This document shows, in pieces, positions 1 through 64,000 of a DNA stretch of 64,000 bases. Positions within the stretch are counted from its first letter, which is position 1. Each line of letters opens with the position of its first letter. The DNA is taken from the NCBI GenBank assembly GCA_014905635.1, contig JABVCE010000014.1, positions 372,001-436,000 of the forward strand, given 5' to 3'. The notes beneath the pieces were generated by a model. It was given only the letters and a program-made list of their open reading frames with translations, searched no databases and was not told the DNA's origin. The position numbers and the translations under genes are program-made. Source of the DNA: Scenedesmus sp. PABB004. Its lineage: Eukaryota.

Positions 1-3000
1 CGGTAGCGGTGGTAAAAGTGCGCGCGCTCGCTGTAGAGCAGCAGGCGCGCGCGGCGGTTGAAGAAGAGCGCGCGCGCGCGCGTGGCCTCGCCGTGCGAGC
101 AGTACTCGCTCAGCGCCGCGTAGTCGGCGTCCACGGAGCGCAGGAAGTTCCTGCTTGCAGGACGCGCGCGCGCGCGGCGCGGCGGCGGCGGCGGCGGGCA
201 TGGCGCGGTCGCGTTTGATCGCGTCAGCAGTCCGGCGCGCCGAGCTGCGCGATGCACTGGCGGCGGCGCCTGCCCGAGGGGCAACCCCCGAGAGGCCGAG
301 AGGCCGGGCCCCTGCGGCGCGCACCCTAAAAACCTCAACTCTAAACCCTAAACCCACCTGAGGCGCACAAAGTCAAAGTAGCTCGGCACGACCAGCAGCA
401 GCCCGCCGCCGCCGCCGCCCTCGGCCATGAGGCGCGGCCAGAGCGCGGCCTTGAAGTGCTCGAACCGCGCGTCCGGCGCGCCCGCCGCCGACGGCGAAGC
501 GAAGCGCTCGAAGAGCTGCCGCACCTGCGCCGCCGCCGGGCGCGGGCGCGGGGGCGCGCAGCGGCGTCAGAGCGCGCGCGGCGCTGCGCGTGCGCGCGTG
601 CAGGCGGCGCAAGCACGCACGCGCACCTGCGGCACCACCTGGCCCAGCACGCCCGGCGGCTGCGGCACGAGCCGGACCTTGCCGGCGTGGCTGGTCGCGA
701 GCGCGCCAAACGCGGCGTTGAGCTGGGGCGAGGCAAAGGACGAGGTCATGATGGTCTGAGGGGGGGTGGTGCGCAGGGACGGGTGCGGCGGGTGGGACGG
801 GCGCGCGGCAGGGGCGGGCGGGTCGGAGCAGGTCGGCAAGTGGGGCGCGCTGCAGCCGCGGGCAGCGCGGCGCGGCGCGGCGCGGAACGGCGCGGCTCGG
901 CGCGCGCCGCGCCTGGCGGTACAACGCCCCCTGGCTGGCGAGCAGCGGCAGGCGCACGCGCATGATGTCGGTGCCGTGCTGCGCCTTGGGCAGCTGGTTC
1001 AGCGCCTCCAGCACTGCCGCGGGCGGGGAGGCGCGTGAGAGGGCGCGCGAGCAGACACGTGCTGCGCGCGCGCAGCTGTCGGCCGCGGGCGGCGCCCCGC
1101 GCGGCGCGCACCCGTGACGACGTGCGCCCAGTTCTGCATCAGCATCACGTCCGCGCGCTCGACCACGCACACCTCGATGGAGCTCAGAAAGTCCGCCTCG
1201 CTCCCGGGCGGCGGCGCGCGCGCGGCCGCGCCGCCGCGCCCCCGGCGCCGGCGCCGCCGCCGCCGCCGCGCCCGCCGCGCCCGCCGCGCCGCCCGCCGCG
1301 GCCGCCGCCGCGGCCGCCGCGGCCGCCGCCGTCGGGCGCGGCGGCCGCTGCGGCGGCGGCGGCGTCCTCGGCGAGCTTGGTCGCGAGGCCCATGGGGCTG
1401 GCGACGATGATGTCGGCCTGCAGCAGGTCGGCAAAGAGCTTGATCTGCCCCCGCGTGATGCGGATGCCCAGCCTGCGCGCGGGGCGGGGCGGCGGCGCGG
1501 CGCTGAGCTGGCGCGCGGCCCGGCGGCGCGCGCGGCCGCGCGGCGACGCGCGGCGCGGAGCGGCGCGCGCCTGAAGTGGTCGTCCAGGTTGCCCGCAAAG
1601 AGCGCGCGGTGCTCGGCGGGCTTGGGCGCAGCCTTGCGCTTGGCGGCGGCGCCGCCGTCGGCGCCGCCGTCGGCGCCGTCCTCGCCCGCAAACTGCTCCA
1701 GGAACTTCTCCTTGCCCTGCGCGCGCGCCGCGGGGTTTGGGGTGTAGGCCGCAGGGGCGGGCGGGCGCGGTGGCTCACGCACGCAGGCGGGCAGACACGC
1801 GCGCGAGGGGGCGGCCCAGCGCCGGCGGAGCCGCGCCGCCGGCGCGCAGGGGGCCCGCGCGCGCGCCCCTCAACCCTAGCCCAGCCCCGCACCTGCACCG
1901 AGTCGGCGCGCGTCTCCCTCTGCGCGAGCGACACCAGGCGCCGCACGAGCGCAAACGCGGCGTTGCGCATCGGCACCAGTATGAGCGCCTTGGCCCGGGT
2001 GAAGCCCTGGTCGCGCGGCGCGGCGCCACCGTCGTCGCAGCCTGCGGCGGCGGCGGCGGCAGCGGCGGCGGCGGCGGCGGCGGAGGCGGCGGGTCAGGGC
2101 GGGTCGGGGCAAGCCGGGCGCGGCACGGGCTCGCAGGCCCAAAGCCGGCGCAGGCGCGGGGGCGGGCCTCGCTCACCGCCCTGCTGCTGCGCCGCCTTGG
2201 CGCGGTCGTTGTTGCGTTTGATCGCGTCGGCGGTCTTGGCGCAGTGGTTGAGCACGTGCAGTAGCACCGCGTCCAGCGCGGCGTCGGGCGCGCCGGGCGC
2301 CCAGCCGCCGGGGTAGGGCTTGGCCGGCAGCAGCACGTCAGCGTAGCTGTCAGCAAGCGCAAAGAGCGCGGCCTGCTGGCGGTCTGCAAAGTCACCGTAG
2401 CCAGCGCCGCTGCTGCTCGCGCCCGCGCCGCCCGCGCCGCGCTCGGCGTCGGCCTGCGGCGGCGGCGGCGGCGGCGCGAGGCGGCGCGGGCGTGGGCAAG
2501 CGCACGGCGCCGCCGGCCCCGGCGCGGCGGGCGCCCCCGCGAGCGCGCGCTGCGCGCAAGCCGCGCTCACCTGGTGCACCTCCCGCCAGCGCGTGATGAG
2601 CCGCTCCTTCACGCCGTACGCCGCCAGCCGCTCGTGCACGTGCGGCAGCGCCTCGCGCCCCGCCAGCTGCCACCTGCGAGCGCGGCGGCCGCTCGGCGAC
2701 GCTGGCCGCGCGCGCACATGCTGCCCCCCCCCCCCTAGGCTGGGCGCACCCCAGCTCCGCCTGCGCCGCAGCCCCGCGCGCTCACTTTGCCCGCTTCCAG
2801 ACGCCCTCCAGCGCGTCGTCGCCTGCCGGCGGGTCGCGCCACTGCGGCCGCTCCGCCCTGAGCGCCGCCGCCTCCTGCTCGCTCAGCTCCCGCGACACAA
2901 ACTCGTCCCAGCTGCTCGTCGCGGCGGTGCCGCCCTCCGCCGCGCCGTCGTCGGCGCCGTCGGCCGCGGCCTGCTGCTGCTGCAGCCGCCGCCGCCGCCC

Positions 3001-3528
3001 GCCGCCGCCGCCCGCCGCCTGCTCCTCGTCCGGCGGCGCCTCGTCGGCGCCGCCCTCACTGCCGCTGCCGCTGCCCGCGTCGGCGTCGCTGCCGCCGCCC
3101 GCGTCGGCGCCCTCGCTGCCGCTCTCCTCCCCCTCGCCGCCCTCGTCCTCATCCTCCTCCTCGTCCTCCTCCTCCTCTTCCGAGCTGCTGGCGTCGCTGG
3201 CGCCCTCCTGCTGCAGCTGGCGCTGCTTCAGCGCCGCGCCGAGCGCGCCGCGGCGGCTCGACAGCATGCCGACCAGCGCCGAGTAGGCCTCCCCCGCCGC
3301 GGGCGCCCCCACGTCGTCTTCATCGCGGTCGGAGCCGGCCCCAGGCGCCGGCGGGCGCGGCGCGCCGCCGCCGCCGCGCGCCGCGCCCCGGCCGCCGGCC
3401 GGCGCTGCTGCCGGCGCCGCCGCGCCCGGCGCCTGCTTGTGCCGCTTGGCGGGCGGCGCTTCGGGGAGTGCGGTTCGTGGACCAGCCGGCGCCTTGTGCT
3501 GCAGCAGGGCGGCGAGCCGGGACGCCAT
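1..3528 (-). CDS. UTP25: U3 snoRNA-associated protein 25 (UTP25/DEF), multi-exon, 3' end runs off the window
   Basis: ATG at 3528 (MASRLAALLQ) with an acidic N-terminus. Spliced motifs: DQGFTRAKALILVPMRN, HRALFAGNLDDHFR, DIIVASPMGL, DFLSSIEVCVVERADVMLMQNWAHV, RLLLYSERAHFYHRYR. Confidence 0.9.
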
Positions 3529-3904
3529 GCCTCGCCGGCAGCAGCAGCGACAGCGGCGGCGCCGCGCCGCGCGTGCGGCGCCGTGTCTCGCGAGCTCCCC
3601 GGGAGGTCCGCAGGATCGGTTACCTGCCACTCGGAACCACGGAACCGCGTTTGGCGCTGAGCTAATCGGCAGAGCGCATTCAGGGCCCGCGCGCGCCGTC
3701 GTCGCTTTCGAGAACCGCCGTGCAGTCGAGAGGCGGCGCCGGTGCCTGAGCAAGCAGCCACGGCGACAGCGGCCCGCACGGCTTGAACGCCCCCACCGGC
3801 ACAGCCTGCCGCGCCGCCGCGCGCGCGCGGCACAGCCCGCCGCAACCGCTGCTCGCAGCGCGGAGCGATGTAGGCCGATCGACCGCCAGCGCCACGCAGC
3901 CGCC

Positions 3905-6900
3905 ATGCGCGTCAGCGAGGCGAGCGACGTGAGCTTCGAGCGCCTCAGCGACAGCGGCGCGAGGGCGGCGCCGGTGCAGCAGCAGCAGCGGGGCGCCGCG
4001 CCGCTGCGGGCCGCGGGGCGCCCGCCGCGTCCGTCCGACGCCAGCTTCGCGTCCACCGAGGACGATGACGGCTGGAGGCCGGCCCACGCCGGCGCCGGCG
4101 CCACGTCCTGGCAGGTGCGGGCCGGAGCGGGCGGGTGCCGTCGCTGCTCGCGTGCGCGTGCGCACGCGCGGCGCCAACCGCCGCGCCGCCGCCGCGCGGC
4201 CGCCAGGACGTGGACCGCGAGGCGCTGTCGGGCGCGGTGCTGCGACTCATCAGCAGCGTCGCGTCAAAGGCGCCGGCCGACGACCGCGGCCGCGACGCGG
4301 TGTGGCATCCGACCACCACGCTCATGCTCGAGCGCAACCTCAACGACCCGCTGGGCTTCGGCCGCATCGACCTCACGGCCATGCGCCTGGTGCAGGACCG
4401 CGCCGGCGGCGACCAGGCCGGCGGCGGCGCGGCGCGGCCGGGCGGCGGCGGCGCCGGCGGCGGCCAGGTGGGCGCGCGGGCGAGGGAGGGAGGGAGGGCG
4501 AGGGGGAGGGGAGCGGTCGGAGGGGAGCGCCGCGCGCCTCTGAGCAGCGGCGGCCCGTCGCTGCGCCGGCAGCAGTGCGCGAGGCAAGGGCCGCCGCGCG
4601 CCGCGCCACAGGGCGCCGTGGGACGCTTCTTCGGCGAGCTCGCGCGCGCCGGCAGCGGCGCGCCGCACGCCGCGCCGCCGCCGCCGCCAGCGCGCGCGAG
4701 CGGCGGCGCGGCGCCGCCGCGGCCGCTCGCGGCGCCGGGGCAGCTGCTGCCCGGCGAGGAGGGGTTTGACCCTGAGGCCTACCTCGCGACCTTCCACGCC
4801 GCCGCGAGCGCCGCCGAGCTGCGCGACGGCCTGCGCGCGCTCGAGCGCGACCTCGGCGAGCGCACGGGGCAGCTCAAGCAGCTGGTGCGGGGCGGCCGCC
4901 CCGCGCGCCGCAGCGCGCGCCCGTGGGCCCGCCCCCGGGCTCCCTCACGCGGCGCCGCCCGCCTGCGCCCGCCCGCGTGCGCCGCTCGGCGGCCCGATTC
5001 GAATTCGAACCGCCAGGTGAAGCAGAACTTTGACCGCTTCATCTCCTGCAAGACCACGATCGACGACATCTACGTCAAGCTCCAGCGCATCGAGTCCGCC
5101 GACGCCGGCATCAGCAGCGAAGTGCTCTACGCCGCCATACGCGAGGCACGGCCACGCCGCCGCCGGCGGGGCAGCGACGCCGCCGACGCGCGCACGCCTG
5201 CACGCGCGCCGCCCGCCCACGCCCCGCGCCCGCCGCCGCCGCCGCCGCCGCGGCGCTGCAGGTCCAGGAGGGCGCGGGGCGGGTGTTTGGCCCGATCCTG
5301 GGGCGCAGCGCCAAGGCGGAGCGCATCCGCAGCGTGCAGGCGCTGCTGCGCCGCTTCTCGGCCCTCTTCTCGGCGCCGCAGCGCATCCGCGCGCTTACTG
5401 TGGCGCGCGACTACGAGCAGGTGCCCCCCCCCCCCCCCCGCGCCGCCGCGCGCACGCGCGCGCGTCGCCCGCCCGCGCCGCCGAGCGCCCACACCCGTGC
5501 GCCGCGCGCCGCGCGCCGCCAGGTGACCGCGGAGCTGCGCAAGGCCAACGCGCTGATCAAGCCGGGGCCCAAGACCATCCGCGTGTGGGCCAGCCTGTAC
5601 GAGGAGGTGGAAAAGGTGCGCGGCTCAAACTTCAGCGGGTGGCGGCTCGCAACAGCTCCGCGCTTGGTGCCGCCGCCACGCCGCGCGGCCCAGCGTCCCG
5701 CCACGCGACCCCCCGCCGCCGCCGCCGCCGCCGCCGCCGCGCTGGCGCCGCCGCAGCGCGTGTCGGACGCGTACGCGCAGCTGCAGCAGGAGGTGGCCGA
5801 CCCGGCGCTGCCCGCGCCCGCCGCAAGCGAGCTGGTCGGCCACATGCTCGCCCTGCAGGTCGGCCGCGCCGCCGCAACGGTGGCGGCGCGCGGCGCGGCG
5901 CCTCGCAGGCTGCGGGGCGGGCCCAGCGCACCTGCGCCCACGCGCCCCTGCCGCTCGACCGCGGCCGCCGCAGGCGGAGGGCCTGCCCGCTGCGCGCGGC
6001 GCCGACCCGCTTGCGCTGCTGCTGGGCGCGCGTGAGGCGGCGTTTGGCAGCGCGATGGCCGCGGTGGCGGGGGAGCACGAGCGCGCGCTGGCGCGGCTGC
6101 GCGCCGTAATGGCGGCCGCCGCGGCGCCGGGGGCCAAGGCGCAGGTGCGCGCAGCACGGCGCGGCGCGGCGCGGCCGGCGGCCGCGCGGGCGCCAGGGCC
6201 CTGCCGCGCGTGGCCCGCAGCGCGCTCGAGCGCCCCGCGCGCGCGCCCTCGCAGGACCCCGCCGCGATCACGGACGCGCAGCTGCTGGCGTGGCAGGGCG
6301 CGTGGGACGGCGCCGCTGCGGCGCGCGCGGGCCTCATCAGCCCGGGCAGCAGCCCCACCGCGGCGGCGGTCGCGGCTGCCGGCGGGGCCGCGAGCGTGTT
6401 TGCGGCGAGCCTCGCCGGCGCGCCAGCAGCGGCGCCGGTCGGCGGCAGCGCCGGCGCGGCGGTGCTGGACGCGCTGGCGGCCGCGTCCGGCCCCGGCGGC
6501 GGCACCGAGCCGCCGCCCGCGCTGCTGCGGCCGCCGCCGGCGCTGCCCGGCGGCGACACGGCGGGCAGCGGCGCGCTGCACGAGGCGCTCGCGCTCGGCC
6601 TGCCGAGCGCGCGGCACCTCGCAGAGGTGGCGCCGCTGTCGGGGCTGCAGCCGCCGCCGCCGCGCTCGCGCCTCGCGGGCGACACGCGCTGCACCGCGGG
6701 CGAAGCCCTGTACCTGCGGTGAGGTCGCGGGCCGGGGCGGGCCGCGCTCGCGCGCCTCCCGCGGCCGCCGCCCTGACACCGCCGCGCCCGGCGCGGCGCG
6801 CCCGCAGGCACCTGCAGCGCCGCAGCGAAGTGCTGCTGCAGTGCCTGCCCAGCTTCTGGCAGGCCGCGGGCGCGAGCCAGCTCGCGGCGCCGCCGCACCT

Positions 6901-8029
6901 GCCCGCCGCGGCCAAGGCGCAGCTCGCGGCGTCGCAGGCGAGCGCGGAGGGCATCCTGTCCCGCCTCGTCCAGCAGTACGCGGCGGCGGTGCAGGCGGTC
7001 GTGGCGGGGCTCGTCGGCGTCGGCCCGCTGCGCGAGGCGCTGCTCGCGGCGGCCGAGGAGCTGGCGGGCACGGTGTCGGCGCTCGAGGCGCTCGCCGCGC
7101 CGCCCGCCGCGCTCGACGCCGTGCGCGCCCTGCTCGCCGCGGCGGTCGCGGGCGGCGTGCGCCAGCTCGTGGCCCACCTCGCCGCCGTGCCCGCGTGGCT
7201 CGTCGGCCACGAGGGCTGGCAGCTCAGCCTGCAGCACAGCGGCGAGCAGCCCGTGAGCCTGCTGCCGGAGCAGCTGCAGGTGGGGGCGCGTGCTGCTCGC
7301 TGCACGCTGCGCCGCCCGCGCGCGCGCGCGCCGAGCTCGCGCGCTGGAAAGGCGTCCTGAGAGCCCTCGAACACGCGCCGCTGCCTGCGCGCGCGTCTTG
7401 CAGGAGGAGGTGACAGTCGCGCTCCAGTTCTACCAGCAGCTGCTGGCCTGCAGCGCGACGACGCGCGCGCCCGGCGCGGCGCCGCCGGCCGCGTCGCGCG
7501 TCGTGCCGCCGGAGCAGAGCACCAAGCCGATGCGGGACGCCTACTTCGGCTGCCTGGAAGACACCGTGCGCGCGTGCAGGGTGGCCGCGGAGCAGCTGCG
7601 CCCCGCGGCGCCGGCGGGCGCCGACGGCGGCGGCGGCGGCGCCGACGCGCCGCGCGCGGGCAGCCCGCTGCGCGCCGAGAGCCCCGCCCGCGGCACCGGC
7701 GGCGGCGCCGGCGGGGGCGGGAGCGGCGCGGCGGCGCTGAGCGAGCTGCTCTTCCCGGACGGCGGCGACGCGGCGGCGGGCACGTTTGGGCTGCTCGCGC
7801 CGGGCGCCGGCGCCGACGGCGGCGGCGGCGCCGGCGTGCTGCGGCTCGTGCTGAGCGACGACGTGCGGCTGCTGCTGATGGGCGCGAATCTCACGTTCAT
7901 GCGCGAGCGCCTCGTGGGCAGCCTCACGCAGCGCTTCCTGCTCGTGCTCACGGGTGCGCGCACGCGCCGGCGCACGCGCCGCTGGCTACTCCCCGCGGCG
8001 CGGCGGCGCGCCCGCCGATCGGCGCCCGC

Positions 8030-8060
<31 letters not shown>

Positions 8061-9304
8061 GCCCGGCAGGCGAGGTCGCGTCGGAGCTGGACCGGTGCAG
8101 CCGCTACGTCGTCAAGCTCGCCTCGCGCCTCGACCTCGCCATTCAGGCGCGCGCCCGGCGGCGCGGCCGGCCGCGCGGGCCGCGCGCCCGCGCTCGCACC
8201 ACCCGCGCCGCCGCACGCCGCCGCACTCCGTCTCTCTCACTCCCGCGCCCGCCACACCCCTCCCCGCCCCGCCGCTGCCGCCGCCGCCGCCGCGCAGGCG
8301 GTGCACGGCGTGTACCTCGAGCGCAAGCGCCGCGCGGTCGACCGCCTCGTCGCGCACTACGTCACGCCCGGCGGCGCCGCCGTGGGCGCGCCGCCCGAGC
8401 TCGCCGACGTCTCGCCTCACGCGCACGCGCTCGTGGGCCTCGCGGTTGGCGTGCAGAGCGAGGCTTACACCTACGCCCGGTGGGTGGACGGGCCCTCGGC
8501 GAGGGCCGACGAGGCTGGCGGGCTCGGGCGAGGGCTCGGGCGGCGAGCGCGTGGCGCTTGTGCCCACCACCCCCGCCCCGCCCCGCCCCGCGCCGCGCAG
8601 GCCCTACATGCGCCTCCTGCTGCACGCGACGCTCGAGCACCTCGGCGCGTCGCTCTCGAGCGCGCTCGCGGGCCTGCCGCCCGCGGGCGGGCCGGCCGGC
8701 GGCGGCGGCATCGCGGTGGAGGCCCTAGGGCAATACTTCATGGACCTGGTCTACCTCGACGCCGTGCTCAGCAAAGCGGGTGTGGCGGCACGCACGCGCG
8801 GCGCCCGCGTGGAGCCGCCGCCGCCGCCGCCGGGCGCCTGGGCGCGCGCGGGGCCGCTGCCGCGGCGGGCAGCGAGCCCGCCGCGCCGCGCCGCCCGCGC
8901 GCCAAGCTGCCCGCGCCGACCCGCCCCGCCCCGCGCGCCCGCTGGCCGGCCAGGCCCGTCGTCGCTGAGCGTCGACCTCACCGCCGCGTACGCGCTGCTC
9001 GCGGCGCGCATGTGCCCCGGCGGCGGCGCCGGCCGCGCCGACACGCCGCTGGCGCGCAACATCCGGGCGATCGCCGACCCGGGCGAGCTCAGCCGCAAGT
9101 AGGTGCCGCCGCGGGGCGCGCGCCGGCTGCTGGCGCGGGCTGGCCAGGCCGCCGCCTGCCGACGCCGCCGCCTGCGCTCGACGTGCGCGCAGGCTGCAGG
9201 TCACGTGCCGCAAGGCGCTGCGCGGCGTGCTCGAGCGCAGCTCCTTCACCGTGCGCTGCCTGCTGGCCCCGCCCTCGGCCGGGCGCGGCGGCGACGGCCC
9301 GTGA
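3905..9304 (+). CDS. SEC5: Exocyst complex component SEC5/EXOC2, multi-exon
   Basis: Exons encode DPLGFG, FDPEAYLATFH, LKQLVKQNFDRFISCKTTIDDIY, FGPILGRSAKAERIRSVQALLRRF (Sec5 domain hallmarks). Last exon KLQVTCRK...GDGP ends at TGA 9302-9304. Start codon is less certain. Confidence 0.85.
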
Positions 9305-9797
9305 ACGGGGCCTCGAGAGAGCGCGCTGACCAGGGTCGATCGCCGGGCGCTGCGTGCGCGACGGGCTCGCACGCGGCGGCGGCGCTCGAGATGGCCTGCA
9401 ACCGATCCTCGCCGGCGCTGCTGAACTCGAGCGCCCGCGGGGCGATCGCCGAGCCGCCGGCAGCGGCGGCAGCAGCGACCGCGGCAGCGGCGGCGACCGC
9501 GCGCCGCACGGCTCTCGCCCCGGCGGGCGCGCGTCCCTGACGATCGCGGCGATCGGCCTGCGCATCTGGGCGCCCCGCAGCGCCGCGGCTGTCACGCCCG
9601 CGGGTCCAGGCGTGACTGCCGCGTGCGTCGTGGTCATGGCGTGCACGCCCACGCCGCAGCCGGCACCGCGCCGGCACCAGGAGCGCGGGGGCGCGCCACC
9701 GGCGCCCACAGCATGCTGCTGCGCGGCGGCACGCGCTAGCCCTCGCTGCCCTTGCCGCCACCGTCCAACTCTCGCCCAGCAGCGCAGAGCGGTCGCC

Positions 9798-10723
9798 ATG
9801 CGGCTCTCCGTGGGCGCCGGCGTCGCGCCCGCGGCGCGATGGAGCGCCGCCGCTCGCGTTGGCGGGCCGTGCAGGTGCGCAGGCCGCGCCGCAGCCGGCC
9901 ATCCTGCTGCGCCCGCCCCGCTCACGCCGCGGCGCCGCACGCAGGCGCCGGGCGCTCACGGCCTCTGCCTCGGCCACACGCACCTCTCCCACGACCGCCG
10001 CCGGGCCGCGCGCGAGCGGTGAGGCGGGGGCGGCCCTGATCGGTCGCGAAAGCTGCGGGCTGTCGCCCACCGTCCCCGCGCCCGCCCGCAGGCGCGCGGC
10101 CCCTGGTAGTGGGCGGACCCACGCCCCGCCGCTGGTCGGGCGTCACCCGCGTCGCCACGCCCGCGCGCGAGGTGCGGGGCGGCCGCCGCCGGCGGCAGCA
10201 GCACAGCCGCCGCGTCCGCCCGCGCGCGCCGCTCACGCCGCTGCCGCCGCGCCGCGCAGACGGCGACGGGCTCTGAGGTCACGTCCAAGCTGGGGTCGAG
10301 CGCGGAGGTGATCCAGCTCTACCGCTACCCCGGGCTGAGCAGCTCCGCCGCGTCGACGCTCCTGCACAAGGTGCGCCGCCGCGCGGCGGCGGCGGCGCGG
10401 CATGGCGCCCAGCAGCGCGCAGCAGCGATGCCGCCCAGCGGCAGCGGCGCGCAGTCGCGGCGCCGAGCCACCGCGCGGCGTCGAGCCGCCGCGCGGCGTC
10501 GCGCGTCCGCGTGCGCGCAGGCGCAGAGCAAGGTGAGCGACGCCATCAACTCCATCGACGGCGAGCTCTGCTTCAACATCGGCCTCGCCGCGCCGCTCAG
10601 CGCCGACGAGGCGGAGAAGCTCGCCTGGTGCGCGCGCGCCGCGCCGTGGACCCGCCCACCCGCCCTACGCCCGCGCGCGCGGTGGCCCCGCCGCACCGCA
10701 CCCCGCGCGCGCCCGCGCCTGAC

Positions 10724-10772
<49 letters not shown>

Positions 10773-13700
10773 GGCAGGCTGCTGCGCGAGACGTTTGAGC
10801 CGCAGCAGCTCACGCCCGCGAGCATCTTTGACGGCCGCGTGGAGAGCCAGGTCGTGGTCGAGGTCGGGCCGCGGACCAACTTCAGCACCGCGTGGTCGAC
10901 CAACGCGGCCAGCATCGCCGCGAGCGTCGGCCTCGACAAGGTCGCGCGCCTCGAGCTCAGCCGCCGCTACCTGCTCACCTGCGCGCGCCCGCTCAGCGAC
11001 GACGAGCGCGCCGCGTTTGCCGCGATGGTGCACGACCGCATGACCGAGCAGGTGCGCCGCCGCCGGCGCCGCTGCCGCGGCTGCCGCCGCCGCCGCCGCT
11101 TCTGCCGGCGCCGCCGACCCCGCGCCGACCCTGCGCCGCCGACCCCGCGCGCGCCGCGCAGGTGTACGAGGCGCCGCTGGCGACGTTCAAGGTCGACGCC
11201 GCGCCGGCGCCCGTGTTCACGGTCCCGGTCATGGCCCAGGGCCGCGCCGCGCTGGAGGCGATCAACGAGGTGCGGCCCGCGCCGCGCCGTGCTGGGCCTG
11301 GGAGCTCTGGGGCTGGGGAGCCGCGCGCTGCCGCGTGTGTTGGTGTTTGCGTGGTGCCGCGCGCGCGCGCGTGCCTGCGCTTGCGACAAGAGGGAGCCGG
11401 TGACATTAAACACAAACACAACGCACGTATTACCTGAGCAATCGCAGTGCTGAGCTGTACGCCTGAGGCTCCCCCTCGCCGCAGCGCGTGGCGTGGCGCG
11501 GCGCTGACTGCGCGTGTGCGTGCGTGCGCGTGCGCGCGGCCCGACGATGAACACCAATTGATGCATTTCCAGAACCAAAAGCGTGTGGAAAACACTTGGA
11601 GACCTGAACTGAGGGCTGCGCTGCGCGCGTCTGGCGTGTGTGTGTGCGTGCGCGAGCAAGCGGCGACGATGACCAAACTGACTAATCCCAGCTCTCTGTA
11701 GCCGGGCAAACGGCAACGGCATTGCCGCCGGCGTTGAGGACCAACTATGACGGTAGCTGAGCCCTTGCTGCGCCCTCCGCGCGGCGTGTGGTCGTGTGCT
11801 GCTGCTGCCGTTGGCGTGCGCGTGTGGCGGGACCGAGGCGACGATGACCAAACTGACTAATCCCAGCTCTCTGTAGCCGGGCAAACGGCAACGGCATTGC
11901 CGCCGGCGTTGAGGACCAACTATGACGGTAGCTGAGCCTTTGGCGTTGGTTGTGTGCCATGCGTTCTCTGGGCCGCGACCCCGGAGCCCGGCTGGGCGCT
12001 CGCCTGCCGCCGCACGCCGTCCGCGCCCCGTGGCGCCCGCTGACGCGCCGCGCGTCTCCGTCGCGCCCCGCAGGAGATGGGCCTCGCGTTTGACGAGTGG
12101 GACCTCGACTACTACGCCCGCCTCTTTGCCGACATGGGCCGCGACCCCACCAACGTGGAGCTCTTTGACATTGCGCAGTCCAACTCGGAGCACTCGCGGT
12201 GGGCGGGCGGGCTGGCGCGCCGTGGCTCGGCTCGCGCACGCAGCGCGCGCGCGCGCGCCGGTGCGCAGCGCGCCGACAATGCGCCGCCGCCAACAATGTG
12301 TCGCCGCCCGCAGGCACTGGTTCTTCAAGGGCGACCTGGTCATCGACGGCGCCAAGGCGCCCGACAACCTCATGGACGTGGTCACCGCGCCGCTCAAGGT
12401 GCGCGCGTGTGTGTGTCACGCGGCGGGCGAGCCCGCGCGGGGTGAGAACCCTGCTGACGCCGCGTTGGCGGCCGCCGCCCGCGCAGGCGCGCCCCGAGAA
12501 CAACAGCGTGGTCGCGTTCAAGGACAACTCGAGCGCGATCCGCGGCTTCGAGGTGACCGCGGGGCTTCGCCCTCCCGCGCCCGCCCGCGACTGCACCTGC
12601 GGCCGCCGCTGCCGCGCGGCGCCGCGCCGACGAGCCCGCCGCGCCCGCCGCGCAGGTCACGCCGCTGCTGCCGCGCAACCCGGGCGGCCCGAGCGCGCTC
12701 GCGCCGGCGGCGCGCGACTGGGACCTGCTGCTCACCGCCGAGACCCACAACTTCCCCTGCGCCGTCGCGCCCTACCCAGGTGCGCGAGCGCACGGGCGGC
12801 AGCGGCGGTGCCCGCGGCGCGCGGCGCAGCGGCCGGTGCAGCGGCCGCGGCAGCAGCCGCGGCAGTGCGGGGCAGGCGGCCGGCGGCTCGGGGCAGGCGG
12901 CCGGCAGCGCGGGGCAGCGCAGCGCCGCACCCCGCCAGGCGTATCTGGGCCGCTGGAGCCGCCCGCGCCCCTCGGGGCGCGGGCGGCGCTGAGGGCCGCC
13001 TTCGAAGCCCTGGCCAGAGCGACCCGCCTGTGCTTGCGACGTGGCCCGCGGCCCCGCCATTCGCGGTGCCACTACTTTTTGCCAGGGACAGCGCACAGCG
13101 CCCGCTCGCGCGCACCACCCCACGCCGCGCGGCGCCAGTGCGCCGCCCGCGCCGCCGCCGCGCTCACCCGCGTCGCCGCCGCGCCGCGCCCCGCCGCCGC
13201 CGCCCAGGCGCCGAGACGGGCGCGGGCGGGCGCATGCGCGACACGCACGCGACCGGCACGGGCAGCATGATGGGCGCCGGCACGGCCGGCTACTGCGTCG
13301 GCAACCTGCGCCTGCCCGGCGTGCCGGCGCCGCACGAGGACGAGAGCTTTGCCTACCCGGACAACCTCGCCTCGCCCCTGCAGGCGCGCCGCTGCCCGCG
13401 CCGCGCGCCCGCCCTCGCCTGCGCTCGCGGGCGCCCCGCTCCCTCGCCCCTGCGCGGCGCCGGGGGCCGCGCCGCCCGCCGCGCGCCGCGCCGCTGGCTC
13501 GCACCCTGCGCGCCGCGCTGCCCGCTCGCACCCCGCGCCGCTGGCTCACGCCGCGCCGCCGCCGCCGCCGGCGCCGCCGCCGCAGATCCTGATCGACGCC
13601 TCCAACGGCGCGAGCGACTACGGCAACAAGTTTGGCGAGCCCCTCGTCGCCGGCTACACGCGCACGTTTGGGCAGCGCCTGCCCGGCGGCGAGCGGCGCG

Positions 13701-16700
13701 AGTGGCTCAAGCCCATCATGTTCAGGTGGGCTGAGAAGGAGCCGGCGGCCCTGGCCGCGCCGCGCGACGGCGCCAGCGCGGGCGGGGCGCGCGCCGCCGC
13801 CTGCCGGGCCCCCGCCTACGCGGCGCGCGCCTCACCCGCCCCCGCGCGCCGCGCCGCCGTGCCGCGCAGCGGCGGCGTGGGCCAGATCGACCACCGCCAC
13901 CTGGCCAAGGCCGACGGCGAGCTGGGCATGCTGGTCGTCAAGATCGGCGGCCCCGCCTACCGCATCGGCATGGGCGGCGGCGCCGCGTCGAGCGTGCCGA
14001 GCGGCTCGCGCGGCAAGAGCGAGCTCGACTTCAACGCCGTGCAGGCGCGCGCGCGCGTGCGGGCGGCGGCGGCGCGCGCTGCTGGGCCGCGCGCGCGCGG
14101 CGGCGGCGTGCTGGGCCACGCGCGCGCGGCGGCGGCCGCGCTGGGCCGCGCTCGCGCGGCGGCGCCGCGGTCGCGCGGCGGGGGCGCGCCGGGGCGGCGG
14201 CACACAGGCTGCGCACCGCGCGCCCTCCCTCACCCTCCTGCCCGCCCTGCCCCGTCGCGCCGCCCCGCAGCGCGGCGACGCGGAGATGGCGCAGAAGCTC
14301 TGGCGCGTCGTGCGCGCGTGCGTGGAGCTCGGCGGCGCCAACCCGCTGGTGCAGATCCACGACCAGGGCGCGGGCGGCAACTGCAACGTGGTCAAGGAGA
14401 TCATCTACCCCCTGGGCGGCCAGATTGACGTCCGCGCCGTCAAGGTCCGCGCCGCGAACCTTGGACGCGCCGCGCGCTGCGCGTGCTGCGCGCCGCTGTG
14501 TTTTCATCACGCTTTATTGCGTGCTGCGAGCGGCGCGCCGACGCGCCGCCGCCGCCCCCGCGCCCGCCGCCACCGCCGCGGGCACAACAGGTCGGCGACG
14601 AGACGATGTCGGTGCTTGAGATCTGGGGCGCCGAGTACCAGGAGAACGACTGCCTGCTCATCAAGCCGGCCGACCGGGGGCTGCTCGAGGCGATCTGCGA
14701 GCGCGAGCGCTGCCTCATGCAGGTGCGGCGCCGCGGCGGCGCTGGGCGTTTGCGTTTGGCTGTGTTGAGCGTTGGTGTTGACACGTGCGTGCGCGGGGCG
14801 TGCACGCGCGCGCGCGCCGCGCGCGCGGCGGTCGCGCGTGCTTCACGACGCCTGGGACGCCTTCGCGGCGTTGCTGCGCCGCCAGCACGCGCGGCGGCCG
14901 CGCGCGCGGCGCGCGCAGCGGCGCTGGCGCCGCCTGTGCCGCGCGCTTGCGCCGCGCGCCGCGCCCCGCGCCCCGCTGGCGCCGCTGTGTTGTGGCCGTG
15001 CGCTTGCCGTGATGCTTCACACCAATACATGTTAGACTACCGACCGGGGCGCCCTCACACGGCCCCCGGGCTGAGTTCAACACTTCCGTGACTGAGCAAG
15101 CAGTCCCCGCGCGCGTGCGCTGCGCGTGCCGAGCGTGTGCTGCGTGTGCTGCGTGTCGGGCCGTGCGCGGCGGCGGCGGCGGCCTGGCGCTGATGACAAC
15201 ACCAGCAGGAGCCGCGCGCGGCGCTGAGCTGCACACAATTAGACTACAATTCTCTGAGCCACGCGCCCGCCCCTGCCCCTCATCCGTGCCTCGCGCCTCC
15301 CCGCGCACCCACTGGCCCTGGCCCTCACAACCCCCCGCTCCCGCTTCCCCACCCACACCCACACACACCCGCACGCGCTCGCCCGCCCGCAGGTCATCGG
15401 CACGATCGACGGCAGCGGGCGCGTGACGCTCGTCGACCGCCTCGCCGAGCCCGGCACGCCCACGCCGGTCGACCTCAACCTCGACCAGGCGCGCCGCCGC
15501 CTTGCCTGCTGCCGCGCTGCCTGCTGCCCTGCCTGTCTGCTGCGGCCGCGCCGCGCGGCCCTGCCGCGCGGCTGCCGCCGCCGCGCCACGCGCTGCGCCC
15601 CAAGGGCCTCACCCGCGCCCGGTCCTCTGCACGCACCCACCCGCCGCCGCCGCCGCCTAAACCCTAGGTGCTCGGCAAGATGCCCAACAAGACCTTCACC
15701 TTCACCAGCGCTGACCCCGCGCTCGCGCCGCTGGCCCTGCCCGAGGGCACGACCCCGGGCGACGCGCTCGGCCGCGTGCTGCGCCTGCCGGGCGTCGGCT
15801 CGAAGCGCTTCCTCACGACCAAGGTCGACCGCCACGTCACGGGTGCGCGCGCGCCGCCGCCGCTGTTTGGTTGCCCGCGCGTGCCGCTGGCGTGTGTGTG
15901 TGTGTGTGTGTGCGTGTGTGTGTGTGCGCGTGCGCGGGGGCCCGCGCGCCAGCCGTCCGAGGATGCGAAAAGAAATTCCATGCTAATTCCTAGCCCCCCC
16001 TCGCGGGGTGAGTGCAGAGACTCCTTTCTCACCAAGATCTGCACTGAGGACAGCCACACCGCGCGCGCCGCGCGCCCCGCATCGTGTTGGCCCTGCGTTG
16101 ACCGCGTCGCTGCCTGCGCTGCCTGCGCGCCGTCGCCGGCCGCGCACGCCGCGCCGCCGCGCCGCTGACGCCGACGCGCCCGCCCCGCGCCCCGCGCCGC
16201 CCCGCGCCGCCGCGCAGGCCTCGTCGCGCAGCAGCAGTGCGTCGGCCCGCTGCAGCTCCCCGTCGCCGACGTGGCCGTGTACGCGCAGAGCCACTTTGAC
16301 ACGACCGGCCTCGCGACCTCCATCGGCGAGCAGCCGCTCAAGGGCCTGCTCTCGCCCGCCGCGATGGCCCGCCTCGCGATGGGCGAAGCGCTGACCAACC
16401 TCTGCTGGGCCTCGGCGACGAGCCTCGCCGACGTCAAGGCGAGCGTTAACTGGATGTACGCCGCCAAGATGGGCTCCGAGGGCGCCGCGATGTACGACGC
16501 CGCGTGCGCGCTGCGGTGAGTGCGGCGCCGCAGGGGCTGGCGGCGCGCCGCGGCGCGGGGGCTGCGCCGCGTGTGCGCGTGCGTGCGCGCGCGCGTGCGT
16601 GCGTGCAGGCGTGCTGCGCGGCACGGCGCGGTGCGGTGATGATGCACCCCAATCATGCCAGTTCTGCTGCTGAGAACAACCGTGCTGAGAGCGTTGGGTA

Positions 16701-17479
16701 CGCATCACTGAGCACTGCCGCCGCCGCCTGGCGCCCCGCGTGTGCGTGCGCGTGTGAGTGTGAGCGTCGGCGTGAGCGTGCGCGCGCGGGCCGCGAGCCC
16801 GCTCGCGCCCCGCGCGGCGGCAGCAGCAGCTGCTGCCGCGGCGGGGGCGGTGGGGCCTGCCGGTGATGAGAACGATTCTCATTCATGCGTGTCAGTTGAG
16901 GCGCGGCCCGGGGTTCCCCGGCGCCGCCCGCTGAGATCAACCTAATCTTCTCTCTGAGGCCACCCACTCGCTCGCTCGCTGTTGCTCGCGCCGTTGCTGC
17001 CGCATGTCGCGTGTCGCGTGCCGCCGCCGCCGCCGCCGCCGCCGCGCCCCGGCCGGTGATGCACAACCGTTATGTATTTGCTACTCTTGAGCTCGCTCGG
17101 TGACGAAACAATCTCCACCAAGATCTCTGAGGCCCCGCGGCGCGCGGGCGGCGGCTGTGCGCGGCGGCGGCTTGTGCGCGTGCGCGTGTGTGAGGTGCTC
17201 TGCTCCTCGTCGCAGTGGACCCTCCCTTGCGCCTCTCTCTCCTCCTCCCTCTCCACGCGCACCTCTCACGCGCGCCGCCGCTCCCCCACCCCTTCGCCGC
17301 GCCGCAGTGACGCGATGATCGAGCTCGGCTGCGCCTGCGACGGCGGCAAGGACTCGCTCTCCATGGCCGCCTCGGCCGGCGGCGAGACGGTCATGGCCCC
17401 CGGCAACCTCGTCGTGTCGGCCTACGTCGGCTGCCCAGACATCACCAAGGCGCGTGGCGCCGCGCGCAGCTTGGCCTCG

Positions 17480-17510
<31 letters not shown>

Positions 17511-20500
17511 CGCCTGCTGCGCGCGGCCGGCCGCCGGCCGTGGGCGACCACGCCCCGAGGGCTGAGCTGAGCGCCGCCGGCGCGCCCGCGCCGCGCGCAG
17601 GTGGTGACGCCCGACCTGAAGCTCGCGGGCGAGGGCGGCCTGCTGCTGCACGTCGACCTCGCGTCCGTGCCGGGCGCGCGCCGCCTCGGCGGCTCCGCGC
17701 TCGCGCAGGCCTACGACCAGGTGCGGCCGACGACCAGGCGGCGGCGGCCTCCTGCCGCGCCGCGCGCGCGCGAGCGAGGGCGAGGGGAGAGGGGGCGCCT
17801 CGGTCTCCCTGCCTGCTGCCTGCTGCCGGCGCCAGGGGTGCCGGCGCCGACCGCGCCCGCGCCCGCGCCGCGCGCCCCGCAGCTCGGCGACGACTGCCCG
17901 GACGTGCTGCCGGCGCAGCTCAAGGCGGCGTGGGGCGCGGTGCAGGCGGCGGTCGACCGGCGGCTCGTGTCGGCCGGGCACGACGTCAGCGACGGCGGCG
18001 TCGCGACCGCACTCCTGGAGATGGCCTTTGCCGGTGCGCGGCGCCGCGGCGGGGACGGCGCCGCGCGGCGCGGGCCGCGGGCCGCGGCGCGCGGGCAGGC
18101 GCGGCGCCCTCCCTGCCAACCCTCTCGCCGCTGCACGCACGGGCGGACACACTAGAGTCACTCGCATGCCCAAGCCCCGTGGCATGACGCAGCGCTTACT
18201 CCCGCCCAGAGCACAGCTGCTGCGCGCGGGGGCGTCCGCCGGCCGGCCCGCGCCCAGCGGCGGCCGCTGCCCCCGGCGCATTCATCTTTTCCCTTTCCTC
18301 CCCCTCACCCCCTCGTCCCCGTCCCGCCGCGCCTCCCCCGCACGCCCTGCCGCCCGCCCGCCGCCGCTCACCCGCGCCCGCCGCCACCCGCCGCCGCCGG
18401 CCTCCCCCGCCAGGCAACTGCGGCATCGAGGTCGACCTCCCCGCGCCGGCCGTGTGCGCGTCGGCCGAGCTCGCGCCGTATGCGGCGCTGTTTGCGGAGG
18501 AGCTCGGCCTGGTGCTCGAGGTCTCCCCCGCCAACGCGGCGGTCGTGAGCAGCCTCTTCAACCAGGCCGGCGTGCCCTGCGCCATCATCGGCAAGGTGCG
18601 CGGCGCGGCGCACACAGCGCGCCGCCAGGGGCCGCGGGGCGCGGCGCAGCGCTCGCCGCCAGCGGGCGTGCGGCTCCGCGCCGACGCGTCCCGCGCCGCC
18701 CCCGCCGACGGCGGCCGCAGGTGCTGGCGGAGCCGCGCGTCGACGTGCGCGTGGGCGGCCAGCCTGCGCTGTCGGGCAGCACGCCCGCGCTGCGCGACGT
18801 GTGGGAGGAGACGAGCTTTGCGCTTGAGCGCCTGCAGGCGTCCGAGGAGTGCGTGGCGCAGGAGCAGGCGGGCCTGGCGGGCCGCACCGCGCCGGCGTGG
18901 GTCGTGCCCTTCACGCCGACGTTCACCCCCGCCGACAAGCTCAGCGCGGCTGACAAGGTGCGTGCGTGTGTGCGCCGCGCGGGCCGCCGCCGCCGCCGCC
19001 CCGGGCGACAGGTCGCTTGCCACCCCGCGTTGCCCACCCCTCGCTCACTCGCCGCCCGCGCGCCGCGGTCCCCCGTCGCCCCGCGCCCCACCAGGTGCGC
19101 GTCGCGGTCATCCGCGAGGAGGGCAGCAACGGCGACCGCGAGATGTCGGCGGCCGTGTACGCAGCGGGCATGGAGCCGTGGGACGTCACCATGAGCGACC
19201 TGCTCGCCGGCCGCGCCAGCCTCGACTCGTTCAGGCGCGCCGGCGCGACGCCGCGCCGCCGCGCCGCCGCCGCCGCCGCGCCCCGCCCCTTCCTCTGCAC
19301 GCGCCGCGCTCGCCCCGCGCTCACCTCCCCCCGCCCCTCCTGCCCCTCCCCGCCCTGCCCCTCCTGCCCCCCTGGCCCTGCCGCCGCGCGCGCAGGGGTC
19401 TCATCTTTGTGGGCGGCTTCAGCTACGCCGACGTGCTCGACAGCGCCAAGGGCTGGGCGGGCGCGATCCGCTTCAACGACCGCCTGCTCTCTCAGTTCCA
19501 GGCCTTCTACAACAGGTGAGGGCGAGGGAGGGCGAGAGTGTGAGAGCGAGAGAGGGAATGACAGCCCCCGGCAGTGTGCTGTGCGTGTGGTTGGGAGGGG
19601 CGTGTCGGGGTTCTCACCGGGTGGGGGGCTGGGCTGGGCGCGCCGCCCCAACGCCGCCCCAACGCCGCGCCCGCCGCCCGCCCGCCCGCCGCGTGCGCCA
19701 GGCCCGACACCTTCTCCCTGGGCATCTGCAACGGCTGCCAGCTCATGGCGCTGCTCGGCTGGGTGCCCGCGACCGCCGACGCGAGCGGCGGCACCGCCGC
19801 GCAGCTGCCGGACCTGCAGCAGCCGCGCTTCGTGCACAACAAGTCTGGCCGGTGCGCGCCGCGCGCGCGCCGGGGCACGCAGCGCGGGGCCGCGCGGGCT
19901 CCGCCTTGGGGCGCCGCCGCCGTTCCGCTGTGGGGCGGCCCCCCCGCGCTCACGCGCCCGCGCGCCCGCGCGCGCGCCCGCACGACCGCAGTTTTGAGAG
20001 CCGCTGGCTGACGGTGTCCATCGCGGAGGACAGCCCGAGCATGTGGCTCGCCGGCATGGGCGGCGCGAGCCTCGGCGTCTGGGCCGCGCACGGCGAGGGT
20101 CAGGTGCTCTTCCCCGACGCCGCGGTGCAGGCGGCGGTGCTCGACGGCAAGCTCGCCCCGATCAGGTGCGCGGCGCGGCGGCGCGCGGCGCGGCGTGCGT
20201 GTGCGTGTGAGTGTGAGTGTGAGTGTGCGTGTGCGCGTGCGCGTGCGCGTGCGTGTGGGGCGCGCCCGGCCCGCCGGTGAGGAGCACACCAATCGTTGTT
20301 GAGAGCTGAGCGCGGCCGCCCGCGGGGCACGCGGGCGGTCGGTGAAGCCAACCCTGGTTCGCTCGACTGAGGCGTGGCGCGCGGGCGTGCAGCGTGCCGC
20401 GCTGCGCGCTGCCGCGCCGCCGCGCTCCTTTCCTCGCCTCCCGTCCGCGTGGGGCGCCGCCGCTCACCCGTGCGCGTCGCCCTGCCGCCGCCGCCGCCGC

Positions 20501-20786
20501 CGCTGCGCTGCCCGCCAGGTACGTCGACGCGAGCGGCGCGCCGACGGAGGCGTACCCGTTCAACCCCAACGGCTCGCCGCTCGGCATCGCGGGCCTCTGC
20601 TCCGCCGACGGGCGCCACCTGGCGATGATGCCCCACCCCGAGCGCTGCTTCCTCGCCTGGCAGCTCCCCCACGTGCCCAAGGGCGTGGGCCTCGACCCCT
20701 ACGGCCCCGCGCCGTGGCTGCGGCTGTTCCAGAACGCGCGCGCGTGGGCCGAGGCGACCGCGCCGGCCGAGGAGGACGCCGCGTGA
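9798..20786 (+). CDS. purL: Phosphoribosylformylglycinamidine synthase (large PurL/PUR4) with organellar transit peptide, about 29 exons
   Basis: Motifs EVGPRTNFSTAWSTNA, HDRMTE, QSNSEHSRHWFF, TAETHNFP, GAETGAGGRMRD, IHDQGAGG, GGKDSLSM, REEGSNGDREM, GGFSYAD, LGICNGCQL, AHGEG, MMPHPER. Stop at 20784-20786. Confidence 0.95.
11392..11473 (+). ncRNA. Intronic box C/D snoRNA candidate, 18S guide (U45/Um172-like site)
   Basis: 7-bp terminal stem GGGAGCC/GGCTCCC. Degenerate C box GTGACAT, D' CTGA, C' GTGCTGA, D CTGA 11463-66. Guide ACGCACGTATTA is antisense to chlorophyte 18S UAAUACGUGCGU. Confidence 0.7.
11536..11619 (+). ncRNA. Intronic box C/D snoRNA candidate, 25S guide
   Basis: Stem GCGGCCC/GGGCTGC, C box ACGATGA, D CTGA 11609-12. 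Guide CTTGGAGACCTGA is antisense to 25S UCAGGUCUCCAAG; the D+5 rule gives the first G. Confidence 0.75.
11662..11763 (+). ncRNA. Intronic box C/D snoRNA candidate, copy 1 (snR79-like 18S guide; possible snR69-like 25S guide)
   Basis: C box ACGATGA, D CTGA 11757-60. Guide ACTATGACGGTA pairs with 18S UACCGUCGUAGU (one G-U). Upstream CTAATCCCAGCTC pairs with 25S GAGCUGGGUUUAG (one mismatch). Confidence 0.75.
11837..11938 (+). ncRNA. Intronic box C/D snoRNA candidate, copy 2 (identical duplicate of 11662-11763)
   Basis: 102-nt exact duplicate bounded precisely by the GGC/GCC terminal stem; the flanks differ. Confidence 0.75.
13008..13093 (+). ncRNA. Intronic H/ACA snoRNA candidate guiding 18S pseudouridine in GAGUA-U-G-GUCGCAAG
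   Basis: Lower stem CCCTGGC/GCCAGGG followed by ACA (13088-90). Upper stem GTGGC-CCGCG/CGCGG-T-GCCAC. Pocket arms CTTGCGAC and TACTTT pair either side of the target U; 15 nt to ACA. Confidence 0.7.
15002..15101 (+). ncRNA. Intronic box C/D snoRNA candidate (snR58-like, 25S AGU-Cm-UAAC)
   Basis: Stem GCTTGC/GCAAGC, C GTGATGC, D' CCGA, D CTGA 15092-95. Guide ATACATGTTAGACT is antisense to 25S AGUCUAACAUGUAU. Confidence 0.75.
15186..15260 (+). ncRNA. Intronic box C/D snoRNA candidate, 25S 5'-domain guide
   Basis: C box TGATGA, D CTGA 15254-57, GGC/GCC stem. Guide TAGACTACAATTC is antisense to green-lineage 25S GAAUUGUAGUCUA. Confidence 0.7.
15955..16051 (+). ncRNA. Intronic box C/D snoRNA candidate, double guide (18S snR53-like plus 25S)
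   Basis: Stem GTCC/GGAC, degenerate C AGGATGC, D CTGA 16044-47. Guides ATTCCATGCTAAT (18S AUUAGCAUGGAAU) and CACCAAGATCTGCA (25S UGCAGAUCUUGGUG). Confidence 0.75.
16631..16715 (+). ncRNA. Intronic box C/D snoRNA candidate (U38/snR61-like, 25S AGC-Am-GAAC)
   Basis: Stem GTGC/GCAC, perfect C GTGATGA, D' CTGA, C' GTGCTGA, D CTGA 16708-11. Guide GCCAGTTCTGCT is antisense to 25S AGCAGAACUGGC. Confidence 0.8.
16858..16960 (+). ncRNA. Intronic box C/D snoRNA candidate guiding U6 snRNA (A47, C77) and 25S
   Basis: C GTGATGA 16863-69, D' TTGA, D CTGA 16954-57. Guide CTAATCTTCTCT is antisense to U6 AGAGAAGAUUAG. Guide CATTCATGCGTGTCA pairs with 25S UGACGCGCAUGAAUG and with U6 UGACACGCA. Confidence 0.8.
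17051..17134 (+). ncRNA. U24: Intronic box C/D snoRNA U24 (SNORD24/snR24) homologue
   Basis: Stem GGCC/GGCC, C GTGATGC, D' TTGA, C' GTGACGA, D CTGA. Carries both U24 signature guides TATTTGCTACT and CCACCAAGATCT in the canonical order. Confidence 0.88.
18141..18215 (+). ncRNA. Intronic H/ACA snoRNA candidate (snR191/U19-like, 25S helix 69)
   Basis: Stem GGGCGG/CCGCCC followed by AGAGCA(CA). Upper stem CATGCC/GGCATG. Pocket arms AGAGTCA and TTACTC pair with 25S GAGUAA-CUA-UGACUCU. Confidence 0.6.
20272..20374 (+). ncRNA. Intronic box C/D snoRNA candidate, double guide (5.8S 5' end plus 25S 5' domain)
   Basis: Stem CGCC/GGCG, C GTGAGGA, D' CTGA 20306-09, D CTGA 20367-70. Guides CGTTGTTGAGAG (chlorophyte 5.8S CUCUCAACAACG) and CTGGTTCGCTCG (25S CGAGCGAACCGG). 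Confidence 0.75.
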
Positions 20787-21503
20787 GCGCCGCCGGCGCG
20801 CGTGCGCGCGCGTGCGACGTTTGTGCGCATGTCGGGAGCGGGCCGCATGGGGCGGGGCGGGCGGCATTGGAGCTGGCAGGAGGAGGCAGGGACGCAGGGG
20901 GGAGGGGGCAACCGGGGGCTGGCGGCCTGCATCCCAGGCGCGCCGGGGCCGGGGCGCCGCGCCGCGCCGCGCTGCGCGGGGCGCGCGTGTGTGTGTGTGT
21001 TGGCCTCTGTACACTAGAGGACCCGCCGTGGGCGGCGCGTGACCCACTGACCGGCCCGCCCGCGCCGCCGGGGGGCATTTTGTGATGGTGGCGGCCTCCC
21101 TGGTCTGGTCGGCGTCTTTGGCGGCAGCGGCGAACGCCGCCGCACCTCCGTAACTTGTGACGACGACGTCAAAGAGTCAAGCCCTGGGCTCAGCGGCGGC
21201 AGCGCGGCCGCCCGGATCCTACTGCGCGGCAGCCCGTCGTCGGCAGCGCCTGCCGACGCGCCCACGCGCGTGCGCCGCCGCCGCGACACCTGCGCAGCAC
21301 CTACGCAGCACCTGCGCAGCGCTGCTCTTCTGGCATCGCGCCGCGCAGCACCGCAGCCCCCGCGTGGAGCCGCGCCCGTGCGCCACGGCACCCCCTTGTG
21401 CTCCTCGTTGGGCGGCGCGCAGCGTCAGAGGAGCTGCGGCACTCGCGCGCCGCCGCCGCTGCTGCGTCACTGGGGGCCCTTGCCGCGGCGGCGCGCAGCC
21501 GGC

Positions 21504-22671
21504 ATGGCGCTCAGCGACGAGCGGGCGACGCAGCTGCTGAAGCTCTGGGACGCTCACATCGACACCGAGTTTAGCGAAAAGAGCGCCGACGCCGCGGTGG
21601 CGACGATGGTGCGCGCCGCGCGGCGCGCCTGCCAAACGCCCGCGCCGGCGCGCGCCCACGCCCCCGGCCGCGCCCCCAGGTCGACCGCGCGACCGTGAAC
21701 CACGTGCCGACCATGACGGGTGCGCGCCGGCCCGCCGCCCCCCGCCGCCCCCCGCGCCGGCCCGCGCCGGCCCGCGCGCGGCGCCGCCGGCCGCGGGCTG
21801 CCCGCCGCGCGGCCTCCCCACGCGCCCGCATCTCTCTCTGCGGCGCGCGCAGGCGGCGCGGGCCGGGAGGCGCTGCGGCAGTTCTATGCCAAACACTTTA
21901 TCCCGCGCATGCCGCCCGACGTCGACATCGCGCCCGTGAGCCGCGCCGTCGGCCGCGACGCGGGCGGCGGCGAGACGGTCGTGGATGAGGTGAGCCGCGC
22001 CTGCGTCCCACACACGCAGCACACGCAGCACACGCAGCACACGCAGCACACGCAGCACACGCAGCACACGCCCACGACCCCGCGCTCACGCCCGTCCACG
22101 CCGCCGACGCGCCCGCCCGGGCATGCTCACCCGCCGCCCGGCCCGCGCCGCCCTCCTCAGTTCATTTTCAGCTTCACGCACAGCACAGTCATGGACTGGA
22201 TGCTCCCAGGCGCGCGGCACACGCCGGCCGCGCAGCCCGGCGCGCGCGCGCGCGGGCGGCCAGGGCGCGGGCGGCCCGCGCGCGCGCTCGCGCCGGCGCG
22301 CACCCGCACGCACGCCGACGCGCCGCGTGCGCAGGCCTGGTGCCCACGGGGCGCCGCGTGAGCGTGGCGTTCATCGTCGTCGTCAAGTTTGAGGGTGCGC
22401 GCCGCCGCGGCAGCGGCACGCGGCTCGGCGGCCAGCGCCCTCGGCGCGCGCAGCGGCGGCGCCGGCTCGTCTGCAGGCTCAGGCGAGCGCCCCGAGCGCG
22501 CGCGCAGGCGAGAAGCTTTCGGCGGAGCGCATCTACTGGGACCAGGCGACCGTGCTGAGGCAACTCGGGCTGCTGCCGGAGGGCCTGCCAGTGCCCGGCG
22601 CAGAGGCGGCAGTCAAGGCGGCCGACCACGCCGCGGCGCAGAGCAACGCCCTGATCCCGCCAGGCGCCTGA
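21504..22671 (+). CDS. SnoaL-like / NTF2-fold polyketide cyclase family protein, 6 exons
   Basis: Spliced protein: LWDAHIDTEF...VNHVPTMTGGAGREALRQFYAKHFIPRMPPD...VVDEFIFSFTH..MDWMLPGLVPTGRRV...ERIYWDQATVLRQLGLL. Stop at 22669-71. Confidence 0.85.
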
Positions 22672-22888
22672 GCTCCAGCCTCGTCTGTGTGCTGTGTGTG
22701 CTGCGCTGGCGGAGCGAGCGAGCGGGGGGGGGGGGGGGCACGGGCAAGCGCTGACAGGGTGGGCGGGGCATGACAACGTATCGGTTACAAGCTGACGCCG
22801 CAGCGACCGTCGCCGCCCGGCTCACGGCACTCGCCACGCGCGCGCCGCAGCCCGCACGACCCGGCCGCCGGGGGCTGCCGCCGAGCGC

Positions 22889-26075
<3,187 letters not shown>

Positions 26076-26330
26076 CGTGGCGGCGCTGGAGGGTGCGAGG
26101 TCGAGGAGACGGCCGGGCTGCGGCGTCGGGAGTGGGCGCGGCGGCGGGCGGCGCCTGTACAAGGCGCGGCAGAGGCGGAGCTGTCACGCGGGGCTTTGCG
26201 GGCCCGCGCCGCGGCAGGGCGCGCGCAAGCGCCGCCCACGCGAGCCGAGCACACAGCCCGCACGTCGCCCCGCACCTGGCTCGCCCCCCCGCGCCCAACG
26301 CGTGGCCGCCCCGCCCGCACGACGCGCCAA

Positions 26331-26896
26331 ATGCTTGCCACCCGCGCCAGCGCGCTCGCCCCGGCCCGGGCCGCCCGGCCGAGCCGCGCGGCGGCGCGCC
26401 TGCAGGTGGCCGCGTCCGCCAACGGCGCGGGCCTGGCCGAGGGGGCGCGCGTCAAGGTGGTGAAGCCGGTGATGGTCTTCCATGCGCCGAAACACGCGGA
26501 CGGCCTGCAGCTGGAGGGCATGACGGGCGTGATCAAGAAGGACGTGACCGAGTACAAGGGCAAGACGCTCTCCGCCAACCTGCCCTTCCAGGTGGTGTTC
26601 GACGTCGAGCGCGACGGCAAGCCGGCGAAGCTGCTGTGCCACCTGGTGCGGCCCCGCGGCGCGGCCATTGCGCGCGCGCGCCGCCGCCGGGCGCCGCCGC
26701 CGGCAGCGTCGGCGCAGCGCCGGCTCGCGCGGCCCGGCGCAGCGTGTCGCGCCGCGGCCGCCGCTGCTGCGGCTGCTGCCGCCGCTGCTGCCGCTGCTGC
26801 CGCTGCCGCCGCCGCTGCAGCTGGCGCCTGACGCCGCGCGCGCTCGCGCCGCCGCGGCCGCGCCCGCAGGAGGCGGAGGAGATTGCGGCGGTGTGA
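26331..26896 (+). CDS. ftrV: Ferredoxin-thioredoxin reductase variable subunit, plastid-targeted (exons 26331-26645, 26870-26896)
   Basis: Transit peptide followed by [17 protein letters not shown]...LEGMTG...[16 protein letters not shown]...LCHL-EAEEI. Confidence 0.9.
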
Positions 26897-27303
26897 GCCG
26901 CTCACGCCGCCGCGGCGGGCACGGCAGCAGCTGCTGCTCTCGGTCCCGAGCGGGGGGTCGCACTGAGAACCGTCCATTCTTTCGGGTCGCAGGCGGGCGC
27001 GGGCAATGAATTCCGGCGGCGCGGCGCTGCCGGCGGCGCGCACTCGCGGCCGCGGCACTGAGCACTTGGCCGCGGCGCGAGGCGAGGCAAGGCGAGGCGA
27101 GGGAGCGGTGCGGCGCCGCCTTGATCTGGCGCGCCGCGCTCGGCCCGGACGTGCGCGCGGGCGCCGGCCGGCGGCGGCTGAACAGTTTTGCGGAGTGCGC
27201 CGCCCGCAGCGCGCGTGGCGGGTTTGCGGAGTGCGCCGCCCGCAGCGCGCGTGGCGGGCGGTAACCGAGTCGGCGCGCGCGTCCGGGCCGGCCCCCCGCC
27301 CTG

Positions 27304-28796
27304 CTAGCCAGTTCCGCGCACCGACACGCCCAGCGCACCGCCGCAGAACGGGCAGCTCCCAAACAGCGTGTCAAACACGCGCCGGCTCGTCGGCAGCGCG
27401 CCCAGCCACTCCGCGAGGCAGCGGCCGTGGAACGCCCGGCCGCAGGCGGCGCCGGGGCAGCTGACGCTGGGCGCCTCGCCTGCGTCGCGGCGGCAGGCGC
27501 AGCAGGCGCGGCGCTGGGCCGGCGGCGCGGCGCGCGCGGCCGCGCGCGCACGCCCGCAGCGAGCCGGGCGCGCACCCAGCTCGCCCGGCCGGTCCGCGCT
27601 GGGCAGGTGCAGTGCGTAGCAGATGGCGCAGGCGCCGGGCTCGCCCTCCTCGTCGTCGCTGTCAGACGCCGCGTCTGCTGGGCTGCCGCCCTGGCCGTCG
27701 CCCTGGCTGTCGCCGGGCGGCGCCGCGAGCGCGGCGCAGCCCTTGCGCACGCCCGGCCTGGGCGGCGGCAGGCGCAGCTGCGCGGCGGCGGTGGCGGCGG
27801 CGGCGCTGACGTCGTGGGCACGCTGCAGCGTGGCCGGCGCCGCCGCGGGACGGCAGCGCCGGGGGCGCAGGAGCAACAGCAGCACCACCACCAGCACCAG
27901 CACCAGCACCAGCGGCGGCGGCGACGGCGGCGGCGCGCACCTCGAGCACCGCCTCCAGGTTGGCCCGCACGCTGCGGTCGGGCGACCAGGCCGCGGCCGC
28001 GCGGCCGTACCAAGCCGCCTGCAGGCCCGCGACCGCCGCGCTGGGGCCGTGGAACACGGCCGCCGGCAGCGCGCGCGGCGCGTCGGGCTGCAGCGACACC
28101 GCTGCGCTGCAGCCGTTGCCGAGCGCGAGCGTCCGCGCCGGCGCGGCGTACGGCGCCGCGAGCGCCTGGGGCGGGTCCAGCAGCTGCGTGTGCGCGTCCA
28201 GGTCCTCCAGCTCCGCCCACAGCGCCTGGTAGCTCTCCAGGACCTGCGGCGCCACGCGCAGCGCGGGCGGCGCTCGGCGGCAAGCGGCGGCCGCAGCACG
28301 CCCCCGCCTGCGCACGCCCACCGCGCCGCGCCGCGCCGCGCCGCGCCTGCTCCGCCTGCGCAACCAGCTGCGCCAGCGTGTACCCCGGCAGCCAGCGCGG
28401 CCGCCACGGCCGCGGCAGCGCGACCGCGACCGCCGGCGCCGCGACGGGGAAGCTCGGCGGCAGGCGCAGCTCCACCGCGTGCGCGCGCCCCGCGGCGTCG
28501 GTCAGCGCCAGCGTGAGGCCGCTGAGGTCGCGCGCCAGCGCCGCCACGCGGGCCCAGCCGATGCCGTCGAGCTGGGCCAGCAGCGCGGCGCACGCGCCCG
28601 GCTCCGGCGGCGCCGCCGCGCCGCCGCGCGCCGCCGCCTCGCAGCCGGCCGCGAGGAGGAGGGGCTGCAGCAAGCCCACGCACTGCGCGTGCGCCTGGCG
28701 CAGCAGCGCCGCCGCGGGCGGCGGCCGCTGCTCGGCGTCGATCGCTGCCGCAGCGGTCGCCACCGCCGCGTGGCGGCCCGGCGGCAGCAGCAGCAT
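27304..28796 (-). CDS. FANCL: FANCL E3 ubiquitin ligase (RWD/URD-like domains plus RING)
   Basis: C-terminal CAICYALHL...C..AACGRAFHGRCLAEWLGALPTSRRVFDTLFGSCPFC is the FANCL RING. Upstream IGWARV, DAAGRAH and LWAELEDLD motifs. Confidence 0.88.
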
Positions 28797-28991
28797 GGCG
28801 TCGGCTGGCTGCGGGGGCAGAGGGGATCGAACAGTGGGCGGGGGGTCAGGCAGCTGGACTCTCTGAAGTCGCAGCTGTCTGCGACGGCGCTTGAAGCGCG
28901 GGTCTCAGCGCCGCCGCGGAGCGCTTGCTGCCGGCGTGGTGCGCGCCACCGGTCGCTAGCTGTTCGCGCGCTGGTCACCGAGCGCTGCGCC

Positions 28992-31900
28992 ATGGCCGAC
29001 GCCGACGCGCAAGAGTGCGGGCCGCGCTGCGCCGCCGCGGCGCAGCGGGCCCCGCCGCCGCTCACGCGCCGCCGCCGCTCACGCCAGGGCGATTTTGCTG
29101 GTGTTGGAGACGGCACGGCAGCAGGCGGCGCAGATCAGGTGCGGCGTGGCGGGGCGATGAACGTGTGTTGACCGCCAGCACGCTCGCCGTCGGACGGCCG
29201 CACCACGCCGCCACGCCGCCGCGCAGACGGCTGGAGGACGCCGCCGCCGCCGCTGCCGGCGACCGCGCGCAGCTGGAGCAGCGCGTCGCGTGCCTGGAGG
29301 AGCGGCGCACCCCGGTGGCGGCGCCGCCCCGCCCGCCGCCGCCGCACGACGTGCTGGCGCGGCTGCAGCGCGCGGAGCAGCGCGCCGAGCGCGCGGCCGA
29401 GGCGGCGGACGCGGCGGCGGGCGAGGCGCGCGGCGCGGCGGCGGGGCTGCAGCGCCTCGACGCGGAGCTCGCGCGGCAGCTGGCCAACGTGCGCGCCGAC
29501 ACCAAGGCGGCGCTCGGCCTCGCGGCGGGCCGGCTGCGCGCCGAGGCGGAGGCGGCGGCCGAGGCGGCGCGGCGCGCGGGCGAGGCGGCCGTGCGGCGCG
29601 AGCTCGACGGCGCCGCGGGGCGCCTCGAGTCGCGCCTCTCCGCCAGCCGCCTGGCCGCGTCGGCGGCGCTGGAGCAGGAGGTCGGGCGCGTGCAGGCCGC
29701 CGCTGAGGCGCGCGGCGCGGCGCTGCAGGCGCGACTGGACGAGCTCGCCGAGGGCCAGGAGGGGGGCGCCGCGCTGGCACAGGCCACGGCGCGCGCGCTG
29801 GACGCCGTGCGGGCCGCCGCGGCCGACCTGGCCGCGCAGCAGCAGCAGCACCGGCAGGCGAACACGCAGCAGCTGCAGGAGGTGCAGCGCGGCATGGCGG
29901 CCGCGCACGCGGCCGCGCGCGCGGCGGCGGACGGCGCAGCCGCCGCGCGGCGGGCGGCGGCCGAGCAGCTGCAGGAGCTGCGGCTCGAGCTCGCGGCCGC
30001 CCAGGGCAGCCTGGCGGCGCTGCAGGCGTCGACCGCGGGTGCGGCGCGGCGGTGCGCTGCGCTGTGCTCGCTGCCGCAGCAGCGGCCGTCGCCTCAGCTG
30101 CCGCCGCCCCGCGCGCAGGCCTCGAGGCGGCGAGCGCATCCGGCGCGGCGCAGCTGGGCGAGCACGACCGCTCGCTGCAGCAGCTGGGCGCTGCAAGCGG
30201 ATCGCTGCAGGCGCAGCTGCTTGCGCTGTGCAATCAGGTTGATCCTGGCGCTGCCAGCGTGCTCGCCGCGGCGGCCGGCGGCGAGCCGGCCGCGGCGATC
30301 TTCCCGCGCCGCGGCGACCCGGGTGACCTGGGCGGCCTGCTGGCGGCCGACTCGGACGACGACGACGGCGCGACGCCGTCGGCCAGCGACGCGCGCTCGC
30401 CGGGCCGCGGCCGGCGCGCCGCGGGCGGCGGCGGCGGCGCCAGGGCGAGCGGGGACGCCGGCATGCTGCGCCACCTCCCAGTCTCGATGCGCCTGCTGCT
30501 CCTGGAGGGCAGCCTGGCGGAGGTCAGCGGCAGCATGGCAGGCAAGGCAGGGGCGGGCGAGCTGTCGGCGCTCTCGGCCCAGCTGGCGGAGCTGAGCGCG
30601 CGCGTGGTCGACCAGGGCAGCGGCCTCCTGCGGCTCACCGCGGCGTGCGACGGCGGCCTGCAGGAGCGGCCCACCTGTGCGCAGGTGCACGAGCAGCTGG
30701 AGCGCGCGCTCGCGGACGCCAGCGCCGCCGCCCGCGCCGCCGCGTCGCCGCTGCAGCGCCAGCTGGACGACCTGCAGGCGGAGCTCGCCGGTGCGCGGCG
30801 TGAGCTGCAGGCGGCGCAGGCAGAGCAGCAGCACCTCCAAGAGCGGGCGGCGCAGCAGGCGGGGCAGCTCGCGCAGCGCCTGGACGCGCAGCTCCGCGAG
30901 GCGGCGGACGACCTGCGGCGCGGCGCGGCAGCGGAGGGGCGGGAGGCGGCGGTGGACGCCGTGAAGCAGCTGGCGGCGGACCAGGTGGGCCGCCTGACAC
31001 GGGAGGGGAGGGCGAGGGGGGGGGGGGGGGGTGGCGCCCCCGGCACGTCGCAGCGCGCGCGCACCCTGCCAGTTGCGCGCCCCGCACGGCTCACGCAGGC
31101 AGCCGCGGCGGGCGGCGACGTCGGCAAGCGGCTGGGCGCGCTCGACGCCAAGCTGCGGCTGCTGGCGTCCGAGGTGGAGGGCGGCGCGGCGGCGGCGGAC
31201 GGCCACACCAAGGCGATCGCCGGGCTCGAGGCCGCGCTGGCCGCCCAGGGCGCGAGCGCCGCGGCGGCGGCGGCCACGCTGCGCAGCGAGCTGGCCGCCG
31301 TTGCAGAGGAGGCGGCGGGCGCGGCGCGTGCGCAGGCCGGCCGCCTGGCGGTGCTCGAGGCAGCCGCGCGGCACAATGCTGAGGCGCTGCGCGAGCTTGC
31401 GGCCGTCACGGGCCAGCTGCCGGACAGGGCTGCGCTGCGCGCGGCGCTGCTGGCGGCGGGCGAGTGCCAGCACGCGGTGCAGGAGCGCGCGCTGGCGGCG
31501 CTGCGCGAGGCGGAGGAGGGGCGGTGGGCGGCCTGGCTGGCAGAGTTTGCGCGCCTGCTGGAGGCGCGGCCCACCGCGGCGGCGGTGTCCCGGCAGCTCG
31601 CCGACGCGGCGGCGCAGCAGGCCGAGGCGGCCGCGACGGCGGCGGCCGCTGCCGCGGAGGACGTGGCGCGCGCGGTGCTGGACGAGGGCCTCGCCGCCGT
31701 CGCGGTGCTGGAGCTTCGCATGGACGCGCTCGACGCAGGCGTGCAGCTGCTGGGCGCGTCGTCGCCGGCGAGCGCCGCGCCGGCGGCGTGGCAGCAGCAC
31801 CAACAACAGCAGCAGGAGCAGCAGCAGCAGGAGCTGAAAGAGCAGCTCGTGGCGGCGCAGCGCAGCCCGGGCCGCGCGTCCGCCTGCGCGTGCACCGGCG

Positions 31901-32157
31901 CCGCTGGCTGCAGCGGCCGCCAGGTGGCGCGGCTGGCGCGGCAGGTCGCGGACCTGGAGCGCGAGCTGTCGGGCGTGCGGCGGCAGCTCGGCGAGCTGCG
32001 GGAGCAGCAGCAGCTGCGCGCCGCGGCTGCGGTGGGGCGGGACGAGCTCGACGGCCTGCTCGCGCGCAAGCTGGACGTGGACGCCTTCCTCGCGAGCGTC
32101 GCGACACGCACGCGGGGGCGGCCCTCAACGGCCACCACTGCCGGCGGCGCCGGCTGA
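28992..32157 (+). CDS. Long Ala/Gln/Glu-rich coiled-coil protein of unknown function, about 5 exons
   Basis: Spliced start MADADAQEAILLVLETARQQAAQIRRLED; long heptad-rich exons with coding-like codon bias; stop at 32155-57. Confidence 0.7.
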
Positions 32158-32182
32158 GCGCGTGCGGCGCCGGCGGCCTCGC

Positions 32183-32508
32183 GGCGTGCCTGGCGGGCGT
32201 GGGCGTGCGCCGCGCGGGTGGGGGGCGAGTGCGGCCGGGCGCGCGCCGTGGGGCGGGTGCTGCGCGCACCCCGCCAGCGCGGACGTGTCACGCCAGGCAA
32301 CTCGCGGTCATCCTGTCTCTGCGTCTGCCCTCGCGCGCCCCGCCCGCCGACAGCGCTCCCACGCGTCGTGCGCTGGCCCTCGCCCGGCAAACAGAGCTGC
32401 CGCGCGCGCTGCGGGCGGGGCCGCGAGAGAGAGAGAGCGGCGGCGCGCGGCGCGGCGGGCGGGAGTCCGAGCTGCTGCCGCCGCGAGCGCGGCCGCCACA
32501 GGCACAGG
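32183..32508 (+). repeat. Left arm of an imperfect inverted repeat (about 320 bp) flanking ispD
   Basis: Reverse complement of 34070-34391, e.g. GCGGACGTGTCACGCCAG vs CTGGCGTGACACGTCCGC, and GGGAGTCCGAGCTG vs CAGCTCGGACTCCC. Confidence 0.92.
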
Positions 32509-32650
32509 GCGAGCTCGGCGCGCGACCGCCTCGCGCACTGCGCCCTGCACCGCCGCCGCGGCCCGCCAGCTGCCGCGGCTGCGCTGCCAGGCCCGCTCGC
32601 CCGGCCGGTCGTCACCAGGCGGCTGCCGGGTCTCTCGCCAGCCTCCGGCC

Positions 32651-33968
32651 ATGGCGCTGCGCGCGCCCGCCTCGCAGGCCGGGGCGCTGGCCCGCGCGCC
32701 CCGGCGCCAGGCGCCCGCGTTCGTTCCGTTTGCGGCTGCCAGCGGCAGCAGCGCACGTAGCTGCAGCAATGTGGGACCGCGCCGCGCGCCCAGCGGCCGC
32801 GATTTCGGCGCGGCGGGCCCGCCGCTGCTGCGCCGCCATCTCCGGCGCGCCGCGGCCGCGGCGGCGGCCCCCAGCGCCAACGACGGCGGCGAGCTGGCCC
32901 TGCCCGACGGCAGCGTGAGCGTGGTGCTGCTGGCGGGCGGCGTGGGCAAGCGCATGGGCGCGGCGATCCCGAAGCAGTACCTCGAGCTGCGGGGGCAGGC
33001 GATCGCGACCTACTCGCTCGTCACCTTTGCGGCCATGCCCCAGGTGGGCGAGATCGTCATCGTGTGCGACCCCAGCTGGCGGCACGTGTTCGAGGAGCAC
33101 TTTGGCGGGCTGCGCGCCGGCGTGGAGCTCAAGTGGGCGCTGCCCGGCGCGGAGCGCCAGGACAGCGTGGCCAATGGCCTCGCGCAGGTGCGGCGCGGCC
33201 GGCGCGCGGGGCAGCTGGGAGCGTCGGGAGCGCGTGCCGGCGGCGGCGGCGGCCGCCCGGCCGGCACAGCGGCGACAGCAGGGCTGCCAGCAGGGCCGGT
33301 GGCCCCGGCGCTCAGGCACGCCCGCCGCCCACGGCCCGCTCCCCCCCTCCCTTGCTCCCTTGCTCCCCCGCTCCCCCGCGCGCGCGCGCAGGTCTCGCCC
33401 GGCGCGGCGGTCGTCGCGGTGCACGACTCGGCGCGCCCGCTCGTCACGCGGGCCGACGCGGCGGCGTGCATGCTCGACGGCCTCGCGACCGGCGCGGCGG
33501 TGCTGGGCGTGCCGGTCAAGCCGACGATCAAGGAGGTGGCGGCCGACATGACGGTCGTCAAGACGCTGCAGCGCGCGGCGCTGTGGGAGGTGCAGACGCC
33601 GCAGTGCATCCGCCCCGACCTGCTGCGTGAGGGCTTCCGCCTCGTGCGCGAGCGCGGGCTCGAGGTCACCGACGACGTCAGCATCATCGAGGCCATGGGC
33701 CTGCCCGTCAAGGTGCGGATGGGTGTGTGGTGGGGGTGAGGTGGGGCAGCAACGGCGCGAGGCACGGCGCGAGCCGCGCGGCGCGAGCCCCGCCGGCGCC
33801 GGGCGCGCGCAGGTCACGCGCGGGAGCTACACCAACATCAAGGTCACCACGCCCGACGACATGAGCGTCGCCGAGAAGTTCCTCTCCGAGGCGGAGGGCG
33901 CGGCCAGCGGCAAGGAGGTGCAGGCGGCGGCGGCGGCGGCAGTGCCGGAGGCGCAGCGCACGTGGTGA
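32651..33968 (+). CDS. ispD: 2-C-methyl-D-erythritol 4-phosphate cytidylyltransferase (MEP pathway), plastid-targeted, 3 exons
   Basis: VLLAGGVGKRMGAAIPKQYL, GAERQDSV, VAVHDSARP, LWEVQTPQ, VTDDVSIIE, NIKVTTPDD. Confidence 0.96.
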
Positions 33969-34069
33969 GCGGGTAGCGACCAGTGCTGCTGCGACGGCTG
34001 GCCAGTGCTGGCGGGGAGGGCGGCCGGGATGGTGTGTGACCAGCTGCAGTCGCGCCGCAGCGCGCCCGG

Positions 34070-34391
34070 CCTGTGCCTGCGGCGGCGGCCGCGCTCGGGG
34101 CGGCACCAGCTCGGACTCCCGCCCGCCGCGCGCCGCCGCTCTCTCTCACTCGCGGCCCCGCCCGCAGCGCGCGCGGCAGCTCTGTTGTCGGGCCGGGGCC
34201 AGCACGCACGACGCGCGGGGGGCGCTGTCGGCGGGCGGGGCGCGCGAGGGCAGTCGCAGAGACGGATGACCGCGAGTTGGCTGGCGTGACACGTCCGCGC
34301 TGGCGGGGTGCGCGCTGCACCCGCCCCACGGCGCGCGCCCGGCCGCACTCGCCCCCCACCCGCGCGGCGCGGCCCACGCACGCGGCACGCC
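34070..34391 (-). repeat. Right arm of the inverted repeat flanking ispD
   Basis: Colinear reverse complement of 32183-32508 with scattered substitutions and small indels. Confidence 0.92.
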
Positions 34392-34483
34392 AGTTACGAG
34401 ACCTGCTGCTGCCGCGCCCCCCGTGCACGAGCCGCCGATCGCCAGCGCCCGCAGACGCGCAGCGACGACCGAGACCCCCGCGC

Positions 34484-37400
34484 ATGCGGCGGATGGCGGC
34501 CCTCGGCGCCAGGCTGGGCGGGGAGCAGGGTGCGGCCGCAGCGCGCGCCGCGGCCGGGCTGATGGAGCACGTTGCGGCCCTCGCTGGCGGCGGCGGGCGC
34601 GCCTTCTCGCGTGAGCAGCGCGGAGGCGCCTGCGGCAGCATCTCTTCGGGACGCCCGCAGGCGCCCCACGCCGCGCCCGCGCGGCGTCCTGCCGCCCCGA
34701 CGCTCGCCCTCTCTCGGCCGCCCCGCGACGGCGTGCGCACCGCCCGCAGAGCTGGTGCTGGCGCGGCGCGAGACGAGCGCGCACGAGGCGCGCGCTGCTG
34801 CCTCTGCGCCGCCGCCCGCGCCGCCGCCGCCCGCGCCGCCGCCGCCGCCCGCGCCGCCGCCGGCTGGCACGCCCCGGCTTCCTGGGGCGCGCTGCGCGGC
34901 ACGCTGCCGCGCCGACGCGCCGCCGCCGCCGCCGACCAGGTCGCCGACCGCGCGCCGCCGGTGCCCGACCGCGCCGAGTATGAGCGCCTGCACAAGTGGT
35001 CCGTGGACGACCCCGCCGGCTTCTGGGCGCACATGGCGGCGGACTACTACTGGGCCAAGAAGGCGCGCGCGTCCTGCAAGCGCGCCGCAGACCCGCGCGT
35101 CCTGCGAGCGCGCGTCCTGCGAGCGCGCGCCGCGCGCGGGCTGACCCGCCGCCGCGCCGCGCCGCGCGCCGCGCAGTGGGAGCCGGCGCACCACGAGTAC
35201 AACTTTGACCTGCGCAAGGGCCCCATCAGCGTGACCTGGTTCAAGGGCGGCCGCACCAACGTGTGCTACAACGCGCTCGACCGCTGGGTCGCGGCGGGGC
35301 GGGGCAACCAGGTCGCGTTCATCTGGTGCGCGCGCCGCGCCGCGCCGCCCCTGGCTGGCTGGCCGCGCGCGTGTGTCATTGACGCTGCCTGGCGGGCCGC
35401 CTGCTGCGGGCCGCGCGCGTGCGCGTGTGGGAGGAGGATGACCACGTGGAGAGCGGAGGGCCCGCGCGCGAGCCCCGACCCCGCCGCCGCCCGGGGGCTC
35501 GGCCCCACCGACACCCCCCCCCATCCTCTGCCTCGGGCGCAGGGAGGGCAACGACTACGGGCACGAGCGCACCATGACCTACCAGCAGGTCCTCACCGAG
35601 ACGTGCCGCCTCGCCAACTGGCTGCGCGGCAACGGCGTGGAGAAGGCGCGCGGCGCCGCCGGGGCGCGGCCCGCCCCCGCGCTCACGCCCCACTCAGCCG
35701 CCCCCGTCTGAACGCTCGCCCACGCCCCACGCCCGCCCTTGGTGAACCCTGAACCCCGACCCCTGTCCGCCCTTTACCGAACCCCAAACACCACAGGGCG
35801 ACGTGGTGACGATCTACCTGCCCATGATCTGCGAGCTCCCCATCGCGATGCTCGCGTGCGCGCGCATCGGCGCGGTGCACAGCGTCGTCTTCGGCGGCTT
35901 CTCCGCCGACGCGCTCGCGCAGCGCATCGCCGACGGCGGGTGCGCGCGCGGGCCCGCGGCGCCGGCGGCGGGCCGCGCCCCCTCTCGGGCAGCAGCAGGG
36001 GCAGCGGGCGGCGTCGGGCCGCCGCCGCTGCCGCCCCCGTCCCCGACAGCACCCTCTCTCCCAGCGCACCCACGCCGACCCATCCACCACCACACCCACC
36101 GCCGCCGCCGCCCCCAAAGGTCGCGCGTCGTGATCACCGCGAGCGGCGTCAACCGCGCGACCAAGCGCGTCGACCTCAAGGCCATCGTCGACGACGCGGC
36201 GGCCAAGGCGGCGGCGGGCGGCTACCGCGGCCTCGCGCGCGTGCTGGTGTTTGAGAAGAGCGCGCTGCCGCGGTGAGCGTCTTAGTGCACATGAGCCCGT
36301 GTGTGTGCCTGTGTGTGCGTTTTGGGGGGGGGGTGCGGGCGGCGCGGGTGGGTGGTGAGTGGGCGGGCGGTGAGCGCGCCGGCGTGGTGTGAGGAGGGTG
36401 TGTGCACGGGCACCGCCGCCGCTCACACGCGCACGCCGCGCCGCCGCCGCCGCGGCCGCGCGCGCGCGCAGGGAGCAGACGCCGTGGGTGCCGGGGCGCG
36501 ACGTGTGGTGGCACCGCGAGATCCCGCAGCGCCCCGAGTGCGTGCGCGGCGCGGCGGGGGGGGGGGTGCGCGCCGCAGCCAGGGCGCAGCAGCCGCCGCG
36601 CCGCGCGTGCTGCCCTTGCGCCCGCTGAACCCCCTGCGACGTCCCGCCTCCGCTGAACCCCGGCCAGGTACTGCGAGCCGGCGTGGATGGACGCGGAGGA
36701 CCCGCTGTTCATGCTCTACACCAGGTGCGCGGCGCCGGGGTTTAGAAGGCCGCCTGGGCACGGCAGGGTTTAGCAGTCGGAGCAGGGCTCGGCGCGGGGG
36801 TTGCGTTTCGGAAAATCCGGGCGGCAGGCGCCGGCCGGCGGGCGCGCGCGCCCTCGGGCGCCCACGCCTGCCCGCGCGCGCGCGCGCCGTCCCGCCGCCG
36901 CAGCGGCTCGACCGGGCAGCCCAAGGGCGTCCTGCACACCACCGGTGCGCCGCGGCCACGCGCCCGCGCCCACGCCGCGGCCTGCGGGCCCCGCCTCGGC
37001 CCCCAAACTCACCACCTCCCTCGCGGCGCCGCGCTGCTCCCCCCCCCTGCCGCCTCTGTGTGCGCCGCCGCGCAGGCGGCTACATGGTCGGCGCGGGGGC
37101 GACGTGCCGCTACCTCTTTGACCTGCGCCCGGGGGACGTCTACTGGTGCACCGCGGGTGCGGCGCGCGCCGCGGGGTTCTGTTGGGTTCTAGAACGAGAA
37201 GGGTTTGGGCGCAGGGCTTGGCGCGGACGGCCCCGCTGGCCGCGTCGCTGGCCGCCTGGCCGCGAGGGCCTGCTGCGACAGCCGCTCTGCCATTGGAAGC
37301 AGCTGCAGCAGCAGGCTCTCGCAGCCAGGCAGCCGCCGCGAGGGAGGCTCCGGCGTGGTCAGCCACACGCGCTCGCCCCGCGCGCCCAGCTCGCGCCCAG

Positions 37401-39795
37401 CTCGCGCCCGCCCCGCTTGGCACTCACAACCCCAAACCCCGCCCTGCTGCTCCTTGAACCGTGAACCCCAGACTGCGGGTGGATCACCGGCCACACGTAC
37501 CTCACGTACGGCCCGCTGCTCAACGGCGCGACCAACGTGCTCTTCGGCTCCACGCCCGCGCACCCCGACGCGGGGCGCTGCTGGCGCATCGTGGAGAAGT
37601 ACCAGGTGTGGGCGGCGGGGGTTTAGCAGTGCTAGGGCGAGGCCTAAACCCTGCCCGCACAGAGCACACACTCTCCCTCCCTCGCACACGCGCACGCGCA
37701 TGCACACCGCTGCCGGCCCTCCTGCGCTCCCCCCTCCACCCGCGCCCGCTCCCCCACCTGCCAACGCCCCCCCCCCCCCCCCCCGGCCAGGTGCGTGTGC
37801 TCTACACCGCGCCGACGCTCATTCGGAGCCTCATGCAGGTGCGCGTGGCGCCACGCCGCCCCGTGGGGCTCGGGGCTTTGAGGTTCTGGGGCGCTTAGCC
37901 TCTGCCGCGTGGCCTGCGCCGGCCCGCCCCGCGCCGCGCACCGTTCCGCGCCGCCGCCGCCAACCTTTTGCGCCCGCGCCCGCGTGCCGCCGCCGGCGCC
38001 AGTTTGGGGACGGCCCCGTGAAAGCGCACGACCGCTCCAGCCTGCGCGTGCTGGGCAGCGTGGGCGAGCCAATCAATCCCCACGCGTGGGAGTGGTTCCA
38101 TGAGGTGCGCGCGGGGCTGCCGGTGTGGTCGTGTGTGTGCGCGCGCGCGCGCGTGGGGTCTCTCTGGCGGGGGCGCGCAGGGGCGGGCGCGGCGACACGT
38201 GCGTGGCGTGCGGCGCGCCGCGCCGCCGCCGCCGCTGTGCCCCCCTCACGCACGCGCGCCCCTCGCGCGCCGCGTGCCGCGCCGCGCGCGCCAGGTCGTG
38301 GGCGAGGGGCGCTGCCCGATCGTGGACACGTGGTGGCAGACCGAGACGGGGTCGGCGATGATTGCGCCGCTGCCGCACGCGTGGGACGCGCCGCCCGGGG
38401 CCGCGACGCTGCCGTTCTTCGGCGTGCAGCCGGTGCTCCTCACCGACAAGGGCGTCGAGATCCAGGGCCCGGGTGCGGCGGCACTGGCTGGACGCGGCGG
38501 GGCGGGGCGGACGCGGGGTGGCGCGGCGCGGCAGGGGGGGGGGGAGCAGGGCGCGCTGCGCGCTGCGTGCTGCGCGCTGCGTGCTGCGCCCCGCGCGCGT
38601 GCGCCGGCAGCAGCCCCCTCGCGCGCCGGCGCGCCGGTGGCCCAGCGCCCGCTCGCCCCCGACCTCTCACCCGTCCCCCGTGCCCCCGTGCCCCCGTCCC
38701 CCCCCCCCCCCCCCGTCCCCCGTGCCCCGTCCCCCCCCCCCCGTCCCCCGTCCCCCCCCCCCCCGTCCCCCGCCCCCCCCCCCGTCCCCCCAAAGGCGAG
38801 GGCATCCTCGCGATCAAGGCCCCCTGGCCGGCCATGATGCGCACCGTGCACGGCGACCACGCGCGCTTCGAGCAGACCTACTTCTCGGCCTTCAAGGGCT
38901 ACTACTTCACAGGTGGGTGGGCGGTGGTGGGAGGTGGTGGGCCTGCCTGCCCGCGTGTGGCGGCGCGGCGGCGGCGCGGCGGTGTGGCGCCGGGCGCCGC
39001 GGCGCGCGGGGGCTCGTCGGGCGCGCGGCGCCCGCTCGGGGGCGTCATCGCGCGCTCGCCCCGACTCACCCACCCCCCCCCCCCCAAAACCCCTCTTGCG
39101 CTCCCCCGCCAGGCGACGGCGCGCGGCGCGACAAGAACGGCTTCATCTGGATCACGGGTCGTGTGGACGACGTCATTAACGTCAGCGGGCACCGCGTGGG
39201 CACGGCCGAGGTGGAGGCCGCGCTCGCGAGCCACGACAGCGTTGCAGAGGCGGCGGTCATCGGGTGCGGCGGCCGGCCGGCGGCCGGCGGCCGGCGGCCG
39301 GCGCGCGTGCTGCGCTGCGCTGCGCCTCTCCCGCCGCCCTCCGCGCCCGCGCTCCCTGCCTGCCATCTCTCTCCCTCGCTCCTCCTCCTCCCCCCCCACC
39401 TTCCGGCCCCTCCCTCTCCCCCTCCCACCACCCCCGCCCCGCCCCCGTCCCAATACCCCGCCCCAATACCCCGCCCCAATACCCCGCCCGTGACCGCAGC
39501 GTGCCGCACGCGGTCAAGGGCGAGAGCATCTACGCCTACGTCTCCCTGCTCGACGGCGTGGCCCCCAGCGCGGCGCTGCACGCGGCGCTCGTCAAGCTCG
39601 TGCGCGCGCAGATCGGGAGCTTCGCCGCGCCCGACGTCATCCACTGGGTGCGCGCCGCGCCGTGCGGCCCGCTGCTCCATGCCTGCCGCTGCGCGACGCG
39701 TGCTCGCCGCGCGCCGCCTCGCTGCGCGTGTCGTCGCGCCGCGCGCCCACACACGCCCGCGCGCGCCTGCGCCCTAAACCCCGCAGGCGCCGGGG

Positions 39796-39836
<41 letters not shown>

Positions 39837-39951
39837 GCGCAAGATCGCGGCCGACGCGCTCGACGAGCTCGGCGACACCTCGACGCTCGCGGAGCCGGCG
39901 GTCGTGGAGCAGCTCATCGCGAGCCGGCCGCGCGTGCTCGCCAAGCTCTGA
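34484..39951 (+). CDS. ACS: Acetyl-CoA synthetase (AMP-forming), multi-exon, C-terminal PTS1 -AKL
   Basis: [77 protein letters not shown]; ends RVLAKL. Start codon is tentative. Confidence 0.95.
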
Positions 39952-40546
39952 GCGGCGCGCGCCGCGTCCGGAGGGAGGGGGGCTGGGCGCCCGGGGGATT
40001 GGGGGCGAGGGGCCGGGCGTCCGGGCGGGCCCTAGGTTGGGTGCGGCTGACTGCGCAGTTTTGGGGCGCGCGGCGCGCGGCGCGCGCCCCGGGGGGCGCA
40101 CACTCCATCCGTTCTTGGTTGTCGCGGCGCCGCGGCCCGCGTGTTGTCTCGTCGTCTGCCGCCTCTCCGCACTTGCTGCACTGCTGCTCTCCTCCCAGCC
40201 CGGCGCGGCGCGCGCGGGGGCGCCGTTTTGTGTGCGCCGCGGCGGCGCAGCCCCTCGCCGCCGCGCGCGCGGGCGCCCCCGCCGCCGCTGCGCCTTGTAC
40301 ATCGCCCCCGCAGCGCGCGCGTGTGTGTCGCCACCGTAACCGCGCCGCGGCCCTGAAACTTCGGCGCGGTGTGCCTGCCCGACCGCCGCGCCGCGAGCCG
40401 CCCCGGCGCGCGCTCCCCACATACCCCCGCCCACTCTCGGCAGCTAGCTCGCGACACGACCTCCCCGCGGCCGCGCACCCGCCCAGGCAGAGAGCGAGCA
40501 GCAGCAGCGCCGACGCGCGCCGCCACAAGCGAGCGCGCGCGCCGCG

Positions 40547-43500
40547 ATGCGCCTGCAGGCGGCTACCGGCCGGGCGGGAGCCGCCGCGGCCCCGACGCCC
40601 GCGCCGCGCGTGGCGCCCCGGCGCGCGCGCGCGGCGCCGGGGCGCGGCGCATGCGGCCGGCGCTGTGTGGTGGCCGGCGCGGCCGCTGCGGGCGCGCCCG
40701 CCGCCCCGCCGCGCCTGGGCGAGTACTACTACCGCGAGACGAGTCCCTGGCCCACGGACGTGCCCATCGTGGCGCACGACCCGGCGGAGGCGCCCGCGGT
40801 GGACCTGGTGATTGCTGGCGCCGGCCCCAGCGGCCTGGCGGTGGGCGAGCGCGTCGCGCGGGCGGGCTACAAGGTCTGCATCATCGACCCCGCGCCCCTG
40901 GGGATCTGGCCCAACAACTACGGCGTCTGGGTGGACGAGTTCGAGGCAATGGGCCTCGGCGACTGCCTCGAGGTCGTGTGGCCCAAGGCCAAGGTCTGGC
41001 TCGACAGCGGCGACATGGGCGAGAAGTGAGCGCCGCCGCCGGGCCGTGGCGCGCAATTGGGCCCGCCCCAGGCAGCGCGGGCGCCGGCGTCGCGGCGCGG
41101 CCGCCGCCGCTGCTGCGCGGCGCGCGGCGTGGCGCTGCCAGGGGGCCGCGCGCCGAGCGCCGCCCGCGCCGCGCGCCGCGCAGGTACCTGTCCCGCCCTA
41201 CGGCCGGGTGGACCGGCCGAAGCTCAAGCGCACGCTGCTGGAGCGCTGCGTCGCGGCGGGTGCGGCGCGGGCCGGCACCGCAGCGACAGGATGCTAGCTC
41301 GCTAGCAGCCTCGCCCCGCCCCGCCGCGGCGCGCCAACCCCTGCCGTGCCCCCCTCGCCCCCTGAACCCCTGCCTAGGCGTGACGTTCCTGACGGCCAAG
41401 GTCGACGGCGTGCGCCACGGCGACGGCATGTCGACGGTGAGCCTGCAGGGCAGCGACGCGAGCGTGAGCGGGCGGCTCGTGCTCGACGCGACGGGGCACA
41501 GCCGGCGGCTGGTGCAGTACGACAAGACCTTTGACCCGGGGTACCAGGGCGCGTACGGCATCATCGCGGGTGCGCGGCCGGCGCACTGGCATCGGCGCGC
41601 GCGCACTGGCGTGCGCGCGCCGGCCGCGCTTGGGCAGCGAGCAGCGGGCGGGCGGCGGGTGGCGGCGTCGCGCCGCGGCAGGGCCTCAGCCCGCGCCGCC
41701 GCGCCGGTGCTGCGTCGTGTGCGCAGAGGTTGAGAGCCACCCGTTTGACCTGGACACCATGCTCTTCATGGACTGGCGCGACGACCACCTCGCCGCCCTG
41801 CCCGCGGTCAAGGCGCGCAACGACCGCCTGCCCACCTTCCTCTACGCCATGCCCTTCACCAAGACCAAGGCGCGGCGCCGCGCCGGCGGCGGGGCGGGCA
41901 CGCTGCCGGGGCGGCGCGGCGCGGCGCGGCGCTGCGCCGCGGCGGGCACGCTGCCGGGGCTGCGCGGCGCGGGCTGCGGCGGGGCGCGCGCCAGCGCGCC
42001 CAGCTCGGGCCGCGCGCGGCGGCGGCGGCGCCAGCACCGTGACGCGCGCCCGCCGCCACGGTGTGCGTGCCCACGGTGTGTCCGCAGGTCTTCCTGGAGG
42101 AGACGTCCCTCGTCGCGCGGCCGGCGGTGGACTTTCCAGACCTCAAGGAGCGCCTCGAGGCGCGCATGGCCTGGCTCGGCATCAAGGTGCGCACCACCCG
42201 CAGCCACGGCCGACGCGCCACGGCGCCGCGCCGGCGCTGGGGTCGGCGGTGGGGGCGCGGGTGGCGGGCGGCGCGGGCCGTGGGCGGCGTGGGGCGCGCG
42301 CCTTGGCACTAGAGCTTGCCCGACTGCAGTGCACTCAGTCAAGCTTGAGTGTCAAGGCTCGCGCCCGCGCCCCGCGCCGCGCGGCCGCCGCGCCCCGCGC
42401 GCCCCGCGCCGAGCGCGCGCGAGCCCCGCGCTCGCCGCCGCCGGCGGGCCGCCCCGCCCTGCCCCGCCTCGCCCGCGCGCGCCGCCGACGCCCGCCGCCC
42501 GCCCGCCCGCCGCCCCCGCCCGCCCCCGCGCCTGGACCCGCCCACCAATGGCTCGACCGACCAAACAACCAATCAATCAATCTGCCCATCATTAAACTGA
42601 CTTGGCCAGATCAAGTCGATTGAGGAGGAGGAGTACTGCCTGATCCCCATGGGCGGCGTGCTGCCAAAGCACCCGCAGCGCGTGCTCGGCATCGGCGGCA
42701 CCGCGGGCATGGTGCACCCCTCCACCGGTGCGGGCGCGCCGCGACGCGCGGCGGCGCGCGCGCGCGCAAGGGCAGCGGGCGGGGCTGCGCGGCAGGGTGG
42801 CTCTCGCCCGGTCGCGCCGCCGCCGCCGCGTGAGCTCTGCGCCGCGCCGCCGCTGCCTCAGGGTTCATGGTCTCGCGCATGCTCGGCGTCGCGCCGACGA
42901 TCGCCGACGCCATCATCGACCAGCTCGCCGCGCCGGGGGACAAGGCCACCGCCGCGGGTGGGCGCGGCGGGCGCCGCGCGGCGGCCGGCGCGCGCGGGCC
43001 GCGGGCGCGCTGCGGCGTGCGCGCCCGCCGCGGCCCGCCCGCGCCGCCGAGCCCCGCCCCCCGCCCCGCCCCGCGCAGGCGCGCCGCCGAGCGAGGCGTC
43101 GGCCGAGTCCGCGGCGGCGGGCGTGTGGCGCGCGGCGTGGCCGGTCGAGCGGCTGCGGCAGCGCGCGTTCTTCTGCTTTGGCATGGACGTGCTGCTCAAG
43201 CTCAACCTGGCAGAGACGCGGAGCTTCTTCGCCGCCTTCTTCAGCCTCACACCCTTCCACTGGCACGGCTTCCTCTCCGCGCGCCTCGGGTTCACGCAGC
43301 TCATATGTGAGCGGGCGCCCGCAGCGCCTGCTGAGAGGGCAAGGCTGCCCCCCGCGGAGCGGCCCGCGGGCGAGCCAGCCCCCGCGCCGCCGCTCACGCC
43401 GCCGCTCGCGCCGCGCCGCAGCGTTTGGGCTGAGCCTCTTTGCCAAGAGCAGCAACCAGGCGCGCGCCGACCTGCTGGTCAAGGGCCTGCCCGGCCTGGT

Positions 43501-43771
43501 CAGCATGCTGCTGGAGCTGGCGCCCACGCTCGGCGACTATTACGGCACGAAGCAGCAGCAGCGGCAGGCCGCCGCGGCGGCGGGGGAGCAGCGGCAACAG
43601 CAGCAGCAGCAGCCGGCGGCGTCGGCGGCGGCGGCGGCGGCGGGGGAGCAGCAGCAGCAGCAGCAGCAGCAGGCGGCCGGCGCCAGCGCGCCCGCGCCCG
43701 CGGCGGCGACGCGGCAAGCCGCGCCGCCGCAGCCGGTCGGCGCGGCGGCGAGCAACGGCCGGCCGGAGTGA
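40547..43771 (+). CDS. LCYB: Lycopene beta-cyclase, plastid-targeted; apparent 1-nt deletion in exon 2
   Basis: DLVIAGAGPSG, WPNNYGVWVDEF, DATGHSR, MLFMDWRD, FLEETSLVARP, EYCLIPMGG, HPSTGFMV, FFCFGMDVLL, WHGFLS. Confidence 0.93.
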
Positions 43772-43933
43772 GCGCGCAGCGGCGGGATTGGGGCGGGACG
43801 CCGGGGGCGTATTCTTGAGCTGAGCTGCGAGATCGCGAGCCGCGACGGGCGATGGGCTTCTGCGGACTCGGCCATTGTGTTAACATCGCCCGGCCGACGA
43901 CAGGCCGACGCACCGCCAGCGCGCCGCCAGCGC

Positions 43934-45862
43934 AGCAGGCGCGCGGCGCAGCCGGCGCGCGCGCTGACGGCGGGTGGAGCCAATGCTGCTCCCTCGACAT
44001 CAGCGCGCACGCCGCTGCGCCGCTGCCGGCCCGCCGGCCCGCCCCCCGGCGCCGCCCGCACCCGCGCTCCGCCGCCGGCGTTGCGCGCGCCCCGCAGCTC
44101 TCGGCGCAGCGCAGCGGCGTGCGCGGTGGCGGTGGGCTGGCGGCCGTCACTGTCCCACACCACCGGCACCGCGCACGCCGCCGCGGTGCGCCGCGCCGCG
44201 CCGCCGCTGCTCCGCCCCCGCCCGCGCCGCAGTCCTCGGCGCGCAGCACTCGGTGCGGGCGCGCGTGCAAGTCGCGGCGCGCACGCAAGCAGGGAAGGGC
44301 GGCGACGCGGCGCGACGCCCTGCAAGCCGCAGGCAGGGCGCAACAAGCAGGCGCGCGGCGCAGCCGGCGCGCGCGCTGACGGCGGGTGGAGCCAATGCTG
44401 CTCCCTCGACATCAGCGCGCACGCCGCTGCGCCGCTGCCGGCCCGCCGGCCCGCCCCCGGCGCCGCCCGCACCCGCGCTCCGCCGCCGGCGTTGCGCGCG
44501 CCCCGCAGCTCTCGGCGCAGCGCAGCGGCGTGCGCGGTGGCGGTGGGCTGGCGGCCGTCACTGTCCCACACCACCGGCACCGCGCACGCCGCCGCGGTGC
44601 GCCGCGCCGCGCCGCCGCTGCTCTGCCCCCGCCCGCGCCGCAGTCCTCGGCGCGCAGCACTCGGCGCGGGCACGCGTGCAAGTCGCGGCGCGCACGCAAG
44701 CAGGGAAGGGCGGCGACGCGGCGCGACGCCCTGCAAGCCGCAGGCAGGGCGCAACAAGCAGGCGCGCGGCGCAGCCGGCGCGCGCGCTGACGGCGGGTGG
44801 AGCCAATGCTGCTCCCTCGACATCAGCGCGCACGCCGCGGCGCCGCTCGCCGGCCCGCCGGCCCGCCCCCCGGCGCCGCCCGCACCCGCGCTCCGCCGCC
44901 GGAGTTGCGCGCGCCCCGCAGCTCTCGGCGCAGCGCAGCGGCGTGCGCGGTGGCGGTGGGCTGGCGGCCGTCACTGTCCCACACCACCGGCACCGCGCAC
45001 GCCGCCGCGGTGCGCCGCGCCGCGCCGCCGCTGCTCCGCCCCCGCCCGCGCCGCAGTCCTCGGCGCGCAGCGCTCGGCGCGGGCGCGCGTGCAAGCCGCG
45101 GCGCGCACGCAAGCAGGGAAGGGCGGCGACGCGGCGCGACGCCCTGCAAGCCGCAGGCAGGGCGCAACAAGCAGGCGCGCGGCGCAGCGGCGCGCGCGCT
45201 GACGGCGGGTGGAGCCAATGCTGCTCCCTCGACATCAGCGCGCACGCCGCGGCGCCGCTCGCCGGCCCGCCGGCCCGCCCCCCGGCGCCGCCCGCACCCG
45301 CGCTCCGCCGCCGGCGTTGCGCGCGCCCCGCAGCTCTCGGCGCAGCGCAGCGGCGTGCGCGGTGGCGGTGGGCTGGCGGCCGTCACTGTCCCACACCACC
45401 GGCACCGCGCACGCCGCCGCGGTGCGCCGCGCCGCGCCGCCGCTGCTCCGCCCCCGCCCGCGCCGCAGTCCTCGGCGCGCAGCGCTCGGCGCGGGCGCGC
45501 GTGCAAGCCGCGGCGCGCACGCAAGCAGGGAAGGGCGGCGACGCGGCGCGACGCCCTGCAAGCCGCAGGCAGGGCGCAACAAGCAGGCGCGCGGCGCAGC
45601 GGCGCGCGCGCTGACGGCGGGTGGAGCCAATGCTGCTCCCTCGACATCAGCGCGCACGCCGCGGCGCCGCTCGCCGGCCCGCCGGCCCGCCCCCCGGCGC
45701 CGCCCGCACCCGCGCTCCGCCGCCGGCGTTGCGCGCGCCCCGCAGCTCTCGGCGCAGCGCAGCGGCGTGCGCGGTGGCGGTGGGCTGGCGGCCGTCACTG
45801 TCCCACACCACCGGCACCGCGCACGCCGCCGCGGTGCGCCGCGCCGCGCCGCCGCTGCTCCG
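43934..45862. repeat. Tandem array of about 4.7 near-identical 411-412 bp units
   Basis: GTGGAGCCAATGCTGCTCCCTCGACATCAGC recurs at 43974, 44386, 44797, 45209 and 45621. Confidence 0.97.
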
Positions 45863-46423
45863 GCCGCCCGCCCGCGCCCGCACCTGCGCAAATCAGCCGC
45901 CGTGCGCTGGCCGGCGCGCATGGGATCGCAGATGCAGTGCCTCGGCGCGCCGCGCTCGGCGCGCGAAGCCTCGGGCGCGAGAGGGCAGCGCGGCGCAGCG
46001 GCGCCGCTGCGCGCCGGCGGCGGCCCGGCTCTTCATCCGCCCCAAGCATCGGTGGCCCGGTCAGGCGGCCGAACGAAGCGCGGGGCCCGTGCGTTCTGCC
46101 GCCGTCACGCGTCGTATTGACGGCGGCGCACGAACGCAGCGCGGCAGCCGCCGCGGCCCAACACCACCTGCAGAAAGTGCAGCACCGCCACCCGCAGCAG
46201 CAGGGGGCGGCGCCCGACGCGAAACCGATCCAGCTGTCGCTGCCGCTGCCGCAGCAGCAGCGCTGCGCTGCCCGAGCCACACCTTGCCGCCACAGCGCAC
46301 CGCGAGCTCGTGAGCGTGAAGCGGGGCGTGCGACGCTCGTACCAGGCGGGCGGGCGGCGGAGGGGGCCCCCGGCAGCAGCGGCGGCGCCTCCGGCGGCAG
46401 CGGCCGCGCCGGCGCGAGCCGCG

Positions 46424-49400
46424 ATGGAGCCCCACGCGGCGGCCGTCGAGGGCGCCCTGCACGTGGCCCCCACGGACGCGCTGCTGTTCGTCATCACCTG
46501 CATCCTCATCGGTGCGGCGGCGCGAGCAGCGCGCGCAGCGCACGAGCGGCGGCTGACGCAGCCGGGCGCGTCTCTCGAGCCGAGCGGGCTGAGCCTCGGT
46601 CGAGTCTCTCCAGCTGGCTGAGCCGCGTCGCGCGCCGCCGCCCCACGCGTCGCCCGCGCAGGCATCGCCACAAAGTTCTTCCTCGGCCGCCTGCCCATCC
46701 CCTACACTGCGATCCTGCTCATCTTTGGCCTCGCCATCGGCCTCCTCCAGGGCGCGGGGCCGCAGACGCACGCGTTCACCGCCACGCTCAGCCAGTGGAT
46801 GGTGTGCGACGCCGCGCGGCGGCGCCGGCAGCGCCGGCAGCGCCCGCGGCCCGAGGCCCCGCCGCGGCCGCCGCCGGCCCCTAAACCCTCAACCGCTTGC
46901 CCGCGCCAGGCCATCGACCCGCACCTGCTGCTCCTCATCTTCTTGCCCACCATCGGCTTCAGTGCGGCACTGGGGCAGGAGCCCCACCTGCTGCGCAAGA
47001 ACTGGGGCCAGGCGCGCCGCGCCGCGCCGCGCCGCCGCGTGCGCCGCCGCCCCTCCGTGCGCGTCGCCCCGCACGCCACCCGCCGACAACGCCCACGCCG
47101 CCGGCACACGCACCCCCCCCCCACACACACACACAAACACGCGCAGATCCTGCTCCTCGCCTGGCCGGGCGTGGTGGTCAACTTCCTGCTCATTGCTCTG
47201 TGCGCCAAGTTTTTTTTCCCGTACCGGTGGACCTGGCCCATGGCGCTGCTCTTCGGGGCGATGCTCTCCGCGACAGACCCCGTCGCGGTCGTGGCGGTGC
47301 TGCACGAGGCGCGGCGGCACATGCGCGCGCGCGCGCTCGGCGCCGCGCCGCCGCTCTGCCGCCGCCGCCGCCTGGCCGCCGCCGCCGGCCTCACGCGCCA
47401 GCGCTGCCCGGCCGACCCCGTGCTGCCCGCCCCGCCCCGTCCCACCAGGTGGGCGCGGACGAGAAGCTGGCGAGCGTCATCGATGGGGAGAGGTGGGACT
47501 CAGGGGGGCGCTGGGACCGCCGGCGCGGCGCCGGGCCTGCTGCTCGCGGCCCGCTGCTCGCGGCCTGCGCGCACGCGCGCCCGCCCCGCCCGCGCCGGCC
47601 CACCGCCCGCCCACGCGCTGCCGCCGCGGCGCCCCCGCAGCCTGGTCAACGACGGCTCGGCGCTGGTGATCTTCCTGGTCCTGCAGCAGTTTGTGCAGGG
47701 CGCGAGCCTCAACGCGGGCCAGGTGCGCAGCGCCCCGTTGCTGTCTCCCGCGCGCTCGTGCACGCCCGCTCACTCTCAGCCCCTTCGTCCCGTCCCCCGT
47801 CCCCGTCCCCGGCGGCGCCCCGCGGCAGATCGTGGTGCTCTTTGTGCGCCTCGCCGTCGTGGGCGCGGCGATGGGCCTCGCGTTTGGCCTGATCACCTCC
47901 TTCTGGCTCTCACGCATCTTCAACGACGCCGGGTGCGGCCGGGGCGGGGAGGCGGCCCCAACGAGGGGAGCGGGGGCGGCAGACGCCTCGCCGCGCCGTG
48001 CGCCGCGCGCCGCGCCGCGCCCCCTGACGGCGCCGCGCCGTTCCTGCCCGCCGCCCCGCGCCCCTCCTCCGTTGACTGCCAATGACTGCCAATGCTCCAT
48101 TGACTGCCATTGACTCCCACAAGGCTGGAGATCATTCTCACCTTTGGCGCCGCCTACAGCTGCTACTGGGTCAGCGAAGAGGTGGGCCGAGCGAGGAGAG
48201 GGCCGGCGCTGCGTGCCGACCCCGCGCCGCGCGCCGACCCTCAGCTCGGCAGCGCGCGCACCCATGGCGCCCGCCGCCGCCCGCCGCCACCGCCGCCGCC
48301 GCAGCTGCTGGGCGCGTCCGGGCTGCTCGCGGTGGTGGTAATGGGTTTCAGCATGAGCCTGCTGGGTGAGGCCCACATGCTCATGCGCACGCGGCGCTGC
48401 GGCGCGCCCGGCGCCTCCTCGCGCGGCACGCGCCGCCCTCCTCCCCGCGCGCGCGCCCGCCCACGCTCCCGCGCTCGCATTGCGGTGCGGCGCGCGCCCC
48501 CGCGCGCAGGCGGGCGCCAGATCGCGAGCCGGGTCAAGACCGAGATGCATGCGTTCTGGTCAGCCCTCGAGTGGCTGGCCAACACCATGCTCTTCATATG
48601 GGTCGGCGTCGCACTCGGCCTCGTGCTGCCCCCGGGTGCGCCGCGCTGCGCGTGACGCGTGTGTGCTGCCCGCACGGCGCGGCGGCGGCGGCGGTCGCGC
48701 GGGCGCGGGCGCCGCGCCCGAGCCGCCGCGCCGCGCCGCCGCGCCGCAGTGCCGTCGCACCCGTCGCTGCAGATGGAGGTGCGGGGCCGCCGCCGCGCGT
48801 CCCGCGCTCCCTCTCGCCTGCCCCGCCTCACCTGGCCCCGCCGCCGCCTGCCCCCTCTCACCCGCAGGTCGATTTCACCGCCTACCTCACCCCCGCTGAT
48901 GCCGGCTGGGCGGTCGTGCTCTACCTCTGGCTCCTGGTGCGCGTGTTTGTGAGGTCTTTGCTTGGCCGCCGAGCTGCCTGTGGGCCCGCCTCGGGGCTCG
49001 GCGCGCGTCGCCGCCCCCGCCGGGCCCAGCCCAGCCCGCGCCGCGCGGCGGCCGCCGGCGAGTGCCCACGCGTGCCGCGCTCCACGCCACGCGCGCCGCC
49101 GCAGGTCGCGCGTGCCGCGTCGGTGGGCGTGCTGTACCCGCTGCTCTCCAGCGGGCGCGTGGGCTACGCGATGACGCCGCAGTCGGCCGCCGTCATGGTC
49201 TGGGCGGGCCTGCGCGGCGCGGTCGGCGGTGCGCCCGCGCCTGCCGCAGCCTCGCGCGCCGCGCCCGCGCGCGCGCGCCGCCATGCTGGCGCCGTCCCTC
49301 GCCCCCCCCCCCCCCCCACACACACACACGCACACGCACACGTCGCCCTGCCCCGACCCTCCGCCCCATCAGTCGCCATGAGCCTCTTCATCCTTTTCGA

Positions 49401-51848
49401 CCCCCTGATCACCAGTGACGAGTACAAGGTGCGGGCGCGGCGCGCGGCGCTGTGCGTGTGCCTGCGCGACGTGCGTGCCTGGGCGTGCCGAGCGCGGCGC
49501 GCACCGCGCCGCTGCGCTGTGCTGTGCAGAGGCAGCGCCCGGCCGCACCGCCCGCCGCCCCCCTCGTCCCGCCACCCCGCACTCCCACCAGGCGCACTGC
49601 GTCTTCCACATGGCGATCATGGCCTTTGCCACGGTGAAAGGGCGCCGCGCGAGAGGCCGCCGGCGGCGGCGGCGACCCGCCGCGCCGCGCTGACCGCCGC
49701 GCCGCGCGCCGGCCCCGCCCGCGCGCACCCCTCGTCGCGCGCACCACCCTGCCCCACCCCCCCCCCCCCCTCCTCCCCGGGTTGATGGCCAGGTGCTCAT
49801 CAACGGCAGCACCACCAAGTATGTGCTGCGCGGCCTCGGCCTGCTGCGCCCCACGCCGCAGCAGGTCGCGGTGCTGGAGCACGTGCTGCAGGCGCGCGCC
49901 GCGCCGCGCGCGCGGCGCCCGGGCCCGGCCCGCCGCGCGGCCTCGCGCTTGCGCCCGCGCCCGCGCCTGCACTCACAGCATTGGCATGCGCGCTCACACG
50001 CATGCACTCACTCACACCCTTCGCCCCCTCACTCCCCCGCCCTCTCGCGCCCCACGCAACCAACAGGAGGTTGACGACATCCGGGACACCCAGCTCGCCC
50101 ACCTCGCGAGCCAGCCCGACCCCGTGCTCGGCGCGCCGCTGCCGGCCGCGGTGCGCGCGTGGACGAGCATCGGCGCGCGGCAGAGCCTCGCGGCGCTGCG
50201 CGGCCGCCTGCGCCGCACGGACGCCGCCAGCGAGCGCCGCGGCGGCGGCCGGCGCGGCAGCAGCCTGCGCGGCGGCGGCTCGGCGCGCGCGGCGGCGGCG
50301 GACGAGGCGCTGTCAGGCAAGGGCGCGCTGCAGTTGGCGGCCGAATACCGGCGCCGCCTGCTCGCGGTGGCCAAGGCGACCTACGGTGCGCGGCCTGCGG
50401 CGGCGGCGCGCCGCGCTCCGCTCCCTCCCTCGCCGGGGCCGCCCGCGCGCGCACCCCCGACCCCGTGCGCCCGCGGCGATCCGTCCCCTCTCCTCATCCC
50501 CCCCCCCCACACACACACCCCCCGCCGCCGCCGCCCCGGCCGGGCGCCAGGCGAGCTGTATCAGCACTTTGAGCTGCGCACGTCGGAAATCGGGCTGCTG
50601 CAGGAGGCCACCGACGTGGCGCTCGACTGCGTCACCACCGCGGAGGAGGCGCTGGAGCGCGGCGGCGGCGCCGCCGACCCGGGCAATGCTGCGCCGTTTG
50701 ACCCCGAGAGCCTGCGCGGCGGCGGGCTGACCGACTGGGCGGAGCTGCGCGCGCGGCTCGACGCGCCGGGCCTGCCCGACCGGCTCGCACGCGCGTGCGC
50801 GTGCCTGCCGGCGTCCGCGACGCGCGGCGCGCTGCAGCAGCAGGTGCGCGCGCGGCTGCAGCGCTGCTGCGCGCCGCATGGCGCGGCGCCGCCCCGCCCG
50901 CGCCCGCCCGTCGCGCTGAACCGCCCGCCCGCCCGCGCACCCCGCAGGCGTCTGCCAGGCTCGCGCTCGTGTCGGCGTTTGTCAAGGCCCACACCGCGGC
51001 GCAGGGGCTCGTGCACACGCACCTCGCCGGCCTCGCTGCCGGCGGCGGCGGCGGCAAGGGCGATGACGCCCCGCATGGCGGTGGCGGCGGCGGCGGCGCG
51101 GACGCGGAGGCCGCGCGCACCGTGCTGGAGGAGAGCCGGGCCGAGGTCGCGGCGGCGACGGCCTACGCCAACGAGGCGCGCACGCGCCGCTGCCGCCGCC
51201 GCCAGCGGGGGCGACAGCAGCCCCCGCGCAGGCCTCCCCGCCCCCGGCGCCGCCCCGTGCAACCCGTGCTTGACCCCCGATCGCCCCCGCGCCGCCGCAG
51301 GTGCTGCTGCCTGCGCACCCGGGGCTGTCGGGTCTGCTCATGTCGCGCTACGTCGCCGTCAAGGTGCTGGAGGAGCAGGTCGACTTCCTGAGCACCATCG
51401 AACACGCCGGTGCGCGCGCCGCCGGCGCCGCCGCCGCCGCCTCGCCGGCCCTGCCTCCGCCGCCGCCCGCAAGGCCCTCCGCTGGATTTCGGCCGACCCC
51501 CCGCCGCGCGCCGCGCGCGCGCATCCTGCCGCCGCCGCCGCCGCCGCCGCCGCGCTGCCAGGCCTGGTCAAGGGCGAGGAGATCCACAAGGTCCAGCACG
51601 CGGTGAACGCGCGGCTCGAGCAGCTCCACGGCCGCGCGCAGTACCACGTCCCGCCGCGGCCGGCGCCGCCGCCGGGGCTCGCGGCCGCGCTGTCTGGCCG
51701 GCGCGGGCGCGGCGCGGACGCCGACGCGGACGGCGCGGGCGGCGAGCGCGGCGGGGGCGACGCGCAGCGCCCGGGCGCGCACACGCTCAACTACCTGGCC
51801 TCCCTGCGCCGCCGCGCGCCCGCCGCCGCGCCTACGGCGGCGCCGTGA
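46424..51848 (+). CDS. CPA1 Na+/H+ antiporter, SOS1/NHX7-8-like, multi-exon
   Basis: IPYTAILL, IDPHLLLLIFLP, LLLAWPGV, LSATDPVAVVAVL, IDGESLVNDGSA, GASGLLAVV, HAFWSALEWLANT, WAGLRGAVA, LINGSTT; stop at 51846-48. Confidence 0.9.
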
Positions 51849-52361
51849 GGGGGCGGCCGCGCGCGGGCGGGGCAGGGAGCGCGCTCCGCAGCGGCGCTGT
51901 GATGCTAGCGCGGCGCGGGGCGTGGCGCAAACGACAACGCACGAATTGCGAACAGGGGGGGGGGGGGCTTTGGACTGCACCTAGTAGGCCTGCTTTCGTT
52001 TTGGTCAGCACCGGTGACCGCGCCCTGGCACATGCCTCGGCGCGCGAGGCCGCGGGGCGTTGGCGTGAAGTTGCACAGCCCCTGCTCGGCCGGGCGTGCG
52101 CACGGCCGGGCGCGCAGGGCGGGCCCGCCCAGCCGCCGCGGCAGCGGCCCAGCTCTCTCGGCTCTCTCGCCGCGCGCGCGCAGCCGCGCTCGCTCGCTCG
52201 CTCGCTCCTCCTGGAGTTGAGGTGATGTACACAGCCCCCCTCTCGCACCAGCGCCCTGGCAAGCCCGCGCCCCTCGCAAGCCCGCGGCACCCGTCAGCCC
52301 CGCGCCCTCGTCAGCCCCGCGCCGCCGGCCGATCGCTGCCGCCCACGCCGCCGCGGCGTCC

Positions 52362-54657
52362 TCAGCTGTTTGGCAGGATCTCCAGCGACACCTGCTTGAG
52401 GCTCGGCCGCTCCTGGCTGCTCCACACGCACTGCGTGACCTCGGGGTCCAGCGGCGAGCGGCGCAGCACCTGCGGCGGCGAGGGCACGATCGCCGCGCCG
52501 TGCCGGCAGGCGCGCAGCGCCGCCGCCGGCGCCGCCGCCGCGCGCGCCCCCACCTGCCAGGGGCCGGGGTAGCAGCGGAAGAGCGCGCCCGGCCGGGAGC
52601 CCTTGAAGTTGTGGCTGACGCGGCGGCGACGCGGCGGCGCGGCGACGGCGGCGGTCCGTCGGCCCGCCGCTGGCGGCGCACAGGGCGCAGAGCCCTGAAC
52701 TAGGAACCCCTAAAGCCCTGAATGCGAACCTCCAAAGCCCTGAACTAGAACCCCCTTAAGACCTACATGTAGTACGCCGCCTCGACCTGGGGGAGCCACT
52801 CGGACGTGAGCTTGGCGAGCTCCGGGAAGAAGATGCCTGCCGGGGGGGAGGAGGGGGGGGAGGAGGAGGGGTGGAGAGGGAGCGCGTGGAGGGCGCGGCG
52901 GGGCGGAGGGTGCGGCGGGGCGGAGGGTGCGGCGGGGCGGAGGGTGCGGCGCTGGGCCGCGCCGGGCCCCCGCGCTGAGAGCCGCGCTGCCGCGCACCCA
53001 CCGGGGTAGTACCCGCCCCGCAGGCGGTCGAGCTCGCCCTGGAAGATGATCAGCGGCCGCCCGCTCGGCGCGGCCGCGGCGTCCCACAGCGCGCGCGTCG
53101 CCGAGAGCTCCTCTGCGCGGCGCGGCGCGGCGGCGCGGCGGCGCGAGGCTCACACGCGGCGGCGCGCGGGGCCGGTGCCGCGCGCGGCGCGTGCGTGCGC
53201 GCGCGCAGACGGCAAACGCCCTGCAGCGCTCGTGCAGCGAGTGCTCGTGCGTCATCAGCGCGCCGCACCCACCGCGGGGGTTAAAGCTGGGGTAGGCCAC
53301 CACCAGCACCTGGTCCGACGGCGTGACGAGCTGCGCGGGGCTGAACGTCGCGCCAAAGTTGAACCCCAGCACCGCCCACGCGGCGCTCTGCTTGGTGAGG
53401 TAGCCGAGCTTGAACCCCGCGTCGCTGCCAAACACCGCGTCCATCGCCTGCCGCCCCGCCGCGGGGTCGCTCGTCTGCCCGCTGCGCGCGACGGCGAGCT
53501 CCTGCGGGCGGCGGCGGCGCGGCGCGGCGCGGCGCGGGTCGGGGCGGGGCGGCGCGGCGCGCCCGGCTCACCGCGGGCGCCCCTACCCCCTGCCGCCGCG
53601 TCGCTCGACCCCCGGCCAGGCCCTCCCCTCCCGTCCCCCCTCCCCTCCCGTCCCCCCTGACAAGCAACCGGCACGCGCTCTCCCCCGTTGCTCCTGGGTG
53701 ATGATGCCGTTTGAACACCACACCATCGTCACCTAGGAGCAACGCGGGAGCGCGCGCCGGCTGGTGCCACCAACGCCAACGCGCCCTCCCCCTTCGACGT
53801 GCTCGTCCCAGGCGCCCTGCCAACAGACCAAGCGCTGGCAAGGCCAACAACAAGGCACCCTCCACCCCCCGGCGCCCCTGCTGCTGCTCACGATGTTGTC
53901 AGGGAAGAACACGCGCACGCCGCCCGCGGCGTCGCCGCCCCAGCCGGCGTTGAGGTACTGGCGCAGCAGCGCCATGCTGCTGTTCATCTCACTCTGGCCG
54001 TCGCCGTCGCCTGGCCGGGCGGGCGGCGGCGCCGCGGGCGCGCGCGCGCGCGCGCGGCGCGGTCGGGAAACGCGGCGGCGGCGCGGCCCCGGCGCCGCGC
54101 CACCACCGCCGACCCCGGCGCGGCCGCGCGCGCCGCGGCGGCGCGGCTGGGCGCCGGCGGCTCACCCTGCGCCGCGCAGAGGCCCGAGGCCGGGAACTCC
54201 ACCTCCAGCAGCCTGTGCCCGTCGGCGAGCGCCGCCTTGGTCGCGAGCTGCGCCTGGCGCACCGCGGTATCGTACTCGCTGGGGAACGCCTGCGCCGGCG
54301 GCGGGTGAAGCGGCAGGGCGCTGGGGCCCGCCCCGCAGGCGAGCTGCACCGGCGCGCAGCTGGCTGCGGCGGCGCAGCGCGCCAGCGCGGCTGGTGGCCG
54401 GCCGCGCCCTGAAAAGGTCGCGGGAGGCCTGCAGCCGCGCTGGCGTGCTGCGCCGCCGCTGCTGGCTGCGCGCCGGTGCAGGCGCGCCGGTTGCCGGCAC
54501 ACAAGCAGGCGCTCACCGCCAGCTGGATGGCCTCGGGCCGCGCCGCTGCGCGGGCGGGCCGGCAGCGCCCGGCGACGCCGCCGCGTGTCGGGGCGGGCGC
54601 GCGCTGCTGCGCCGCGCCGCCGGGCAGCGCCGCGCCGCGGCGCTGCGCGTGCAGCAT
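52362..54657 (-). CDS. LPA3: LPA3-like DUF1995 plastid protein, 7 exons
   Basis: Transit peptide, then FPSEYDTAVRQAQLATKAALADGHRLLEVEFP, VRVFFPD, LVVAYPSFN, IIFQGELDRLRGGYYP, YYIHNFKG, LFRCYPGPWQV, PSLKQV. Confidence 0.85.
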
Positions 54658-54941
54658 CGCGGCGCTGCTGTCAGTGGCAGAACGCGACGCTGGAACGGGC
54701 GCCTGCAGCGCCGAGCTGGTGGGACGGGTCGGGTGAAGACCCGCACGCCCGCCGGGCGAGTTGCGGCGCGGGCGGGGGCTCCAATTGGCGCGTCGCGCTG
54801 GCGATCGACCGCCGGGCGCCTGCGGAGGACTGACGGGCGCGCCGGCGCCGGCGGCGGCGGAGATCGAGCCGCTGCGCCCCGCGCGTGCACCGCCGCGGCC
54901 CGCGGCCCGCACGCCGCCGGTCAAGCGTTCCACGCGCTGCG

Positions 54942-57900
54942 CTACGCTCGCCGCCGCCGCCGCTGCGGGCGCCGCTCGCCGGCTGCGCGGCCGTGCAGCC
55001 CGCCGCCGATCTTCCGCATCAGCCCCTGACGGCTCAGCGCTCTGTGGAGCCCGCCGCCGCCGCCGCCCCGCGCGGCGGCCGCGGCGGCCGCGGCCGCTTC
55101 CTCGCGCGCCGCGAGCACGCGCTGCAGCCGCGCGACCTCGCCCGCCACCACGCCCGCGACCGCGCGCGGCGTGAAGTGGCGCTGCACGTGCCGCCGCGCG
55201 GCGGCGCCCTTGGCGGCCGCCTCGGCCGGGTGGTGCGCGACGTGGCGCATCAGCTCGGTCAGGTGCTTGACCGACGGCTGCGCCCACTTCTGACCGATGA
55301 AGGCCTGGCGGTGGTGGTGGTGGTGGTGGTGGTGATGGTGGTGGTGGTGGTGGCCGGTGCGGCGTGGCGCGGCGGCTCGGCGCGGGTGCGCGGCGCGGCG
55401 CGCGGCCCCGCGCGGGCGCGCGGGTGCGCGCCTGAAAGAAGTTGGGGTCCCCGTCCGACGTGACGGTGCTGAGGCCGTCGATGGCGAGCGGGTAGGCAAT
55501 GTCGGAGTTCATGTAGGCGGTCGGGCCCGACCTGGGGATCCAAGCGCACGCGTGAGAGCGCGAGGCACGCGCGCGGGCGTGCGAGGGCAAGCGAAGCCAG
55601 CGCGCGTGCGGCGCATGGTCCGCACCAGTTTGTGGTGATGACCGGCAGGCCCATTGCCATCGCCTCCATCTGACGGCGCGCGGCGGCGGGCGGCAGGGCG
55701 GCAGGCGGGTGCGGCGCGTGGGCGGGCGCACGCCGCGTTGCAGTCGTGGCCCCCGCTGCAGCGGGCGCCCCTCGCGGCCGCGCCGCGCCGCGCCGCGCGC
55801 CTGGGGCCGGCCCCAGCCCTCGCCGTGCGTGGGTATGACGAGCGCGTCGGCGGAGCGATACACGCGCATAAAGTCGGACTCGGCGAGGTGCGTCGACGAC
55901 GCGTAGATGCGCGGCAGCCGCGACGACACCTCCTGCGCGCCGCGCGCGGCGCCGGTGCGCGGCGTGGGCACGGCACGAGCGCGGCGTGCGCCGGTGGGCA
56001 CGGCGTGCGCGGCGTGGGCGCGGCGCGGCCGCGCGCGGCGGCGTGCGCGGCTGCCCGCGACCAGCGGCGCCCAGGCGGGGCGGGCGGGGCGGGCGCTGCC
56101 GCCGCCGCACCGCGTCGGTCAGGTTGTACCGCTCCGCCGCGTAGCGCCGGACCTTGGCGTCAAAGTCCTGCAGGCAGCGCGCGCGCGCAGGCAGGCAGGC
56201 AGCGCGGGCAGCGGTGGCGCGCGCGGCCTCGGCCGCGCGGCGCGCCGCCGTCACCGCCCGTCGGCGCCGCCGCCGGCGCCGCTGGGCGGGCCGCCCCGGC
56301 GGGCGCGTGCGCGTGCGCGTGCGCGTGCGCGTGCGCGTGCGCGTGCGCGTGCGCGTGCGCGTGCGCGTGCGCGTGCGCGTGCGCGTGGCGCCGCACCGTG
56401 CCGCTCTCCATGAAGGGCCGCGCGAGGATCCAGAGCACGACCGGGTCGCTCGCCCGGAACGCGGCGCAGAAGCCCTGGCCGCGCCGCGCGCGCGCGGGCG
56501 CGTTCGGCGCGTGAGGGGGCGGCGGCGGCGCGGGCGGCGGGGCCTCGACGCGGGCAGCAGCGCGGCGCGGCGTGGGCAGCAGCGCAGCGACGGCCCGCGG
56601 CGCCCGCGCACACGCGCACCTGGACCAGATCTTTCCAGCCCTTGCGCGCCTCCCACTTGAAGACGCTGAGGAATACGTACGGCCGGCGCCCGCGCGGCGC
56701 GCCGGGGCGCGGGAGCGTCTCGTTGGGCCCCGCGCGCGGCCCGGTCGCCTGGCGGAAGTGCAGCGCCGAGAGGTTGGCCGGCGCGTGGCGGCGGGGGTCC
56801 CAGAGCTCGGTGTCGATGCCCTCCGGGACGATGCGAATTCTGGCGGGGTCGACGCCTGCCGGCAGCAGGGACGACACAGGGGCAGGTGAGCAGCAGGGAC
56901 GAGGCAGGGGACGGCGCCGCGGGCGCGTGAGCGCGGGCGCGCGGCCCGCGGCGCGGGGCGCCCCCGGCGTCGGGGCGCTTGGGGGGGGGCCCGGCGCGCA
57001 CCCGAGGCGGCGAATGAGTCCTTGTTGAACTGCGTGGGCACCCACACCTGCCGGGGGCGCGTGCAGGTGCGCGCACGCGCGTCGGCGGCGGTCTGGCGGC
57101 CAGCCGAGCGCAGCCGGGCAGGCAGCCGGGCAGGCAGCCAGGGCCTGCGTGCGCGGCGCAGGGTCACCTCGTCCATTGCCTTCACATGGTCAGCCAGGTG
57201 CGCCGGCAGCCCCGCCTGCTCCCACATCGTGCGCGCGACGGAAAACGCCGTCTGCGGCGCGCGCGCGCACGCGTGAGCGTCACCACGGGCGGCGACGGCG
57301 GCGGCGGCGGCGGGGACGGGCGCACGGGGCGCCGCGCGAGGCGCCAATCCATCCCCTCGCACCCGGTTCACGCTGAGCGGGCAGGGGCAGCCCGGCATGC
57401 TGCTGGGCATCTCCCCCGGGCGCCGCCAGCAGTCAAACCACTGGTGGCAGACCGAGATGGCCCTGCGGTCGTCGCGCAGGTCGCGGAGCCGCTGCTGCTG
57501 CGTTGCGCGCTGCTCCTCAAACAGCAGCGACAGCCACTCGTCCGCGACCTGCGGCGCGCGCGGCGCATCGCGGCGCCGCCGCCTCGGCGTCCGCGCGCGG
57601 CCGCGCCGCGCGCTCCCTCCGGCGGCCCCCTCCAGCGCGGCGGCGCCCCGCCGCCTCCGCCGCGCCGCGCGGCCGCTCGCCTGCTGTGGGTGCTGCATGA
57701 GCGCGAGCGCGTTGCGCGTGGCCGGGGTCATCGCAGTCAGCACGGTGCGGTCAAACGCGTCCCCCGAGTGAGTGACGTAGATGTCTGCCGGGCCAGGCGA
57801 GGGAGGGGATGGGAGGGGACGGGGCGGCCGGGGAGGGTGAGCAAGGAGGGCGCAGGAGCGGGGGGCAGGGGCGGCGTGTGGCGTGTGGCGTGCGGCGCGG

Positions 57901-58458
57901 CGGGGCCGCGCGGGCGGGGCGGGCGGCGGCGGGGGCCGCGGGGCGCACCGTCGGCGCGCATGAGCTTGGTGGAGATGAGGCTTTCGATGATCATGATCGC
58001 CTCCGCGCCCAGGCCTGGCAGGCGAGCAGGCAGGCGGGCGGCGTTGGCGCGCGGACAGGGGCGCGGCGCACGGGGCCGCTGACGGGTGTGCGTGCGTGCG
58101 CGCGTGTGCAAGCCGCCGCCGCACCCGACTGCGACACGAACGGCGCGTGCCACCAGAGCGGGAACTGCAGCCGCGGCGGGCCGGGCCCGTCGGCGGCGGC
58201 GCGCCCGGCGGCGGCGGCTCCGCCGCTCGTCTCGCCGGTGCCGCCGAGCTGGTGGGGCAGCGTAACCCGCTGGTGGTGCGCGCTGGGCCAGACGTGTGCG
58301 TGGGCCAGCCAGAGCAGCGCGGCCGCCGAGCAGAGCGCGGCGCCCAGGGTCGTGACCTGCGCGGCGCGGCCGTGGGCGGGCGGCGCGCCGCGCGGCGGGC
58401 TGCGCAGCCACCCGGATGAGCAGCCGACCGGCAGGGCGCCGGCCTTAGGGCCTGCCAT
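54942..58458 (-). CDS. Glycosyltransferase family 4 (Glycos_transf_1) with N-terminal membrane anchor
   Basis: WHAPFVSQSGLGAEA, ARTMWE, MDEVWVPTQFN, VPEGIDT, FLSVFKWEARKGW, ADALVIPTHGEGWGRPQMEAMAMGLPVITTNWSG, WAQPS. Confidence 0.88.
56303..56386. repeat. (GCGCGT)14 intronic microsatellite
   Basis: Perfect hexamer run directly after an intron donor of the GT4 gene. Confidence 0.95.
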
Positions 58459-59034
58459 TGCACCGCACCTGCAGCGCGCCCAGCTGCCGGCGCCCGACGC
58501 GCCTTCCAGCGCAGCCGCTGCTCGGCGGCGGCGGCGCGCGGCGCATGCCGGGCCGCCCTGGCAGCGTCGGCTTGTGGAAGGAGGGTTCAGCGCCTTGCCG
58601 CTGCGCCTGGGCACGATCGCATTGCGCTGGCGGCGCGGCGGCGGCGGCGCTCGCGGTGATGCACGCGGCGCTCGCGGTGATGCACGCGCGGATTGGCTCC
58701 TGGAGTGGCGCAGCGACCGGGCGGTCACTTGAGTTGCGCGACTGGGCACACGGGGGCGTCACCGCGATCGGCTGCGGCGAGGTTGAGCGCCGGCTCGTCG
58801 GCTCGTGCTGCAGGGCTGAGCGGCGGCGGCTCAACCCAGCGGATCGACCTGCTGAGGGGACAGAGATTGCCGGCACGCGCGCGTCCAGCAGGTTACCACT
58901 CCGCGCGCCGCGGCACGACGCGGCGCCCGCCGCCGCTGCCGCCCAGGCACGCAGCGGGGCCGCCGCCGCGCGCCGCGCCGCCGCGCCCCGCCGCCGGGGC
59001 CGCGCCGGCCGCGCGAGCCTCCAGGGCGGGCGGC

Positions 59035-60626
<1,592 letters not shown>

Positions 60627-61777
60627 GGTGTCCGCCCCGGGTCAGAGCGCTCCCTGCGCCTCCACAGGGCCCGCTCCGGGTGCTGGCGCCGCGAGGCGGG
60701 TGCGGTGCCTGGGCCACCCACAGGCGAAAGAGGCAGGAGCGGGCGTTCGCGGCGCGCCTAGGCCAGCGCTGCAGAGCCGTGGTTTAGGGTCCGCTCGCGA
60801 AGCATGGTGGGCGGCGCCGCGCGGGACCGGCCTTGCGGGCGTGATCACACGCAGCCCAACAGCTCGTTGCGCGCGCCGCGCGCGCTCGGGGCGGGGCTGC
60901 CGCCGCCGCTGCCGCTGCCAGTGTGCCCCGCCGCGCCCGCTGCTGGAGCGCTGCCACCCACCAGAGCAACACGGTGAGCTGCCAGCGCAGCCCCGACCCG
61001 CCAGCGGACCAGCGCAGCCCACGCGCCGCGCTTCACGCCGCGCACGGGCTGGTCAACCTCGCCCGCGCGAGACGTCACGCGCGCGGCAAGCCCCGCGCGT
61101 GCTTGCGTGGGTCTGGCCGACGACGCCTACGGCGTCAGGCGCAGCGCACGCTCGCTGCTGCCCGACCCGCCCTGCCGCCGCCAGCTGCCCGGGCACGCAG
61201 TTTGCGTGCGCGCGCCGTCGCCGCCACCGGCAGCGGCCGCCAGGCGCCCGTTCCGCCTCCCGCAGGCTCCCCCACAGCTCTGTCGTCGCCACCGATGCGC
61301 GACAACGCTGCCGCCCGGTAGCGTTCCCAGCGCGCCGGGCCCGCCCGGCGCGCGGCGCGGCGTCGGCCGCACAGCGCGGCGGCGGCGACGGCGGCGGTCA
61401 GCGGCGCGGCAGAAGAAGCCGTGAGCGCCGACGGGGCGCACGTCGCCGGCAGCGCGGGCTGGGGCGGCGACGGGGCGCAAAGATCGGGCAAGGCCCCGAG
61501 AGCAGAAGCCTTGCGGCGCAGCGCGCCATGCCGCGGGCTCGCCGCCCCGGCGCGCGGCCGCTGTCACGCCGCACTCCGCTGGTCGTCCCCGGCTCGTCTT
61601 CGGCGCGCCACCGCGTCGCCCGCCGCGAGGCCCTGCAGTTTCTTTTCCGGCTTGGCGACGTTGCCAGGCGCACCGCATTGCGCGCCCCGCCCGCCGAGCG
61701 CCATGCAGTGAGGGGCTCAGGCCGGGCACGCCGCCCCAGACCGGGCCGCGCCGCCCAGGCGCCGGCAGGGTGGCGGC

Positions 61778-64000
61778 ATGGCCGCGCTGGCGTTCAAGCC
61801 CTGCCCCGCGGCCTCCGCGTACGGGTGGGTGCCGCCGCTCCGGCACCGCGTCCCTGGCGTCGGGGCCCGCCGCTAGTGCGGCTGCCGGGCCCTGGGGCGT
61901 CCGGGCGCGGCGCCGGGGGCAGCAGCAGGGCCGCCCACCATCTGCCGGCACCCCGGCCCACGCCCGCCGCCGGCGGCCGCGCCCGTCCCGCAGGGGCGTC
62001 ACGCACCCCTGGCAGACCTCCTCCAGGGATGTGGGGTTCGCGCACCACGCAGGTGGGCCCCGCCGCCCGGCAGCAGCGCCGGCAGCAGCGCAGGCGGCGG
62101 CCGGCGGCGGCGGCGCGCGCCGGCGCCGGCCCGCGGCAGCGAGCGCTGGCCGCGGCGCCCCCGGCACGGCGCGCGCGCGCGGCAGCGGCCGCAGCGGCAG
62201 CGACGGCCGCCGCAGCGACGGCGGCGGCGGCGGCGCGCCGAGCCCCGGCGGCGCCGCGCCGAGCCCCGGCGGCGCCGCGCGGCCGCAGGCCTCGAGCCCT
62301 ACCCCACGGGCACGTGGGTGCCGGAGAGCCTGAAGTGCGACTTCCTGCCGCCGTGAGCGCCGCGCGCGCGGCGAGCGCGGGGCGCAGCCAGCAGCGGCGG
62401 CGCCGCCCGGCGCGCGGGCGCGCGCTGACGGCCTCGCCGCCGCCCTCGCCGCCGCGCAGCGGCGTGACGCGCGTGCTCGCGGTCACAGAGCGCTGCCCAT
62501 ACAGCATGCGCCTGCGCTCCGAGTGGTGCGCGCGCGCCCGCTCCCCTCGCGGTCGCGCGCCTGCGCGGTCCCGGGGCCCCCGGCGGCGCAGCGGCAGCGG
62601 CCGCCGCGCCGACCCGCCCGCCCCCGCCCGCACGTCGCGCCGCCGCCGCAGGGTGGTGCGTGACTTTGTGCTGGTGAAGGAGATCGGCACGGGCAACGCG
62701 AGCACTGTGTGGTATGCGTTTTGCAAGAAGACGAGCGCGCCGCTGGCGATCAAGACCTACAAGAAGCGCAAGCTCTCGCCGCTCAACCGCTGCCAGGTCG
62801 CGCGCGAGATCGCGATCCACGCGTCGCTGGACCACCCAAACGTCATCGGCCTGGTGCGCCGCCGCCGCCGCCGCCGCAGCACCAGCACCAGCAGCCGCAC
62901 CAGCAGCGCCAGCAGCGCCAGCAGCACCAGCAGCGCCAGCAGCGCCAGCAGCGCCAGCAGCGCCAGCACCAAGCAGCTGACGCGCGCCGCCGCCTGCCCG
63001 CAGTACGCCGCGTTTGAGGACAACGACAAGGTCTACCTGCTGCAGGAGTTTGCCGAGGGGGTGCGTGCACGCGGCCGCGGCGCCGCCGTCCTGCGAGCCC
63101 CGCGCGCGCCGCCGCCGTCCTGCGAGCCCCGCGCGCGCCGTCCTGCGAGCGCGCGCCCACCGACGCGCGCGTGCCCCGCGCCGTGCGCTCCGCGCGCGCG
63201 CAGGGCGACCTGTTTGACGAGATGAAGCGCACCATGGGCCGCATGCCCGAGGGCCAGCTCGTGACGAGCGTGCTGCTGCCGATGATGAGCGCGCTGCTCG
63301 CGATGCACGCGGCGGGGTTCATCCACCGCGACATCAAGCCGGAGAACACGCTCTTCGCCGCGGGCCGCGTGCTCAAGCTCGCAGGTGCGCCCGCGCGCGC
63401 GCGCGCCCTGGGGCCCGGCACTGCGGCGGGCCCGCCGCACGCGCGCGCGCGCGCGCGTCGCGCGCACGGCGCGTGGCCGCCGACGCCGCGCCGCCGCCGA
63501 CGCCGCGCCCGCGCCCGCGGCCGGCCAGATTTTGGGCTGGCGGTGAACCACACGCTCGAGCGCCCCGTCACGCGGCTGGGCACGCTGGACTACATGGCGC
63601 CCGAGGTGAGCACACGCCGCCGCACCCGCCGCTGCCCCAGCGCGGCCGCGCGCGCGCCGCGCGCGCGACCCGACGCCCGCGCCGCCCCCGGCCCCGCGCG
63701 CAGGTGCTGGTGTGCCCCGACAAGCACCTCCCGAGCGACAACAAGGAGCGGTCGGACCTGTGGTACACGCCCGCGGTCGACGCGTGGGCGCTCGGCGTGC
63801 TCGCGTACGAGCTCGCGGTCGGGCGGCCGCCGTTTGGCATGGTGCGGCGCCGCCGCCGCGCCGCCGCCCCCTCCCGCCCCGGCCCCTCTGCACCCCCTCA
63901 CCCGCGCGCCCTCGCCCGCGCCCTCACCCGCCCCTCACCCGCCCCTCACCCGCCCGGCGCGGCCGCCAGTCGACGCGCGACGAGACGATCCGCGCGATCC
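61778..64000 (+). CDS. Aurora-like Ser/Thr protein kinase, multi-exon, 3' end runs off the window
   Basis: EIGTGNAS, LAIK, REIAIHASLDHPNV, YAAFED, HRDIKPEN, ADFGL, RLGTLDYMAPE, VDAWALGVLAYE. Start codon is tentative. Confidence 0.88.

Follow-up and report, generated by a model that had tools for sequence, protein, structure and literature searches.

Can the gene for a metabolic enzyme, purL, serve as host to a whole set of snoRNA genes? A first-pass annotation of the window (the whole 64-kb stretch of DNA analysed here) had proposed that purL introns lying within 11270..20518 carry at least 11 box C/D and 2 box H/ACA RNAs, several of them sharing an intron. The answer depends on the host gene, on the boxes and guides of each unit, and on what is known of such genes in other algae.

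The host gene and its long introns

The purL gene, coding for FGAM synthase, occupies positions 10261..20786 of the + strand, with at least 26 exons and 25 introns and a stop codon at 20784-20786. In the gene model, a single open frame is spliced across these 26 exons and 25 introns. Over 1341 aa, its product is 85% identical to the T. obliquus (Tetradesmus obliquus) purL protein (P0004), the alignment being broken by a single 1-aa gap away from the exon junctions. A query made of purL exons matched proteins named purL in Sphaeropleales, with identities of 82-89%. Judged by these alignments, the host gene is intact, and the host alga is a chlorophycean related to Tetradesmus, its class having been guessed correctly in the first-pass annotation. 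In Chlamydomonas, purL is CHLRE_08g364800v5.

Of these introns, exactly the seven longest, of 353-804 nt, contain the snoRNA-like units; the remaining 18 measure 88-226 nt. We recovered the full count of 11 box C/D and 2 H/ACA candidates, all on the + strand, which is that of the host, with the reservation that C1, C10 and HA2 are weak. Intron 11270-12073 contains four units (C1, C2, C3a and C3b), intron 14723-15392 two (C4 and C5) and intron 16516-17307 three (C7, C8 and C9). Single units are found in introns 12780-13207 (HA1, an H/ACA unit), 15843-16217 (C6), 18034-18413 (HA2, also H/ACA) and 20166-20518 (C10). The outer limits given to the cluster hold, as introns 11270-12073 and 20166-20518 are both genuine purL introns in the gene model. 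Two or more sense units per intron are therefore present in three introns (4, 2 and 3 units) of a gene whose frame is intact. Over the 13 units, the distance to the 5′ splice site is 106-279 nt, and that to the 3′ splice site 114-172 nt.

Boxes, stems and sequence constraint

A CUGA D box is present in 11/11 of the C/D candidates. Compared to RUGAUGA, the C box has no mismatch in C7 and C8, a single one in C2, C3a, C3b, C4, C5, C9 and C10, two in C6, and three in C1, which thus fails on this box. The RUGAUGA-like start and CUGA end first announced for the units are therefore general for the D box, and true within 0-1 mismatch for 9 of 11 C boxes, C6 and C1 being the exceptions. A script detected terminal stems of 4 bp or more in C2, C3b, C4, C5, C7, C9 and C10; in C1 (7 bp), C3a, C6 (4 bp) and C8 (an external stem) the stem was identified by eye. 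A strict scan, which required a CUGA, no more than 1 mismatch in the C box, a terminal stem of 4 bp or longer and a length of 60-130 nt, regained 7 of the 11 C/D units, missing C1, C3a, C6 and C8, and gave just 5 matches elsewhere in the 64 kb, both strands included.

Base composition is less informative. Most C/D units do have a GC content of 0.53-0.64, against 0.79 for the window, as expected from the AT-richer islands initially noticed, but 8 further AT-richer islands of the window are non-snoRNA, so that AT-richness is unspecific.

Constraint on the units was estimated by comparison with metagenome contigs from a strain that is ∼98% identical. The snoRNA bodies (307 nt) show a single difference, and the intron spacer (613 nt) shows 14 (p = 0.03). 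C1 (81 nt) holds 4 of the 19 differences, and varies like spacer.

Guide pairing compared to chance

Pairing was tested on rRNA of other eukaryotes (L108, L100, L023 and L014). With these targets, a guide of at least 10 nt, complementary to rRNA and ending 1-3 nt before the D or D′ box, was found in 9 of the 11 C/D units (C2, C3a, C3b and C4-C9), and in neither C1 nor C10. The antisense stretches claimed for the units thus stand for these nine, to which C8 adds pairing with U6, and do not for C1 and C10.

In a more stringent test, anchored beside the D or D′ box, a duplex of at least 12 contiguous Watson-Crick (WC) bases with at most 1 G-U pair was formed by 8 of 20 guides, as compared to 1 of 215 CUGA sites located elsewhere in the window (Fisher p = 5e-9) and 0 of 200 shuffled guides. 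Leaving out C5, whose match is partly circular since the L108 and L100 loci were retrieved with part of its guide, the figure is 7/19 (p = 6e-8). Unanchored 11-mers antisense to rRNA showed no excess of strand or region, with 111 of 818 in the region on the + strand and 112 of 894 on the − strand.

Seven C/D guides (C2, C4 D′, C6 D′, C7 D′, both C8 D′ and D, and C9) share strings with snoRNAs of O. tauri, as do the pockets of both H/ACA units (PMC7671301). Those O. tauri snoRNAs were observed in RNA-seq data, and targets have been assigned to them (PMC7671301).

The box C/D units

C9 (17051..17135, +; C box GUGAUGC at 17056, D′ UUGA at 17087, D CUGA at 17127) is the U24 equivalent that had been proposed. 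It scores 46 bits with Rfam SNORD24 (RF00069), above the gathering score of 41, over model positions 1-76 (17051-17134), and its two guides each form 12 WC pairs with adjacent LSU stretches. Its counterpart in O. tauri is Ot-CDsno115 (PMC7671301).

C7 (16628..16719, +; C GUGAUGA at 16636, D′ CUGA at 16670, D CUGA at 16708, 7-bp stem) is of the U38/snR61/Z223 type. Its D′ guide forms 12 WC pairs with LSU AGCAGAACUGGC in L108, L100, L023 and L014, and the unit scores 30 bits over its full length with snoZ223, below the gathering score of 45. Both C7 and Ot-CDsno44, assigned to 25S A1015 (SNORD38/snR61/At-U38), carry CCAGTTCTGCT, and the identity of these guides bears out the snR61/U38 equivalent (PMC7671301).

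C8 (16848..16967, +; C GUGAUGA at 16863, D′ UUGA at 16896, D CUGA at 16954) has two predicted targets. The D′ guide forms 14 WC and 1 GU pairs with LSU UGACGCGCAUGAAUG, and its 16 nt are identical to the guide of Ot-CDsno85, assigned to 25S.C2147 (PMC7671301). The D guide with its box, CUAAUCUUCUCUCUGA, agrees at 16/16 positions with the snoU6-47 consensus (positions 112-127), a local match whose score is 16.2 for a gathering score of 54. This guide is also complementary at 12/12 positions to AGAGAAGATTAG of O. tauri U6, in the ACAGAGA region, and the U6 guide predicted from the outset is therefore found. Its counterpart in O. tauri is Ot-CDsno55 (PMC7671301).

C6 (15954..16055, +; C AGGAUGC at 15960, D′ CCUA at 15989, D CUGA at 16044) pairs through its D guide with LSU over 15 WC bases (L108 from 1515), 3 nt 5′ of the U24 site. 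Its D′ guide, of the snR53 type, forms 12 WC and 1 GU pairs with SSU GUUAGCAUGGAAU and is related to that of Ot-CDsno96 (U6.A51/18S.A770, SNORD8/9/snR53), a resemblance which agrees with the snR53 equivalent suggested earlier (PMC7671301).

C2 (11534..11621, +; C ACGAUGA at 11544, D CUGA at 11609, 9-bp terminal stem) is snoZ159-like: its D guide forms 13 WC bp with the LSU rRNA of L108, L100 and L023, and its full-length score with snoZ159 is 29.1 bits, under the gathering score of 39. The guide and box string is identical in Ot-CDsno94, which the authors assign to 25S.G1731 and snoZ159 (PMC7671301).

C3a (11657..11769, +; C ACGAUGA at 11666, D′ CUGU at 11696, D CUGA at 11757) forms 11 WC and 1 GU pairs with SSU through its D guide (L108 982-993, L023 976-987), and 12 WC pairs with 1 mismatch with LSU GAGCUGGGUUUAG through its D′ guide, of the snoR69Y type. 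The 13-nt guide equals the snoR69Y consensus, and the full-length score is 20 bits for a gathering score of 45. C3b (11836..11940, +; C box at 11841, D at 11932) is its tandem duplicate. The two form a direct repeat of 106 nt, 99% identical and spaced 175 nt, with a sole difference at 11764; this duplication is recent.

C4 (15002..15101, +; C GUGAUGC at 15009, D′ CCGA at 15040, D CUGA at 15092, 6-bp terminal stem) has a D′ guide which pairs with LSU AGUCUAAC... over 10 contiguous WC bases, or 13 WC with 1 mismatch. With SNORD104 it scores 18.3 bits (gathering 40), in a match that skips ∼20 model positions and covers only 15006-15052. C4 and Ot-CDsno38 have ACATGTTAGACT in common, but the target given by the authors is 25S.A574, whereas the D′+5 reading of C4 leads to a C (PMC7671301).

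C5 (15186..15260, +; C CUGAUGA at 15190, D CUGA at 15254) forms 13 WC pairs through its D guide with the LSU 5′ domain (L108 140-152, L100 144-156), the partly circular match mentioned above. In the independently retrieved L023, the same guide pairs at the same LSU place with 10 WC and 2 GU.

C10 (20272..20374, +; C GUGAGGA at 20277, D′ CUGA at 20306, D CUGA at 20367, 4-bp stem, GC 0.71) was regained by the strict scan, but the best duplex of its D guide, 11 WC with 1 GU and 1 mismatch at the LSU 5′ end of L014, lies within the control range. In C1 (11393..11473, +; C GUGACAU at 11400, D′ CUGA at 11434, D CUGA at 11463, C′-like GUGCUGA at 11447), the three guides tested gave 7, 9 and 7 WC pairs with rRNA, none above the control level. 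Searching eukaryotic rRNA returned no target for C4 D, C5 D′, C7 D, C10 D and C10 D′.

We conclude that C2, C3a, C3b and C4-C9 are, on sequence criteria, at least nine box C/D snoRNA genes. C10 is a probable C/D unit with no clear target, and C1 is doubtful; C1, like HA2 below, may be decayed. The comparison with Rfam came out above gathering for SNORD24, and below it for snoZ223/U38, snoZ159, snoR69Y, SNORD104 and snoU6-47. Because of these scores we do not file the latter units in those families; their guides nevertheless match the consensus, and they would be expected to work alike. The snR58 and snR79 equivalents also listed in the first-pass annotation presumably agree with the yeast sites. 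Neither name has any occurrence (0) in the O. tauri tables (PMC7671301).

The H/ACA units

HA1 (12934..13093, +) is of the snR31/SNORA8/snoR5 type, with a two-hairpin fold: a 5′ hairpin (12934-13014), an H-like box AGAGCG (13016-13021), a 3′ hairpin (13027-13086) and an ACA at 13088-13090, 16 nt past the upper stem. The H-like box deviates from ANANNA by its last position, a G; in our own reading, the O. tauri homologue has ACATCG at this place. Compared to shuffled sequences, the fold reaches only z = −1.79. The 3′ pocket, 16 nt from the ACA, forms 8+8 pairs (12 WC and 4 GU) around the U of SSU GGGGAGUA-UG-GUCGCAAG. The strings GGCGTATCT, GCTTGCGACG and CTACTTTTTGCCA are common to HA1 and Ot-HAsno32, assigned to 18S.U971 and U1088 (SNORA8/snR31/At-snoR5a; PMC7671301).

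HA2 (18141..18282, +) has a 5′ hairpin (18141-18207), an H box AGAGCA (18208-18213) and a 3′ hairpin (∼18221-18279) followed by AUU where an ACA is expected, so that the unit is without an ACA box. Its fold is no better than that of shuffles (z = −0.09), and it has no match in Rfam. The 5′ pocket, 14 nt before the H box, forms 5+9 pairs (13 WC and 1 GU) with the LSU, around the UU of UGAGC-UU-GACUCUAGU. The string ACACTAGAGTCAC is found in HA2 and also in the 5′ hairpin of Ot-HAsno108, for which the assigned target is 25S.U2251/2259 (SNORA3/snR11; PMC7671301).

Exhaustive pocket scans showed that equal scores arise by chance. The weight given to the H/ACA pockets comes from the identical strings in Ot-HAsno32 and Ot-HAsno108. 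By its sequence features, HA1 is probably a canonical box H/ACA snoRNA.

How the units may be expressed

The observation of snoRNA units in purL introns is confirmed. It is very probable that purL doubles as a snoRNA host, with at least 9 C/D units and HA1 carried in sense by seven long introns, up to 4 per intron; the boxes and correctly placed guides, in an intact frame, agree with what had been proposed. In such a scheme, purL would be transcribed by Pol II, and the introns freed by splicing. snoRNP proteins would bind the C/D kink-turn or the H/ACA hairpins and, in multi-snoRNA introns, endonucleolytic cuts in the spacers would be followed by exonucleolytic trimming. Co-transcription and processing would yield RNAs of ∼75-160 nt. 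Predicted targets of 2′-O-methylation number about nine in the LSU and two in the SSU, with in addition the A that ends the ACAGAGA box of U6; sites of pseudouridylation are predicted in both SSU and LSU.

It was further proposed that the arrangement is selected, the rRNA and U6 guides in purL coupling purine supply to ribosome and spliceosome maturation. We consider this unlikely. The load of 13 units is high for one coding gene, one unit (C8) guides U6, and growth requires purL, all points in its favour. However, no tested result bears on co-regulation, and in O. tauri the abundant intronic Ot-CDsno53 is uncorrelated with how strongly its host is expressed, snoRNA stability having been proposed as the chief determinant of abundance (PMC7671301). 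Moreover, the O. tauri hosts are functionally diverse and do not include purL as far as the tables go, with 0 occurrences of 'formylglycinamidine' (PMC7671301). The recent C3a/C3b duplication suggests instead a neutral local growth of the cluster.

Real snoRNA units might also have their own promoters inside the introns, purL being a neighbour and not a host. The introns with 4, 3 and 2 units do resemble polycistronic clusters, from which the majority of snoRNAs are produced in plants and Chlamydomonas (PMC7671301; PMC5122169). Yet 13 of 13 units are in sense, in seven separate introns over 9 kb, at rather uniform distances from the splice sites, and no intergenic space was seen, which makes this explanation very unlikely. 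Finally, the candidates might for the most part be box-like motifs, and not genes, that arose by chance in AT-richer parts of the introns, but this is hardly credible: the non-snoRNA islands and the flat count of unanchored 11-mers would fit, but the anchored guide statistics, the SNORD24 score and the guides identical to those of experimentally detected O. tauri snoRNAs (PMC7671301) contradict it for 9 C/D units and HA1; for C1, C10 and HA2 it may still hold.

Comparison with known systems

With purL as the host, the locus can be set beside described cases. In O. tauri, some of the counterparts are intronic, in diverse protein-coding genes, and the hosts of that alga include, besides RPL9 and Sda1, genes for a nucleoporin, a helicase, a membrane protein and proteins of the DUF92 and JmjC types (PMC7671301). 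The premise that hosts are typically ribosome or translation genes is soft in view of this diversity, because of which a metabolic enzyme as host is not odd in itself. The O. tauri counterparts differ in being single-copy and scattered over many loci, against 13 units in one gene here, and at most two or three consecutive introns per host carry snoRNAs there (PMC7671301).

In Chlamydomonas reinhardtii, intronic snoRNA gene clusters were reportedly described by Chen and colleagues in 2008 (Genetics 179:21); compared to that species, the alga studied here has a far higher GC content (79%). In vertebrates and insects, hosts of the UHG/GAS5 type release many snoRNAs from the introns of one spliced transcript, one per intron, and such hosts are often non-coding or connected with translation. 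purL is alike in having many units per transcript, but it is an intact gene for an enzyme, and a single intron holds as many as four of them. Plant polycistronic clusters similarly have several snoRNAs per precursor and short spacers, and their precursor is presumably cut by an endonuclease then trimmed, as would be the case here; they are mainly intergenic with their own promoter, whereas the precursor in purL would be the intron (PMC5122169). Green algae were already known to have protein-coding genes with snoRNA clusters in their introns, and we regard the purL cluster as a sound new example of a layout known from green algae, plants and animals.

The purL host gene and its introns

The window has a G+C content of 79%. 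In the gene model read from the sequence, purL lies on the + strand, begins at 10261 and ends with a stop codon at 20784-20786, and comprises at least 26 exons; the spliced frame contains only one stop, the terminal one. Translation of this model gives a protein 85% identical to the Tetradesmus obliquus purL protein over 1341 residues, with one gap of 1 aa away from any junction, and identities of 78% and 72% to the Chromochloris and Chlamydomonas reinhardtii proteins. A 98-aa purL exon used as a query retrieved named phosphoribosylformylglycinamidine synthases, those of Sphaeropleales being the best (82-89%). From the open spliced frame, the near-gapless alignment to the T. obliquus protein and the named matches of the exon query, the host gene is an intact purL of a chlorophycean alga. 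Relatives of purL in viral_contigs reached just 40-54% identity and are not algal. A search for U6 and purL in the assemblies that contain L023, L026 and L029, three of the loci retrieved with the U24-guide pattern (see below), found neither.

By length, the 25 introns form two groups: 7 of 353-804 nt and 18 of 88-226 nt. Five of them start with GC, not GT (13384, 14045, 15489, 17450 and 19235), and all five share the context AG followed across the junction by GCGCG(C/T). These starts are supported because the protein alignment is gapless across the junctions concerned. The usual share of GC-AG introns is about 1%, and the 20% in purL is far higher. At the extreme 3′ end of intron 15489-15667 stands AAACCCTAG (15659-15667), which we take to resemble the plant telo-box.

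Location of the snoRNA units

The first-pass annotation had described purL, between 11270 and 20518, as host to at least 11 C/D and 2 H/ACA RNAs in 7 introns. Its two limits coincide with intron borders (one intron starts at 11270, another ends at 20518), and its candidates sit in exactly the seven long introns, where the same units were relocated, split 4/1/2/1/3/1/1. Intron 11270-12073 holds C/D units C1, C2, C3a and C3b, the last two forming a tandem duplicate (106 nt, differing at one base). The H/ACA unit HA1 is in intron 12780-13207, C/D units C4 and C5 are in 14723-15392, C6 in 15843-16217, C7, C8 and C9 in 16516-17307, the H/ACA-like HA2 in 18034-18413, and the C/D unit C10 in 20166-20518. 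All 13 units share the strand of the host (+). Within an intron, 106-279 nt separate the 5′ splice site from the start of the first unit, and 114-172 nt separate the end of the last unit from the 3′ splice site. The units account for the length of these seven introns, which exceed the others two- to eightfold.

A (GY)n or TG-rich tract occurs in the 50 nt upstream of C2, C3a, C3b, C5, C6, C7 and C10; examples of tracts preceding C/D units are 15875-15946, 16552-16627 and 20174-20265. These upstream tracts make up repeat family D1, and neither H/ACA unit has one. The share of TG/GT dinucleotides is 0.27-0.45 in the tracts versus an intron mean of 0.11. They could be a processing or spacer feature, or just a repetition of the usual 5′ intron composition.

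Boxes, stems and Rfam matches

The D box is CUGA in 11 of the 11 C/D units. C7 and C8 have a perfect C box; it has one mismatch in C2, C3a and C3b (ACGAUGA), C4 and C9 (GUGAUGC), C5 (CUGAUGA) and C10 (GUGAGGA), two in C6 (AGGAUGC) and three in C1 (GUGACAU). A strict box and stem script found 7 of the 11 units (C2, C3b, C4, C5, C7, C9 and C10), plus one spurious combination within C1. Outside the purL units, on both strands of the 64 kb, it gave five matches; none of the five had an AT-balanced guide or an rRNA match of at least 12. Judged by eye or by the guide test, neither these five nor the other AT-richer islands of the window are snoRNAs.

Across the whole window, SNORD24 at 17051-17134 was the sole Rfam match over the gathering score (46 bits versus 41). 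Under an E-value threshold, C7 matched snoZ223 (30 bits, gathering 45) and C2 matched snoZ159/U59 (29.1 bits, gathering 39), both over the full model length. The match of C3a to snoR69Y (20 bits, gathering 45) also covers the full model, and its 13-nt guide equals the consensus. C4 scored 18.3 bits with SNORD104 (gathering 40), skipping about 20 model positions and spanning only 15006-15052. The last 16 nt of C8 (guide and D box) are those of consensus positions 112-127 of snoU6-47, a local match only (16.2 bits). We claim family membership on score for SNORD24 only; the sub-threshold matches are evidence that the guides are known ones.

Pairing of the C/D guides with rRNA and U6

The guides, i.e. 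the stretches just 5′ of box D or D′, were paired with rDNA of other eukaryotes, taken from prokaryote assemblies and from metagenome contigs. With a pattern made from both U24 guides, fragments of eukaryotic rDNA were retrieved from prokaryote assemblies, where they lie in at least 46 contigs. Of the five long loci annotated with Rfam, four carry SSU, 5.8S and LSU, L023 and L029 as complete rDNA units and L010 and L014 in truncated form; the fifth, L026, had no match. A second pattern, from the C5 guide, retrieved LSU rDNA in metagenome contigs; all four annotated loci were rDNA, two of them (L108 and L100) complete units. Eukaryotic LSU rDNA occurs in many prokaryote assemblies and MAGs (L001-L046, at least 46 loci), L023 for example in a 532-kb contig labelled as Actinomycetota MAG, and is probably contamination or mis-binned eukaryotic contigs.

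Duplexes were to start 1-3 nt from D or D′, with zero mismatches and at most one G-U pair. In LSU, the best runs of Watson-Crick (WC) bases were 15 for the D guide of C6, 14 for the D′ guide of C8, 13 for the D guides of C2 and C5, 12 for the D′ guide of C7 and for both the D′ and D guides of C9, and 10 for the D′ guide of C4 (13 with one mismatch). In SSU, they were 12 for the D′ guide of C6 and 11 for the D guide of C3a/C3b. Runs of at least 12 WC were found for 8 of 20 guides, versus 1 of 215 other CUGA sites (104 on the + strand outside the region and 111 on the − strand) and 0 of 200 shuffled guides (Fisher p = 5e-9). C3a/C3b is one guide counted twice and, with 11 WC, falls outside the eight. 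Control sites reaching 11-13 were nearly all guides of 67-100% G+C pairing with GC-rich expansion segments, with one exception (22160, − strand). Unanchored counts of 11-mers antisense to rRNA carried no information, since GC-rich DNA of any kind finds matches in GC-rich expansion segments.

There is some circularity in the match of C5 to L108 and L100, as the C5 guide itself had supplied 12 letters of the search pattern. Its non-circular part is the location of the string, at LSU ∼140-156 in Rfam-annotated rRNAs. The independently fetched L023 pairs with the C5 guide at the same place (10 WC + 2 GU), and without C5 the count is 7 of 19 guides with at least 12 WC (p = 6e-8). For five guides (C4 D, C5 D′, C7 D, C10 D′ and C10 D) a target was not found in the fetched rRNA; C/D snoRNAs commonly use just one of their guides. 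The initial equation of C4 with snR58 and of C3 with snR79 fits what we take to be the yeast sites, 25S C663 and 18S C1007.

The D guide of C6 and both guides of C9 converge on one LSU stretch, with predicted sites, in L023 numbering, at G1471 (C6), C1474 (C9 D) and A1486 (C9 D′). This is the "U24 pair" that the first-pass annotation had recognised.

The D guide of C8 is predicted to target, at D+5, the last A of the U6 ACAGAGA box, presumably the counterpart of human U6 A47. The guide, CUAAUCUUCUCU followed directly by CUGA, is a perfect complement of O. tauri U6 AGAGAAGATTAG (PMC7671301, supplementary file 2). Its O. tauri counterpart, Ot-CDsno55, carries CTAATCTTCTC and has U6.A45 as target according to the authors (PMC7671301). 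Counted on the printed sequence, this is the same nucleotide as the C8 target, their numbering being 4 lower. A 10-nt complement of U6 ATTAGCATGG can also be read by eye in the D′ guide of C6.

Counterparts in Ostreococcus tauri

The supplement of PMC7671301, which gives snoRNAs detected by RNA-seq with their predicted targets and homologues, was queried with short guide strings. C7 corresponds to Ot-CDsno44 (25S A1015; SNORD38, snR61, At-U38), C2 to Ot-CDsno94 (25S.G1731; snoZ159), C6 D′ to Ot-CDsno96 (U6.A51 and 18S.A770; SNORD8/9, snR53), C9 to Ot-CDsno115 (SNORD24, At-U24) and C8 D′ to Ot-CDsno85 (25S.C2147, same 16-nt guide). For C4 D′ the counterpart is Ot-CDsno38 (25S.A574), where the authors give an A whereas D′+5 of C4 falls on a C. 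The names snR58, snR79, snR54 and snoR69 have zero occurrences in these O. tauri tables.

The H/ACA units

HA1 (12934-13093) folds into two hairpins with the linker CAGAGCGA, followed by an ACA at 13088-13090. Its fold energy has no useful margin over shuffles (z = −1.79 only). The 3′ pocket, fixed beforehand by the fold and 16 nt from the ACA, pairs 8+8 (12 WC + 4 GU) around a U in SSU GGGGAGUA-UG-GUCGCAAG (L100 U1113), with a score of 28 versus a maximum of 24 among 100 shuffles. The pocket pairing alone is weak, because chance scores of 25-30, as high as real ones, turn up when all pocket positions are scanned exhaustively. What is decisive for the putative identity of HA1 is its homology to Ot-HAsno32: the two have GGCGTATCT (5′ pocket), GCTTGCGACG and CTACTTTTTGCCA (3′ pocket) in common, and the ACA is equally distant (PMC7671301). 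Ot-HAsno32 is assigned 18S.U971 and U1088, with homologues SNORA8, snR31 and At-snoR5a (PMC7671301). The H box of HA1, AGAGCG, departs from ANANNA at the last position; by reading, Ot-HAsno32 has ACATCG there (PMC7671301).

In HA2, a hairpin at 18141-18207 is followed directly by AGAGCA, a proper ANANNA box. Its pocket, 14 nt upstream of the H box, pairs 5+9 (13 WC + 1 GU) around UU in LSU UGAGC-UU-GACUCUAGU. HA2 and the 5′ hairpin of Ot-HAsno108, which is assigned 25S.U2251/2259 (SNORA3, snR11), have ACACTAGAGTCAC in common (PMC7671301). A second hairpin (∼18221-18279) is followed by AUU, with zero ACA up to the 3′ splice site, and shuffled sequences fold equally well (z = −0.09). Rfam scans of each H/ACA region alone gave zero snoRNA families. 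We class HA2 as H/ACA-like; it is either a working RNA whose 3′ box is unusual or one in decay.

Weak C/D units and strain variation

C1 has a 7-bp terminal stem, three CUGA boxes and a degenerate C box, and its guides reach just 7-9 WC. C10 was recovered by the box and stem script. The best duplex of C10, formed with the 5′ end of the L014 LSU (11 WC + 1 GU + 1 mismatch), is within the control range, and the stretch matched is variable among lineages.

Among the sequencing runs listed as matching the window, none was of RNA. In one freshwater DNA metagenome run, contigs were ∼98% identical to the window at 11330-12028, 15122-15318 and 17161-17419, which indicates that a close strain of the alga lives in that sample. 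Over the pieces listed (8 of 446), 19 differences were counted. Among these pieces, C2, C3a, part of C3b and C5 together had 1 in 307 nt, at the C2 outer stem, C1 had 4 in 81 nt and the spacer 14 in 613 nt (snoRNA bodies versus spacer, Fisher p = 0.03). The pattern is what one would expect if the good units were constrained and C1 were not, and is a hint, because the contigs are of low depth and the pieces are 8 of 446.

Other features of the window

A tandem array at 22895-25485 has 5.4 copies of a 480-nt unit, 97% alike, part of which encodes, by eye and on the − strand, a peptide resembling ubiquitin; the array may be a polyubiquitin gene in which every repeat has one intron. Another, at 43934-45878, has 4.7 copies of a GC-rich 412-nt unit, 98% alike. 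Telomere-like CCCTAAA-type repeats lie inside AT-richer islands at 316-397 and 52688-52786.

Proposed production of the snoRNAs and comparison with known hosts

The sense orientation and intron location of the units, their boxes, stems and guides, and their homology to expressed O. tauri snoRNAs were observed. On the general course of snoRNA production (PMC5122169, PMC7671301), splicing of the purL pre-mRNA would release the snoRNAs, endonucleolytic cuts would part those sharing one intron, exonucleolytic trimming would proceed to the snoRNP-protected ends, and the guides would then act at D+5 (C/D) or in the pocket (H/ACA).

We regard it as quite improbable that purL is a conserved, selected snoRNA host in Sphaeropleales or Chlorophyceae, whose load keeps the seven introns long and fixed in position. 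If it were, one growth-regulated transcript would give a purine-synthesis enzyme and about a dozen rRNA/U6 modification guides. A coupling of purine supply to ribosome maturation is speculation; one abundant intronic O. tauri snoRNA is uncorrelated with how strongly its host is expressed (PMC7671301).

The analysis yields a workable annotation, predicted targets included, for some dozen snoRNA genes of a green alga with extremely high G+C content; ORF-based annotation is blind to these genes. It extends to this lineage the O. tauri, plant and yeast families U24, U38/snR61, snR53-type, snoZ159, snoR69Y, U6-47 and snR31/SNORA8. The notable trait is the load of 13 units in one coding gene, with up to 4 per intron, and the list of algal hosts gains a gene for a metabolic enzyme whose snoRNA load is unusually high. 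Knowledge of snoRNA organisation or production is unchanged by the purL case. For Chlamydomonas, intronic snoRNA clusters in protein-coding genes are reported as the norm (Chen et al. 2008). A literature search, with the Chlamydomonas host list outside its range, found nothing among the papers listed that links snoRNAs to purL, and purL is absent among the O. tauri snoRNA hosts given in PMC7671301. Because intronic clusters are published for Chlamydomonas, and because the intronic snoRNAs of O. tauri have hosts of many functions (PMC7671301), we conclude that the purL set is a well-supported further case of an already known gene layout.

Follow-up and report, generated by a model that had tools for sequence, protein, structure and literature searches.

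The accessible parts of two reports (PMC5855946, PMC7960923) have human U6 methylated at A47 and C77 by separate guides. From the letters of one stretch of the Scenedesmus sp. PABB004 genome, a preliminary description proposed that a single snoRNA combines both guides and that one of the two also reads 25S rRNA. The locus thus raises the question of whether one RNA could serve three targets, and whether such a layout is peculiar to this genome. We refer to the whole stretch of 64,000 nucleotides that was analysed as the window, and all coordinates below are positions in it unless another locus is named.

The snoRNA gene and its host intron

The gene lies between two further C/D snoRNAs within one intron, and the intron, the cluster and the parts of the RNA were placed as follows:

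16516-17307, + strand: host intron of the PFAS (FGAM-synthase) gene, GT-AG, 792 nt, with three C/D snoRNAs (from the open frame)
16628-16718, + strand: Z223-like C/D snoRNA, 5′ cluster neighbour (RF00135, 30 bits, E 0.008, below the Rfam cut-off)
16858-16961, + strand: box C/D snoRNA gene with two guides and three predicted targets, single copy (own model R1)
16859-16861, + strand: 5′ arm of a short terminal stem, pairing with 16958-16960 (3 bp; from sequence)
16863-16869, + strand: canonical box C, GTGATGA (conserved column block in alignment A1)
16880-16894, + strand: D′ guide, complementary to 25S over 15 nt (one G·U) and, in its final 9 nt (16886-16894), perfectly to U6 67-75
16896-16899, + strand: box D′, TTGA, in register
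16900-16929, + strand: GC-rich 30-nt hairpin between D′ and C′ (predicted fold), variable in length and sequence among relatives
16930-16936, + strand: probable box C′, GCTGAGA, deviant (assigned from the alignment)
16942-16953, + strand: D guide, 12/12 to U6 36-47, with D+5 on A40 (human A47)
16954-16957, + strand: box D, CTGA (from sequence)
17051-17134, + strand: U24/SNORD24, 3′ cluster neighbour (RF00069, 46 bits, cut-off 41)

Mapping of 23 introns by hand gave the PFAS gene one open frame of 1202 codons (11001-20790), and Pfam PF22689 matched on the exon upstream of the host intron. The RNA itself has box C near its 5′ end, box D near its 3′ end and a short terminal stem, and its target complements (12, 15 and 9 nt) lie directly 5′ of box D or D′ and fall within the 9-20 nt of a box C/D guide. 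In the internal pair, box D′ is in register and the probable box C′ is a deviant one placed by alignment. Neither the 30-nt hairpin between these two boxes nor the weak C′ box had figured in the preliminary description. Model R1, which was built from the same sequence, gave the RNA 65.7 bits.

Searches of the alga's own genome returned a single copy. Specifically, a pattern for the A47 guide matched once, at this snoRNA, and a pattern for the D′ guide matched twice, at this snoRNA and at a second locus (L076) that was rejected as a chance match with no box C. No other snoRNA-like sequence with either guide turned up in these pattern searches.

Further C/D-like elements were seen in other introns of the PFAS gene. 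One of them (15955-16051, + strand) lies inside the intron at 15843-16217. Like snR53/snoR53Y and Ot-CDsno96, it has a D′ guide complementary to both U6 and 18S: the U6 duplex, in register on A46 (human A53), is 10 nt long, or 11 with a G·U, and the 18S duplex 12 nt. A U24-like motif is present in its D region, and its box D′ is deviant. L061 has an RNA of similar type upstream of its cluster, there with a canonical D′. Together with the two-guide RNA, this element would give the host gene predicted guides for U6 A47, A53 and C77. At the Rfam cut-off, several more C/D-like elements went undetected in the introns at 11270-12073, 14723-15392 and 20166-20518 (+ strand). Two of them, at about 11665-11765 and 11840-11940, form a tandem duplicate, and a guide resembling SNORD104 lies near 15006-15052.

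Pairing with U6 and 25S

The PABB004 genome contains one full-length U6 gene (L001:1501-1605), in which both target stretches are present, and six rDNA matches at the 25S target site. A further match to U6 (L002; G000:C77:376064-376120), short and weak, lies 3 kb away from the full-length gene and is possibly a fragment. In all five rDNA copies that were read (L004-L008), the sequence some 30 nt before the 25S target departs from what we take to be the expected rRNA, which suggests inserted sequence, for example a group I intron.

Against the alga's own U6, all 12 pairs of the D guide were Watson-Crick, with D+5 on the last A of the ACAGAGA box. The 9 nt next to box D′ paired without exception as well, with D′+5 on C70, which corresponds to human C77 by its position within a conserved motif. 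Pairing of the whole D′ guide with the 25S rRNA extended to 16 nt when a terminal G·U was counted, and D′+5 again fell on a C. The lengths and registers claimed for both guides from the window were thus borne out on the species' own U6 and 25S, at both U6 sites and at the 25S site, and with them the prediction that one snoRNA unites the guides of mgU6-47 and mgU6-77. The 25S target is the site of Arabidopsis Cm2294 and Ostreococcus tauri C2147, to judge by the identity of the guide and by its location, 5 nt past the U15 site.

Each guide found its best-scoring site in U6 and a 14.5-kb rDNA stretch at the proposed target, and the best rDNA site of the D guide reached only 10 nt with two G·U pairs. 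On both strands of the 64-kb window, the D guide alone was a perfect 12-nt complement of U6. Complements of 9 nt occurred 48 times, so that the 9-nt match is not significant by itself, and the C77 prediction rests on the D′+5 register and on conservation, not on duplex length.

We consider it probable that this RNA is a three-target guide, directing 2′-O-methylation of U6 A47 through its D guide and of U6 C77 and one 25S cytidine through its D′ guide. Supporting this function are the canonical C/D boxes, the NTGA form of box D′ and the in-register pairing with own U6 and 25S. Moreover, the U6-type wobble base of the D′ guide is kept in two sources that are independent of our search pattern, the Rfam consensus of SNORD10 and Ot-CDsno85 of O. 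tauri. Against it stands the U6 C77 duplex, which at 9 bp is at the lower edge of validated guides; in the part of PMC8053127 available to us, 100 of 104 Arabidopsis sites have a guide duplex of 9 or more.

The RNA would likely be released from the PFAS intron together with its two cluster neighbours and, by analogy with established C/D snoRNP biology, would assemble with fibrillarin for methylation at D+5 and D′+5. A single G·U-tolerant base lets the D′ guide pair with both U6 and 25S, and both pairings may be put to use. Both arms could bind one U6 molecule, since their duplexes are collinear and 19 bases of U6 separate them, the target sites being 30 nt apart; the 12-bp A47 duplex might then anchor the short 9-bp C77 duplex. 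In Arabidopsis, double guides whose sites are 11-18 nt apart have been proposed to bind simultaneously (PMC8053127, accessible part).

Relatives and the origin of the layout

Metagenomes were scanned with a pattern that required both guides, box D, the U6-type wobble base and the guide order seen here. This yielded 65 loci (42 distinct), among which 57 (35 distinct) had the full two-guide layout and six (6 distinct) a loop variant; the remaining sequence, at L012 and L028 (2 loci, 1 distinct), had no boxes and was dropped as a chance match. The layout that the preliminary description had suggested looking for elsewhere was found widely, including in Chloropicon-like and Nannochloropsis sequences. 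What the 35 distinct relatives have in common is the boxes, the two guides and a hairpin of variable form; outside these parts they diverge (mean column identity 56%). Counting the window together with these relatives, an NTGA box D′ was present in 32 of 36 distinct sequences, the four with a deviant box D′ being of Nannochloropsis type, and the D′-C′ segment folded with a z below -1.5 against base shuffles in 22/36. Since the pattern demanded both guides and the U6-type base, invariance of the guides among these hits is circular, and since it also fixed the guide order, the scan speaks for wide existence of the layout and not for its frequency or for selection on C77. A search of viral contigs that left the wobble base free gave 56 matches; scored with model R1, they reached 20 bits at best and none showed the full layout.

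The cluster order Z223 - two-guide RNA - U24 is conserved among relatives: in the same 36 sequences, the U24 motif was found downstream in 15, the Z223 motif upstream in 12, and both neighbours in 11. The genes next to the relatives fell into PFAS, pICln, DHX8-like helicase, HSP60, BRX1, dynein, RRM protein and ERCC6 groups, the first four of which are presumed to be green-algal. Three others could be placed by named hits. The BRX1 neighbour of L041 is 90% identical to Chloropicon primus, and L056 lies beside a gene for a protein identical to one that clusters with Nannochloropsis oceanica. L070, a single locus with its box C cut by the contig end, immediately precedes an ERCC6 exon; every named hit of this exon is an animal, the best a mite at 46%, and the locus is probably from an animal.

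Pairing of the relatives' guides was scored against the U6 and 25S of the PABB004 genome. With these targets, the U6 C77 duplex of L038 has 12 perfect pairs and its 25S pairing needs three G·U, and in L018/L025 the 25S pairing is down to 9 nt with the U6 pairing kept.

These relatives make it likely that the two-guide layout is an old, conserved family spanning several eukaryote groups, and not a peculiarity of the PABB004 genome. How the layout arose can be read in two ways. We tentatively suggest, at somewhat less than even confidence, that an ancestral eukaryote had one snoRNA for U6 A47, U6 C77 and the LSU cytidine, with both arms clamping one U6, and that this RNA was kept in green algae, Nannochloropsis and some animals, SNORD7 and SNORD10 being its halves after duplication, each with its guide on the original arm. 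On the second reading, which we rate as possible though short of probable, the targets are as predicted, but repeated guide shuffling or recombination between U6-directed snoRNAs produced the layout on several occasions, and the distant cases are convergent. Distant members share boxes and guides only, the neighbour genes vary between groups, snoRNAs are described as moving between hosts (PMC4696412, accessible part), and in the O. tauri data consulted the A47 guide sits at D′ of a separate RNA, all of which fits repeated origin. Yet green-algal, stramenopile and mite-like loci have the same arms, with C77/25S at D′ and A47 at D, and so do the vertebrate families, with SNORD10 at D′ and snoZ30 at D; among the scanned loci this argument is weakened because the pattern could find this guide order only.

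A further reading leaves the A47 and 25S targets in place and takes the U6 67-75 match as an extra grip that helps to open U6 for A47 methylation, so that A47 and the 25S cytidine would be the only methylated sites. This might be suggested by the shortness (9 bp) of the C77 duplex, and by the commonness of additional pairing near methylation sites in Arabidopsis, as far as PMC8053127 was available. The U6 sites reported for Arabidopsis by RiboMeth-seq, in the part of the source seen, are U27, A43, A48, C57, C63, A65, G75 and G84, among which no equivalent of C77 appears if the 5-nt offset deduced from A48 = A53 applies. Six distinct relatives point the same way. These loop variants (L011, L040, L052, L060, L067 and L072), which lie in a gene of weak similarity to human POLR3C (E 0.0011), have an intact A47 guide but no conserved D′ box, and their U6 67-75 complement is part of a hairpin loop. 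Because of this loop and of a box C that lies further upstream, they were removed from the two-guide set; possibly they are an extra-pairing variant of the A47 guide. For the RNA of the window, however, the element stands exactly in D′+5 register on a base that is methylated in human U6, the guide in the vertebrate SNORD10 consensus is the same, and the O. tauri RNA retains the U6-type base with no A47 guide in it, according to the published description at hand. We therefore regard an extra grip in place of C77 methylation as unlikely, and keep the three-target reading.

The preliminary description had found the RNA notable in a genome with many non-canonical donors. GC donors are indeed frequent in the host gene (5 of the 23 mapped introns in 11001-20790, the other 18 having GT), and A47 lies within the ACAGAGA box, so that one could imagine an RNA adapted to tune this box to GC donors. 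As a reason for singling out this RNA, the donors find no support, because the same layout and guides occur in the 35 distinct relatives across lineages; the alga's own U6 is ordinary at both sites, as are the guides of the RNA. Moreover, knockout of the fission-yeast A47 guide had a small effect in the account available to us, and in the literature covered the U6 mark tied to donor sequence is m6A (PMC10484740, accessible part), a different one from that predicted here. Such an adaptation appears very improbable, and a link between the GC donors and the snoRNA is not supported. The GC-AG introns of the PFAS gene begin at 13384, 14045, 15489, 17450 and 19235, and in all five the exon ends in AG and the intron starts with GCGCG.

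Finally, although the two elements that match U6 follow each other in the order of antisense U6, an antisense U6 fragment or a chance arrangement is refuted by the conservation pattern, with boxes and cluster context conserved, 47 nt between the elements that lack a U6 match and hold D′, hairpin and C′, and a D′ guide that extends into 25S complement.

If the ancestral layout proves true, the two human U6 guides would have a common origin, and tractable algae would offer a one-gene handle on A47/C77 coupling on one U6. Independent of origin, there is an annotation gap: a conserved U6-directed snoRNA of many algae goes undetected by Rfam, and a model can now be built for it.

Comparison with known guide RNAs

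In an Rfam scan of the window, no family reached its cut-off for the snoRNA at 16858-16961, and the low-stringency hits covered a guide only. The same held for 40 of the 65 metagenome loci, where no family reached cut-off for the two-guide RNA and only U24 was matched (11/40). Searching the genome with the SNORD10 (RF01290) and SNORD7 (RF00288) models, as the preliminary description had proposed, returned no match for either.

Both guides are nonetheless familiar from these families. The consensus of SNORD10/mgU6-77 (RF01290) carries the same D′ guide core on the same arm, in a model of 139 positions that, unlike the algal RNA, has no A47 guide at box D. Against a gathering cut-off of 37 bits, this model gave no match to the snoRNA at E<=10, and the best relative tested (L053) reached 27.1 bits. 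Tycowski et al. are said to have described, in 1998, a second, 28S target of SNORD10. The U6 A47 guide lies at box D in SNORD7/mgU6-47/snoZ30 (RF00288), snoU6-47 (RF01221) and snoZ30a (RF01196), as it does here, and the algal RNA is identical in 16/16 positions to positions 112-127 of RF01221, the D guide region. In contrast, the consensus sequences of SNORD7, snoU6-47 and snoZ30a lack the C77/25S D′ guide where they are shown, and the gathering cut-offs of these models (50, 54 and 80 bits) were not reached, with guide-only scores of 16.2 (cut-off 54) and 11.3 (cut-off 80). RF00530 (snoMe28S-Cm2645) had no genome match at E<=1. By its predicted pairing, the snoRNA would work like SNORD7 and SNORD10 in one molecule, and by score it belongs to neither Rfam family. 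SNORD10 guides Cm77 of human U6 (PMC7960923, accessible part), and mammals have a class of LARP7-bound U6 guide snoRNAs (PMC11863803, accessible part).

The closest published counterparts come from O. tauri (PMC7671301, as far as available). Ot-CDsno85, an expressed RNA, has a 15-nt D′ guide identical to that of the PABB004 snoRNA; its authors give 25S C2147 as the only target and no U6 target, and from the identity of the guides U6 C77 is predicted as a second target, one unrecorded for this RNA. Ot-CDsno55, also expressed, carries the A47 guide (U6.A45) at D′, whereas PABB004 has it at D. The two O. tauri RNAs are separate and lie on different chromosomes, while the alga studied here has both guides in one. 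In Arabidopsis, SnoR131-133 guide the methylated 25S site C2294 (PMC8053127), the equivalent of the 25S target here; unlike the prediction for the algal RNA, they are not listed as U6 guides in the source consulted on Arabidopsis U6.

Among the openly accessible papers covered, none described a double guide for A47 and C77/LSU; the Chlamydomonas snoRNA catalogue (Chen et al. 2008) may list one. Literature on nucleomorph, Aspergillus and Oxytricha, and PMC6124571, held nothing on the two-guide layout in the parts available. The idea that a guide linking U6 to rRNA is in itself novel did not survive the comparison, given the same D′ guide in the SNORD10 consensus and a triple U6/18S/26S guide in Neurospora. 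The latter, CD11 of Neurospora crassa (PMC2780460, accessible part), resembles the algal RNA in that a single C/D snoRNA has three predicted targets, one of them in U6, but the targets differ (18S A793, 26S A356 and, in Neurospora numbering, U6 'A47'), and its U6 site is probably the equivalent of human A53 because the snR53 guide is shared. No new mechanism is thus called for, since each ingredient is known already (the two guides, targeting of U6 and rRNA by one guide RNA, and guides with three targets), and the two-guide RNA is apparently an uncatalogued, widespread combination of two known guides.
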